From assembly GCA_010405405.1 (NCBI GenBank), contig MU004236.1, forward strand, positions 917,457 through 981,456: a stretch of 64,000 bases of DNA, written 5' to 3'. The DNA is from Microthyrium microscopicum. Taxonomy: Eukaryota. Both the position numbers and the translations under genes were made by a program. Of the stretch, positions 1-64,000 are shown piece by piece (position 1 is the first letter of the stretch; every line of letters starts with the position of its first letter). The notes beneath the pieces were generated by a model. That model was not told the origin of the DNA. It did no database searches and saw nothing but the letters and a program-made list of their open reading frames with translations.

Positions 1-366
1 AACAATACGCCAGTGCGTATCGAGCATTGGAATGTAGCTCAGATGGGCGGCCGCACTGTCGCGCGAGTGATCAACAAGAAGGGTGAACCGGAGAAGTTCA
101 TCCCTATATTCTGGTCTGCTCTGGGCCAGCAATTGAGATACTGCGGATCCACGGTTTCGGGAGGCTTTGATGATGTTGTGATCAAAGGCGCGACTAGTGC
201 TGATAAGCCGAGTTGGGTGGCATACTATACACAGGGCGAGACTGTGGTGGCTGTGGCTTCAATGGGTAAAGATCCGGTTATGGTGCAGTCTGCTGAGTTG
301 ATGAGACGGAGCAAGATGCCGACCAAGAAGGAGTTGGAGGATGGTGCTGATGTGCTGTCGTTGTAA
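1..366 (+). CDS. 3' end of AIF-like (AIFM3/Aif1-type) FAD pyridine nucleotide-disulfide oxidoreductase, truncated by window start
   Basis: Frame open from base 1: PVRIEHWNVAQ..G, FIPIFWSALGQQLRYCG, VVAVASMGKDP match the reductase C-terminal domain of fungal Aif1-like proteins. Confidence 0.8.
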   Translation, partial: NNTPVRIEHWNVAQMGGRTVARVINKKGEPEKFIPIFWSALGQQLRYCGSTVSGGFDDVVIKGATSADKPSWVAYYTQGETVVAVASMGKDPVMVQSAELMRRSKMPTKKELEDGADVLSL

Positions 367-782
367 TCTGTTGTTGTAACTTGATGGGTATTGTGAAGAA
401 AAGCATATAAGGCAACGACAATATACGAATATATCACATATTGAGCATTACAATTATGTTTGTACTTACTACCGTAATATCCCCCATTCGCGTCATGTTC
501 TAGTCTCTTGTACTTGATTCGAGATAAACCCACGCTGATCGACTATGGTAATCACTGTCCAAACTGAGTAGGACTGTTGGCATATGGTGATGTCTAGACC
601 ATAGGGGAGTGTAAGCATGATAAGAGTGTACTATTCAATCCAGATAGAGCTAATCAAGTAGTAGTTACAATTCCAAAACCAACGCCGCTGTTTAATTGCA
701 AAGAACTAGGAAAGACGATACCAAAGCTCCAAGCCCATGCATAAGCCCATAAAGTCGTACGAAACGTCTTCAAAATATATTT

Positions 783-1526
783 TTAATTGCTGGCAGAATG
801 TTAGTCACGATCATAGCACATCAATATCAAGGGGCCAACTTACAGCAATCCAAGAGTCAAATCACCATGGATCTTCGCCTTCAACTGAACTTCGATGTCA
901 AGGTTCAACTCCAGTCTCAAGCGCAATTGTTCTTTGCCTTCATCCCCACCACCCTCCTCCTTCTTTCCCCCACCAGTCAACCCACCCAACGCCTGTCCAG
1001 CAGTATTCCCCACCTGATTAACCGCATTGCCTGCCGTATTCTGCACCATATCCGTCGCCCCACTCACCGCCTCTCCACCCGGCAAGCCCTCCGCAATCCC
1101 ATCCAACGGCCCACCGCCACTCTTCTCCTGCGTCTGCGTCTGGTTCCCATTCCGCTGTCTCTGGCGCTGCCTATTGCGTCGTCCGCCGCCCACGGCGCTG
1201 ACTTCAGAGGCTGCAACACTCTCTGTGTCTGACGCATCGACGGCACCGCCTCGGCGGCCACGCCCGCGTGATTGGCGGCGGCGCGACTGGGTGCGTGATT
1301 TTGCGGGCTCGGAGGGCGCGGCGGATTCTTCGGCGGCGTCCTCGTCGGGCTCGGGGGTGGCGTCGGGGGTGGGTTGTTGTTGGGCTTCTGGTTTTTTACC
1401 GCCGAGTTTCTTTGGGGTGCGCTTCTCGGTTTTCTTGGAGGCGGATGCGCCGATGCCGCCTTGGGCTTGGGCTTGGCCTTGTCCTTCGGCTCCGAGACTG
1501 GCTTGGGCTTCTTCTGTGTCGGCCAT
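783..1526 (-). CDS. Hydrophilic low-complexity (LEA-like) protein with C-terminal LRLRLELNLDIEVQLKAKIHGDLTLGLL motif
   Basis: 228-aa ORF rich in G/A/Q/E/R. Probable terminal intron 790-843 (GTAAGT..CTAAC..CAG) gives ...LLN*. C-terminal motif shared with gene at 2924. Confidence 0.8.
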
Positions 1527-2562
1527 TGTGTTATTTGGATGTGGTTGTGATGAGATGGTTGGTTTGGTGTTATTGTTTGGGTAAAAGGGGAAGAGGCGAT
1601 GTTGTTGGGGATGTATGTAAGATGAAGTGTAGAAGGAAGAGAGTTGAGGTGAGGATTTTGAGTTGTAAGGATGTTAAAAGAAGGCACAAGGTTGGAGGGA
1701 GGCAAGGTTGAAAAGCGATCGAGATGGGAGGTGACGCAACGGGAATCAAGACCAAGAACTAAGCAACTCCAAGGATTCCAGCCTCGAGTAGTATGTACCG
1801 TATGTTGCAAAAGCACATTGCTTGACAGGGGGAATACATGTCCGTACTAGGGCAGATGATACAACGTGGAGCGATTCGAGTTCAAAAGTTGGCAGAGTTC
1901 AAATGGTTTGGCTGAATGGAGAAATTATGATGTCACATTGGAATAAACTCCGATGAAATCTCACCTGTTCCAGCCTCGTTGAACAAGGGGGAAGACATAG
2001 TTTGGGGCTTAAGACAGGGGATGTAGGGGCCATGTGCTTGTGTGAACCTTGGAAGTTGATGCAAAGTGTGGGATATTGAAGGCTGGGACAAGTTGGAACT
2101 TGCAGATGAGCTTGGAGTACCTAAAGAACAAAGAGTGGAAATGATACCTAAGCTAAGGGACATATCAAAGGATATTCCACATCATTGGTACATATGTATG
2201 ATATTCGCGTGGCAGTAGTTAGCACAAGTGGTTCACGTTGTGCCGTTTCTAAAGGTCCAACAGCTGTCGCGCTAAGTCCCCGCAAAATACTTGCACACGT
2301 TGTTACTAACAAGAAAAACGTGGAGAGTATATTTAGCAACCAGTAACAATTCATAGCAACTACTCTTATCTTTACCAATACTACCAATAGAACTTGGCGA
2401 CTGTGCTGGAGCTTTTCGACCTTACTACATAACATCGCCAAAATAATTAATCCGACGAACCTATGGCATGTACCAACCTCGTACTAATCATGTGCTCTGG
2501 TGTGTGTGGTATACGCAACTCGGGGCAAAATAAGGTGGCTCGAGGGCGTCGCCGTTGCATTT

Positions 2563-2570
2563 TGACGTCA
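2563..2570. promoter_or_regulatory. CRE/ATF-type palindrome TGACGTCA in the divergent intergenic region
   Basis: Perfect TGACGTCA ~350 nt upstream of ATG 2924, with several AGGGG/CCCCT (STRE) copies nearby. Confidence 0.4.
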
Positions 2571-2923
2571 GTGGTCTTGTATCCCTGCCATACTATCACA
2601 CCCCCCTGGTCCGGCCAGCCTTGTTCTGATGTATCAGTCCACCAAGTTATGCTACGCCAGCCGGGCAGTAATTCCGACTCTCAAATCCAAGAGTTGGACA
2701 AGTATCAAACAGAGCTTGAGCACCCTTGAACCAACATTCCTAACCTTCCCATGTGCTACTCCACCACGACCTGACCTGATATCCTTTACTTCCTTCCATA
2801 CATTTTCCTCCTACTATCTCCCACTTACTACTCTATCACTCTTTACACTCTATCATCCCCTCCTCTATCACATCTTATACACCTTGCCATCACATCTCAT
2901 ACAGCTCCTCACCAAACACCACC

Positions 2924-3439
2924 ATGGCCGCTGACCCAGTCCTCTCAGACCAAGAAGTCCAATCTGAAGACGACGAACCCAAGCAATTCCGCACTGTCCA
3001 ACAACAAGAAAAGTACGAAAACTTCCTCAAACAAAAGAAACGCGATGACGGTCTGCAATCCAACCGCTCCCGTTCCGCCTCCCGCCGAGCTCGCCGTAAA
3101 CGCATTCAACAAGCTATGGACGACGGCAAGTACATGAAGACCAACAGCCTAGAAGCTCTCGAAGAAGCCGATGCCAACGGTGAACTGCAAAATATGGGCA
3201 TGTTCGAACGCATTGGACCAGATAGCACCAGTATGGACGGACCCGTGACGGCCGCGAGAGCAATGAGAGGCGAGATTCCAATGCGTGGCACAAATCCGAA
3301 TCAGCCGTACATGCAGGAGAAGCCGAAGAGTGATCTGGCGGACCAGGATGGCCTTAAGTTGACGCTGGAGGCGAATTTGGATATTGAGATTGAACTCAAG
3401 GCGAGCATTCGGGGTGATTTGACGCTATCATTGTTGTAA
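2924..3439 (+). CDS. Hydrophilic protein with C-terminal LKLTLEANLDIEIELKASIRGDLTLSLL motif (paralogous tail to 783-1526)
   Basis: 171-aa ORF. GTAAGT donor at 3436 lies in the same codon position as in the partner gene, so a short unresolved last exon is possible. Confidence 0.8.
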   Translation: MAADPVLSDQEVQSEDDEPKQFRTVQQQEKYENFLKQKKRDDGLQSNRSRSASRRARRKRIQQAMDDGKYMKTNSLEALEEADANGELQNMGMFERIGPDSTSMDGPVTAARAMRGEIPMRGTNPNQPYMQEKPKSDLADQDGLKLTLEANLDIEIELKASIRGDLTLSLL

Positions 3440-4470
3440 GTTTCCATCCCTTCTCCTAGAATCCCTTCCTATCACTGCCCGTTTCTCCTACACGCACATA
3501 AGACATACACATGCACTCAACACATATACACTCTCTACACACACATCTCTCGTGTCATTACGATACAGAGATTCCCCACCCCTTGATGATTTCATCACCT
3601 CATATTTTTCAAAGTCAATAATGTCCGGACCATCTCATCCGTCTGACGCCGAGGAACCAGTGAATAACCCCAACCTTGCAGTGCTTGATCGATGGGAAAG
3701 ATGAGCAGTATGCAGTGGGAATCATTTCGAATGCCGGTTCAATATTCCCATTGCTTTGCTCTTGATTATCTGGTGTTGATTTATGGTCCTTTCTAGCTGC
3801 TAGGATATTCTGCATGTTATGGAGTCTAGGGAATCTTTATGAACTCTCACCAATAGGGGTGTGGTATGTCAATGAAATGATCATCAACAACTCTTTTCAC
3901 CCTCTATATTCGGTCTATCGTTTGAGCGGTGAGAGATTCTCTGACTGATGTGGCTCCAGTTCAACATTATTGCCTGATGATTTGTTGCCCAGTATTGGAG
4001 GACTGCTGTCATAAGTGCAGCGACCTTTGTCTGAGGGCCGTCTGTGATCGGTTGCGTCCTTACGATTTGCCAGACCATTTGGAAGTATGGATTGGTGATA
4101 CTACTCTACACTTTTGAAGCTTGAGTTGAGTCGAAGCAAGCAAATCGACACTCATTAACTGATCGGAGCAATCACTGCAGTTTCATCTTGCAGCCTCAAC
4201 AATTGTAGGAAAATAAATCAGACTGAAGACTTCGAAAACAACAAATTGATTCATCAAAGAGGATGGAAAATCACATTTTCGTTGAGATGAATTTTGGAGA
4301 CTCGCACCTCTGACAAGCGTGCTGCAATGACATGTCACCTTTTCATGCCACCCTCCTGCAACGACCTCGCCACATGCACCTACACGCGACATTGCTAAAG
4401 AATTCATCAACTCAAACCTTGGAGCATATCATCGTAAGCAAATATACTCTAAAAAGAGATCACATCAAGC

Positions 4471-5244
4471 ATGGAACCCGAGACTCGCACGGGATCGACG
4501 TTGGAAAAGTACCGCGTACCTGGTCTTCCAAACTCATTCTTCTACATTTCAGATTTCCTCAGCGACGAAGAATCCACAGCACTACTCGCCAAAGTAAATG
4601 CATAATTTCTCAAAAATAGATCTTGCGCTAATTTATAGCACCAGATTCCGCCCAACCGCTGGACACATCTTAGCCACCGGAGACTCCAAGCCCACCCATC
4701 AACACTAACTACCAACAACACACTCATCGCTGCCCCCCTACCACCATGGCTCACTACACTCCCAGTACGCATCAAAACCCGCTTCAAGGAATACTCTATA
4801 TTTGCAGAAACGAAACACCAGGAGCCAAACCATGTACTCGTCAACGAATACCAACCAGGCCAAGGCATAATGCCGCATGAAGACGGCAACGCATATTCAC
4901 CCGTCGTAGCCACCATAAGTCTCGGCGGCAGCGTGATTCTAGAACTGTTCGAGAAGGATACGCAAGACAATTCATCTCGAACACCCATACATCGCATCCT
5001 ACAGGAACCAGGCTCGTTGCTGGTGACTACCGGGGAGGCGTATGCATCACTGCTCCATGGGATCGCACCAATTGAGATGGACGAGGATTTGGGTCAGGAT
5101 ACGGTTAGTAATTGGACATTACTGGGGAATAAAGCAGTGTTTGAAGGGGGTAGTTGTAGGCGGGTGACGAGAGTTAGTTTGACGTATCGGGATGTGCTTA
5201 AAGTCAGTAAGATTGGAGCGGAAATATTGGGATTGAGAAGATAA
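4471..5244 (+). CDS. AlkB-family 2OG-Fe(II) dioxygenase, ALKBH6-like
   Basis: Intron ~4594-4644. FYISDFLS..E, RWTHLSHRRLQ, PNHVLVNEYQPGQGIMPHEDG (HxD), SLL, LHGI, RVSLTYR motifs. Confidence 0.85.
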
Positions 5245-5930
5245 GAAAAAATGACTAGTAACACTAAGATCATTACCACTACTGGACTATACCATCAGAG
5301 GACGTTTGGGCTTGGAATCTCATTGGAATGTTATGCTCGGAAGGAAGCATTTCCCAACTTGGCCATGTAGTTCAGTCTGTATGAAACTTGACAGCTCACC
5401 ATCTCTCCCTTGCTCAAAAATAGCCTGTATAGGCCGCTGTCACTGGCCAACTAGTACCTAGTAATCTAGCTGGCACGATCTGCAATCTGTCAAGGTACGC
5501 ATATCTCGCAAGGATATATCCCATTGCCGACTCACCTAGAGAGGAAACCCCCAAGTCTGTGCATCTCTCAATATCAACGTTCTGCTATATCAAAACGCGG
5601 CCTTTTCTTCCCTTTGAAAATTGGCCGCGTTATCTCAAAATGCAAAAGTAACAATGGCGTTTGAACAATATTTTGGTGTTTTGGATGAAAGTCTTTCTCA
5701 TTGCTTTACCAGCAAAAAATATCTAAACAATAGCGCCTACTAATTGTCATGATAACTATGACTTGTCTTGCTCGTCCATAACAAACCAAAAAAAAAGACG
5801 CAATATCTTCTCTATCGCGGCAGATATGGGCTATATATACAAATAATTTCCAGTTCTCGCTTTCCTCATCGCATGCGAATTAACTGGTGAAACAAACTAC
5901 TTCTTCCCCGTCCTCATTTACTCAACAAAT

Positions 5931-6476
5931 CTACCATCCCCAACCCTTCTGTGCTGGCGCCTGTGGGCTTCCCCAAGCGGGTGGCTTGTTGTTTTGTGGC
6001 TGGTTCCATGTTGGCGGTCTGTTGTTTTGCTGCTGGGCCCAGCCTGGTGCTTGTTGTTGTTGGCTCCAGGCGGGTGCTTGTTGTTGCTGGGCCCAGCCTG
6101 GTGCTGCTTGCTGCTTGGGCGCGCCCCAGCCTTGTGGTTGTGGACCTGGCTGTGGTTGTGCTGGAGCTTGGAGTCCGTGAGGGCCTGAAGAATTCTGTTA
6201 GAATAACGATTCTTGCACGTAGAGAAGGCCAGTGGATTTAGGCCGTGGGAAAGAAAACTTACTGAAGTTGATTCCGTCAACACCGAGATGCCAGTCTGCT
6301 CCAATGGGCTGTTTGCAACCGACTGCGCCAACGGCGATGGAGCATTGTGCGCCTAGACCTGATATGGAGAGTGTCGGGAGTTGGGCTGTGGGACTGGGTT
6401 TTGGTTTTGGGTCAGCGACTGGGGCGGCGGAAACGGCGATGGCTGCCGCAAGGACAGAGATGGTGGAGAAGAGCAT
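5931..6476 (-). CDS. Small secreted protein (155 aa) with Q/N/P-rich, Trp-periodic C-terminal repeats
   Basis: Signal peptide MLFSTISVLAAAIAVSAAP. Intron 6185-6262 (GTAAGT..CTAAC..CAG) joins in frame to SPHGLQAPAQPQPGPQPQGWGAPKQQAAPGWAQQQQAPAWSQQQQAPGW...KGWGW*. Confidence 0.8.
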
Positions 6477-7980
6477 CGTGAGTTGTATAAGCAAGCTTTT
6501 AATGAGAGACTAGGTTAAACTTGGACGGGTATACACGCTTCTCGTATCGTGAGAGGGAGAGATACTTTGCTTGATGGTTTCTTTTTCGGTCAAGTGATGG
6601 TGTTTGTTCTTATATATGAGTACTACATGCCAAAAAAGAAATCTTGGGTAATTTCGGAACACTGTTCTATTAAAACCCCCTTCGATAGTGGGCAATAATA
6701 ATTCCCGGACCAAGATACAAACCAATGGTTAATGAGATGTTACAGAGCTTTCATTCAAGGTATTATAGTTGGGATATTGCTATATGGCGGGATCATATCA
6801 CTCTGAGTGTTGAGTCGAGAGATTTCTTGCATTGCTGAATTAAAAATGGGGATCATGCTTTGATTGCCAAGTGAATCTCGATTCTAACTCCAGATGTCGC
6901 CCTTTAATCACTGAAAACCTGGGCGGTTGTAGTATCAAATGGTGATAAGTCCTTCTATTTGCCTCCTCTAGTTTTGGAATCCCGAGTAGCGGTTCTGTGT
7001 AAATATATCAACCCCGATAAGGGCTATTTACAGCTTGATGGTATACCCGTCAATCCCTAAACAGACTGCTAAGTGATAATATGTCCGAAATGGGGCTATT
7101 GAGAACCTCTTGCTTTGCAAAAGGCTCTGTGCGGATATATCATCAGGCTCAAAACAGACATTTTGAGAATACTCTACTTTATTGAAGTGAAGGGTTATTT
7201 TAGGATATACCAAGGTACCAAGGCATCTAGTTCGGCATGAATCTGCCATACAAACTATACGTGGACTACTCTACTAGGCGAAGGCCAAAAACCAACAGAT
7301 CGTGCCTGACAAGGCAAAACTTGCGGCTCTCTGACAGCAAATACCAAGAGGTTTCTTCATCTATCCATCGGGACGTAAACGCCGATATTCAAAATAGGTG
7401 GTCTGAGTGCCGCGGATCGAAATACCATGGACCACTCGGAGCATTTGCATTGATATTGGACAACCGTCGAAAGAGATATCTAGATTCGATTATGTGGTAG
7501 CCGCAAAAAGGGCCGTTCTCAACATAGAATATATTGATGGCGACGATTGACAGTCGAATAAGAATCAGCATGGGCTTATGTACCTGGTCGAATAGTTGTC
7601 GCTTATAGGGCTGTTAGTCAGGGGTCGATTGGACTTGTCTATATCAGGATTATGGATATGGTGTCGATCTAGTAGTTTTTGATTAACCGAACGATTGGAC
7701 CCTAACGTCAAGTCTTGTGCGGCTCAATTCTACCTAGCTTATTCGTACACGATCTACTACATGGATGGACCAAGTGCTCGAATCTGGATCTAAGATGGAC
7801 TGAATTAGGTAGTCCTTGCCTCGATGGTAGAGTCTATAGATAGTTTCAATGTTCAGAACCACGCGATTCTACGAAGAAAGTAATATAGAGAATCCGAATC
7901 CGCGGATTGCTATAAAGATATCTTCAATTGTAGATGGATCTCCCCGGCTTAGCCGATGGTGATATAGTATACGTTATACC

Positions 7981-8060
7981 GAGCAACAGAGCAACAGAGC
8001 AACAGAGCAACAGAGCAACAGAGCAACAGAGCAACAGAGCAACAGAGCACCAGAGAACCA
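7981..8060 (+). repeat. Octanucleotide tandem repeat (GAGCAACA)n
   Basis: 8 perfect copies 7981-8044 followed by two degenerate copies (GAGCACCA, GAGAACCA). Confidence 0.95.
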
Positions 8061-8624
8061 GTCTGACTTTCCATGGCTCTTGGAGTTCGCCAAGTCTTCG
8101 GTATCTCCAAAGTGATCCTCAAACTATGCTAACCATGGGATCTCTACGTTGGTGTTTTCAGTTCGGTAGTGGTTCGTAGACTTCTGGAGACGGCAAGATT
8201 GATGGTGTATCAGCACTATCCATAACGTTATACAGTCCTAACCGTCCGCATGGAGGCATCGTTCGTCATGATATACTATCACTGTATAAACAATATCGTA
8301 TCATAGGTCAAAACTTCTGAATGGTGGCAACTTCGCGACATGTAGGACCATGAATTGGGATTACTAGAGATTAGCGACATGAGAAGTGCCGGAATATGAC
8401 CAATCTAATGTAGAAAGACAAGCTTGCGACATAATCTTCGTTCTAGAGTGAATAACATAAAAACATGACCTTCATGCCAAGCAACATGATCGATCTAGAA
8501 GCCTCAGCAGATGAAGTATTATCACTGCTCCCCGAAGAACGTCTATTGCGCAATATCACATCCAAGTCTCCCAAGATACAATCCAGACCGTCAATCAGTC
8601 AAGTCCTCTTCCCCGAAACCCTTT

Positions 8625-11438
8625 CTAGCCACGAAGATCCTCTCCAGCATTCTTCAACCTCTCCCATCCCTCCGTATCCTCCCACGCACCCTTTCCCCGC
8701 CCCATAATCCCCCGGACCGCGCTCCTCGCCTTGAACTTCCAGTCTTTCATCACCAGCTCCCCGGATCCAGCACTCAGTCCCTCGGTTCGCTCGCGCGGCC
8801 CCAGTTCTCGGTACGCTTCTACAAGCGTTAGTGTAGCGTCAACGACGGCATTCCACTGCTCCTCTGTGCCAAATTCCCAGCCTGGCTGCACTGTGGTCGC
8901 GCGCCAAGCTTTCTCGCGCGCTTCCAATGCGCTGGTCAGCTTGTCGCGCCAGAGAGCTAGATGAGCTACCAGAGCCCAGAGATCGGCGGACGCGGTGATT
9001 AGAGGGGTGATGCTACGGTCAAAGAGAGTGCAAACGGAGCGTGAGAGGCCGGGTCGTGATGTATCGGCGGTGGCGTAGGGGACGCCGGTGAGATGGTCGA
9101 CTAGGAGACGGAGTATTTGAATATCGAGACACTTTTCACCGTCGGCGTTGCCGCGGAGGTCGATAATGCGTTGTTGGGCGCTGATGATGTCGGGGTAGGA
9201 TGGTGGGCGGAGAGTGGCGGAGACAGTGAGCATGTTGGACCAGATGCGGAAGTTTTCGCGTTTGAGTTTGGCAGCTTGTTTGAGGGCGTTGAGGGCGTCG
9301 CGGATGTGCCTTTGTGGGTCGATGTCGGTGGAAGTTGGGTTGGTGGTTTCGTCAGTATCCGTTGAGTCGTCAGTGGGTGGTGGGATGCTGTCGGTTTTGG
9401 GATGGTCGTTCGGATCGAGGTTGAGGAGAGCTACGGCTAGATTACTCCAAGATTCTGCGTCTTCGTTGTCGAGTTGGACAGCTCGTGTGAAGACTTCGAC
9501 GGCTTTGGAGAATTGATCAAGCTCTAGGAGGGCGCAACCCATTGCGAACCAGGTGGCATGGTCGACCTGTCGGACTTTGACGGCTTTGGAAAAGGCCAAG
9601 ACAGCTTTGGCGTATTCTCTGAGTCCGAACCAGTATCGTCCGAGAGATCGCTGTGCTCGATGATATCTGGACTTGGAGATGACCCATGCGCGTTCGTACA
9701 TGGCAGGATCTTTATCCAAATCCCCAAGAATGCAGTAAAGACGAGGTGCATCTAGTGGCAGAGGATCGCGCTCTTTGCCTTCCCATTTCTCAGTATCGTC
9801 GACGACAGAGTCATCGCCTCCAGTAGCAAGAAAGAGCTGCCGGCGAATGATCTGTCTCGCCTTGTCGTCACGCTCGATACCAGCCCAACAAAGAGCAACC
9901 TCTGGCCACATTTCCAACCGTTCATATATCTCCAATGCCGTCTTCAAACCGCCTAGATTGACCCATCGGGCAGCCAACTCTGCCTCCAATTCCCATCTTG
10001 TTGGTGACGCAAGTTGAAACACATATTGAAGACGTTCAGCCGGCGAAGCAGACTCCTCATCCGTCGTGGGCCGTGGTAAGAACGTTGTCACTGAAGGTTG
10101 TGTAGCGTCTGCTGATACGGTAGTTTCGGCAATGACTTGATCTACCAGCGCCTGTAGCTGAAGCAGACCACGCTCGACTGTGCGAGACTTATATCCCTCG
10201 ACGCGACTACGTAGAAGGAGCGCTTGCGTGTACACTTGCCAATTTGAGCTCCCGCCTTCGATGACACGAATCGCATACGGCGCGGTCTCCTCTCGTGTCA
10301 ACCCATCGTTTGGTGATGTGTTTGTGATGGAAGCTGCGGTTAGGAGTAGAATGATTGCATCAAGTGATTCGAGAGGTTGTTTCTCGGTGTCTCCTTCTTT
10401 CAGTGACTGGGCAAGGCCATCTTCTTCCTGGAATTCAGGGGATATCTTTTTGTCACTGAACGATATTGATTCCAGCAGGGTGTCATCGTTGAGATCAAGC
10501 GCTTTAGGTACTGCTTCTTTAGAATCCTTTTCATGAACTGGTTTGTCTCCCGCGCTTCGAGCCAGTACCACAAGCTGACTAGTCTCTCTTTGTTGGAACT
10601 TTGTTCTCTTTCCCAGTAATCCTGTCAAGGCGAATTCAAAATGGCGTTCCTTGACCGCTTCGACTAGAGTTTTTCTAGCTTCTTGATCTTGATCATGATA
10701 GATCTCGATTGCTGCTTTCTCCAGTAGGAATGCTGCTTTTATGTCCGTGTTGGAAGCGTTGGCAGTTGTCGATGACAAGTGCGACTGTACATTCTTGATA
10801 TCTTCAAACAATGCAGACTGTAATGATATTGCCTTCTCCGAAAGTAGCCTCTGGTGAATGAAGTTCGTTCGTAACCTTAACCAATTGGAAGAGGGAACAT
10901 GAGCAATAATAGAAGGAGATATCAGAATGACTTTGGCCAATCCAAAGAGTGCCAGATGAGGTGCAAGTCGATATGGAGCAGCTCCATCAACTACCAACGA
11001 TTCTGCTAGCTTCTTTTTGATTTCTTTTTGCTGGATGGGATCCGCTGCTGTTTTGGCCTCGAACAGAGTATTCTCAATAGAAAAATCCAGAGGAGGACCA
11101 GTGACGTTGCTCTGTATGAATGCGCCAAGGGCCGCAGCCGCAAGAAGAGTGAAAAAGTGTGTTTTACTTAATAATTCATCTCCGGAGTCAGTCTGAGCGT
11201 TGCTTCGTAATATCAACTCGAGTCGATGTGAAATAAAGTCTGGCCATGAGGCAAAGCTCTCCAATTGAAGCTCTTGTAGGAGTTCATCGTTCTCAAGACC
11301 AAGAAGTAACTTGGCTAGAGGCGCATTCAGAAGCTTCTCAAAGACGCACGTTTCTAGTGATTTGATATGTTCTGCCAACGAAGATGCAATTTCTTCAGGT
11401 AGCTTTCCACGAATGTACTCAACCACAACGTCTGTCAT
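8625..11438 (-). CDS. EMW1: TPR protein TTC27/Emw1 homolog
   Basis: Long intronless ORF with FIQSNVTGP, LTGLLGKRTKFQ, LNDDTLLE, SSNWQVYTQALLLRS, RTVERGLLQLQALV and TPR repeats. ATG at 11438. Confidence 0.85.
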   Translation of the reverse strand: MTDVVVEYIRGKLPEEIASSLAEHIKSLETCVFEKLLNAPLAKLLLGLENDELLQELQLESFASWPDFISHRLELILRSNAQTDSGDELLSKTHFFTLLAAAALGAFIQSNVTGPPLDFSIENTLFEAKTAADPIQQKEIKKKLAESLVVDGAAPYRLAPHLALFGLAKVILISPSIIAHVPSSNWLRLRTNFIHQRLLSEKAISLQSALFEDIKNVQSHLSSTTANASNTDIKAAFLLEKAAIEIYHDQDQEARKTLVEAVKERHFEFALTGLLGKRTKFQQRETSQLVVLARSAGDKPVHEKDSKEAVPKALDLNDDTLLESISFSDKKISPEFQEEDGLAQSLKEGDTEKQPLESLDAIILLLTAASITNTSPNDGLTREETAPYAIRVIEGGSSNWQVYTQALLLRSRVEGYKSRTVERGLLQLQALVDQVIAETTVSADATQPSVTTFLPRPTTDEESASPAERLQYVFQLASPTRWELEAELAARWVNLGGLKTALEIYERLEMWPEVALCWAGIERDDKARQIIRRQLFLATGGDDSVVDDTEKWEGKERDPLPLDAPRLYCILGDLDKDPAMYERAWVISKSRYHRAQRSLGRYWFGLREYAKAVLAFSKAVKVRQVDHATWFAMGCALLELDQFSKAVEVFTRAVQLDNEDAESWSNLAVALLNLDPNDHPKTDSIPPPTDDSTDTDETTNPTSTDIDPQRHIRDALNALKQAAKLKRENFRIWSNMLTVSATLRPPSYPDIISAQQRIIDLRGNADGEKCLDIQILRLLVDHLTGVPYATADTSRPGLSRSVCTLFDRSITPLITASADLWALVAHLALWRDKLTSALEAREKAWRATTVQPGWEFGTEEQWNAVVDATLTLVEAYRELGPRERTEGLSAGSGELVMKDWKFKARSAVRGIMGRGKGAWEDTEGWERLKNAGEDLRG

Positions 11439-11871
11439 GTTGACTGTAGCCAAGCAGGTGGCGGAAAGGGTATGGCTAGTAGCTTCGAATTTGCGGTCGC
11501 TTTGAATTATGCAGGTGAGGAACGAACGCGCGCTGTGTGCGAGACGAAAGCTAATTTTTCCTCATCTCAGACTCTCAGTAAGTTTTTTGACGTTAATAAT
11601 TTGTTGGAAGAAATTCGAAGCTTCTAGCTCCCGGGCTGCGTATATTGCCCCGCGATCAATACAGCGAGCCCCTACAAGTCGTTACAGAGGACCGGTAACC
11701 AATTTAGGAATTATACTCAGCCTTGTTCAACCAACTTGGCATATGCGAATACCAGTCATCTGTCTTGGTCGAAGTCGCATACGTAGGAGTATAAGAGCTT
11801 CATGGTCTCAAAACTTTGATAGATACAAACATCAAATCGTATCAAATAAATGATATTTCGACGGCCTCCCC

Positions 11872-12642
11872 ATGGAAGCTCAAAAGAAAGTACCATTTCG
11901 CCAAATACGCGCCGTCTTCGACGAAGACACTATTACAGTCTATCAAGCATATAACTCCCAGATTGCAGATGCAGCTGTAGCCGCACAAAGACTGGATGCA
12001 TCACCGCTTTATAGACTAAGCAGGATGACATGGATCAAACCCAGTTGGACTTGGGTGAACTATCGTTCTGGCTATTCCTATAAGGTAGCATCATCTGAAT
12101 ATCAGCTAAGTAGTCGTATATTAATGACATTCAGGATGCAAATCAAGAGCGAATCTTAGCTCTCAAAATAACCCACGAAGGATTTCTACAAATCTTGCGT
12201 AGTGCTCATCTGAGCCATGGGCCGCCAGGGTATCAAATTGGAGGTAAACAGGGTGCTAGAGTTGTAGTACAATGGGATGTAAGTGACTAGATGGCGATGA
12301 TCACGATCCTCTGATACTAACAGCAATGGCTAGCCAGAAAGGTCTCCACGTTTAGTAAAGCTAGACTTTCGAAGTATTCAAATTGGGATACCAGGAGTTA
12401 TGGTAGGGCAATGGATCAGCGACTGGATTGTTGGGATCGAGGATGTCACAGCTAAGGCACGAGAGTTGAAGCGTGTTTTGGATGAAGACAGGAACATGGC
12501 GACGCCTGAGCTTGTGGAACGAGGGTTGATGCCAGTAGAACGGGAGTATGTTGTGCCAGATGACTTGCAGGACTCGCTGCAGATGCGAGTGAGGATTGAA
12601 GAAAAAGAAGAGGTTAACATAGTTGATAAGGAGAGTACCTAA
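11872..12642 (+). CDS. DUF4291 family protein (3 exons)
   Basis: RQIRA.FD..TITVYQAY, MTWIKPS, YRSGY, ERILA, VVQWD/PER, SIQIGI motifs. Introns ~12085-12134 and ~12279-12333. Confidence 0.8.
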
Positions 12643-13276
12643 GAGGTAGCATTTGATACTACACGGGTAGTAGGATAATGAAGGGTTTGCAGGGTATAGC
12701 TTTTAAGGGTATAGACCACTGGAAGTGATGGTGATAACCCCGAAAGCTCATCATTGTCCCCAGTGGAGATGAGATGGCAAACAAGAAATGCTGGTCAGAA
12801 AGGTTAGAGTAATGTATGAAGTGCAGGAAATATGCGAGTGCTCAACTTGTTAGCGATGTGGACTGATGCGGTTGGCTTGTCAAGGCCTGTCTCGTGCTGC
12901 CCTTGCCTCTTTGGGATGCCTTTTTCAACGGGCCTGCCTGGTGGCCCTGGTCTGCATTCAACCTCCTCCTATCCAAACTTCTCCACCACCAAAGCAAGAA
13001 TCCACAAACCAAACCAACCAGCTGTGCGGCAAGTAATCCTGCAATCCGCATCCAACCGCATCAAAATCGACCTCTTCTGTTCCTCTGCGGGCCCGCTGTA
13101 ATCCGCTGTTCCACCATACCCCTACCCCGGACTCTACCAACCAGCCATCTGCTACCTACTTCTATACGCAACTCTACCGCTCTAGGTCTGCATCAGTGCA
13201 TGTACCATCCTGCAGTCTTTTCTGCAACGCCATGAAGCTGCTGCCGCCTCGTTAAGCGCGCTCGCTCACCTACTCA

Positions 13277-15492
13277 ATGATGGCCTCAACCACTCCTGTT
13301 CCTTCTCACTCTGCTACCAGCTCCCCGCTTGGCTCCTTGAGCTCCTCCAACAACACTTTCACTATGCCCCCTAGTCCCTCGAGACTTCGCAAGTCCTCCT
13401 CCGCTCCATACAAACCCCATATCATCACTACCGTTGGTGCCAGACCTGCTTGTCTCGTCAACGCATCCGTCACATATGTCGGGGACGACCAGATATATGC
13501 CTTTGGTGGCTTCGATCAATATACTGACGAAGTCTATAACCACGTCCTGCGTCTCAATCTGAAAACCAAGCAATGGAATCTAGTCGACAATTACGGCGAT
13601 ATTCCGGGCGTGCGAATGGGTAAGTTTGCTTCATACACTTCCTTGTCTTGCACTAAAACACTATAGGGCATACTGCAAGCCTCTGGGAAGGACACAAACT
13701 TCTAGTCTACGGCGGTGAAAACGAACATCGAGCATATCTTTCCGACGTCATCATATTCGATCTTCGAAGTGCAACATGGACTCAACCCGAAATAGGTGGT
13801 GTCCCTCCACGTGGCCGAGCCCGTCACTCTGCCGTTATACACGATGAGAAGTTATGGATATCAGGCGGTATGACTGGACACGCTAGTGATGTTCTGGACG
13901 ACGTTTGTTATCTTGACTTGAAAACCTGGACTTGGTCAAGAATCTGGAAGTTTGTCCCTCGGCTGGATCACACTCTCTGGGTTTGGAGCGGTAGAATATG
14001 GGCGTTCGGAGGAATGAATGAGGATATGGAGCACTCTAGTGAGCTCTGGTGGATCGATTTCCGAGGATCACCAGGATTTGGACAACGAAGCGTCGATAGT
14101 AGAGACCGCTTAACCCCATCCTGGAAAGCTTCAGGCCAGTCGCAGTCCATTCAGGTCTATAATCCGAACGCGCAATCCCATACTGCCAACTCGGGCAGTG
14201 CTCAAACAATGCTATCAGCAGCTCAGGTCCAGAATACACGGCCTTCTCCGGGAACTGTGTCTATGCTCAAATTTGTGTCTACTCCCCATCTTACGGCGCA
14301 ATCTGTAGGCCATCATTTTCATGTATATTCTTCTGGCTATCTTCTTGACTTTGCAACACCAGCTAGTGTATTATCTACGGCGGAAACGAGCCTTTGTGCT
14401 CTGGACCTGGAGACTCTACGATGGTTTCGCCTAGCCGATGGCAAAGACTTGTTCAACCCAACATATCGCTGGCATTATTGTGCCATGAACGAAGACGGAA
14501 CGCAGACTTGGTTATTGGGATGCCCACCAGAATCAGCCATTACACGTGATAACATCACGGAAGAACTACTTAGCGATGTTCTCCACATTGACCTCGTTAA
14601 ACTAGGAGTTATTGGCAACAAGCTGCATTCCGAGGTCACTCGATCATCCGGACAAGGCCCAACATCAGATACCATTCCACGATCACCACTCTCGGCAATT
14701 GGAGCAGATCTAGCTCGAATGTTCGACCAACCGCCAGAAACCGGCAGTGGCACAGATTTTATTGTCACAGGCATCAATGACGACGAAATTATAGATCACA
14801 GCATGATGGACAAACAGCATCACACCACCAAATCACTCCACGTTCACAAACTCATCCTCCAAGCCCGCTGGCCACACTTTGCCCGCCTCTACCACTCCCA
14901 AATGCTCGAATTCCATACCAAAAAACTCGCGCTCCCTGAACCTTACTCTACCGTCCGCGCCTTCCTCTACTACCTCTACACCGACTCCATAGCCCGCGTG
15001 GACGCCGCTGACAATACCAAAGAGGACCCTTCCCTCGGCAATGTTGCTGGCATGCTGGTCATGGCAAACATGTACGACATGCCCCGCCTGCGTGGTCTCT
15101 GCGTCGACCGTCTGGGTAAGGAGCTAGATGTTGAACATGCAGCAGCCATCTGGGAGCGCGCCTCAACTGCAGGTGAAGATTGGCTGCGTCGCCGAGCTGC
15201 GCGCTACTGCATGACGCATTGGGGACGTGTTGTGCGCACCGAGGCCTTCCGCAGCCTGCCTCAGCCTAGTATCGTAGAGCTGTGCGAAGAAATTGACGAA
15301 GAAGGCCGTGTATTGGGCGGCGCAGAACTCGAAGTTGTCGGTGGACTTTCAGGCTCACGACTGGGCGGTGGAAGCGCTGGTCCAGTGTCACTGGGTGCTT
15401 CACGACGTCGCGGTACGGGCAGCGTTATGGTGGCTGGTACGGATAGTGATGAGATTGACGAGGATGTGGAGGTTGAGATGGATGTCAGCTGA
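13277..15492 (+). CDS. Kelch-repeat + BTB/POZ protein (Ral2/LZTR1-like)
   Basis: Kelch repeats (IYAFGG, LVYGG, LWISGG, IWAFGG) and BTB (LHVHKLILQARWPHF, FLYYLYTD). Intron ~13620-13666. Confidence 0.85.
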
Positions 15493-16754
15493 GCGAATTA
15501 TATGCATACATACATAGATAACATGGGTCGGCGTGCTTCTGGTACAAAATATATCGGTATATGGGTTGCACTGCGTGAGGCAGTGTGGTGGGTCGGGACA
15601 TTTGTGGCTTTTTCTTTGCTCAGGCGCTGGTGATGGTATATTTCTGAAAGATAAAAGTATGATGTTATGTAGTAGTGTATTATGAGCAATGAATTTATGA
15701 ATACTTAGCGGGTGTTTGGCCCTTTTCTCCATACTGGCATTTGCTGGACGTAGTACTTCAAGAGCAAGGAAAACTGAGACAGGTGCGATTCGAGAATGAA
15801 GACAGGGGCACCTGTGTTGGCCAATTCCTTTTCAACTCGAATCACTGCAAGATGCAAAATCAACTTCATCGCAGGCTGCGCCACACCTCGTCTGCAGGAG
15901 AGAAGTCTGATGAACTCGAAAATGTTTTCGCAGATGTCTCATCCATTGGTGGCATGGTATGAGCGAGGAGATATTCATGCGCTCAAGGAACAGCACCGAC
16001 ACGGTAGACTGGGAGGCCACTGCCGACGAAGTTTTTTCTCCAAGTTTCGCAAACGTCATGAGGTAAAGTCTGCTCGAAGCTCCACAAACATTTTACACCA
16101 GGCTGAGGCTTGTGAAAGAAATCTCTCCACCAAGATACGGACACAACTCCGAGAAACCGCTCTCTCAACGCTTCCTGAGCCACTCGTGCAACGACACGAT
16201 AACATCTAGTACGCCACTAAGCTAGCCACAGCTGCGGCGTGGTCAAGAAAAAAGCAATCAATCAATATCAGAGAGCAGCTGGGCATCTGGCAACCAGTCA
16301 AAATCATTGCTTGGCGAGGTTTTGCAGTAAATGAAACAAGGGGGAGGCCGTTACGTCTTTTGCCGACGCTTTGAGTGAGGCGTTGGAGGCTGTGCTGATT
16401 TGGTTTACGATCAGGCTGAGAATTATTCATTGTTGGTGGTAAGAAGGGTCATGAACTCGGTGAAGGAGTGCAAGTATAAAAGTATCGGTGCTTGCCAAGG
16501 AAACGTCTGCTTTCTTTCGATTTATTTCAGTATCGAATTTTGAAGAATACCTTATAGTCGCTTAAACGTTCGCTGAATCGATCGATTGTTGTGCTGTCCT
16601 GTTAAGTCTGTTGGTAAGTCACCGGCCTCATTGCGGAAAATTGCTCCACACCACTGGATGAGCTAACATATACTATAGCATACTTTAAACAGCAGATAGT
16701 GTATCTACTGGACTCTACTCTGATTGCCTGACCTTATCGTACTTGACACTCGGC

Positions 16755-18426
16755 ATGGTTGCAACAATCAAAAATCCGCAGAAAGGCAAAAGACATCAGG
16801 TGGTTGGATTTGTTGCAGCATGTGTTCCGAGTCTCAAAGTTGACACTGACGGTGCTCTTGGAGTCGAACTAAAAGTGTTTGACTATCTGGCTACAAAAGT
16901 GCAGAAATGGATAGCGAACAAGAAAGAGGATGAGGAGCTTGAAAAGATGGTCAAGGGCCTGGTGGTCCAAAATGGAGGCAAGAAGAAAAAAGAGACCAAA
17001 GTTGCTGGAAAAGTTCAGGATAAGCCGAAAGGGGACGACAAAAAGGAGGTTCCCCAACCCGCGACTGACAAGCAGAGCCCAAAGTCACTCAGTGGTAACG
17101 GTGGGGTTCCGGATTTGATAGTCACAAAGAAAGAGGATCCTAAGTCTGATAATGTACAGAAGAAGGAAGGTAAGAATGCTATATCAAATGGCGAGAAGAA
17201 AGGTAAGATGGGCCCAGTCTTGTCGCACAATACTTGCATGTTCGCTGTCGCTGACAACAATAGGGGAAGACAAGAAGGAAATTACAAAGCCAGCCGATGA
17301 AGGTAAACCTAAGACTGAAAATGAAGAAGACAAACACAGTCGAGCGACCCATGATAAGCAACTTGATGCATCCCTTGATGACACAGTTCAAGCCTTCAAG
17401 CCGGATACTACCTGGGATATGGTTGCTGGACTGGAGAATGCGAAATTGCAGCTACAGCTTGCTGCCGAATTGCCCGAGAAGCAACCTGCTCTTTTCCAAG
17501 GTCGTCGTAAAGCCGCTCAATTCGTTCTGCTATATGGCCCTCCCGGTACAGGAAAAGGGCATCTCGCAAAAGCATTGTGCAATGGCGTCGATTCGACATT
17601 TTTCATGGTCAGTGCCAGCGATATGACCTCCAAATGGCTGGGTGATAGCGAGAGGTGAGTAGTGCAAAGACTTTTGCTCTATGAAAAGGGTGTATCTGAC
17701 AAAAAGTAGACTTGTTCGGTTACTGTTCAAGCGTGCCCGAAAGAACACGCCGTCTATCATCTTCTTCGACGAAATTGATGCTCTTTGTGGTAGTCGTGAA
17801 GCCGAAGCAGATGCATTATTGGCCCAGATGAAGACCGAATTTCTAGTACAGATGGACGGCATGAATAATGACAACTCTGGAGTCACAGTCATTGCAGCAA
17901 CCAATCTTCCGTGGAAGCTTGACCCGGCCTTCATTCGAAGATTTCAAAAGAGAATCGAAATCAATCTACCAGACGAAAGCTCACGCGAAAAGGTCTTTCA
18001 AATCGAAATTGGAGAGACGCAATGCAATCTCACAGCAGAGGACTATAAAGAGTTGGGTCGAAAATCTGCTGGATTCTCTGGCAGTGATATCAAGTCAACT
18101 GTACAACATGCACTGAATTGCCCTCTTGCCAAAATTATACATGCAACTCATTTCTTTATCGTAAGCTACGAGCCTGCATTTCTTCATTTGACTTGATACT
18201 GATTTCGCTCTAGGATGATGACGGCCACTATATCCCCTGCGATTCAACACATGAAGGGGCATTGATGATGAGCTGGCGGGAGGTACCTCGTAACATGATC
18301 AAGGACGTTGGTATGGGGCGTGACGATATATTCGAATCACTTCGGCAATCCAGATCGTCTGTCAATCCGAAAGACCTGGAAAAATATTCAGAATGGACCG
18401 AGATGCATGGTACCAGTGGAGCGTAA
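16755..18426 (+). CDS. Vps4-like meiotic-clade AAA+ ATPase lacking a recognisable MIT domain
   Basis: Introns 17203-17263, 17655-17709, 18161-18213. WDMVAGLENAK, GPPGTGKG, SKWLGDSERLV, IIFFDEID, AATNLPW..D..F.RRF, and Vps4_C-like tail PC....GA..MSW...DLEKYSEWTEMHG. Confidence 0.8.
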
Positions 18427-18900
18427 TACAACTGAACAGACAGTCAGCCAGACATGTAGGCCTTTTGTTAGATACACGAAGCTGCCATCTACAATGATAT
18501 AATATTCTATCCACTTGAACGATAACAAGTATATGAACGCAGTAGAATATACTTGATGCGATGGGTATTCGGGCCATATGTGATCAACTTAGGTATAGAA
18601 ATATCAGGACATACATTGTGCATAATTGAGTAGCTTCCATAGAATGTTGCTGCAGTCTACTGGAAGCAGAATGTTTCATCCGTTAAACTACACTGGTGGC
18701 ACCTTCACATACCTGAAGTTCAAGCAGAGGATTTGGCTGTTTTTGAGCACGAATTGTCCGGCAAGGTTATAAGCTTTTCAAGTATAAGTCCTAAAGTCAA
18801 CTTTGAGATGGAATCTAATCAATATCGGCATACGTATATTTTGCCATAAACAGAACGATAGTAGTTCGAACAAAATATGACGCGATGTAAGGAAGAGTCT

Positions 18901-21098
18901 TTAGCCGAAGAAACTTCTGTCAACTTTTCCACTGACCTGAGGCGATATACTTCCTAAACGTATATGCTGTTGAGTCCTTCGTGCTTGACTTGCTCTTCTC
19001 GAAGAGTTTTCGACAAATGCCTTGACAATTCCGAAGATCCCCTTGTGTCTCTCTTGCAAGCATTTCATCCTCTCACCCACAGGTTGACCTTCCACGACCT
19101 TGTACGTACATTTGCATCTGGAACCGCTGAACTTTCTTTTCATCTTTGGGCCTACTTTGTTTTTTGTTTCGGCGAATGTAATCCTCACACTGCGGAGATT
19201 GATCAGGTCCTCCAGTTCTCTAGCTGGATAGTCCTTTCTCTTCATCATGCCTAGAAGTTTAATGTCCCAGTCGTCCAGCTCTTGCACCTTGTACATCTGT
19301 GCCAATAGATAATTGCGTGGAGGACGTTTTATCGTGACATGAGGACAATCGTCTCCCTTCTTGGTCTTGCAGGCGCACTTGTCGTCTAGCTCTGTCCACT
19401 CATCCACTTCAACCGTTATGAAGGAATATCCATCACTTTTTGAACCACCAGGCAGGAGGAAGACAATCATTGGGCGCCGTGGCTCTTTATGAACCTGTCC
19501 TCGGGCTCGGGTGCCGACACCCTCTTTTGTGAATTGTTGTCTCATTGCCTCTTTAGCCAACAAAGGTGGAGATATTCCATTGTTCAATGCACTGTAACTC
19601 TCAGGCGCTACTCTCTCAGTGACTGGTTCCAAGGAAAGCTTTTGTACTGCGAGTACAGAGCCTGTAGACGAGGGAGGTTCTAAGTCCTTGGAATCAGTGC
19701 GAGTCATTATAGGCGACACGGAAAGGCTGGTAGCGGATGTTGCTGTTGACGACCCCATCGTTTCATAACCGGAATCATCTGAATTACTTCGCTGGTTGGG
19801 TGATATTGAATTCTGAGATATTCGCCTTGTCCAAGTGGTAGAATTTGTATGGGTATCAGCGATAACAAGGCCTCCCTCTCCGATATCTAGCCTTCTTGGG
19901 ATCCAAAATTGCACGATTGCTGGTCTCTCAATCGTCTTCTCGCGGCTAGAGAAATAAAAAGTGACATCGATAGGCCCTTCAGAGTATGCGTCATAAACCT
20001 CGTATCCAGTAGCAGCTTGTTGAAGTTGCAGAAGATCTTTCAGATTAGAAAAAGATATGTCCACTGGTGCTGATCCGTCAGCAATTCGAAGGCAGTGATT
20101 GGGTGTACCCCTGAGATTCGCATATAAAGGGGTCATTCGGGTTGCTTGTGAATTCAGGTCTATTGATCGGTACTCAACAGAGTCTGATTCTCCTGATCTT
20201 CGTTTTCTTGTGGCTATTTCCAGACGTACTGTACCATCTGATTTAGAAAGGAGTCGCATCGTCTTATTCTCCTCGTCTTGAACTACATTGTCCATGGAGT
20301 CAGCTTCGATTGGGCATGCCGCTTCCTCGTTATCGATCGAAGCATCTTTACCTTTCTGAAGAACTAGCGACGGCCTGAAATCAACGACAAGCTTCTGCTC
20401 CACTCCCACGTCTTCAGTCGTCGAGTTTTCGCGTTGTCTAGAGTCTTCCTCTGGAACTGAACCAGAATTATGGCGAACCGTGCTCCAGATATCGAACAGA
20501 ACACCGGCCTCCAAAGGCTTGAGCACACGAGATAATCTTGAGTTCTGTGACTCAATACGCCGAGTCAAATCATCAAACTTACGCACCACTACCAGATTGA
20601 ACTTGATCTGCGCCAATGGGCCCGACCTCGAAGGGTACGATATGGTTTGTTGAAGCAGACGACGACATTCTTCCAAGATCTTTTCGTGTTCGCCAAGGGT
20701 GTTGACAAAGTATTCTTCATCGAACAAAGCAGACCAAGGTTTTGACGATACTTGATCCTCATCCGGATAACATGCCTGCTGCTTGTGGGCAAACATGACA
20801 GCCTTTTCAAGTTGCCGAGCATTATATTTCCACTCCTTGACAGATTCTCGGAAGGATTCGTATGCCGGAACTAAACCGTGAGATGATTAGTCACTGTATT
20901 TATATCAAAGTCCAAGTACAGAATTCAAAATTGAAAGGCAACCGTTGACTGTAACAGAGGGCCAGGGTTGCGAATAACATGACCAAAATGGCATCTAAAC
21001 GTACAGATTCTGGTTTTCTGGGAGAAGCCAAGCTCGTAGACTTTCTCCCCGAGTTGATATAACGCAACGATGTCCCCGATGTATGTGTTTAGAGACAT
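18901..21098 (-). CDS. Uncharacterised ~687-aa protein: N-terminal HeLo-like/SesA-type helical domain, Ser-rich middle, Cys/His-rich C-terminus
   Basis: Exon 21098-21005 (MSLNTYIGDIVALYQLGEKVYELGFS) spliced via intron 20871-21004 in frame onto the 631-aa ORF. Domain resemblance is from memory only. Confidence 0.65.
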
Positions 21099-21920
21099 TT
21101 TAAAGCAGCGCGAGGGTCGGTAGAGCGGGATAAACTCCAAAGTAAAGATGTTGAGCTCTGTGAGCCGGTGTTTCTTATCGGGGAATGAACTGCAAGGCGT
21201 TGGGCTGTAAAGCTATCCAGAAGCTATAGGTGCGTATTTCTTGATGCAGCTGCCACCCCTTGACTTGGACTTGGGTTGGGATTCGTCTGATTTGAGAGTG
21301 AGGCGGTGCGAATCTTCTGATTGCACAGACTACTCCTTGTAGCGCTTTGTACTACAGCACACTCCCACTCTACAGAGACTGTTTCCGTGGGCTCTTTTAC
21401 TTCAGTGTGGTTCTGACCTTTTCTGGATGTGGGATGTAATATCGTGGAAGTGAATTTGAATAAAACAAATCGAATATATACTTTTCCGAGAATCATCTTA
21501 TCGTGCAGTTTTGTAATGAACTTCATATGATGCAGGCTATGTTGGTCAGTGATCATCCGTATTGGTAACGGCGTTCTTGATTGATCTTCCATCACCATCT
21601 CAAAGAACCAGAACATCTTCCTGGAATTTAGATTTGACCTGGGCGTATGTCATTGAACCACATTCGGCCTGGAGTAAATCCGATCTAACTCTCATAGAGC
21701 GACTACGGGGCTTTGTTACATAAAGTCTCTCTAAGTTTGGATCAGGACCAATTCGATAGAGCCGTTTTACGCCCGGTCGTGTAACGAGTCAATTCGACAA
21801 GGCTGATTCCTCAAATTTTCTTTCCTCGAAACAGCCTTGCGATAAGAGCTATGAAGGCCAGCTTCGGATAAAGCCATTGAATTATCCCACTTGCCACGAT
21901 TTATCAAACTCTTGAGAGCA

Positions 21921-23970
21921 ATGGCCAGTGATGTCGAGCTGACTGAGATGTCGCAACGCTCATCCAGTGACCAGCCTGCTGTACTACCCTTTGCTCTCAA
22001 TGAAAATGAAATCTACACCTCAAGCCCCGCTGCCGAGTTTAGGCTCGGTAGAGGAACAGTGATGTCGCTAGTGATCAATAGAATGATTGGTGAGTGCATT
22101 TAGAAGCAGAATGACACGATACTGATTTTCCTAGGATCCGGGATATTTTCAAACGCAGGTACTATGTTTCGAAGCACAAATTCCACCGGAGTAGCCATGA
22201 TTCTGTGGTCAGTGGGAGTCCTGTATGCCACGGCCGGAGTTGTTATTCACATTGAGTACGGCTTGAGCGTGCCCCGATGGGTAGTCGATGGTGTTAAGAT
22301 CGCAGTGCCTAGATCTGGCGGTGATCTAAACTATGTCAGTTGTCCTGCCTGTTCGCGATCTTAAAAGCCATTGAGCTCATTACTTTTCCCAGCTGGCCTA
22401 TGTGTTCGCCCGCCCTGCCTACCGAAAGGATACCGTACAATTCATTGTTGTGCTTTATGGCCTCGCTTTCATTTTTTTCGGTACCATGGCTGGTAATGCG
22501 ATCATGTGTGGTATCCAATTGCTAAAGGCAACGCATCCGGAAGGCGCGGATCCAGATGGTCGTCAGGTGAGAGGCATTGCCATATGTCTGACGACCGGCG
22601 CACTTTTTATCCACGGTCTGAGTCGTCGCGGCGGTCTTGCTCTTAGCAATTGTTTTGCCGTTGTCAAGCTCGGAATGTTGCTCGTCATCATTGGCACCAC
22701 TATTGCATACTTGGTTGGTAGCATTGGACCATCTCCTGCTCTTGAAACCACAGCCTGGGCTCAACAGCCTTTTTTTAGCCATGGGACAATCTCAAAGAAC
22801 ACTACCTTTCTGGAGAACATTTACTTGGAAAACTCCTTCAAGAAACCAAGTAATGATCCTCACGGCTACTCGGACGCTTTTCTTGCGGTGATATACACCT
22901 TCTGGGGATTTGAACAGGCGAATTATGTCCTCGGAGAAATCAACAGTCCTCATCGCAAGTTTCCTATAGCGCTCGGGCTCTCTGTAAGCATCGTTTCTGT
23001 TCTTTACGTCGCAGTCAACATCTGCTACTGGGCAGTTGTACCTCAGTATATTGCTGCGAAACCCAATCAAAACATTGCGGAAGCTTTCTTCACGATTACA
23101 CTTGGATCCCTTCGTCCGGACTATCCGTACCTGGGCATACGCATTGCAAGCGCTTTCATTGCCGTGTCTACACTTGGCAATCTCATCGTCATGTCCTATA
23201 CAGCAACACGAGTGAAGCAAGAGATTGCAAAGGAGGGCTTTTTGCCTCTGCCAAAATTCTTTGTGCCAAACTACGATATCTCGATTGGACGGATTATCAT
23301 CTGGATGCAGCGCATGTCTTTCTTGCCCCAAAGATGGCCATTTAGTCAAAGATGGCTTGCTCCGATCAACTTTCGGGAAGGTACTCCTGTTGGCGCCTCG
23401 ATATTGCATTTGATATCATGCTCTATTCTCTTTGTCGCAACAGCGCATATGCGAGCCACTGACGCATACATTGTGTTGACTGGTATCTCGTCATACCTCA
23501 TCAATGGATTCTTCGGTTGTCTGTTGGCGCTTGGTATTCTCTGGCTGCGTCTTTTCAGGTCAAAGGAATGGAAGAAGAAATCAGCAGCTGTTCGTCCGAG
23601 CGTAAGCATTGCCGCCGCCGCTATTTATCTTGTTCTTAATGCATTGCCAGTGATATCAAATTGTATGCCTTCACGCCAACAATCGCCTCTGAAATGGTAC
23701 CTGCTTCCTCTAGTAAGCTGGGGTACACTGGTTTGTGGGCTTCTATGGTACTTAGGCTTCTTGATGATTGTGAGAAGGAAGGATAGAAAAACCAATACGG
23801 TTATTGCCGTCATCAAAAGACCGGATGTGAGAGAAGATCCACCGTATTCTGGGATATGGGTGCAGGTTCACGAGACCTCATTCATCGATAGGCTACCAAC
23901 AGAAGAAGCAGATCGTTTTCAGCACGACAAAGCAATCAACATAGAAACGAGAGATGGGGCTGACGTTTGA
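21921..23970 (+). CDS. APC-family amino acid permease, Mup1/LAT-like
   Basis: LVINRMIG/SGIF, EYGLSVPR, VPRSGGDLNY, YVLGEI, RVKQEIAKEG motifs and ~12 hydrophobic segments. Two 5' introns. Confidence 0.85.
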
Positions 23971-24474
23971 CGATGTGGTGTCTGGTGGCTTTGGCCAGAG
24001 TTTAGGGGTTGCCCCTTAATCAAAAGGGACATGCTTCATAAAGCCGCCATCTCCCTTCTTCAACAGCGCCCAAAGACCTTACTTGTATGACCTGTCTTGC
24101 CTGTTACCTTCTATATGTTATTATACATCGCGAGTTGACTACTGAGTGCTTGCCTATATTATATGATTGGCAGCCTATGACTTTTTTCCTCTATTGACAG
24201 ATAGTTACGAGTTAGTCGGCAATGCTCGTCTCATATTCAACATCATCTTGGCATCATCATGGAAAAGCGTGAAAAAGGTTAATGTAAGGCTGAAGTAAGA
24301 TCTATATTCATCAATGCAGTTCTTAAAGACCGACACTAACCGCTTGTTGTTTGTTGACCTCATGTCGGACGCGCTCCGAGCCCCCACTGCCGACCAGCCT
24401 TCCCGCATCTTGACTTGCCGCCCACCATACCGTCCCCGCATCCATGGAATCAACGCGGTCAGAACAATTTGAGA

Positions 24475-24480
24475 CCGAGG
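24475..24480. promoter_or_regulatory. CCGAGG (FarA/FarB/CTF1-type) motif upstream of FATP gene
   Basis: Exact hexamer ~110 nt before ATG 24592. Confidence 0.45.
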
Positions 24481-24591
24481 GAGTTGCTGGGCTGGGCTGA
24501 TGTTTTAATGCCTTGGTTTTTCGCGTGTCTGTAGTTTTGTTGATACCCTGTTGTTCTTTCTTCTGTTCGTTATCCACACTGCTTTGACGAA

Positions 24592-26650
24592 ATGGCACAA
24601 TTGATCTCTTCGAGTGCTGCAGTAGCTGCGGCGGCCACGACGGCAGGTGCTTTATACTTGGATGGAAAATACAATATCTCGAGGGATATTCAGCAATTAC
24701 TGTCGGATCGTAGATGGAGAAAGAGAATGCAGAATCGAATCGACGAGCTGGGGGAACATGTTCATAGCTATCGCATGTATCAACTCGCAAAGCAGGATGT
24801 TGAAGCTCTGTGGTTTGAGGGACGTGGGTGGACGTATGCGGAGGCTCTGAACAGTGAGTAGTTGGGCAATTGCCAGAATTCTGATGCTAACGAAGAGTTT
24901 TGTAGATGCGGATTCGCTAGCAGAGGTTCTATATCATCAAGGGATTCGATGTGGAGACTTTGTAGCAGTTTTCATGACCAATTCGCCAGAGTTTGTGTTT
25001 ACGCTGCTAGCTTTAGCTAAGATTGGAGCTATACCAGCGCTGTTGAATGTGGCCCTCAGAAGTGAGTTTGGCTGTGAAGCTGCCCAACGTATTGTGACTT
25101 TGTGCTGATACGTCCACTTGCAGATGAGACACTGCTTCATTGTATGAACATCGCAAATACGACCAAGATAATAGCAACTGCAGATCTCGTTGAGCACCTA
25201 GACGCAATAGTAGCTGGTAAAGAAGATACCGTTACACTATTCCAACTCAACATCGGCTCCTTCGCCGGCACCACCAAGCAAGCAAATATAAACATCACTG
25301 ACCAAACTCTCGGCTCGGTGGCCACAAATGACGTCCCTATAGCCGTCAAGAACATTACAGATATTGCTGCTCTTATATACACCTCTGGTACAAGCGGCAA
25401 GCCCAAAGCCGTCTCGATCAAAACCATACTCTTCGTCATAACCTCAACACCTCTGTGCAAAGATATTGACAAGTCCCCCGGCGACATTCGTATCTACTCC
25501 TGTCTTCCACTCTTCCATGGTACCTGCATTTTCACGGCCTTTATGTATGGTGTTGGGAGCAGCGGCACCTTCTGCTTGGCTCGAAAGTTCTCTGCATCTG
25601 GCTTCTCTGCGGCCCTCAAGGCCAGTCGTGCCGACCGCATGCTATACGTTGGCGAGCTATGTCGCTATCTTCTCAAAGCTCCACCATCGCCGCATGATCG
25701 CACACACAACTGCCGGATTGCGTCAGGTAATGGCCTCCAAGGGGATATCTGGCAGGCATTCCAAAAGCGCTTCAATATCGATGAGATCCGCGAGTTCTAT
25801 CGATCCACGGAAGGTATCGCGAAGTTCGACAACTTTGCCGGTGGACCTGCGGCAGCTGGCAAGTGTGGATTCGCAGGTCCGATATATCGCTTCTTCAATG
25901 ATGTCACATACTTAGTGCGCTTTGATCCAGTCACACAAGGACCATGGCGAGATCCAGGCACGGGATTCTGCGTTCCAGCAAGGCTGGGTGAGCCGGGCGA
26001 GGCGATTGGAAGAGTGGCGAGTATGGCGACATATCATGACTACTTGGGCAATCCAGAGGCGAACGAGAAGAAACTTATCAGAGATGTGTTCAAGAAAGGT
26101 GACGTGTTCCAGCGAAGCGGCGACCTGTTGTTGCATTCGAAGGACGGATGGATCAAGTTTGTGGAGAGGGCTGGTGATAGTTATAGGTGGAAAGGAGAGA
26201 ATGTGTCGGCTGGAGAGGTCAAAGATCATATCACCAAGTCAACAGAGGTACAAGATTGCGAGGTATACGGTACAATATTGGACCGGTGAGTTTCATTCCT
26301 AATCGTTACGTGAAATGTCGCTAAGTATTTTTAGATATGACGGGCAAGCCGGAGCAGCGGCCGTGATCTTGCATAATCCAGCGTTGCAAGAGCAGTTTAT
26401 GTCAGGTCTGTACGAGAAACTACGAACCCAAGGCTTGACGGAGTACCAGGTGCCTCGCTTGGTGCGATTCATTCCTGCAATGAGTGTCAACGCTACTTTC
26501 AAGAATCTCAAGACTGAATTGAAGACTCTCACATGGGATCCTTTGAAGCAGAGACCTGGCGAAGGCCTTTGGGTTCTTAACGGCTCGAAGTATGTCAGGC
26601 TGGATGAAAATGGCTGGAGAGATGTTCAGTCCGGACAGGCTCGTCTGTAA
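24592..26650 (+). CDS. Fatty acid transport protein / very-long-chain acyl-CoA synthetase (Fat1/CefD1-like), peroxisomal
   Basis: IYTSGTSGKPK AMP-binding motif, YVGELCRY, DVFKKGD..QRSGD, GDSYRWKGENVS FATP motif. Three introns. C-terminal ARL (PTS1). Confidence 0.9.
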
Positions 26651-27116
26651 TGACTCGATCCTGAAGAGTCCTGTAAATAATAGAAGTATAGATATTGCGC
26701 CACTAATACAAGATAGAATACACAACTAAAGGAATCTGAATGTCTTATGTCTGACTAACGAGCCGGTCTGTGAGAAGGTGGAAAGAAGCTGGACAATTAT
26801 ATATTCCCAACAGTCTATTGCCAACAGTTATTCTAAAGTAATGCTAACGGTTTCCCATCTTCTGATTTTCTTTAGCATATGTAAGTTCTATCAAGTTGCT
26901 ATATCAAGCGGCTACAACCTCTATTCCCGGGCAAATTCAATGAAATTTAGAGACCGGCTTGACATGAGTTGGATAACAGTGAAAGTTTTCTAAGACCGTG
27001 AACTAAAGAGTATGGCTTGATTTATTTGATCTCAAGTTGTTTATTTATCATGGCCCTACAGAATGGCGTGAGAAAGCAACGTCTTCTAGCTCACGAGCTC
27101 TCGCTCAACACAGCAA

Positions 27117-27122
27117 CCTCGG
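27117..27122. promoter_or_regulatory. CCTCGG (FarA/FarB-type) motif upstream of quinone oxidoreductase
   Basis: Exact hexamer ~135 nt before ATG 27258. Confidence 0.45.
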
Positions 27123-27257
27123 ATGTCAACCTTCAACTTCACGTTTCACGTATTGAGCCATTACACCTTTTTACAATAGCAGAAAAGTATATCACTATAG
27201 CATTTTTGAGTCTTCCAGCGGACAGACCATTCTTATCATTTCAAATATACCACAACG

Positions 27258-28386
27258 ATGCGTGGAATACAAATCAAGGAGTACGTCAAGGTAAGCGGGG
27301 ATCTCTCATGACAATCAAATGTCACTTCTAACAACAGCCCAGGGACCAGAGGAGCTAAAGATACAAGATCTACCAGATCCAGTGCCAAAAGAGGACCAAT
27401 ATCTGATCGCAATCCACGCTTCCGCCACCAACTTCTTCGACCTGCTCCAAATCAGCGGCAAATACCAACATCAACCAGCCTTCCCATGGACAGCCGGCGC
27501 CGAATTTGCAGGCGTTGTTCTCCAAAGCCCCCAGAAGCTCGCAGGAGGAAAAACCCCAAAATTCAAAGCCGGCGATAAAGTCTTCGGCTCCTCCCAAGGC
27601 GGCTATGCCTCCAAAATTGTCGCTTTCGAAACTAGCCTACGGCCGGTCCCGCAAGGATGGAGCTACTCTGACGCAGCCGGTCTCTTCGTCACCGCACCAA
27701 CTAGCTACGGTGCTCTAGTAACACGAGCAGGTGTCAAGAAAGGTAAACCCCTTCTCCATCTATACACCTACCTAGATCTCTCGACTAACTCACCATCAGG
27801 CGACTGGGTACTCGTCCACGCCGCAGCCGGCGGCGTCGGTCTGGCAGCCGTGCAAATTGCCAAAGCTTTCGGCGCAACTGTAATTGCGACCGCGGGCACA
27901 GCGCATAAACTTGACGTTGCGCGCAGTTTTGGCGCAGATTTTGCTATCAACTATAAAGATGACAGCTGGCCGGAGCAAGTCAAGAAAATCACGCCCAATG
28001 GCCGTGGAGTCGACATTGTGTATGATCCAGTCGGGCTAATCAGTTTGAGCACCAAGTGTATCAATTGGAACGGACGGTTGCTTGTTATTGGATTTGTGGG
28101 TGGTGAGATTGAGAAGGTGGCGACGAATCGCATCTTGCTGAAGAACATTAGTGTTATGGGGTTGCATTGGGGCGCGTATGCAAAGTTTGAGCCGGAGACG
28201 ATAGAGACGGTTTGGGATGGGCTGTTTGGACTGATTGCGGAAGGTAAGTTCCGCGGGACGTGTTATACGGATAAGGAGTATGTTGGGTTGGAGAGTGTAC
28301 CGGGTGCTTTGAAGGCGTTGGGTGCGAGGGATACTTGGGGAAAGGTGGTTGTGAAAGTACCGCAGGGGGAAGATGCTAAGTTGTAG
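27258..28386 (+). CDS. Zeta-crystallin/NADPH:quinone oxidoreductase (MDR family), peroxisomal
   Basis: MRGIQIKEYVK|GPEEL, NFFDLLQ..GKYQ, VLVHAAAGGVGLAA, GVDIVYDPVG. Introns ~27291-27342 and ~27743-27799. C-terminal AKL (PTS1). Confidence 0.9.
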
Positions 28387-28777
28387 TAGCTTGATATGAA
28401 GTGTGGATGTTGAGGAAGGGTGATTTAGATATTATCTTCATCTGGAGATTCCACTGATAAATACTAGCATATTAGAAGCATTCAAGTCATAAACTCAGCA
28501 GTACACTATTCGAGTATGGGTTCTTTGTGGCGTTGACGTTGGGAGCCTCGATTTTGTATGGCTTCTGCCAGCGTCGCAATAGGAAGAAGTAACCAAATAC
28601 TCATGAAATGGCGATAAAATCAAGTCTGTTCGCTACTGACAAGTCCTGAATGCAAGACAACACATAGGACCTAAAATCTACAATAAACAAAGTCGTGCAT
28701 TGAAGCACGAATCGCTCCCTACTACCATGCTGAGCCATTTTGAATCAAGTACCAAGCTCAAACTATGCGTCATAAGC

Positions 28778-30042
28778 TTAGTTACCTGGGTTCTCCTTGG
28801 CCCAGGCGACGCCCTTTTTGATGTTCTTTGCCAAATCCTCCACACAAGCATCAACCAACTTCTGTTCATATGGAGTGACTTTGCCAATGGGGTGGATCTT
28901 CTCGACACCGTTGGGGCCGAGCTCAACGTTGGTTGAGAAGTAGTCACATCCACGGTCCTTGAACAATGGGCTGTCGACAAAAGTTGGCTCAATGACACCC
29001 TTTTCTCCTTGAGAGGCCTTGAGAAGCGACTCGGCGAAACGAGCACCAGCCATGGCCATGGATAGAGTAGCAGATCCGGCACCAGCCTTGGCTTGAACGA
29101 CCTCGTCACCACCAAATTGGACACGGCGGGTGAAGTCATCAAGGGCCTGTCCGTCTAGGGAGTATCCGGATTGCGAGAGGAGAGGAACAATTGTAACACC
29201 GGAGTGACCACCAATGACAGTGATGTTCTCGTTGGCGGGATCGTTGTTCTTGATTTCGCTAATGAAGCGGCTAGCGCGGACTACATCGAGGGTGGTGACA
29301 CCGAAAAGACGCTTGGGGTTGTAGACGCCACGGGCCTTGAAGACTTCTGCGGTGATAGGAACGGTGGAGTTGACCTATACAATGTAAGTTTTTGCTATGT
29401 ACGTTGTTCAATGGACATACTGGGTTAGCAATAACGCAGATGTTGGCTTCGGGAGCGTGTTCAGCGCATGCCTTTGCAAGATCACGGACGATGGAGGCGT
29501 TGGTATTGAACAAGTCTATTCTGGTGAGTTTTAAGCCTTGTGAGACACAATTGAAAGCCTTACCATCACGTGTCATGCCAGGCTTGCGTGGAACACCAGC
29601 TGGGATGATGACAATCTCGGCGCCAGTAAGACATTCGCGGAGAGCTGATGGGGTCTGATCGTAGCCGGTAACCTTGCTCTTGGTGTTGATATGTCCAACA
29701 TCAGCGGCAACACCTAGAGAGCCATCAGGTCAGTCTTGAAATTGTTGTGTAAAGGGTGATTGGCAAATCTACCTGGAGCTAGGCGGATATCGTAAAGGGC
29801 GAGCTCCGTAACTCGGGGATTGAGCTTGAGGAGAAGGGAAAGAGGTTGCCCGATTCCACCGGAAGCTCCAAGAACAGCGACCTTGGTAGCCTACGATGAT
29901 ATAAATTAGCATTGAACCCCAACTGCAGACAAATAGACAAAAATGTAGAAGATAGCATGAGAGGAAGATCACATACCTGGCGAGCGGAAGCCGAGAAAGC
30001 TCTCCGCTGAGCAGTTGCAAAGACTTGACGAGCAGCAAACAT
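28778..30042 (-). CDS. MDH1: Mitochondrial NAD-dependent malate dehydrogenase
   Basis: Presequence [76 protein letters not shown] motifs. Several introns. Confidence 0.95.
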
Positions 30043-31728
30043 GATGTCGAAGATAAGAAAGGGTGGAAGGAGTGATAAGAGGGGAGATGGGACAGTAAGA
30101 AGAGGTGCTTGAGCAAGCTTGACTGAGAGAATAGATCGTGAGAATTTCGAATGCGCTCAAGCCGAAGTCAGGCGGAGGTTGAAGCTCGGGCCACCATTAT
30201 ACCAACGCCCGAACGATGATCGTGCCTTCAACAACTCAACATCTTTTCAATCGATAAAGTATTTCTATTGAGAGAGCCTACATACGTTGAACCTGATCTA
30301 TTGTACTCGCGTCCTTCGCTGAATCAAACAGGTTATTCGCACCTGAAGTTACTACTTGTACTTCTTCAGAATTGCTAGATTAGGTACTTCAGCTCACCAT
30401 CTATCGCAGCATAGTTGCGGTCGCGGAACGTCTCTCACTTGTATGTGAGAGTTGTTGATTGTACAAATTATATCATTAGCGTGCGGATCGTTTTGCAATT
30501 GAATTTGCTCTTAGAAACCTGTTGACCCCGCGTTGACTTGTATTTCTAAACGCTGTTACACGCCAAAATTGCCCACATCAACGATGGACGTCGCATGACA
30601 GTGCAAAATTTTGATAGCCGTCTTTAGCTCTCACTGTATCTGTATACAACAGCCAGTTTGTTTTAGTTTCTAGTGCATAATAAATGTAGTGAAAGTTGTC
30701 AGCAAGGTTGATGGGTACTGTTCATAAGGAGATATATTCGGGAGTATTCGGAATTCCACATAATTGCTCTGATTATGCATGTGTGCATTGTCAAAGCAGC
30801 TCTGGGACTCGAATCGACCAGATTGACATCAGTCCAAGGAGGTGTCCAATACGTCCAATTCTGCTCAAGCTTCAAATTCGACAGTTTCTGCATACTAGTA
30901 GTTGTGGGAATCGCCGAAAAGATGTGGTCCGCACTGCTGAAAAATAATGCAGACATAAAGTATCAAACCAAGAACCTCGGATTTGAAGTGAATTGAACTT
31001 TTGAGCCTAAGTGAGGGCGAACAATGAGGTGTTTGTATCCGCTGCTGTCTCCCGTCCGGGTACCTGGCGGCTGCTATCAAGGAGGCAGGAAAACTTCTTT
31101 GAGCATTGTGCATACATGTACTAATATAGTAAACGTGGGTGAAGACCTGACATTTCCTATATCGGTATTCCGTACACCATTAGAAGCACGCCATCAAATT
31201 TTGGTGATGAATTTGTGTTTTATATCTAAAGTCTAGAGCTCCTTTCAGACAGAAAAAGAGCGACTACAGTTTCATATAACACACATCCTAGGAGGCATTA
31301 ACTTTCCAATCCAATACGAACCTTGAGCTTTCAATCCCCTCTTCATCTTCTATCAAAAATTGGTAAGTTGTATTTCCCCTGTATGAAGACAGCCTTCGCT
31401 TGGGCATGTGGATAGGGAGAAAGCAGAAACATGTCCAGGAGCTAGGAATCAGGAACTTGGAGAAAGGCGTGACTAACTCGCTGAACAGATTTGTCGCATA
31501 GCGTTTGCATACGAATATACGGAGCAAACATCTTATCGAAACCTGTATCGGACACAATCACACAGTTGTCACGATCAATGAGCTTTGGTCATAGTCAAAG
31601 CGTCGTCGTCTGCCTTCAAGGCTGTATCTTCTGCTTCAACAATCTCTAGACCTTGAAGCACAACAGGTTGGAATTAGCAAAGGATTGTGCAGAAAATAAT
31701 TCGGAATCTACGGGGCCTGGCAGCACCA

Positions 31729-31979
31729 CCTCGGCAGCCATCAGCCGGTTCACCAAGACCGAATCAGGCAAAGTGTGGAAGAGGACAACCAACCACCGCC
31801 GTTGTGTGAAGCTTTCCCTTCATCCAGACTGTCCATTGCTTGCTGGAACCTGTCAAGTCTCTGCATACAGACTTTTTTGCAAGCATCTGCCTATTGTTTC
31901 CACTTGCACGCGCACCACACGAACCTTCTTTTGATCCGCATAGCATCATCTCTCGTTCTTCTTTGTCCTTGAACCGAGG
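31729..31979. promoter_or_regulatory. Two FarA/FarB-type motifs (CCTCGG 31729-31734, CCGAGG 31974-31979) upstream of carnitine acetyltransferase
   Basis: Exact hexamers. A third CCTCGG lies at 30975-30980 in the same MDH/CAT divergent spacer. Confidence 0.45.
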
Positions 31980-32135
31980 TGGCCCGCGCCTGTCATTCTC
32001 TACTACCACACACTCTACTGTGGTGCCCACCCACCCCCGGCCCAACTCTCCGCCCTCGAGCCTATATTGTGCATTTGAGCTTCGGCTCCCGTTATACTTG
32101 CCCTTTCGGCCGTCAGTTATCCTCAAGTGCCGGGC

Positions 32136-34324
32136 ATGTTCAATGCACTCAATGGCATTGTTAGAGCCCGAGCTCCCCTGCAATCAACCTCGTTGTTGAG
32201 AGCTCGACTGCCTGTGTTTACTTCAAGTCCAAAGGTATGCTGCCGCGCCCATCTCCAAAATCATGTATCATGCATGTGATATTGCTTCGCTGCTAACCAA
32301 TCGCATAGTACTTTTCCGCTATGGCACCAAAGAAATCATCGGTCCCTAATGGTACGTAAACACGCAACTACACTTGGCGAAACATTTGTATTCAACAAGA
32401 TCTTTGGGCTAATTATATCTTTTATATAGGCTATGTCGAAGACTTATCCAAGGGCAAGATGCTCCGATTCGAGGACTCCCTACCTAAACTCCCTGTCCCG
32501 ACCCTCCAAGAGACTGCTCAAAAATATCTCAAATCCCTACACCCCCTTCTATCGAAAACGGAATTCGAAGCATCCACAAAAGCTGTAGAAGACTTTGTAC
32601 GGCCAGGTGGAAAGGGTGAAGAGCTTCAGAAACGTCTTGTAGCCAAGCGCGAGGATCCAAATGTCAAGAATTGGATTATCGACTGGTGGAACGAAGCAGC
32701 ATATCTTGGATACCGAGATCCTGTTGTTCCATACGTCAGCTATTTTTATTCTCACCGCGATGATAGAAAAAGAAGAGATCCGTCGAAGCGGGCTGCTGCA
32801 ATAACTACGGCTAGCTTGGAATTCAAGAAACAAGTCGATACTGGAGAGCTGGAACCAGAATATATGCGCAAAGCGCCTATTGCTATGAGCAGCTACGAAT
32901 ACATGTTCAACTGTTGCCGTATTCCAGCCACACCTTCGGACTACCCTCAAAAATACGATTTCAACGATCATAAGTACATCGTGGTTATTCGCAAAAACCA
33001 GTTCTTCAAGGTCTTACATGAAGTTGATGGCAAGCAGCTCAACACATCCGAACTAGAGCAGCAATTCCGCAAGATCTACGAAAAGGCCGAGGAGAAAGGA
33101 CCAGCGCTTGGTGTATTGACCAGTCAGCATCGTGATGCCTGGACTTACGTAAGTAGTGTTTCGAAAAACCTTGTAAGATGATCATGCTGACCAAAATCAG
33201 GCACGAGATCGACTCATAAATTCTAGCTCGCTCAATAAAGCCTCGCTCGAGGCTATCGAGGCTGCCTCATTCATCGTCTGCCTAGATGACGCGTCGCCTG
33301 TCACATTAGAAGAGAGATCAAATCAATATTGGCATGGTGATGGGCAAAATCGCTGGTTTGACAAGCCTTTGCAGTTTATTGTAAACGACAATGGAACAGC
33401 CGGCTTCCAAGGTGAACACAGTATGATGGATGGAACACCAACTCATCGATTGAACGACACTGCCAACATGCTCATTTTTACAAATGCCCTAGATTTCGAC
33501 AATCCCTCTGTTCGCTCCAACCTTCCTGAGCCACAGGCACTTCGATGGGAACTCAAGCAAGAAACTTTCGATGATATCGAAGCTGCACAAAAGCACTTTG
33601 ATCGCCAATTCGCTGACCACGATTTACGGGTTCAAGCCTATCAAGGATACGGCAAAGGCTTAATCAAAAAGTTCAAATGCTCACCTGATGCATACGTTCA
33701 ACTCCTCATTCAATTAGCCTATCGCAAGATGTACGGAGTTAATAGACCCACATATGAGTCGGCAGCAACCCGGAAATTCCAACTTGGCCGAACAGAAACT
33801 TGCCGAACAGTGTCTGACGAGAGTGTCGCGTGGACAACCGCCATGGAGGAATCAAACTTGGCCACTGATGAGTGCGTGAAGCTTTTCCGCTCAGCTCTCG
33901 ATGCACATGTCAAATACATTGCCGACGCCAGCGACGGCAAAGGAGTGGATCGTCATCTCTTTGGCCTCAAGAAATGTCTCAAGGAGGGAGAGCCTACTCC
34001 TGAAATCTACAATGATCCTGCATTAACATACTCTTCCAAGTGGTACATCAGCAGTAGTCAGTTGAGCAGTGAATACTTCAACGGTTATGGATGGAGTCAA
34101 GTCATTGACGAAGGTTGGGGGTGAGTAATGTCGAAATTTCTTACCATTATATTCACTGACCATAATTTAGTATCGCCTACATGATCAACGAAAACAGTCT
34201 CCAGTTCAACATTGTTAGCAAACATCTTGGAACTGACCGAATGAGCTTCTATCTCAACGAAGCTGCTAGCGACATGAGAGATCTTATGATGACTACGCTC
34301 GAATCTCCAAAGCCGAAGCTGTAA
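32136..34324 (+). CDS. CAT2: Carnitine O-acetyltransferase, dual mitochondrial/peroxisomal (Cat2/AcuJ-type)
   Basis: LPKLPVPTL, NRWFDK, GEHSMMDG (catalytic His), SPDAYVQ, TYESAATRKF..GRTET, GVDRHL. Upstream exon 32136-32234 encodes an Arg-rich presequence. C-terminus PKL. Confidence 0.92.
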
Positions 34325-34837
34325 AGTATTTGTCCGTGGCTATGTCCCTGCAATGTCGTATGTTTGGATAGCGACATCATTCATCTCTGTGTGCAACAAA
34401 TAGGGATTGGAGAACTTTGATTTCTACCCGAACCAGCATAATTGCTCTACTAGACAGTGCGTTTAGTCCTGCCAAGGACGAGTTTCCTTTTCATTTCCTG
34501 TAACTTATCATTGTACGGCGGTGAGGCATGAACCGCCTGGGTTGATGACATCACTTGATTGTTTATGGATAGATGTCGGCATGCGCGGTGTATGTGTGTT
34601 CCTTGGTGGGCGGTCATATTTCACATATGTACTGATGTTGATTGTTTAAACTAGTCTAGATGCACCTACAATCTATTAGCCAAGCTGATGAGCTTTAACA
34701 GTATATTCCCTCTCAAGAGCTTCAAGTGTTCACGAAAATCCAAACACGAATTGGAATTGGCAACCTATATTTACATGTCTTCAAATCCAAGGGAAACAAC
34801 TGCTAGTCTCACTATTCTCTACGGACTATCTACCAAA

Positions 34838-36633
34838 TTAGTCTATACGCCGCAAATATTCCACCGGACCATGGTACACATGCCGGCCCTTTAGCCAGAA
34901 GAATCCAAGAGAAAAGAGCATCACCACACCATATATCAAAATGGCCCAGTTCATGGATGCTGGCGCCGGAAGTGGTGTCGCAGGAAAAAAGCACATGATA
35001 AAGACGAATAGCAGAAAGAGAAGCGACATGATGTTGATGGTGAATCCCCAGCGACCAAGATCAAATCTACGAGGCAACAACTTTTCATTCCGCCATCGCT
35101 TGAGTGTGACACATCCGATGGATATAAGGTATGATGATAGTAGAGCGCCCAGTCCGAGAGAGGTGATGTTGTTGTATGCGGTTGAGGATCCAATGTTGAT
35201 GAGTGCTAGGAGCGCTGAAACCACAAGCGTCAACACAACAGCGTTGAGTGGAATGTCTATTCCTTTGGGTACCTAGGAGAGTGGTGAGAAATTTACCTTT
35301 GATCTTCAAGGTTTTTCTGAACACTTACATAGGAAAAGAAGCTGGCAAACGGCACTCCTCGATCCCGAGAAAACGCGAATAGCTGTCTTGATGAAGCAGC
35401 AATGTTTGAGATGCCGCAGAAACTGGCCATGATAACGAGTATCGATGTCATTACCGTTGCTCCTGCCTTGGATTGCACCCCATGCTCGAAGACCGCAACG
35501 AACGGCTGCCCAACTTGTGCGACCGGCGACTCCAATACGCTATCAAGATCGCCCAAACAAAAGAGCAAAGTCAGCAACATGACAAAGCCCATGGTCCCGT
35601 TGGCAGCGGCAGTCCAAATCATGGCACGAGGCAAAGTGTAGGATGCATCCTGAAGTTCTTCGCTCATGTGCGTCGCCGCATCGCTGCCAATCAACGAAAC
35701 TGTAGGTGTTATAATACCAACCATCACTGAAAGTCCTTGACTAGACCATCCATTATTTCGAAACTCCGTGAACACTTGCTTCGCCGGAGTCCGAGGAGCC
35801 AGAATCCACATTGGAATAATAATCGCAAAGAATCCCAAGATATGCAGAATGAGAACACTGCCCTCAACCAGCGGTAACCGCCGTGCAAGAAAAGTGTTGA
35901 AGATACCACACAACGCAGTGATCGCAATAACAATCAGAGTCAGACGCCACGTCTTGGTAGCATCATAACCCTCGTGGTTCAGCACAATCAGCGCCTGAAG
36001 TTCTTGCCCAGCCACGAATGCGCTCGCTGCAGCGCCAGTCTGCCAGGCGAGGACGCACAGCCAGCCAACAATGTAACTGAGGAATCGTTGGTACGCCTTG
36101 GGCGCAAATTCGCTGACCCAATGGTACTGGCCGCCTGCTGTTGGGGCCCTGAGTGGTTGGCTATATTAGTGATTTGATATGGTTCTGGAGGTCATAAAGA
36201 AACTCACATTGATCCCATTTCGGCGAGGGATGCTACGACGAATCCGAAGCCTATTGCACAGACTAGGTAGCCGTATATCATTCCGGCGGAACCACCATTT
36301 TGAAGGCCAAATATTGATGATCTTGATATGTTAGCGTTTTGTATATACCTGCTATGGGATATGTGCTTACCCGAGCTGCGCTTCCCATGTTGACAGCAAT
36401 ATCATACTGAATCCAAAGATGGAGAAGAAACCAAAATTGCGCTGCATTCGAGTTAGCTCGTGGTCAGTCATTCAGTGATAGAGCCATACCCGCAACTGCT
36501 GTTCTTTCCCCATGCGGTGCATGTCCGCTTGATCTTGGCTCGAGCCATATTTCTCAGAAATAGCCCGTGATGACTGAGAAACTTCAATGAAATCATCAGA
36601 TCCCGAACTCTTCTTGATTTCGCCCATTTTCAT
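34838..36633 (-). CDS. Amino acid/choline/GABA permease (ACT family, Hnm1/Uga4-like)
   Basis: DMHRMGKEQQL, GGSAG, SLAEMGS, APTAGGQYHWVSEFAP, D...HMSEE, SRQLFAFSRDRGVPF, MNWA motifs. Four introns. Confidence 0.88.
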
Positions 36634-37631
36634 GACGATCTTTGATGTTGGAGCAGTAGTAGTTAGCCGCAAAGTTATAATAATCCAAATTGGAAACTTT
36701 GCGAGTGTATAAGAGGTACGGCGTTGACAGCCTTTGAGGATTCGTGTAACGAATCACTTGTCGAATCTTTCACTATAACAAGGTAGTGTCAGTAACTGAC
36801 AGGTTATTGACCAGGTATGAGGGTGAGGAGTCCATTGAAATCCAGGAGCATGGCAAACATTCTGGAAGGCTGCATTTGACAGTGACTGTGCATGGTTGTC
36901 AGAAGGAGGAGGGATAGTTTCGTAGTCACCTACTACTCCCAAATAGTAAGCCGCAAGCATAGAAAACGCGGACCGATCCATTCTAAATGTTCAGTGTTCC
37001 CGAGACTTGTACTGGTTTTGGAGGAGTGCCGGTTACTTGTACGACTGTCACAGGGCGAAGGCGTATTTTGCCTCCTCTGCAACTGCTATTACACACAAAT
37101 TCCAAGAATACCTCTTAAGCGCTATATTATGGATGTTCGGCAAGATCATAGCCCCTATACGATGCTTTAGTGGTGTTGATGGCCATACTTCTTTCAAGAT
37201 TCTAGTCGATTGACTTGGAGTGTTGTTACTCAAAACACTGACGAAAACGAAATTGGCGCAACATGAACTGTACTACCAAACGTTCAACTATTGCAGGGCC
37301 GTCTACGAGCAGTCCGAAGCGTAGCGCCAGTCACTTGGAAACCTCTTTGCCCGCCCCGAATTTGTCTTCCCGTCCCAATTCCCAAAAATATGGCCACGAA
37401 GACGTTGTAGTCGTCGTCAATTCCAATAGTATGGATCGTCACCACCACCTTATCTCTACCTAGGTCGAGCAGACTTTGCTACTTAACGTTCTGTCTTACC
37501 CTTTGAATTCCTCAGTCTCTTTTCTGATGTACAGAACCTACAGACTCACCGAAAGTTTCTTGGTCCGTGTTGTTGAGTCCTTGCGTTAGAGCCGCTTGAT
37601 ATATCCCCGCCTCCCGGTGCCGTCCGTTGCG

Positions 37632-39050
37632 ATGTCTTCACCCTCTGCGAACGTGGACAGTACCCGATTTGCACCAATCACGAAGCTGGATCATTCGGGA
37701 TATATCTGGATCGCCTCTTTGTTATCGGCTGTCTACTCCACCCTCTCCTTATGGGCACGCATCCATATCAAGAGGGCTTACTTTGGCCTTGATGACTGGG
37801 TTTGTGCTGGAGCTACGGTAAAGTTCTTTCATCAACCTTCCGAGTCCTTTGCTCATCTTGCGCGATAGGTCGCCGGCTTGTCCTCCTTCATTACAGTGTG
37901 GGTGGGGACGTCACAGGGGCTTGGAAAATCCCGCGAGCTGCTGCAGGAGTCTCAGCTGGAAGTCACTGCACAAGTACGTAGCCGTCGATACAGAAAGCTC
38001 GTTCTAATTTTGTCTTAGGCGGTCTTTGCAACTCATGTCACTTTTCTTATAGCGATATATCTCGCCAAGTGTTCTGTGATACTGCTTATTCGCCGAATAT
38101 TTTCAGAGGATATGCACCGATATCGAACCATAACTGATGTCAGTATCCCGGACTAGAAAGATTGAATAAGCCGCTGAACTATCACAGGGATTTACTGCTT
38201 TCATGGCAATCAGCGGTTTGACCTCCATTCTACTAGTCTCAGTCCGTTGCGTGCCTTCGCAATTGTTTCTGGACGGTTTAAATTTCGATACATGTGCCAG
38301 CAGAGTAGAGTAGACACCACCCTACCACTAAAATTTGCTTACGAGAGATAGCCACAACGATGGAAAGCAATCGCTATAATCGATGGGATCACCGAGGTTA
38401 CAGTTGTCGTCCTTTCGTTGACGTTAGTTTGGCAACTACAAATGAAAGCTGAGCTAAAGTTCAGAGTGATCCTAGCCTTTCTCTTTCGACTGTTGTAAGT
38501 AATGCTTGCATCACTACTTCAACTTGTGAGTACTAACATGGAATTTAGATTGGTTCCAATAATAGTGCTACATGCCTACTACATCCAGATGGCTTTGCTC
38601 GGCCACGAAGATCTACCACTCGCTTTGACTCCAGTGCTTGTTTGCACTCAAATTGAATTGGGGTACTCGCTCATTTCGGCAACCATTCCGAATCTGAAAT
38701 CTTTCCTCATGTCGTTTGACACTGCATTTATGATGGATGCCCCTGGGCAAAAGATAGAAGCGTTTAGTATGCCAGCATCACCAACGACAGAAACAGCGCG
38801 ACAAAGCCAGCTGTCTGCCACTCTAACGAACAGCCCAACCATCACCGAGAGAACATATCAGAAAAAGCCTCAATATCCAATCAAGCTACGGCCGGATATG
38901 ATTGATAGAAGAACCAGCATTCAACATTTTGACGATTGGTCCCTGGATGTAGAAGAAGGTTCTGAGAATGAGTCTATAGGAAAGGATGGACGAATAAGGC
39001 GTGACTTCCAATGGAGTGTAGAAGGCTCAGATATCCTGAAGAGGACATGA
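37632..39050 (+). CDS. PTH11-like integral membrane protein (fungal rhodopsin-domain, no CFEM)
   Basis: Five introns splice in frame. GLDDW, GLGK, LAKCSVIL, D..TE, V..LQM...K..V..AF.FRL, TQIELGYSLISATIP motifs. Confidence 0.8.
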
Positions 39051-39158
39051 ATACGATCTTAGATTAGCATATCCAAGTCTTCTTTTGATGAAATGAGTGC
39101 TCATAGTATTGTGTTCCGTAGGTATCGTCAAGTAGACTCTTCAACATGTGTTTCGACA

Positions 39159-39978
39159 TTACTCCACAGCATCCATACCACCAGGCGTAAAAAACACATC
39201 GCCACCCATCACACCAGCCAACGGATTTCCCTCGCCCTCCGTAACATTCCCCAACCTAACCGTAAAGCCCCTCTTGACATAAAACTTCTCATTTCCAGCC
39301 GAGCTTACCACACTCGCCACAACTCCATCCCGTGTGGCAACCTTCAATCCTTCCTCCACCAATGCTGTGCCGACCCCACGACCTTGATGACTTGGGTCTA
39401 CGCCCAAAGACTCCAGCATCCACAGATCCGCACGCTCACCACTCCAAAAGTGCTCAAACCGTGCAAACGCGCGTGGAAACGCATCTACATGCGCCGGATC
39501 CCCCGCGCGATTCGGCCGCATGCGCAAGTCTAGCCAGTTGACCAAGGTAACCAGCCACGTCAGCGGAAACCCTATAACACAGTATCAATAACTCTGTATC
39601 ACCCACACACGCAGACACAGAACAGCGTGTGTCACCGTCCCACCAAAGCTGTCAACAAGAAGAAAACTTACGGAGCGTGCGTTTCCAGCCACCCATGGAC
39701 GTGTTAGCGCCTGGCCCTTTGCGTTGCCAGTCGGCTACGCCGATGATTTGGCCGTGCTCGTCAACGGCTACGAGGACTTGGTGCGCATGGTGTAAGAGGG
39801 AGGCAAGCATGCGTCGTTTCCAGAAACGGCGGACGTCGGCGGGGTAGAGCGCGCGGAGAGGATGGAGGAAGCGGCCGACGGAATCTTCGTCCCAGAAGGC
39901 TGTTGTTAGGACGGTGGCGATGGTGGGCAGGTCGAGGATTGTTGCCTTGCGGACGGTGATGGGCGGGTGGGGAAGCAT
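39159..39978 (-). CDS. GNAT-family N-acetyltransferase
   Basis: Intron 39572-39671. LESLGVDPSHQGRGVG acetyl-CoA motif and FY..RGF. Confidence 0.85.
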
Positions 39979-40296
39979 GGCGAACGGAATTTTGATTGTT
40001 TTGAGGACGAGGATCCGGGATGGTTACAATTGTTTGTGGGAGGCTGCTAAGGGATGGAAAAGATGGGATGATATTCTATGGTGGGTGGTGTCTCTGGGGG
40101 GAAGGACCGATGCGGTGTTACTTGGGAGGTGTACAGAGTTTGCCGAGTGAAGCGTTATTGTACATTTTCACAGGTTACTTTGGAAATAGGCACAATATTG
40201 AATGGCAATCACGTTTTGTGGCCAGTCCATGGGATATTTACATGCTACTGATCATTTACACAGTGCGAGCCGCTCGTGCTCTTCCTAGAAATGCAA

Positions 40297-41937
40297 CTAA
40301 TCTGTACGCTGCTTTCGTTTTGTTCCACCATTTCCAGCGCTCCGGGTTCCGTTGGATGCCTTCTTAGATTCATCGCCGCTTAGTGCTGGCTCTGTTTCTA
40401 CAGTGAGCCAGTCCTGGCCTGGAGTCTTGCGCCGGAACTGGCCTGCGCCTATAGCGACTACCTCGTCCTCGACATCACTGATTACGTCCATACTGACGGG
40501 CATGACGAATGCTCCCGGTTGGAACTGCGAGTCCTTAACTGGGTCCATGGTGAGCACGTCAATTTCCTCGTCCTCGAGATCCAGACGCCGTCGTTGAAGC
40601 TCTTCGGCTGGCTGGATGTCGAATTCATCCTCGCGTTCGGCGTGTTCAACATTCTCTTCGACCTCGACAAAGTCAGGTGCGAGTGCGGCCCAGCTCTGTG
40701 GTGCCGGTACTCCCCAGAGATATATTTGACCGTCATCCTGACCGATTGCGGCTACTCGAGGCTTATAAGGATGAAACTATAGTAGTTAGCGTATATCAGT
40801 GTGAGTGAAGCCAGACCAGCTTACATCAAAGCTAGTGATTTCATCAGGCGCTTCCAAGATTTTGACTAGTGATCCTTCCAGATGTTCAGCCCAGCAATAG
40901 ATATTGTGATGCATCATTGTAGAAGCAAGGATGTGTTCGCCGCTTGGATTCCAGCACACCCAATGCCAGGAGAGTTTGTTAATAACATCTTGATACTTCT
41001 GTCTTACTTCCAGCTGAAAGTTGTCAAAGTTAAAATCGGGAGCAGTCATATCTGGCAATTCGAAGGTCCGTATAATCCTGTCTCCCGAATTTATTACCAT
41101 GCTCTTGCCATTAGCAGTTAGTCTCATGAGTGTAATCATGGAAGATGTGATTTTGGTGGATGACAATGTTTGACATGTCGCAGTGTCGATAATGTTGAAC
41201 CATCCTTTGTTAGTGCAGCTGAAGATGAAGTCGCCAGTTGGTGAGAATATGGTTGCTGTGGTGTTTTGCTTTGCATCTTGAGCCGCTTGTTTTTCTGTAG
41301 CATTTGCGATTTCGTCCTCGGAACGTTTGGGTATGGTTGGCAATACTCTCTTGACGGCTTCCGGTTCTTGTACATCTACAAGCATTGGCTGTTCGTCAAA
41401 TTGAGCGCACACGAAAAGCAGGCTATATTCATGTTAATATGTGCATTCATGAGGTCAAACAGGGGCAATTACTGGTTGGTAGGATGAAGCTCAGCAAGGA
41501 AGATGGGCGCTTCAAATCGAACTCTGCGCATGCGCTCGCCGGTGCTCAAGTCCCACAGAACGACACTCCAGTCCTGGGATGCGGTGAGAAGATATCGATC
41601 ATCGGCGGACCAACATAGTGATTGAACATGAGCGAAATGGCCACTGAGTTTGCGAGCGATCCCATTAGTGTCGCAGTCGAAAATTATCACATTGCCGTCT
41701 CCCTATACTAATGTGAGTGGACTAAAAGCTTGCTGTGTTGCTTCTAGACTTACTCGACCAGATGCAAGGAAATCACCGCGATGATTGAAGCGGATACAAG
41801 TGGAAAACCCACTTTCTAAAGAAAGGCTTAGCTGGAGTCTGGGAAAATTCATGCTATATGGGCTCACTTAGACAATCTTGGAGGGCCTCTGGAAGGTCTT
41901 TGGCCAGATATTCTGGCTCTACCAATGAGAGATTCAT
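40297..41937 (-). CDS. SWD1: COMPASS/Set1C WD40 subunit Swd1 (RBBP5)
   Basis: MNLSL.., CIRFN.RGDFLASGR, GIARKLSGH..VQSLCWS.D.RYLLTASQDW, QDVINKLSW, GSLVKILE, WRM motif WAALAPDFVEVEENVEHAEREDEFD. Confidence 0.9.
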
Positions 41938-43015
41938 TTAGGCTGGAGGGAAATTTTTGTAGTGTTACAGTGTTTAGAGGAATGCCAGAAATGTTCCTTC
42001 AGTGAGTTGCTTGGAGAACAAGGAAAGAGGTATTTTCATTCTTGGCCTCTAATACACTCAATGTCAACAAACATTCCAGGGCCAAGATGCAGGAGGAAGA
42101 GCAAGGAGCAACACTGGGAATTTCGAGGTGATTCGGAATCACATTAGATAGAGTTGAGTGGCAATATCAAAGTGGACGAATAGTCGTGTCTCGAACCATG
42201 CTGCAAAAAACTATAAGATGAAGAAATACACATCTGATTGACATTGAGGACCGGGGGTACCTCGAGTAAAGTCGAGAAGAAGGTTGCAATTCATTGTGAT
42301 GGCCAAAAAGGGGAGGCACGAGGCTCAGGCTGTAAGGCAGGAAGGCCAAAAAGGCAAGCACAACGAACATCTTTGATTCTAATCAAATTCTCCGGCACCT
42401 TCCCTTGTAAGTTTCATGAGTCAAGGCTGCATGTGGCGTTACTGCCAGTGTCAGGTGCTTGGCAGAGCGGAGCGGAATGTTACCTAATGAGGCTAGCGCG
42501 CGGCTCAATTAGTGACTGCCCAGCGACTGCAGCCTTCAACCCTCAACTCCTGTCGCCAACATCCATCTCACTCAATTCTCTCCAACTCCACTCCATCCTC
42601 ACCAACACCATCCATATCCTCCTCCAACCATCATCATCTTGCGCGCCGGCCCTCTTACACCCTTTTCGTGGCCTCTTACTGGTGTTCGCAAGCTTTTCTA
42701 GTCTGTCGCCCTGCGCGTCAGTCCACCCGTCAATCTCGAGTCTCAACGCGTTCATCCATCGCCACCTTGTCGACTTCCATCATCTAAATACGGCTTCGTT
42801 GCGGCCGCAAGGCTAGCGCGCGCTGTCGCTTTCGCGCCCTTCGCCCTCCACTGGTTCAAGTTGACTTGACCTCAAGTGTTCCATTCCGCGCCCGTTGTCA
42901 ATCGCAACCGCGTTCGTCCAGTCGCCTATCGTCCCTACATCGGCTGCCTCTACTCCACATATAATTCCTACATCCGTGACAACTGTGTCGGTTCATATCT
43001 TGACAGCTAGCAATC

Positions 43016-46000
43016 ATGGCATCAGTCGCGATGACTACGCTCAAAATCCCGGGACCTGTGTCCTCGGCGAAACTAAAGACCATTAAAGAAGTTCAATTTG
43101 GTATCTTCTCTCCCGAAGAGATCAAAGGCTTCAGCGTCTGCCATGTTCAGTATCCCGAAACACTGGTATGAACATTTCTCAGCTTTGCGAGAAGTGTGAC
43201 TAACTTTGGATATAGGATGACACTAGAACTCGCCCTCGAGAGAACGGTCTTGGCGATACTCGCATGGGATCTATCGATCGTAACTTTGAATGCGCCTCCT
43301 GCAATGAGCAAATGCAAAACTGTCAAGGGCATTTCGGTCATATCGAACTTGTCGCTCCTGTCTTTCATCCTGGGTTCATCAAGAAGACGAAGCAATTGCT
43401 TGAATGTGTCTGCCACACTTGCGGAAAAATACTTGTTGATGAGACCCTGCCTGCTTACGCAGAGGCTCTCAAGCATCGTCTGCCGAAAACTCGGTTCAAT
43501 GTCATCCACAAACTTTGCGAAAAGAAGACCAGCTGTGAGTCCAGCAAGTCCGATGAAGACCCGGATGCCAATCAGAGTATGAGCGATCTCAAGAAGGCAG
43601 CTGTTGGTCATGGTGGCTGCGGCAACGCGCACCCCAACATTGTAAAAGTACAGCTTGACTTGAAGGCTACATGGAAGCGAAAAAAGAGCGATGTTGAAGA
43701 AGGCGAGGCAAAAGAGGAAACTCGTTTCATCTCACCTCGAGAATGTCAAGAAATCTTCAGTCGCATTACAGATGCAGACCTTCGGACTCTAGGATTCAGC
43801 TTGAATTATGCTCGACCCGAATGGATGATACTGACCGTCCTTCCCGTTCCTCCGCCCCCAGTCCGACCTGGCGTGTCGATGGATGGCAGTTCTGGAAGTT
43901 CTCGGTCCGAAGATGATTTAACCTACAAATTAGGAGACATTATTCGCGCAAATCAGCAGCTTCGGCGTTGTGAACAAGAAGGTTCTCCGCAACACGTTGT
44001 AGACGAATTCTTCAAGCTCTTACAATACCATGTGGCGACATTAATGGACAATCAAATCGCCGGAGTGCCTCAAGCAACACAGAAAAGCGGCCGTGCTTTG
44101 AAATCCATCCGTGCTCGATTAAAGGGTAAAGAAGGGCGACTACGGGGCAATCTCATGGGAAAGCGTGTCAATTTTTCCGCCCGTACTGTAATTACAGGAG
44201 ATCCAAATCTGTCGCTTGATGAGGTTGGTGTACCACGAAGCATCGCTCAAATCTTGACCTTTCCAGAGGTGGTCACTCCTTTCAATATCCAACGCCTATT
44301 GGGATATGTGCGGACTGGTCCATACAAGCATCCTGGTGCTCGATATATCACACGAGAAACCGGTGATCGCCTAGACTTGAAGCACCAAAAGAATTTGGAT
44401 ACCATTTCACTCGGCTGGGGTTGGATTGTCGAACGACACATCATGGATGGAGACTACATCGTATTTAATCGACAACCCTCTCTACACAAGGAATCCATGA
44501 TGGGTCATAGAGTTCGAGTTTTGCCATTCTCCACCTTTCGACTGAACCTTTCTGTCACTAGCCCTTACAACGCGGATTTTGATGGTGATGAGATGAACTT
44601 GCATGTTCCTCAAACTCAAGAAACTCGCGCTGAAATTCAAAACATCTGCATGGTGCCATTGAATATCGTTTCTCCGCAACGTAATGGAGCGCTGATGGGA
44701 ATTGTGCAAGACAGTCTCTGTGGAATCTACAAAATGGCCCGCCGAGATGTCTACTTGACTAAGGAAGAAGTCATGAGCATTCTCATGTGGGTGCCAGAGT
44801 GGGACGGCACGCTCCCTCGGCCTGCATTTATCAAGCCGCGAGCTAGATGGACTGGAAAGCAATTGATCTCTCTACTTTTCCCCCCTCGGCTCAACCTGCA
44901 AGGAGAGGCTAAAAAGCCAAGCCCAATCCACATCGATGACGAAGGATATCTTATCCAACAAGGGGAACTCGTGTACGGATTACCTAATAAGAAAATCGTC
45001 GGTGTTGGCAGCAGTGTGATTCACACAATATATAACCAAGAAGGATGGGAGGCCTGCATGAACTTTTTCAATGGTTGCCAGCGTATTGTCAATTACTGGC
45101 TTCTACACAACGGATTTTCTATTGGTATTGGCGACACTGTACCCGACCCTACGACTATTCAAGCTATCTCGAATGCGATCACATCCAAAAAGGAGGAGGT
45201 TGCTCAGGTCACGAAAGAGGCCACCGCCAACGAGCTGGAGCCTCTACCTGGTATGAGTGTTCGAGATACTTTTGAGAGCAAAGTTCAAAAGGCGTTGAAC
45301 GATGCTCGTGAAAAGGCCGGAGCAGATACAGCCGATAATCTCAAGGATATCAACAACGCTGTCCAGATGTCGCGATCTGGATCCAAAGGCTCCAACATCA
45401 ACATTTCCCAAATGACTGCTCTGGTTGGTCAACAAGCTGTTGAGGGAAAGCGAGTACCTTTTGGCTTTAGTTATCGGACTCTACCTCATTTCACCAAAGA
45501 TGACTACTCTCCGGAATCGCGTGGATTTGTAGAGAACTCATATCTCCGAGGCCTTGTTCCAACCGAGTTCTTTTTTCACGCCATGGCCGGTCGCGAAGGT
45601 TTAATTGATACAGCTGTCAAGACTGCGGAAACTGGTTACATCCAACGTCGACTTGTCAAGGCATTGGAAGACTGCTCTGTCAAGTATGACGGAACCGTTC
45701 GCAACTCCCTTGGCGACATTGTGCAATTTGTCTATGGTGAAGATGGCATGGATGCTCAGCACATTGAGGAACAAACCGCAGACATCATCTACTGCTCTGA
45801 GGCACAGTTTGCTGACATGTATCGCATTGATGTGATGGACCCAGAATTGCCGAGCATCCGACCCGAGATCTTGGAACAGGCGCAGGAAATATCTGGTGAT
45901 CTTGAGGTCCAACGCCATCTTGATGAAGAATGGGAACGCCTTCAAGGAGCTAGACAACTTTTCCGCGACACGTTCTTTGCCTTCTTGAACAAAGGCTCGG

Positions 46001-48412
46001 AAGGAGAAAAGTTTCAACTTCCATTGCACATTGAGCGAATAATCCAGTCGGCACAAACACGGTTTAACATCAAGAGTGGGGGACGAAGCGACCTTAATCC
46101 AAAAGAGGTCATACCTCAAGTTCAAGATATGCTTGAACGTCTGGTTGTCGTTCGAGGAAGTGATCCACTAACCCTGGAAGCCCAACACAACGCTACCCTT
46201 CTCTTCAAGGCCCTATTACAAACGCGATTGGCCTTCAAGCGCCTTGTTGCAACGTATTCTCTCACAAAACTAGCGCTCAATAGTGTTCTCGGGGAGATTG
46301 AAAATAAGTTCCTGAAGGCCCAGGTTAATCCTGGTGAAATGGTAGGCGTTCTTGCAGCTCAATCTATCGGAGAGCCGGCCACTCAGATGACCCTCAACAC
46401 TTTCCATTTTACTGGTATTGCATCCAAGAACGTCACATTAGGTGTGCCTCGTCTAAAGGAAATCCTCAATGCCGCGGATAATCTCAAAACGCCCAGCATG
46501 CTCATATATCTAGATGGAGATGAACAATTCAGTCAAGACGCTGCCAAGAAACTGCGTAGCACTGTCGAGCACACATCGCTCCGATCCGTCACCGAGTCAA
46601 GCGAGATCTGGTACGATCCCGATGTTAAACAAACTGTCATTGAGGCCGATGAAGACATGGTGGAATCCTATTGGGTTGTACCAGACGAAAAGGACGAACA
46701 GACCATCGAGCAACAAGGAAAATGGGTTCTGCGTATCTTGCTTGGTCGACGCAAGCTTCTCGACAAAGGATTGACCGTCAGCGATGTTGCCACCAAGCTC
46801 AAGGAAGAATTTGGCGGAAGCATGGCAATCATTTTCAGCGACAATAACGCGGATGAACAAGTGATCCGCATTCGCCTGATTAGTGAAGATGGCAAGAAAC
46901 AGGAGGACGATGAAGACGACGAGTCTGACAGCATGCTCATCAAAGTCGAAGAGCATCTCATGAGCGAGACGACAATTCGTGGCATACCTGACGTTTCTCG
47001 TGCCTTTATCGAGAAACACAACATTGTGCGTACAGATGCCAGCGGTCAAATTCATGATACCAAGGACGATCCTCTGTGTCAAACTTGGCGCCTAAACACG
47101 AGCGGTACTGCGCTTCGCCAAGTATTCGAAATCGAAGGAGTGGATGTGCGGCGCACATATACGAACAACTTTCTGGAAGTCGTCACCGTTCTGGGTATTG
47201 AGGCAGGCCGGGCTGCAATGGCTACTGAGCTATACCAGGTGCTGTCCTTTGATGGCTCGTATGTCAACGCTCGTCACTTGGCCATCTTGGCGGATGTGAT
47301 GACTTCAAGAGGCAAAGTAATGCCTGTTACGCGTCATGGAATCAATCGCGCGGAAACAGGTGCGATCATGCGCTGCTCATTCGAAGAGACTGTAGAGATC
47401 CTTCTTGACGCTGCTAATCTTGGAGAGCTCGATAATTGTCGTGGCATCTCTGAAAACATTGTGCTCGGCCAGCTTGCTCCTCTTGGCACAGGCGATATGG
47501 AAATCATTGTGGATGAACAGATGATAAGCACAGTTGCTGCTGACAACCAGCAATATCAAGGTCCAGGCGGGGCAGACGGCTCGGCTTTCCAACCTGGAAG
47601 TGCTACTCCTTATGACATTGGATCTCCTCAGTACAATAATAGCACTGGAGGCCCCGATTACGGCTCGTCTTTCTCGCCTATTGCACAAGCTGGCTTAACG
47701 GAAGGAAGCTTCTCGGAGTATGGTCAGATGACAAGCTATGGTGGAACAGGCGCTTTGAGTCCATACCAGCCAACAAGCCCGTATAGCAGCACAAGTCCTG
47801 CTTACAACGTTCGAAGCCCATTCGGAATGGCCAGCCCAGCCTATGGAAGTGCATCACCCGCATATTCTCCATCATCCCCCGGTGGTAGCTTGTTATATGG
47901 AAGCACCTCTCCAGCTAGTCCTGCTTATACTCCAGGCTCACCTGGAGCTAGATCAACATCGCCTAGCTACTCTCCCACATCTCCATCCTTCTCCCCAACT
48001 TCACCTGGTGGAGCACTGGGAAAGACTTCGCCTGGCTACTCTCCCACTTCGCCTGGCCTGAGCCCTAAATCACCAGGCGGACAACAAGTCTCTCGATTCA
48101 GTCCCAAATCGCCATATAGTCCAACATCACCGGCTTACTCGCCTGCGAGTCCCATGTTCAATGCAAGCACGGTTCAGAAATCGCCGACATCACCAGCGTA
48201 TTCGCCCACTAGTCCACATTATAGTCCTACCTCGCCAGCAATGTTGGGCAATTCTCCAACCTCCCCCTCGTACTCGCCTACGAGCCCTCAATACTCACCC
48301 ACAAGCCCGCAGTACAAGGCTCCAGGGTAAGACTACCATCACCTGAACTCCTTAGAGCTAAGGCTAACCAATAGATAGAACTCCTGGCCCGCGCAAAACC
48401 ACTGAGAAATAG
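43016..48412 (+). CDS. RPB1: DNA-directed RNA polymerase II largest subunit
   Basis: NADFDGDEMN active site, GHFGH zinc motif, bridge helix, trigger loop and YSPTSP-type CTD. Intron 43166-43215. Probable terminal intron from 48327, so the 3' end is 48330, 48378 or 48412. Confidence 0.98.
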
Positions 48413-49281
48413 ACTCATGTGGACACCCTGCCTTTGACTTAGCGGACTTGCTTCTACTTTTGAAATGTAACATTATATGACCGGCTTCCCAGCCGTTGTC
48501 ACCGTACCTTTGCGCTCTGCCTTACCCAACACCCCCAAAAAGCATAATACCAGTAGCGATGTTGAGCATCTGCGTCTTTCACCCCTTTTTCGTACCCAGC
48601 TTTTTCTTCTAATTTTCAAGACTCGCTCGAGGGTCTCCTTTACTGGATCAACCTTCACCAAAAAACTACCCAGTACCACTGCATTGTTTGGGATTGTTAG
48701 GCGTTGTTGCTGTGGGCTTTTGTATTCACAATAACCTGGAATTGGGGATTTGCTGCATAACTTTTTTTACCTTCTTCTTGCAAGGGCAAGGCCTCTTTTG
48801 CAATTGCTCTTGCTATTCGGAATGTTTTTTATGATGTTGGACTTTTATGAAGAGACTGGCGGAAGAAGCAAAATTGAGACAGACACCTTTGAAATAGGGG
48901 TTGAACAGCGGTAGTTTGGGACATTAGTTGTAGCTGATCAAGCTTAGATGAGAATGAAAATTGCATCGTGGTGCAAAAAGATATCTTCATTTGATTGTGG
49001 AAATGTGAACTCGATGTATTTTGGGAATTCAATCATTCTCTACTTTCTTCCGTAATGAATTCTGATCCCAGACGCCTATGCTTTCATATACAAGTTGTTC
49101 ATCATCGTCAGTCTATATCTTCCCATCAGAATGCGGTCCTCCGTGGCGTTGGTCGTGCTGTTTGTTGAGCCGCATTCATGTACGAGGTATGCTTCAACCG
49201 TCGTGGATGTGTTTGGTTTCTCCTGTGTATCGATTTGACACCATTTGCTCCAAGTGAATCGTTTTCCGTGCCGTTGTCAGC

Positions 49282-52029
49282 CTAGAAAGTAGCATTGTGT
49301 GAAAGAGCACTGATTCCCGACCCCGGCGGCGAGTACTTATCCATCTCAGGTTCAATATCCTCCTATCACGCCGTTAGCAATCCCATCAGTCTCATATAGT
49401 TTCACGTCAAACATACCTTGTGTATAAACACATCCTTATCATACCGCGCCCCATAATACGTTACTTCCTCAACCTTATTCTTCCCCATCTTAATCCGCAT
49501 GCCCTGCGCGCTCTCCCGCGAAGGATCGCGATCATGGTAGTTATGCGGTACAAACATGACCGACGTACCCGACCAATGCATCAGCGTATTCGGCACATCT
49601 GCACTATTACTCAAATGATGCACGCCCAAATTGAAATACACCACCAAATCTTCCTGACTAGTACTCTCGCCGTTGACCATCTTTCCAAAACTCAGCAAGG
49701 GGTCGTCTCGCTCCCAACCATTCCATTCGCTCACGCTCTTTAGCTCGCTATCATGTTGCCGCAGCACAAAGAGATCGTGCAGTGCCCAGTCCGCTGCGCG
49801 GCCGGCGGCGGTGGAGTTTGCCATGGCGAGATGGGGTGGTGTACCCATGCCGGTGCCAGGCACGATCTTGTAGCCGCGCTTTTCACCCCAGGCGTTGGTG
49901 GATGCGTTGTTGAGAACGACGTAGAGGCCTTGGGAGTTGCGGGGCCAGTCTAGTCCTGCTTCGGTGAGTTGGGGTGTGTGAACCAGGTGCATTGTGTTGC
50001 GGGCTTCGTCTTCCCATTCATATTTGCGGGTTATGGGCTCGACGTCGACTTTGTAGAGGGTATTGGCGGTGCCAGCGATATCGAGGTCTGCTTTGAAGTT
50101 GAGGATGTGCGTATGCATGGATGAGGCGACGACGTCGTGGATCCGGTAGCCATATTCGAAGAGTTGGGTCTCGCCGCGGGTGGCGAGGTCGTGGCGGACG
50201 GAGTCGATGGCGAGATAGTCGGTGAAGATGTAGCCGGAGGCGTGGATCTTGACTTCGACGGATCCGTCGAGGTAGAATAGGTAGCTGGTGGTGTAGTCGT
50301 AGTTGCCCACGGAGGAGACGGAGCGGACGACTAGGTAGGAGTTGCGGGAGACGGTTACTTTGGAAGGCGAAGTGTGTCGTTGGAGAGCATGGTCGCTGAC
50401 TGCTTCGAAGACACAAATTACATTCTTCTTGGTGATATATTTGCCCTCGCGGTATATCGTCACCGGTAAGAATGTGGCATAGGCTGGACAGTCGTATCCA
50501 GGAACCAATTCGAAAGCGTTCAAGCCGAAGCCGAACATGGTATCAAAGAACAATTGGCCAGAACTGGAAGGATTTCCTCCGGCGTAATGAGCCATAGCCT
50601 CCTGCATTCCGAGCTCGTACATGATTCTCTCGCCGCGGAAGCGGATATCAAAGACTGAGAGAGCAGCAACTTGGCTGAAAGTAAGGTAAAACTCCCAGCC
50701 CATCCACTTGACGTACTTTTCAGCCTCGTCAATCTCAACTCTTGGGCCGTACGGTTGGACGAGCATCGGTGCATAACGCTCTCGCCCTTCGATACCTTCT
50801 TCGGTTGGCTCTGCTGCTGTCCAGTCACCGTCTGCATTCCGCATGCTCTTTCGTACTCTGCCATCTTTCCAGGCGTTGTAGAATGTGTTGGTGCTGTTGT
50901 ACAGGACACCGTCGTAATACCAGTTGGCAATATTCCACTTGGAAACATCGAATCCTGAGACCTCTACAACAGTGTCAGCAGCCAGAATTCGAAGTGATTA
51001 GGAGTCCTTCGTACCTAGCTTGGCATACATGCCTTGAGGAAGCAAAGAAAAGGCATCGACTATCCGTATGCTTCCCAGCGCTTGCACGGTGATCCATCCA
51101 ACGATGAGGTTCTCCTCCAAAGAAGGATGCGAAAGGCCCATAAGTCCAGGAGTCTCAGTCATCTGCGTGTAATCGGGAGTCTGCCCATTGTCAACTAGGC
51201 GCCCAATAGTTCAGTCAGATAACATACTTCACCCAACAAATCCTGCATCAAATCCTTCAGCTGACCATTCACGATGCTATTGAACCACTCATACAACGCA
51301 ATAATATCCGGCACCGGCCGTCTAATATGATTCCGTCCAGAATTATAGCAATAACTCAACGGCTGCATCGTCGTCCTCTCACCAACCGGCAATGGTCCAA
51401 CCTAAAATCATCATTAGCACAACAACCTCCCTTATCAATTGAAAAGAGAACACTCACCATCCACTCCGATATCCCACCCAGATCTTTTCCCCACTCCTTA
51501 TTCTGCAACATGACGACCCGCGCATAACTCCCCACCTCACTCTGTTCAACCGCATCCGCCAAAAACGGCAACACATCCGTCTTATTCGGCATCAATCTCT
51601 CCACAAACACCCTATACCCATTAGCCCACATTCCTACCCCATTATACGCGGTACTTACACGCCCGCCGTCTTCGGCACACCAGCCGCTCTATTCCCGCCC
51701 TTCACAAAGTCCACCACATCATCAACCTCACTCCTCCCCAACTCACGCCATACATTCGCCCGAGGCGCGCTCACGGTCCTTATACGCCCTGGATTCTGTT
51801 TATCCCCATGACTAGTGACTGCCGCCGAAGGGGTACTGGAGATGGGTGTGCTGGGGTTGTGGAGGGTGGGTAGTTTGCGGTAGTTGTGTGGCATGAAAGA
51901 GAAGAAGAGGACGGTGACGGTGAGGAAGATTGTGACGAAGAGGGGAAAGGGTGGTAGACGGGCTATGTAGAGGGGCCAGCGGGTTCGCCAGGCGGCGTTG
52001 GGGTGGTCGCCTGGGTGGAGTTTTGGCAT
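49282..52029 (-). CDS. Copper-containing (TPQ) amine oxidase with N-terminal membrane anchor
   Basis: SVGNYDY TPQ consensus, HTH and GVHH Cu ligands, FDIRFRGERIMYEL. N-terminal hydrophobic segment. Several introns, last exon 49362-49282. Confidence 0.9.
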
Positions 52030-52664
52030 TGTTGTGGTTGGGTTATTTCATGGGATTGGTGATTTGGTGTAGAGGGATTGGAGGGTTGGAGAGCAGGTGG
52101 TGAAAGAATGAAGGAAGGTACTTATGAGGTAGTAGGAAGTGAATTGTTTGGACTGATTAAGGAAAGAGCAATTGGTACTGTGTGCTGGGCAATTAGTTGT
52201 GCAGGAAATATCGGCAGGTATGATGATTGATATCAGTAGGATCATAAGATTATTTTGGTGTAGGCGGGGAGATTGACTCTAGAGCGATTACGGGTGGTTT
52301 GTTCGCTTATGCTTACTGGATTTGCAAGGTATATGCACCGATGTGCTGCATCAAGAGCACTTTTCGCGGGGATGTCGATAACGGCCATCTTGGCAATTCA
52401 TGACGCTCACATGAAGTTTTCTCATTAAAAACTCCAATGTGAAGAGACACTTTGTATATTGGGCTGTTGAGTGGCCAAGTTTGGGATCTGAAGGGTCAAT
52501 GATTGCGAAAGAGTAGCAATTGTTAGTATCTACTAATGGTAGACACCACAGCAAGATCAAATATCAACTTGAAGATACGAACCGTTATATTTGAGTGTAT
52601 ATAACATGGACATAACGCTGGTTCATAATGCCGTGACCTAGCTCATGATGATTCGAACATGCTA

Positions 52665-53737
52665 TCAATTCCATTCCACTCTTGGACTGAACTCTACCCT
52701 CTTGGCTCTTCCACCCGGACTTCTCGAGGAACCGTTTTTCATGTTACTCGAGTTGTTCGGACTACTCATGAATAACAAAGTTTCCACCGCGTCCTTTTCC
52801 GCCTGGTTCTGCAAACTTGGTGACTGAAACGAAGGATCTAGACGAACAGGCGACATAGGACCATTATGCCGCCGAGCTTCTGCACTGAAGCCCGATCGAG
52901 ATAGAACTGGCGGGAACCTCGATCCACTTGAACGTCGCGAGTTCCTTTTTGGTGATATGATTTGAGCGGCCGGAGCTAGTGGTGATGGCCAAGCATTCGA
53001 GTTGTGGTGAGGAGAGTCTGGAAATGGTGGAGACTGAATGTGATGTTGTAGGATCTGAGAGAGATGGGTCGGACTGGTGCGTGGCATGGGAGAAAGTATG
53101 TATGCATCCGATGAGATGCTGCCTCGACGGGTAAATGCAGATGCAGGCGAGGCTGGAGACGATAGTTGAGATTGTGAGAGTTGCTCGACTTGGTCGAGAC
53201 TTTGACCTTCCCAGCCGTTTTGGACTTTCATCATGGCATACTTTAGGCGTGTGCGTAGCTTGGAGGAGAGCTGATATTGTGTTAGTAATATGTGCAAGCG
53301 AAGGATGACTATCGGGTACTTACTTCGCCCACTTTCAAGTCTTTCTTTACAGTTTCGGATCGTTCAGTCGGAGGTACAGCACGGGTTGGGCTAGGCGGTT
53401 TAACTGTTCCGCTGGCAGTCCTTTTCGAACCTTTATTCAAACTTGCTGGATCCGTAAACGCACTATCATCAGAGCCAGTCGCGTCACTCGAAGAACTTGA
53501 CTCTCGTAAAATTACTGGGCGATGGAGTGGTTGAGATGAATCGGAAAGGAAGCCTTGTTCCTCAACTAACAGGGGAGAGAGAGCTTCTGTATCAATTGTA
53601 GTGGTAGATACACTGCTGGATGTCTTTATCAAAGACGGAACTTGGAGCTGGGGTGGTGATGACTGTGAGGAGTAGGGCGAAGATTCCTTGATGTGGGCAG
53701 CGGCCAGAGCGGGTGCCGAAGCTGGTTGCTCTGCCAT
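52665..53737 (-). CDS. Whi5/Nrm1-like G1/S transcriptional repressor
   Basis: LRTRLKYAMMKVQNGW motif (Whi5-like), many S/T-P CDK-type sites, C-terminal EKDAVETLLFMSSP. One intron ~53273-53323. Confidence 0.65.
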
Positions 53738-53919
53738 ATCCAAATAGAGGGTTTAGTGAAGGTATGATAACCTGAATATCAGTCAAGATAGCGAGAGGAA
53801 GCCTTGTATGCAGCGGGATAGTATAGATCAGGCGGCAATATTGTGTAGAAGTACACGGTATGTGTTAGACACGAGACTAAGTCCGTTGGTCGAATGGAGA
53901 GATCCAAGACTCTAGCCAA

Positions 53920-54205
53920 ACGCGAAATGACGCGAGCGGGCTAGGTTAACCAACTTTGGACCGTGGATAAATGGGGTGGCAGGCCAAACGCGGTCGGGAT
54001 CTCGTGCTCTCCAACGCAGTATCGAAGCTGTAGATGGCCAAGCTCTCACAAACAGTCGCTTAAAAGTAGAGTCTTGAAGAGTGGGACAGAGTGGAGGTCC
54101 GATTTAGAATAGAGTGTAGGAAGAGCTGTCAGGACTAAGACGTAGAAGAGCCACGATTCAGGAAATCAGAAGAGCGTTTCGCGTTGGAAGAGATTTGACA
54201 CGCGG
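53920..54205. promoter_or_regulatory. Cluster of MCB/SCB-like ACGCG elements upstream of the Whi5-like gene
   Basis: ACGCGAAA 53920, ACGCGA 53930, ACGCGG 53988, TTTCGCGT 54177, ACGCGG 54200. Confidence 0.5.
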
Positions 54206-54850
54206 CCGGGCTCTGGCAAGGACTGCAAGGTAGACACGTTAGAGTAGGCGTGAGCGTGGTAAGTAATAAAATCCAGACCAAAGCTCCAAAGTCCAATACC
54301 GGCTAATAGCGGGCACAATCCGGGCTAAACATGCAATACATGCAGAAACAAGCATACAGACTGATCAAATTTGCGTTCCGAACAAACCTCGTGTAAGCCC
54401 CACAATTGCCTCAAGTTGGAACAGAGAAAGTGACGTTGAGAAGTTCGGCAGCGGGGCAGTGGGATACAGGCAGTCTGGTGACGAGAGAGCAGGATATGTT
54501 TGTGGACTCGAGAGGGTGAAGATGGTGTGCAGAACACGCAGAAAAGGCAGCAGAAACACGAGATGAACGGCTTTTTGCAGATGGTGTGAACTAAAGAGTC
54601 TCGGTTATGATTCCACGCCATAAACCGCGTATCGCCGCCAATCTGACGCGCTATCACGTGAATTCGCATTTTCTATATTGTGTTTGATATTCATAAGCAT
54701 TGTATTTACAAACAAATAATGGGGCATTAAGAAGATGAAAGTTGACTGTATGGAAGAATTGGAGGGTAGTAATATATCATATAGTACCATTGACCGACGG
54801 TTTCCTCATGAAATTGCTATTGTATGTATAGCAATTATACTAGACGTATC

Positions 54851-57800
54851 TCATCTCTTTCTTCTCTTCCCTCCACCCCCTACCCCATCCCAAGCAGCCC
54901 GTTTTTTACCCTCACGCCGCCAAAACTCTTGACTCTCACGCTTCTCCCGCTGTTCTCGCTTCTCCTCGCCCTCAGCTACCTTCTTGCGATGTGCCTCACG
55001 ATGCTTCTCCTTGGACTTGTGCCGCTTCTCCTCCTTCTCCCGCCGTAGCGTAAGTACCTGCTGCAACAAGTTCCTCGCTTGCTTTTCACTCTTGTCCGCC
55101 ACAACCGCCCGCTTCTGCAAATACGTCTGTTTGCCCTGCGGCAGTGTGCGCGTCGGCTGCGCCTTGAACGGCAAACTAGCCTGCAACTTGCGCGGAATCT
55201 GCAGAGGATTAAAGTGTCTCTCATGACGCTCTACTGGCCGATAAGCCGAGTCCTTGTCCTGCGGAGTAGCAATCCCTTGGTCACGACGCACTTGGCCAGT
55301 AAGCCTCATGCCAGACCAGCCATCTGCCGCAGGTGAGTCGAGCAAATTGGTTACGGGGTTGTAAAAGCGGTGTGGCTTGATGGCGTACCAGGCGCGCAAA
55401 AAGACGATATCGCTCATGAGGATCTTGTCTTCGAAGGTGGCGCGATAGTGGCCTTCAGGCTTGCTAAGGGCGCGCTTGATTTGGCCACGAATTCCGGAAA
55501 CGGTACGGATGCTGGCGCCTTCAAATTTGGCGATTTCTAGCGCGCTATTGAACATGTCTTTGATGAAAGCTGTGTTGCGGAAGATCTTGTATGGGTGGCC
55601 AGTGAGTTTAAGCTTTTTGACAATTTCGACGGATTCGTCAACGTTGAGAACGACCCCTGTGGCCGCGACTCGGAAACCGGGATTGCTGTTGGAAAGAGAT
55701 TGAAGGCAGCAGAATGGAGTCGCTGGTGCAATTAGCGGACCGTATATTGTGCCGAAGCAATGCATGTGCTCTGGGGTATATTTGAGCATTCGATTGCGAG
55801 TTCGCGAATCTGATATGCTGTACAGTGGCATTGTTTGAAAGCGTCGCCATCCAAGGGAGAAGATTAAAGGATCATTCGTTTTCAAGATCTTCTTGTGCCA
55901 TCTGTGACGTTTGATTCTGACTTGGAGGTATCCAAATCTATCTTCTGTGGAAGTGAGACCTCCAACGATGAGAGGAAATCGAGGATTGAACTGCTCGCAG
56001 AATTCAAATGGTACATCGTTCAGTATGATGCGTGCGTAGGTCCCTGCTTTAAATCCTTCCACGCGAACTCTTGACATCTCATCCAGTTGATCAAATTCGG
56101 TTCGGTTGATAGATTGCTGCTTCTCTAGCAACGATTTCTGCGCATCATACCAATCGTCTTCACCAAATTCCTCGTCGACTTCGCCTTCCTTTCGAGCATT
56201 GGTTTTGTCGTTCAAGAAGCCTTCGCGATCCTCTTCCTCGAACCGCTGTGTCAATTCTTCTTTCCGTCGTGCATTGCGTGCTCTTTCTTCTTCAATTGTG
56301 CCTTCAACCTCTGGCTCTTTCTTCTCCCCGTTGGACTTCTCTCCAGTTTCGAGATCTTCAAATTCTCCATCACCTTCGTCGTCCTCATCAAAGCCTTCGA
56401 AGCCATCTTCATCTCCGTCTTCGCCGCTGCCACGGACCCCCATTGTGGTAAACTTCCTCCGCAAGTTGTCAAACACTTCGTCAGCATCGTATTTTTCTTC
56501 CAATGCCTGGTAGTCAAACTTTGGTAGTCCACGATCCTCATGTTCAGTCTGTTCAGCTCCATTGGACTTGCTAAAAAAGTCATCTTCCTCGTCTCCAATC
56601 TCCGCTGCTGAAACTGTTTCTCCTTTCCACTGTTTTACAGCATCGGCCGGTGATATTGCACTTGAGTACAAGAGCATGCGAAGTTCTGCGGTTCGGTATG
56701 TAGGACGTTTTCCATGATATTCCAGTGCATTCAACGCGAGGCGCTCTTTCCACCTAAGCTCATTCTCGTCTTCAGACTCATAGTCCTCAACAAACTCGTC
56801 TTCATCTTCAACAGAAACATCGTCTCTAGATGAAACGGACCCAAGATCAGAGTCACTGTCCGCAAACTCAACGTCGCCATCGACTTCTTTATCTTCCGAC
56901 CGATCACCTGCTTTCGATTCAAAAGATTCTGAGGGGATATGCTCTTGATCATCCAGTCCATCGTCCAATTCTTCATCCGAAGCTCCAGCATCGGCATCAC
57001 CATCAATTGCTACATCGTCGTTTGCATCGTCCTTCTCAATGATGCGGACTTTTCGTGGAGCTGATCGACCCGAGTCATCCAAATCATCGGGGTCGTATTG
57101 AGCCCGAACTTCTGTGCTCCCTTGAAAGAGTCGCAAACCCGTCTCTCCCTCACCTAGCAATTTTCGTTCTCCTTGAAGGCTGACCATCAATTGCTCTCCA
57201 AGACCTCGATCTTCCATATACTCAGCATCCTTATCAAAGGTAGCGGACTTGACGTCAATATAAACAGCGTCTTTGTCCACAAGCACACCTCCAACATCAG
57301 ACATTGGCGAGTATAATATCTTTTGTTTCTCTCCTAGCTTTTGAGGTCTTGACTTTCCAGTCGCCTTCTCGATAGCTTGCTCCAGATGAGGCGTCGGACA
57401 TGGATCGGGAAGAGCTTCTATCCTAGACACTTTTGAGTCGCCGAGACCGGGTATATGGACTCTTGCTCCCTCAGCCGTGAAATTCGTGCCGCCTCTTAAA
57501 TATCCGTACAAAGCTACCGTCCGATCGCACTTGGGGTCCGTCTCGATTTGGGTTGGTGGGGTGATATCCAAGAAACGATCTGCTAGGCAGTATGGATGTG
57601 ACTGTCGGAAAATCAACGGTCGGGGCTTTTTCATGACAGACAAGAATCTGGAGAGGTTCAGAACTTCTCTGTCAGGATACCTGCCATTGATGACACCGGA
57701 AAGGTAGAATAGCTTTGCGCCTTGGTATAATTCGCTCCAGAACCTGTGCTTTAGTCGCTTCTTTTGTGCTTTCAGAGTTTCTTGTTTCTTAAAAAGATCT

Positions 57801-58471
57801 AAATGTGTAAGGATGCCAAACACATTTCCTGGCATGCCGCTAGAATTCAAAATGTTGAGGAACTCCATGGTCTCCATTTCGAAGCCATAGTTTCCATCAA
57901 TCATAAGTAAAACAATATCAACCACCTTCGATATGTCGATCATGCCAGCTAGAGAGTCTGAAGGGCATTCAATGAATGTGAGTCGCCGGCGTTTTCCAGT
58001 TACGACTGTGAGTGGACCGGTTGGTAGTGAAAGGCTTTGCTTTGTATAGCGGCGGATGAGTGATTTTATGAGAGTGGTTTTGCCAACCTGGAGAAGTTAG
58101 CCAAATTATGAATCGATTGCAGTCGCACTTACACCTGGAGGGCCAACAACAGCAACAACCAGTGGTGGTGGATCTTCTGGTATGCGATCGACGAGGGGGA
58201 CATGGAGGCGCTTTTCTTTGACCTGGAAAATGTGGTTAGAATGATTTTAAACAGCTGGCTCCGACGGGGTAGTTACATCGTGAGATCTGACAGCTCTACG
58301 CTGAAGTTTTCCGGGTTTCGCAAAGGCAAAAGCCTTGGGATTGGCACCTGGTAGTAATGTGAGAAGGCTGGCGGCAGCAATGTTGTGGAGAGACTTACCG
58401 GCAGAGTCAGCGGTTTTCTTCTTGTCCTTGGGCTTGCGATGAGGCTTGTTAGCCTGCAGCTGGTCGGACAT
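54851..58471 (-). CDS. BMS1: Ribosome biogenesis GTPase Bms1
   Basis: NPKAFAF, KEKRLHVPLVDR, GPPG|VGKT P-loop, DGNYGFEMET, RHRWHKKILKTNDPL, SGIRGQIK motifs. Three 5' introns. Confidence 0.96.
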
Positions 58472-59352
58472 TGTGTCGCTAGGCGCAAGTGTGTGTGAAG
58501 GAAGCTCTGCCTCTTGTGAGATCAAATGGAAGTGGGTAAAATTATTTTTGGCGGCGATTTGAGAATGAATCGGGATTTAGATCAGATGCACTCCAAGATA
58601 AGATTAGATCTTTCGTTATCAGCCTTTTGAGGCTCTTTGATCTCCATAGGGATTTATCCATCAGCTTGCTCTTGGGCAATTTTCTCTAAATCAGTAGTTG
58701 TTCAAGTTCAAAAGTATGCGATAAAAATATATAGAATCACAACTCTGTAGCCCTCTGGCCTGACAGTCATTGCTAGACTGCCTATCTTTTAGTATAAAGG
58801 TTGACGGCAGCTCCCTTGCAAGGCTGGCCAATCAAATTCAACAGGGGAATGCTTACTTAAGGGATTTATGGGCTCAATAAGAAGCAGCCATCCTCGACTT
58901 GGTTTTTAGATGCCGGAACAGGCAACATTGAATTGCACCCCCAATTTCACTCTACACCTTCTGGACATCTGTCATCGCCTTCTCTAGAGCTTCTCCTGTT
59001 CTTTTTTATATCTAGACCTGTCGGTGTGCTACCTGAATGCCGCCAAACTACCTTGCGACCACCAATCCTACCACGAAGAACACATCTCCAGAAGCTTCCG
59101 AGGCCATACAATACAATTCTCAATCGAACCTCGCCTTACCTTTGGAATCGACATCGCACAATAAAGCCTGTCTGCAGCAGGAACCTCCTTCCCGTCGCAA
59201 TCGTAGTTGCGATCGTTAAGAACCTATAAGCCTCGGGGCGCAAAGACTCCTTTTTATACAGCCGCGAGTCTCACGATATGCTGCGAGTTGCACAATCGTT
59301 TTTGCTGTAATCACCCATGAGAAATTGAGATCCACCTTCTTTGATCTTCAAG

Positions 59353-62300
59353 ATGGCAGAGCAAGAAGAGAAGCCACATCTTCCACCGCCATCCTCAGAG
59401 ACGGATGATGAGTCGGAGGAAAATGCTGGGAACATGCACATCGGGGATTCAGTAGAGCAGAATGGTCAGGCCGAACACTCGGATGAGCCATCGAGCGAAA
59501 TGATGGAGAAGGTTCAAGAGGTCGAAGCTTCTCCGTCGAATGGAACTCAGCTATCGCCTACGTCCATGTCACGACCGCCCCAAATATCGCAAGAAAAGTT
59601 TACCGAAATCATAATATCTCCTCCACCAACTCCTCACCCACAGCCGCCTCTTACTAGAGCCCGAAGCGATTCACAATCAACCCTCGCCACGGTGTCTTCC
59701 CTTCGTCCCATTCCAAAGAGTTCGCTCCTGTTCGTGGTGAGCTCATTAGAGTCGATATCCGCCTCCAAAGACGCACGGAAAAACAAAGAACTCAACGACT
59801 CGGTACAGAAAGCTCTTGCGGTTATCAAAGGGGACGGTCCGCATGACCAGTTGAATCCGGAACTTTTATTCGAACCTTTACAACTAGCCTCTCAAACTCC
59901 GAACGTCCAAGTCGTTACAACCGCTCTCGACTGTATTGGAAAGCTGATCAGTTACTCCTATTTTTCGTTGCCAGCCCATGGATCGGAAGATAAAGATGGC
60001 CCACCACTTATTGAGCGAGCCATAGACACGATATGCGATTGCTTCCAGGACGAAGCAACACCCGTAGAAACACAACTTCAAATCGTCAAATCACTTTTGT
60101 CAGCTATTTTGAATGATAAAATTGTTGTTCATGGTGCCGGTCTTCTCAAAGCGGTACGGATGACTTACAACATCTTTCTGTTATCGAAATCAAGTGCCAA
60201 TCAAACCGTTGCGCAAGGCGCTTTAACGCAGATGGTTGGAACAGTCTTTGAAAGGGTGAAATACAGACTTGACTTGAAAGAGTCTCGTATAAACACGCAG
60301 AAGCCTGGTCTTGAAAGAGATAGTCAGGAGGATGTATCTGAGTCGGACATCAACCATGATCATATTCCTCACATCCAATCTTCAAATGGAAATGGTGACA
60401 TGGACGATGATACAGAGACGGTTTCTTCAATGCCTAGCGATACCCCTGTTGAGAAACATGAGGGACCCAAAATCACTCTACAGAGTTTCGAGAACAGAAA
60501 GAGTTTTGACGACGGTAAAATAACCGAAGCTGCTCCAACTCTTGTAACTCGAGTAAAGCGCACAAAGACGGCTTCTCGTAACGTGTCAGGTCATGACAGG
60601 AATGGCAGTGGAACTCCTGTTCCACAAGACGCGAACTCCGAGGACGAAGAGGATGAGATTTATATTCGCGACGCATATCTGGTTTTCAGAGCTATGTGTC
60701 GACTAACCACAAAACCTCTCCCAATGGAACATGCTCTTGATGTCAAGTCTCAAGGAATGAGGTCGAAGCTAGTCTCTCTGCACATCATTTACACCATTCT
60801 GTCAAACCACACTGCAGTGTTCACCTCGCCATATGCGACAATTCGAAACAGCAGTACTGATGAGCCAACATCTTTCGTTCAGGCCATCAAGCAATATCTC
60901 TGCTTGAGCTTAAGCCGGAACGGAGCGAGCTCCGTCAAACCAGTCTTCGAGATCAGCTGTGAGATATTCTGGTTGATGATCAAGTTATTGAGAGTGATGT
61001 TGAAAAAGGAGATTGAAGTCTTCTTGAAAGAAATATACTTCTCTATCCTTGAAAAAAGAGCTGCTCCAGTCTGGCAGAAAACCACAATCCTCGGCATGTT
61101 TTACAAACTCTCTTTGGAACCAAGGGCTCTGGTGGAGGTTTATCTCAATTACGATTGCGACAGGACAGCATTGGATAACATGTTCGAAAGAATTGTAGAA
61201 CATCTCTCTAGGATGTCTTCCTCCCAAGTTTCTCTTACCCCAGTGCAAATGGCCGCATATCTCGAGCACACTGCCAAATATGGTTCTCATTCATTCGACA
61301 AAAGTCGGCGAAATCTCCCACCATCCTTGGCCACTGTCTCAATGCATGCGCAGCAAGATTCAGATCTTGGTTATCCAGCAGAGTATGCCATGAAGCACGA
61401 TTCTTTAGAGATTCTTGTCGAGATTTTACGCTCACTCGTGGCTTGGGCACAAGGTTTATCGCAGATGGAGCTGCAGACCAATTCTTCCAGTACTCTAGCG
61501 AAACCTTCGGCCAACGATTCAAGAGAGTCCCTAGATCGTCGTGAGAGTAGCTTAACTTTACCTTCTCCACGGATCGGAACAGATTCGCCTATTGGCTTGT
61601 CGAGCCCGATGACAGAAGACGATCCAAGTCAGTTTGATCGAGAAAAACAACGAAAGACAGCGATGGCTAGCGCAATAAAGCAGTTCAACTTTAAGCCAAA
61701 ACGAGGCATCAGATCTTTGATCAAAGATGGTTTCATCACATCAGATAACCCCGAAGACATTGCCCGGTTCCTTCTTGGCAATGAACAACTCAACAAGGCT
61801 GCACTGGGTGAATACCTCGGGGAAGGCGACAAGGAAAATGTCGAAATTATGCACGCCTTCGTTGAGCTCATGGAATTTCGACAAACCCGTTTCGTTGATG
61901 CATTACGCCGCTTCTTACAATCTTTCAGACTTCCAGGAGAGGCCCAGAAAATTGATCGTTTCATGCTCAAATTTGCTGAAAGATATATTCTCGGGAATCC
62001 AAACGCTTTTGCCAATGCAGACACAGCATATGTTCTTGCGTATTCTGTTGTCATGCTCAACACTGATCAGCACAGTGCTAACGTAAAAGACACTAATCGA
62101 ATGACACCAGAGGATTTCATCAAGAACAATCGAGGCATCAATGACAATGCAGACTTGCCAGAAGACTACCTTCGCGGCATCTACGATGACATTCAGCATA
62201 ACGAAATTGTTCTCGACACTGAACGCGAGAATGCCGCAAATCTGGGCTTATTGCCTCAGCCTTCTGCCTCATTGGCCGCTACAATTGGCCAAGCTGTTGT

Positions 62301-64000
62301 CAACGCAGGTAGAGATAACAAACGGGAAGAGTACGCTCAAACGGAACAAATAGCCAATCGTACTGAACAACTGTACAAGACCTTGCTTCGGGCTCAAAGG
62401 AAGGGTACTAAAATCCAGGTCACCAAATTCGTTCCTGCATCGTCATTCAAACACATTGGACCAATGTTCCAGGTCACTTGGATGCCATTCTTGACAGCAC
62501 TATCTGGAGCAGCGCAGAACACCAATGACATTGAAACAGTTCGTCTCTGTATGGAAGGCCAAAAGCTTGCAATCCGAATTGCATGTCTCTTCGACCTTGC
62601 AGATCCCCGCCAAGCTTTTGTATCATCCCTAGCACGATTTACCAATCTTTACAACCTCAGCGAGATGAAGGCCCGAAACCTGGAGGCTCTGAAAGTGCTA
62701 CTTGAGGTATCATATACAGAGGGCAACTTCTTGAACGATTCCTGGAGAGATGTCCTCACCTGCATCAGTCAACTCGATCGATTCCAACTGATATCTACTG
62801 GCGTGGATGAAGGCGTTGTTCCTGATATGATGCGGCACCACGGACAAGGAAAGGCACCGCCAAAACCAAAACGAGCCGCGAAATCGCAGCGAAAGATCCA
62901 GAGCGGAAACGTCAACTACCAAGCTGATATTGCAGAAGAGACTCGCTCCGCAGATATTGTCCGTAGTGTGGACCGCATATTCACTAACACTGCAAATCTT
63001 TCTGGAGAAGCAATTCTTCACTTCGTCAAAGCCCTTACACAAGTTTCCTGGCAAGAAATACAATCTTCGGGTCAGAGCGAGTCGCCGCGGACATATAGTC
63101 TGCAAAAGCTCGTGGAAATCAGCGCTTACAACATGACCCGAGTGAGATTCCAGTGGGCCAATATCTGGCAAGTCTTGGGAGCGCATTTCAACCAAGTGGG
63201 TTGCCATACAAACACACATGTGGTTTATTTCGCCCTCGATTCGCTGCGCCAATTGTCGATGAAGTTCTTGGAGATTGAAGAGCTTCCTGGTTTCAAATTT
63301 CAAAAGGATTTCTTGAAGCCATTTGAGCATATCATCGGAAATTCCACGGTCGTGGCAGTGAAAGACATGGTGTTGAGATGTCTCATTCAGATGATACAAG
63401 CAAGAGGAGAGAACATTCGCAGTGGCTGGCGTACTATGTTTGGCGTTTTTACTGTTGCTGCTCGCGAACCTTACGGTATGTTTTATCCAATATACAGTGA
63501 ATTTCCGCTAATTCCTCGTAGAAAATATCGTTAACTTGGCTTATGACCACGTTACCCAAGTTTACAATAATCGATTCGGCGTTGTAATTTCCCAAGGAGC
63601 ATTCGCTGATCTTGTCGTCTGCTTGACGCAGTTTTCTAAGAATCAGAAGTTTCAGCGGAAAGCTCTTCAAGCAATTGAAGCACTCAAATCCTCTGTTGGT
63701 AAAATGCTTCGAACACCGGAATGCCCCTTGTCGGTCAGGAGAATTAAGAACGGTGATGGCACCGATGACTCAAAACCTGACTCGCCGCCGATCTCTCAAA
63801 CACAAGAAGAACAGTTCTGGTTCCCAGTTCTCTTCGCCTTCCATGATGTTTTGATGACAGGGGATGATCTCGAGGTCCGGTCACTGTAAGTTTCTTCCAT
63901 TTCTCTCCGCGTGTGGTATCTAACCTCATCCAGGGCGCTGAATTATTTGTTCGAAACCTTGTTGACTTACGGCGGAGATTTTCCCTTGGATTTCTGGGAT
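59353..64000 (+). CDS. SEC7: Arf guanine-nucleotide exchange factor Sec7 (BIG/Sec7 family), runs off window end
   Basis: DCB/HUS regions (YLNYDC), Sec7 domain FRLPGEAQKIDRFM, MLNTDQH, HDS regions. Introns ~63476-63520 and ~63886-63932. Confidence 0.96.

Follow-up and report, generated by a model that had tools for sequence, protein, structure and literature searches.

A conserved C-terminal β-strand tail shared by two neighbouring genes of filamentous ascomycetes, and its possible role as a self-complementary assembly tag

Two genes, hereafter A and B, lie head to head in the 64-kb stretch of DNA analysed here (the window). An earlier sequence-only reading of this DNA had described them as a divergent pair of open reading frames with a common tail of 28 residues, and both frames were confirmed: ORF A occupies 840..1526 of the minus strand (228 aa, terminal sequence LRLRLELNLDIEVQLKAKIHGDLTLGLL) and ORF B 2924..3439 of the plus strand (171 aa, terminal sequence LKLTLEANLDIEIELKASIRGDLTLSLL), with 1397 nt between the two ATGs. 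The ends of both frames had to be revised, however, since both stop codons fall within GTAAGT splice donors, the true ends being ...LGLLN for A and ...LSLFE or ...LSLFA for B. The spliced contigs, which exist for both genes, originate from two sequencing runs, X1 and X2, taken as RNA by guess.

Coding exon 1 of gene A (844..1526, minus strand) encodes residues 1-228 according to the ORF and its translation, the last codon being split after its second base, and contigs of X1 span 844-1187 in addition to other parts of the exon. The terminal intron (790..843, minus strand) is 54 nt long and of phase 2, reading GTAAGT...TGACTAAC...CAG, and contigs of both X1 (with a side of 156 letters) and X2 (94 letters) join position 844 to 789 with these 54 nt skipped. 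A terminal micro-exon (783..789, minus strand) finishes the leucine codon, adds an asparagine, and closes with the stop codon TAA at 783-785. The spliced product comprises 229 aa and ends in ...GDLTLGLLN; the ending LGLLN is also found in homologues, such as P0007, and at intronless loci. In gene B, coding exon 1 (2924..3435, plus strand) encodes residues 1-171 with the last codon likewise split after its second base, and one contig of X1 spans 2754-3435. Its terminal intron (3436..3681, plus strand) has two acceptors, with either 3436-3660 (225 nt) or 3436-3681 (246 nt) being removed, and leads to a micro-exon at 3661-3667 or at 3682-3688 (plus strand), by which the protein is closed as ...LSLFE or ...LSLFA. 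The corresponding joints, 3435/3661 and 3435/3682, both with GT..AG ends, were seen in X1 contigs with a short side of 27 letters, which is below the 31-letter threshold. The spliced product of B comprises 172 aa, and the endings LFE and LFA both occur in homologues.

Both proteins are free of Cys and Trp and very hydrophilic, with partly disordered bodies, and neither N-terminus, both being hydrophilic, contains a long hydrophobic or signal-peptide-like stretch. The Arg-rich run that had been pointed out in each body was located at residues 82-92 (RRRQSRGRGRR) and 113-125 (GGGRRNRQRQRQR) of A (1152..1283, minus strand), both runs being kept in the family, and at residues 53-60 of B. The basic stretch of B, NRSRSASRRARRKR (3062..3103, plus strand), has S49, R50, S51, S53, R54, R55, R57, and R58 invariant in alignment A1 and is retained in other classes as RSRS.SRRRRRQ; residues 47-66 are helical in the AF2 model. 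Protein A carries a conserved family segment, GATDMVQNTAGNAVNQVGNTAGQALGGLTGG (969..1061, minus strand, residues 156-186), in which V161, Q162, and G177 are near-invariant in alignment A4 and in which the highest helical moment of the protein (0.44) is reached. The conserved core of B, GKYMKTNSLEALEEADANGEL ... FERIGPDSTSMDGPVTAARAMRGEIPMRG (3125..3289, plus strand), forms long invariant runs in A1, with its motif FERIGP..SM.GPVT.ARA.RGEIP being retained across classes. Homologues at E<=0.01 number 174 for A and 881 for B. The body of B is 70-85% identical across Dothideomycetes, with invariant motifs, and its earlier description as a disordered body was therefore not upheld. An AF2 monomer of B, built on a 21-sequence alignment, reached a mean pLDDT of 57.2 and a pTM of 0.28, a quality too low for searching by fold, with a low-confidence helix at 138-150 overlapping the tail start and the tail being otherwise unfolded (pLDDT 34-47).

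The tail module corresponds to residues 201-228 of A (843..926, minus strand; tail HMM 60.8 bits) and residues 144-171 of B (3353..3436, plus strand; 59.0 bits), and it is placed behind an acidic/Gly linker in both proteins. In a BLASTP comparison of A with B the tail alone aligned, with 20/28 residues identical and an E of 1e-10, the next segment having an E of 18. The assertion that the two proteins share only the tail holds at this level, but the bodies are not altogether dissimilar, being alike in plan: an Arg-rich stretch, a conserved middle motif, the acidic/Gly linker, and the same intron position are common to both. A near-perfect alternation of hydrophobic and polar residues had also been claimed and was substantiated, the hydrophobic moment at 180 degrees being 1.16 for A and 1.02 for B (0.08 and 0.27 at 100 degrees), values equalled by 0/100000 shuffles of each tail. 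The tail is thus two-residue-periodic, with one face purely Leu/Ile/Val over more than 20 residues. The polar face has positive ends and a negative middle (R/K, E6, N8, D10, E12, K16, then G21-D22); E6, N8, E12, K16, D22, and T24 on this face vary little or not at all from one tail type to another, and the end of the tail, LTLxLL, is uncharged. The antisense frame of the tail DNA likewise reads as an alternating motif, and such DNA is therefore compositionally unusual.

A profile of the tail matched 997 cluster representatives at a cutoff of E<=1e-3, of which 244 remained at E<=1e-10, the details reported here resting on the best 150 of the 997. The carriers amount to about 1000 protein clusters in Dothideomycetes, Eurotiomycetes, Sordariomycetes, and lichen fungi; their bodies are varied and hydrophilic, the tail being nearly always C-terminal and ranking among the most conserved short modules of these proteins. 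Of 124 new representatives, 93 have no more than 3 residues beyond the tail; in the remaining 31 the gene model continues past the tail, 14 of them with L-Y-V, which fits an unspliced GTATGT/GTACGT donor. In many database entries the terminal intron is translated as coding sequence, which gives the protein a false C-terminal extension. Within the 64-kb window, the tail profile matched only A and B at E<0.1.

A Pfam-A hmmscan at E<=1 returned only KIAA1549 (E 0.57) for A and no match for B, and no Pfam domain was found in 49 family members. Searching the PDB with a B-family profile gave a best E of 0.067 and nothing meaningful, and the ESM Atlas, with a pLDDT of 0.54 for its own model, returned feature matches to ascomycete clusters only and structure matches with TM<=0.34. 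The possibility that the tail belongs to a characterised folded domain thus found no backing in Pfam or the PDB. In the searchable literature, there was no mention of four tail strings or of An12g10450, TRIREDRAFT_72581, MYCTH_2299605, and VM1G_03651, and a search for an amphipathic β-strand in Pezizomycotina found no relevant literature. Among the homologues listed (120 per listing), the names include “hypothetical”, “uncharacterized”, “integral membrane”, and “BZIP domain-containing”. LEA appears in none of the names listed and no Pfam LEA family matched at E<=1, so that the statement of the sequence-only reading that such tails occur in “LEA-domain” proteins found no support. Judged by these searches, the tail is an undescribed module of filamentous ascomycetes, having neither a Pfam model nor a solved relative nor a literature mention. 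The family merits a domain model and a correction of its gene models, even without a mechanism.

Of the distinct tails, 23 of 32 in the A family and 46 of 56 in the B family have a phase-2 donor at the same position; all others are intronless and end in LN or FA/YA/YE. In distant lineages, the tails of B fall between the two types, as exemplified by LKLRLELNLDIEIELKA... As the same phase-2 intron position after the tail is shared by both families, A and B are old paralogues; they most likely arose by tandem duplication in an early filamentous ascomycete and have remained neighbours since then. That A and B share only the tail is best explained by such an old tandem duplication, after which the bodies diverged.

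The clustering of tail carriers in other genomes, which had been proposed as a check, was borne out, as A adjoins B in 28 of the 29 metagenome loci in which the flank upstream of B measures 2000 nt or more, and lies beside it in 7 further loci with a shorter flank. The L059 locus group has a 5 kb upstream flank with no A, and L060 carries the same B with a flank that is too short. The head-to-head order is correct for the window but is a minority arrangement (4/23), 19 of the 23 distinct A-B pairs being tandem and 4 divergent. No tblastx match to the window flanks (1-700 and 3700-16000) was obtained in 72 loci. Some flank is shared by 69 of 210 locus pairs, mostly a DUF2470 gene, which is a neighbour in 17 loci but not in the window, and no conserved third gene accompanies the A-B pair everywhere. 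Gene order in these fungi decays fast; that the pair has kept together through changes of orientation and of flanks therefore argues strongly for a functional coupling. Short metagenome contigs of about 1 kb were also considered as transcripts and rejected, having no poly(A) ends and, in two cases, starting with promoter CRE sequence.

The shared 5' intergenic region (1527..2923) comprises two promoters facing apart, with contig cover being almost nil over 2205-2739 and a transcript running over 1564-2157. It contains a perfect CRE palindrome, TGACGTCA (2563..2570), located 361 nt upstream of the start codon of B; a ATCCCTGC / GCAGGGAT element (2581..2588) beside this CRE; and a TGACGCAA site of the bZIP half-CRE type (1732..1739), located 206 nt upstream of the start codon of A, with the same 8-mer recurring between -179 and -335 of A in 10 further distinct loci. 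Counted over 24 lineages, which are related and not independent, and against comparison DNA that includes coding sequence, TGACGTCA was found in the promoters of 13/24 lineages and AACCGGTT (Grainyhead type) in those of 15/24, neither occurring once in the other 128,280 nt of locus DNA, and TGACGCAA and ATCCCTGC / GCAGGGAT were each found in the promoters of 11/24 lineages versus 3 elsewhere, the latter element lying beside the CRE in several loci. By eye, GCAGGGAT showed no fit to BrlA, STRE, or the other known motifs compared with it. In different clades, the CRE and AACCGGTT types change places between the two promoters, and AACCGGTT is absent from the entire window. AtfA binds ATGACGTCA in A. 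nidulans conidia, and its ChIP-seq consensus contains TGACGTCA (PMC12731236); Neurospora GRHL/csp-2 uses AACCGGTT (PMC3348937). Conserved TGACGTCA (ATF/CREB type) or AACCGGTT sites in both promoters point to co-regulation of A and B, the candidate regulators suggested by these motifs being of the ATF/CREB type and, in many lineages, also of the Grainyhead type. A stress or spore-development programme is suggested by the shared promoter elements.

We favour, at a probability of roughly 0.45, the reading that the tail is a natural ionic self-complementary β-strand tag, similar to the engineered ELK16, by which disordered bodies would be assembled via antiparallel sheets as part of a stress or spore programme. 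A and B would act as cytosolic, very hydrophilic, Arg-rich, and largely disordered proteins whose function hinges on the tail behind a flexible linker. The tails would pair in an antiparallel manner, each with itself and presumably A with B, with the Leu face being buried between two sheets and the disordered bodies being gathered into oligomers or a reversible network. To this assembly B might contribute its FERIGP...RGEIP motif together with the RSRS/Arg stretch, and A its RGG-like runs and VQNTAG segment, both genes putatively being switched on together through the ATF/CREB-type CRE and, in many lineages, the Grainyhead-type AACCGGTT.

The pairing was scored by a simple and crude charge count that involves no structure. 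By this crude count, the antiparallel register i+j=26 gave +6 for A:A and +4 for A:B, being the best or equal best in both, and +2 for B:B, behind the +4 obtained at i+j=30. Because the same charge pattern is found in both tails, hetero-pairing is not favoured over homo-pairing. The tail being unfolded in the monomer model of B is as would be expected of a module needing partners. If the tail is a self-assembly tag, it would explain how a class of disordered fungal proteins is organised in spores or under stress, offer an entry point to spore dormancy and desiccation tolerance, and supply a ready-made, evolution-tested tag for protein immobilisation.

The ionic self-complementary β-sheet peptide EAK16 derives from yeast zuotin. 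With ELK16, (LELELKLK)2, attached C-terminally through a linker, four proteins formed active assemblies in vivo with antiparallel β-sheet (PMC3045283). The tails of A and B have the same strict alternation of hydrophobic and charged residues as EAK16 and ELK16, as well as like-charge blocks that are complementary in antiparallel register by the crude count, and they are C-terminal behind a flexible linker, as ELK16 is in these fusions. In contrast to ELK16, they are natural, 28 rather than 16 residues long, and without a simple repeat, their assembly being a prediction here; they also differ in their invariant N8 and G21-D22 and in their uncharged LTLxLL end. Given that EAK16/ELK16 is not a natural protein family, the likeness is one of mechanism and not of membership.

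An unlikely alternative of some standing is that the tail, as an amphipathic β-strand or hairpin, serves as an interfacial anchor, its Leu/Ile face resting on a hydrophobic surface such as that of a lipid droplet, membrane, or mitochondrial import receptor, to which the hydrophilic body would be tethered, with A and B coating the same surface. The purely Leu/Ile/Val face of more than 20 residues, the position nearly always at the extreme C-terminus, the hydrophilic N-termini without a signal-peptide-like or long hydrophobic stretch, and the unfolded tail in the monomer model of B would all suit such an anchor, and precedents exist in the amphipathic β-strands by which apolipoprotein B binds lipid particles and in the C-terminal β-hairpins that target mitochondrial barrel proteins. 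However, non-specific surface binding needs no invariant polar residues such as E6, N8, E12, K16, and G21-D22. As a lone strand on a surface cannot satisfy its backbone hydrogen bonds without forming sheets, the anchor largely includes assembly.

The same invariant polar residues, together with the very conserved body of B, could equally mean docking to one specific folded partner. In that case, the tail would be a peptide adding a strand to one conserved partner, such as a chaperone, transport receptor, or degradation factor, the carriers would be its clients or adaptors, and the adjacency of A and B would be a remnant of duplication kept by shared regulation. The extreme conservation of both tail faces over about 1000 clusters whose bodies diverge freely is in keeping with this, as are the C-terminal placement and the tuning of the last one or two residues by the micro-exon and alternative acceptors. 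Docking is nevertheless improbable, to a degree similar to the anchor, given that no third gene is conserved everywhere (the DUF2470 gene of 17 loci being missing from the window) and that 28 alternating residues are, in our judgement, much longer than typical strand-addition motifs.

Amyloid-like assembly, as proposed in the sequence-only reading, fared worse than the self-complementary tag. In the HET-S/NWD2, HRAM, sigma, and PP pairs of fungal amyloid signalling, neighbouring genes have in common a β-patterned motif of some 20-40 residues in which Asn/Gly is conserved. A and B resemble these pairs in being adjacent genes with a short common motif, the tail resembling fungal amyloid motifs in its conserved Asn and Gly, and a prion-like pair of the HET-S/NWD2 kind would work by in-register cross-β templating. 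However, in-register parallel stacking would bring like charges together, the crude count being -9 (A:A), -8 (B:B), and -7 (A:B), with no charge complementarity between A and B. In place of an NLR partner with an N-terminal motif, the motif is C-terminal in both carriers and, as far as the best 150 of the 997 tail matches show, in most other representatives, and neither NACHT nor NB-ARC was found in A, B, or 49 family members. Neither these proteins nor their 49 relatives have a Pfam domain of the HeLo, HELL, SesA, or lipase effector types, and no NLR/STAND, HeLo, HELL, or other effector domain was detected in them or in the scanned ORFs next to the pair in the window. The tail family is also far larger than those of the signalling pairs, and its bodies are hydrophilic and disordered. 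An amyloid-signalling pair is thus very improbable. Last and least, a chance or low-complexity origin of the tail similarity, or ORFs that are not genes, for which the alternating antisense frame might speak, is refuted by the pairwise E of 1e-10, the tail being kept in hundreds of homologues, the spliced contigs of both genes, and the conserved linkage.

The self-complementary tag can be extended, in a form that we regard as doubtful, to a lineage-wide system of assembly tags in about 1000 clusters of disordered hydrophilic proteins, in which an obligate co-polymer of A and B would provide a reversible gel or condensate scaffold linked by β-sheets. AtfA- and Grainyhead-type factors would induce it in spores or under stress, and the terminal micro-exon with its alternative acceptors, giving the LFE or LFA ending, would tune the readiness of the tail to assemble. 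The tardigrade CAHS proteins are thought to gel via sticky β-prone ends. If true, the extended system would be nature's equivalent of the engineered ELK16 tags, and would parallel in fungi the gel-forming proteins of tardigrades. A and B resemble hydrophilins, LEA, and CAHS proteins in being very hydrophilic, Cys- and Trp-free, and partly disordered, the likeness extending to promoter elements of the stress/spore regulator type. No LEA or dehydrin match was obtained for A or B in Pfam (E<=1), nor any LEA family among 49 family members, and LEA families are not known to carry a single C-terminal β tag of fixed sequence. Hydrophilins are defined by Gly above 6% and high hydrophilicity; set against this threshold, A has 16.7% Gly and a GRAVY of -1.01, and B has 5.8% Gly and a GRAVY of -1.02, B differing from hydrophilins and LEA proteins in this Gly content and in its highly conserved, non-repetitive core.

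The two open reading frames described by the sequence-only reading are present in the window, ORF A (840..1526, minus strand, 228 aa) and ORF B (2924..3439, plus strand, 171 aa), lying head-to-head with their start codons 1397 nt apart. Their similarity is confined to the tail, as claimed; the last 28 residues align in BLASTP with an identity of 20/28 (E 1e-10), and the next best segment outside the tail has an E value of 18. Both proteins are very hydrophilic (GRAVY -1.01 for A and -1.02 for B), carry the Arg-rich runs claimed for their bodies, and contain no Cys, no Trp, and no hydrophobic N-terminus. That the tail similarity is an artefact has a negligible chance, being refuted by the BLASTP alignment, the homologues, the spliced contigs, and the conserved linkage. 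The ORFs adjoining the pair are ordinary, namely the C-terminal end of a reductase (Reductase_C, 1-366), a 2OG-Fe(II) oxygenase fragment (4870-5244), a TPR protein of 937 aa (8625-11438), and a Kelch/BTB protein (13870-15492).

The stop codon of each ORF was found to be part of a GTAAGT splice donor, whose first base is the third of the final Leu codon in A and B alike. In contigs of the public sequencing runs X1 and X2 (guessed to be RNA), position 844 is joined to 789 with sides of 156 and 94 letters, skipping an A intron of 54 nt that contains GTAAGT, a TGACTAAC branch site, and CAG. For B, X1 contigs join 3435 to 3661 or 3682 with GT..AG ends, the short side being 27 letters and below the 31-letter threshold. 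The spliced A product has 229 aa and ends in ...GDLTLGLLN, and that of B has 172 aa and ends in ...GDLTLSLFE or ...GDLTLSLFA. Because such contigs exist and their endings recur in homologous proteins (LLN in P0007, LFE in P0126, and LFA in P0123), A and B are both transcribed and spliced, and each tail is finished by a micro-exon of one to two residues. The B terminal intron (region 3436-3688) has two acceptors, which lie 21 nt apart and change the last residue only, E or A; two annotated variants of Verruconis gallopava (P0172 and P0173, ending in LFA and LFS) differ likewise. The very last residue may be a regulated feature. Many database models, P0005, P0008, P0015, and P0346 among them, read through the terminal intron into false C-terminal extensions of 10-170 residues, some being fused to the next gene, such as a MnmE/TrmE GTPase in P0346. 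A 594-nt X1 contig (1564-2157) covers DNA upstream of the A start codon, spanning TGACGCAA at 1732, at a word depth below that of the contigs over the A coding region; this may represent either an extended 5' leader begun at a more upstream start or a distinct transcript from the upstream DNA.

Homologues at E<=0.01 numbered 174 for A and 881 for B, the named ones all belonging to Pezizomycotina (Pseudocercospora, Alternaria, Aureobasidium, Verruconis, Diplodia, Aspergillus, Penicillium, Thermomyces, Coniochaeta, and Alectoria) and called hypothetical or similar. A Sordariomycete member used as query added 193 further, including Trichoderma, Thermothelomyces, Neurospora, Fusarium, and Gaeumannomyces. 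A 34-column tail profile, built from 25 tails and searched against 1.84 billion cluster representatives, matched 997 of them at E<=1e-3, of which 244 reached E<=1e-10. Among the best 150 of the 997 matches, 124 representatives were new; the tail ends at most three residues from the C-terminus in 93 of these and the gene model continues past it in 31, of which 14 proceed with L-Y-V, as results from reading an unspliced GTATGT or GTACGT donor. The bodies of 30 of the 124 match B in BLASTP and those of 10 match A, the other 84 being fragments or having bodies that BLAST does not link to either. Pfam has no family covering A, B, or 49 relatives, and its sole domain matches fall beyond the tail in two models (P0345 and P0346) that are too long and apparently merged; a B-family profile found nothing in the PDB (best E 0.067), the ESM Atlas returned unnamed ascomycete clusters only, and the literature searched contained no mention of the tail strings or of four locus tags. 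The tail is thus a large, unnamed module, and both it and the conserved pair appear undescribed. The body of B is not loose filler, its identity across Dothideomycetes being 70-85% and its invariant runs long. Two tail copies each occur in P0243 (283 aa), which looks like two tandem tail genes fused in one gene model, and in P0251 (113 aa), in which the tail core is directly repeated in tandem.

Scanning metagenome contigs with the B alignment yielded 72 loci. At least 2000 nt upstream of B were available in 29, and the A gene is present in 28 of them, at 741-1307 nt in tandem or 851-1031 nt in divergent order; seven more loci with a shorter flank show A, two begin within the A tail, and in the other 34 the upstream DNA is too short to judge. 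The one exception, L059, has a B-like gene and no A in its 5 kb upstream flank. This gene (L059 and L060; 53-56% identity) has a tail ending in LLLTL and bears a AACCGGTT site at -220. Merging at B identity of at least 97%, with an input of 33 of the 73 sequences (all those with an A gene, L059, and the window), left 23 distinct pairs, 19 in tandem (A then B on one strand) and four divergent including the window; the head-to-head order is therefore the rarer arrangement, and what is conserved, down to B relatives at 50% identity, is A-B adjacency rather than orientation. No locus matches the window flanks (1-700 and 3700-16000) in tblastx. Some flank is common to 69 of 210 locus pairs, most of it a DUF2470 gene that adjoins the pair on either side in 17 loci (e.g. 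L013 1907-2851, minus strand, Pfam E 5.5e-10), its place being upstream of A or downstream of B depending on the clade; the 64-kb window contains no homologue of it. Two loci (L023 7409-7826 and L024 7442-7859, both plus strand) have a third gene with a tail, some 2 kb downstream of B; its tail is more divergent (LKIKIELDLEVEVEIYARVKGDVTIGLM, 32.7 bits) and is directly followed by a partial second copy of the tail end, and its body matches no Pfam family.

Among distinct tails from the metagenome loci and the window, the donor occupies the identical phase-2 position in 23 of 32 for A and 46 of 56 for B, the remainder being intronless and ending in LN (A) or in FA, YA, or YE (B). Both families follow one building plan, with an N-terminal acidic or basic stretch, an Arg-rich run, a conserved middle motif (VQNTAG..AV..VG.TAGKALGG in A; FERIGP..SM.GPVT.ARA.RGEIP in B), an acidic/Gly linker, and the tail, and B tails of distant lineages (LKLRLELNLDIEIELKA.I.GDLTLALL) are intermediate between the two tail types of the window. 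Judged by these features, A and B are paralogs, the simplest history being an old tandem duplication followed by divergence of the disordered bodies but not of the tail and its intron.

When 8-mers were counted without bias in the promoters of 24 lineages (35,902 nt) and compared with the remaining DNA of those loci (128,280 nt), two palindromes ranked first, AACCGGTT (15 lineages versus 0) and TGACGTCA (13 versus 0), followed by TGACGCAA and GCAGGGAT (11 versus 3 each). The counts are indicative only, given the relatedness of the lineages and the coding sequence in part of the comparison DNA. Their positions are stereotyped and their types are exchanged between A and B in different clades; one locus group combines TGACGCAA at about -200 and AACCGGTT at about -150 of A and TGACGTCA between about -240 and -490 of B, and another has TGACGTCA at about -300 of A and AACCGGTT at about -390 of B. 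The window carries TGACGCAA 206 nt upstream of A, TGACGTCA at 2563, 361 nt upstream of B, and ATCCCTGC 18 nt beyond the latter, with no copy of AACCGGTT; a second perfect TGACGTCA lies at 57250. On these counts, the most economical reading is that A and B are co-regulated by the same factors. TGACGTCA is reported to form the core both of the consensus obtained by AtfA ChIP-seq in Aspergillus nidulans conidia and of the Atf1 site in fission yeast (PMC12731236), and AACCGGTT to be the Grainyhead-type site on which GRHL (csp-2), a regulator of conidial separation, acts in Neurospora (PMC3348937), which may point to a stress or spore-development programme.

The hydrophobic/polar alternation of the tails, with moments at 180 degrees per residue of 1.16 (A) and 1.02 (B) and helical-angle moments of 0.08 and 0.27, is not due to chance, since 0 of 100000 shuffles reached the observed value for either tail. 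The tail reads as a single two-residue-periodic strand. Leu, Ile, Val, or Ala fills odd positions 1-19 and 23-27, an invariant Gly at position 21 precedes an invariant Asp, and the even positions hold a fixed pattern with positive ends and a negative middle, E6, N8, E12, K16, D22, and T24 being invariant or nearly so across tail types. Simply counting charge pairs across strands places the antiparallel register i+j=26 first or equal first for A:A (+6) and A:B (+4), and for B:B (+2) it falls behind i+j=30 (+4). The low confidence of the B tail in an AF2 monomer model (pLDDT 34-47, with helices at 25-41, 47-66, and 76-84) fits a module that needs partners in order to fold. Among experimental systems, the closest is the engineered peptide ELK16, (LELELKLK)2, which is reported to give active assemblies with antiparallel beta-sheet bands when linker-fused to the C-terminus of four unrelated proteins (PMC3045283). 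From the tail pattern, charge count, monomer model, and this analogue, the tail is hypothesised to be a natural ionic self-complementary beta tag that would bring the Arg-rich, disordered bodies together as oligomers or as a reversible network, in which A and B could co-assemble owing to the near-identity of their tails. Docking of the tail onto a single conserved folded partner would explain the conservation of both its faces, yet no such partner is known and this reading is considered unlikely; an interfacial anchor on lipid droplets or membranes, which the pure Leu face fits and the invariant polar face does not, is doubtful to the same degree. Amyloid signalling of the HET-S/NWD2 type is very improbable, there being no NLR and no effector domain in A, B, 49 relatives, or the neighbouring ORFs scanned, the motif being C-terminal in both proteins, and the charges opposing in-register stacking. 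Of the earlier interpretation, the linked pair stands, co-regulation is probable, and beta-assembly through the module is plausible. Neither Pfam nor any of the source names listed supports the LEA label, and the amyloid form is likewise unsupported, in-register parallel stacking having the worst charge counts (-9, -8, and -7). The antisense frame over the tails (window 753-1229, plus strand, and 3152-3424, minus strand, as in many loci) also alternates, e.g. QITMDLRLQLNFDVKVQLQSQ, and in the window matches the tail HMM weakly (E 0.5-0.8), which is probably a mirror effect of codon complementarity rather than a second gene.
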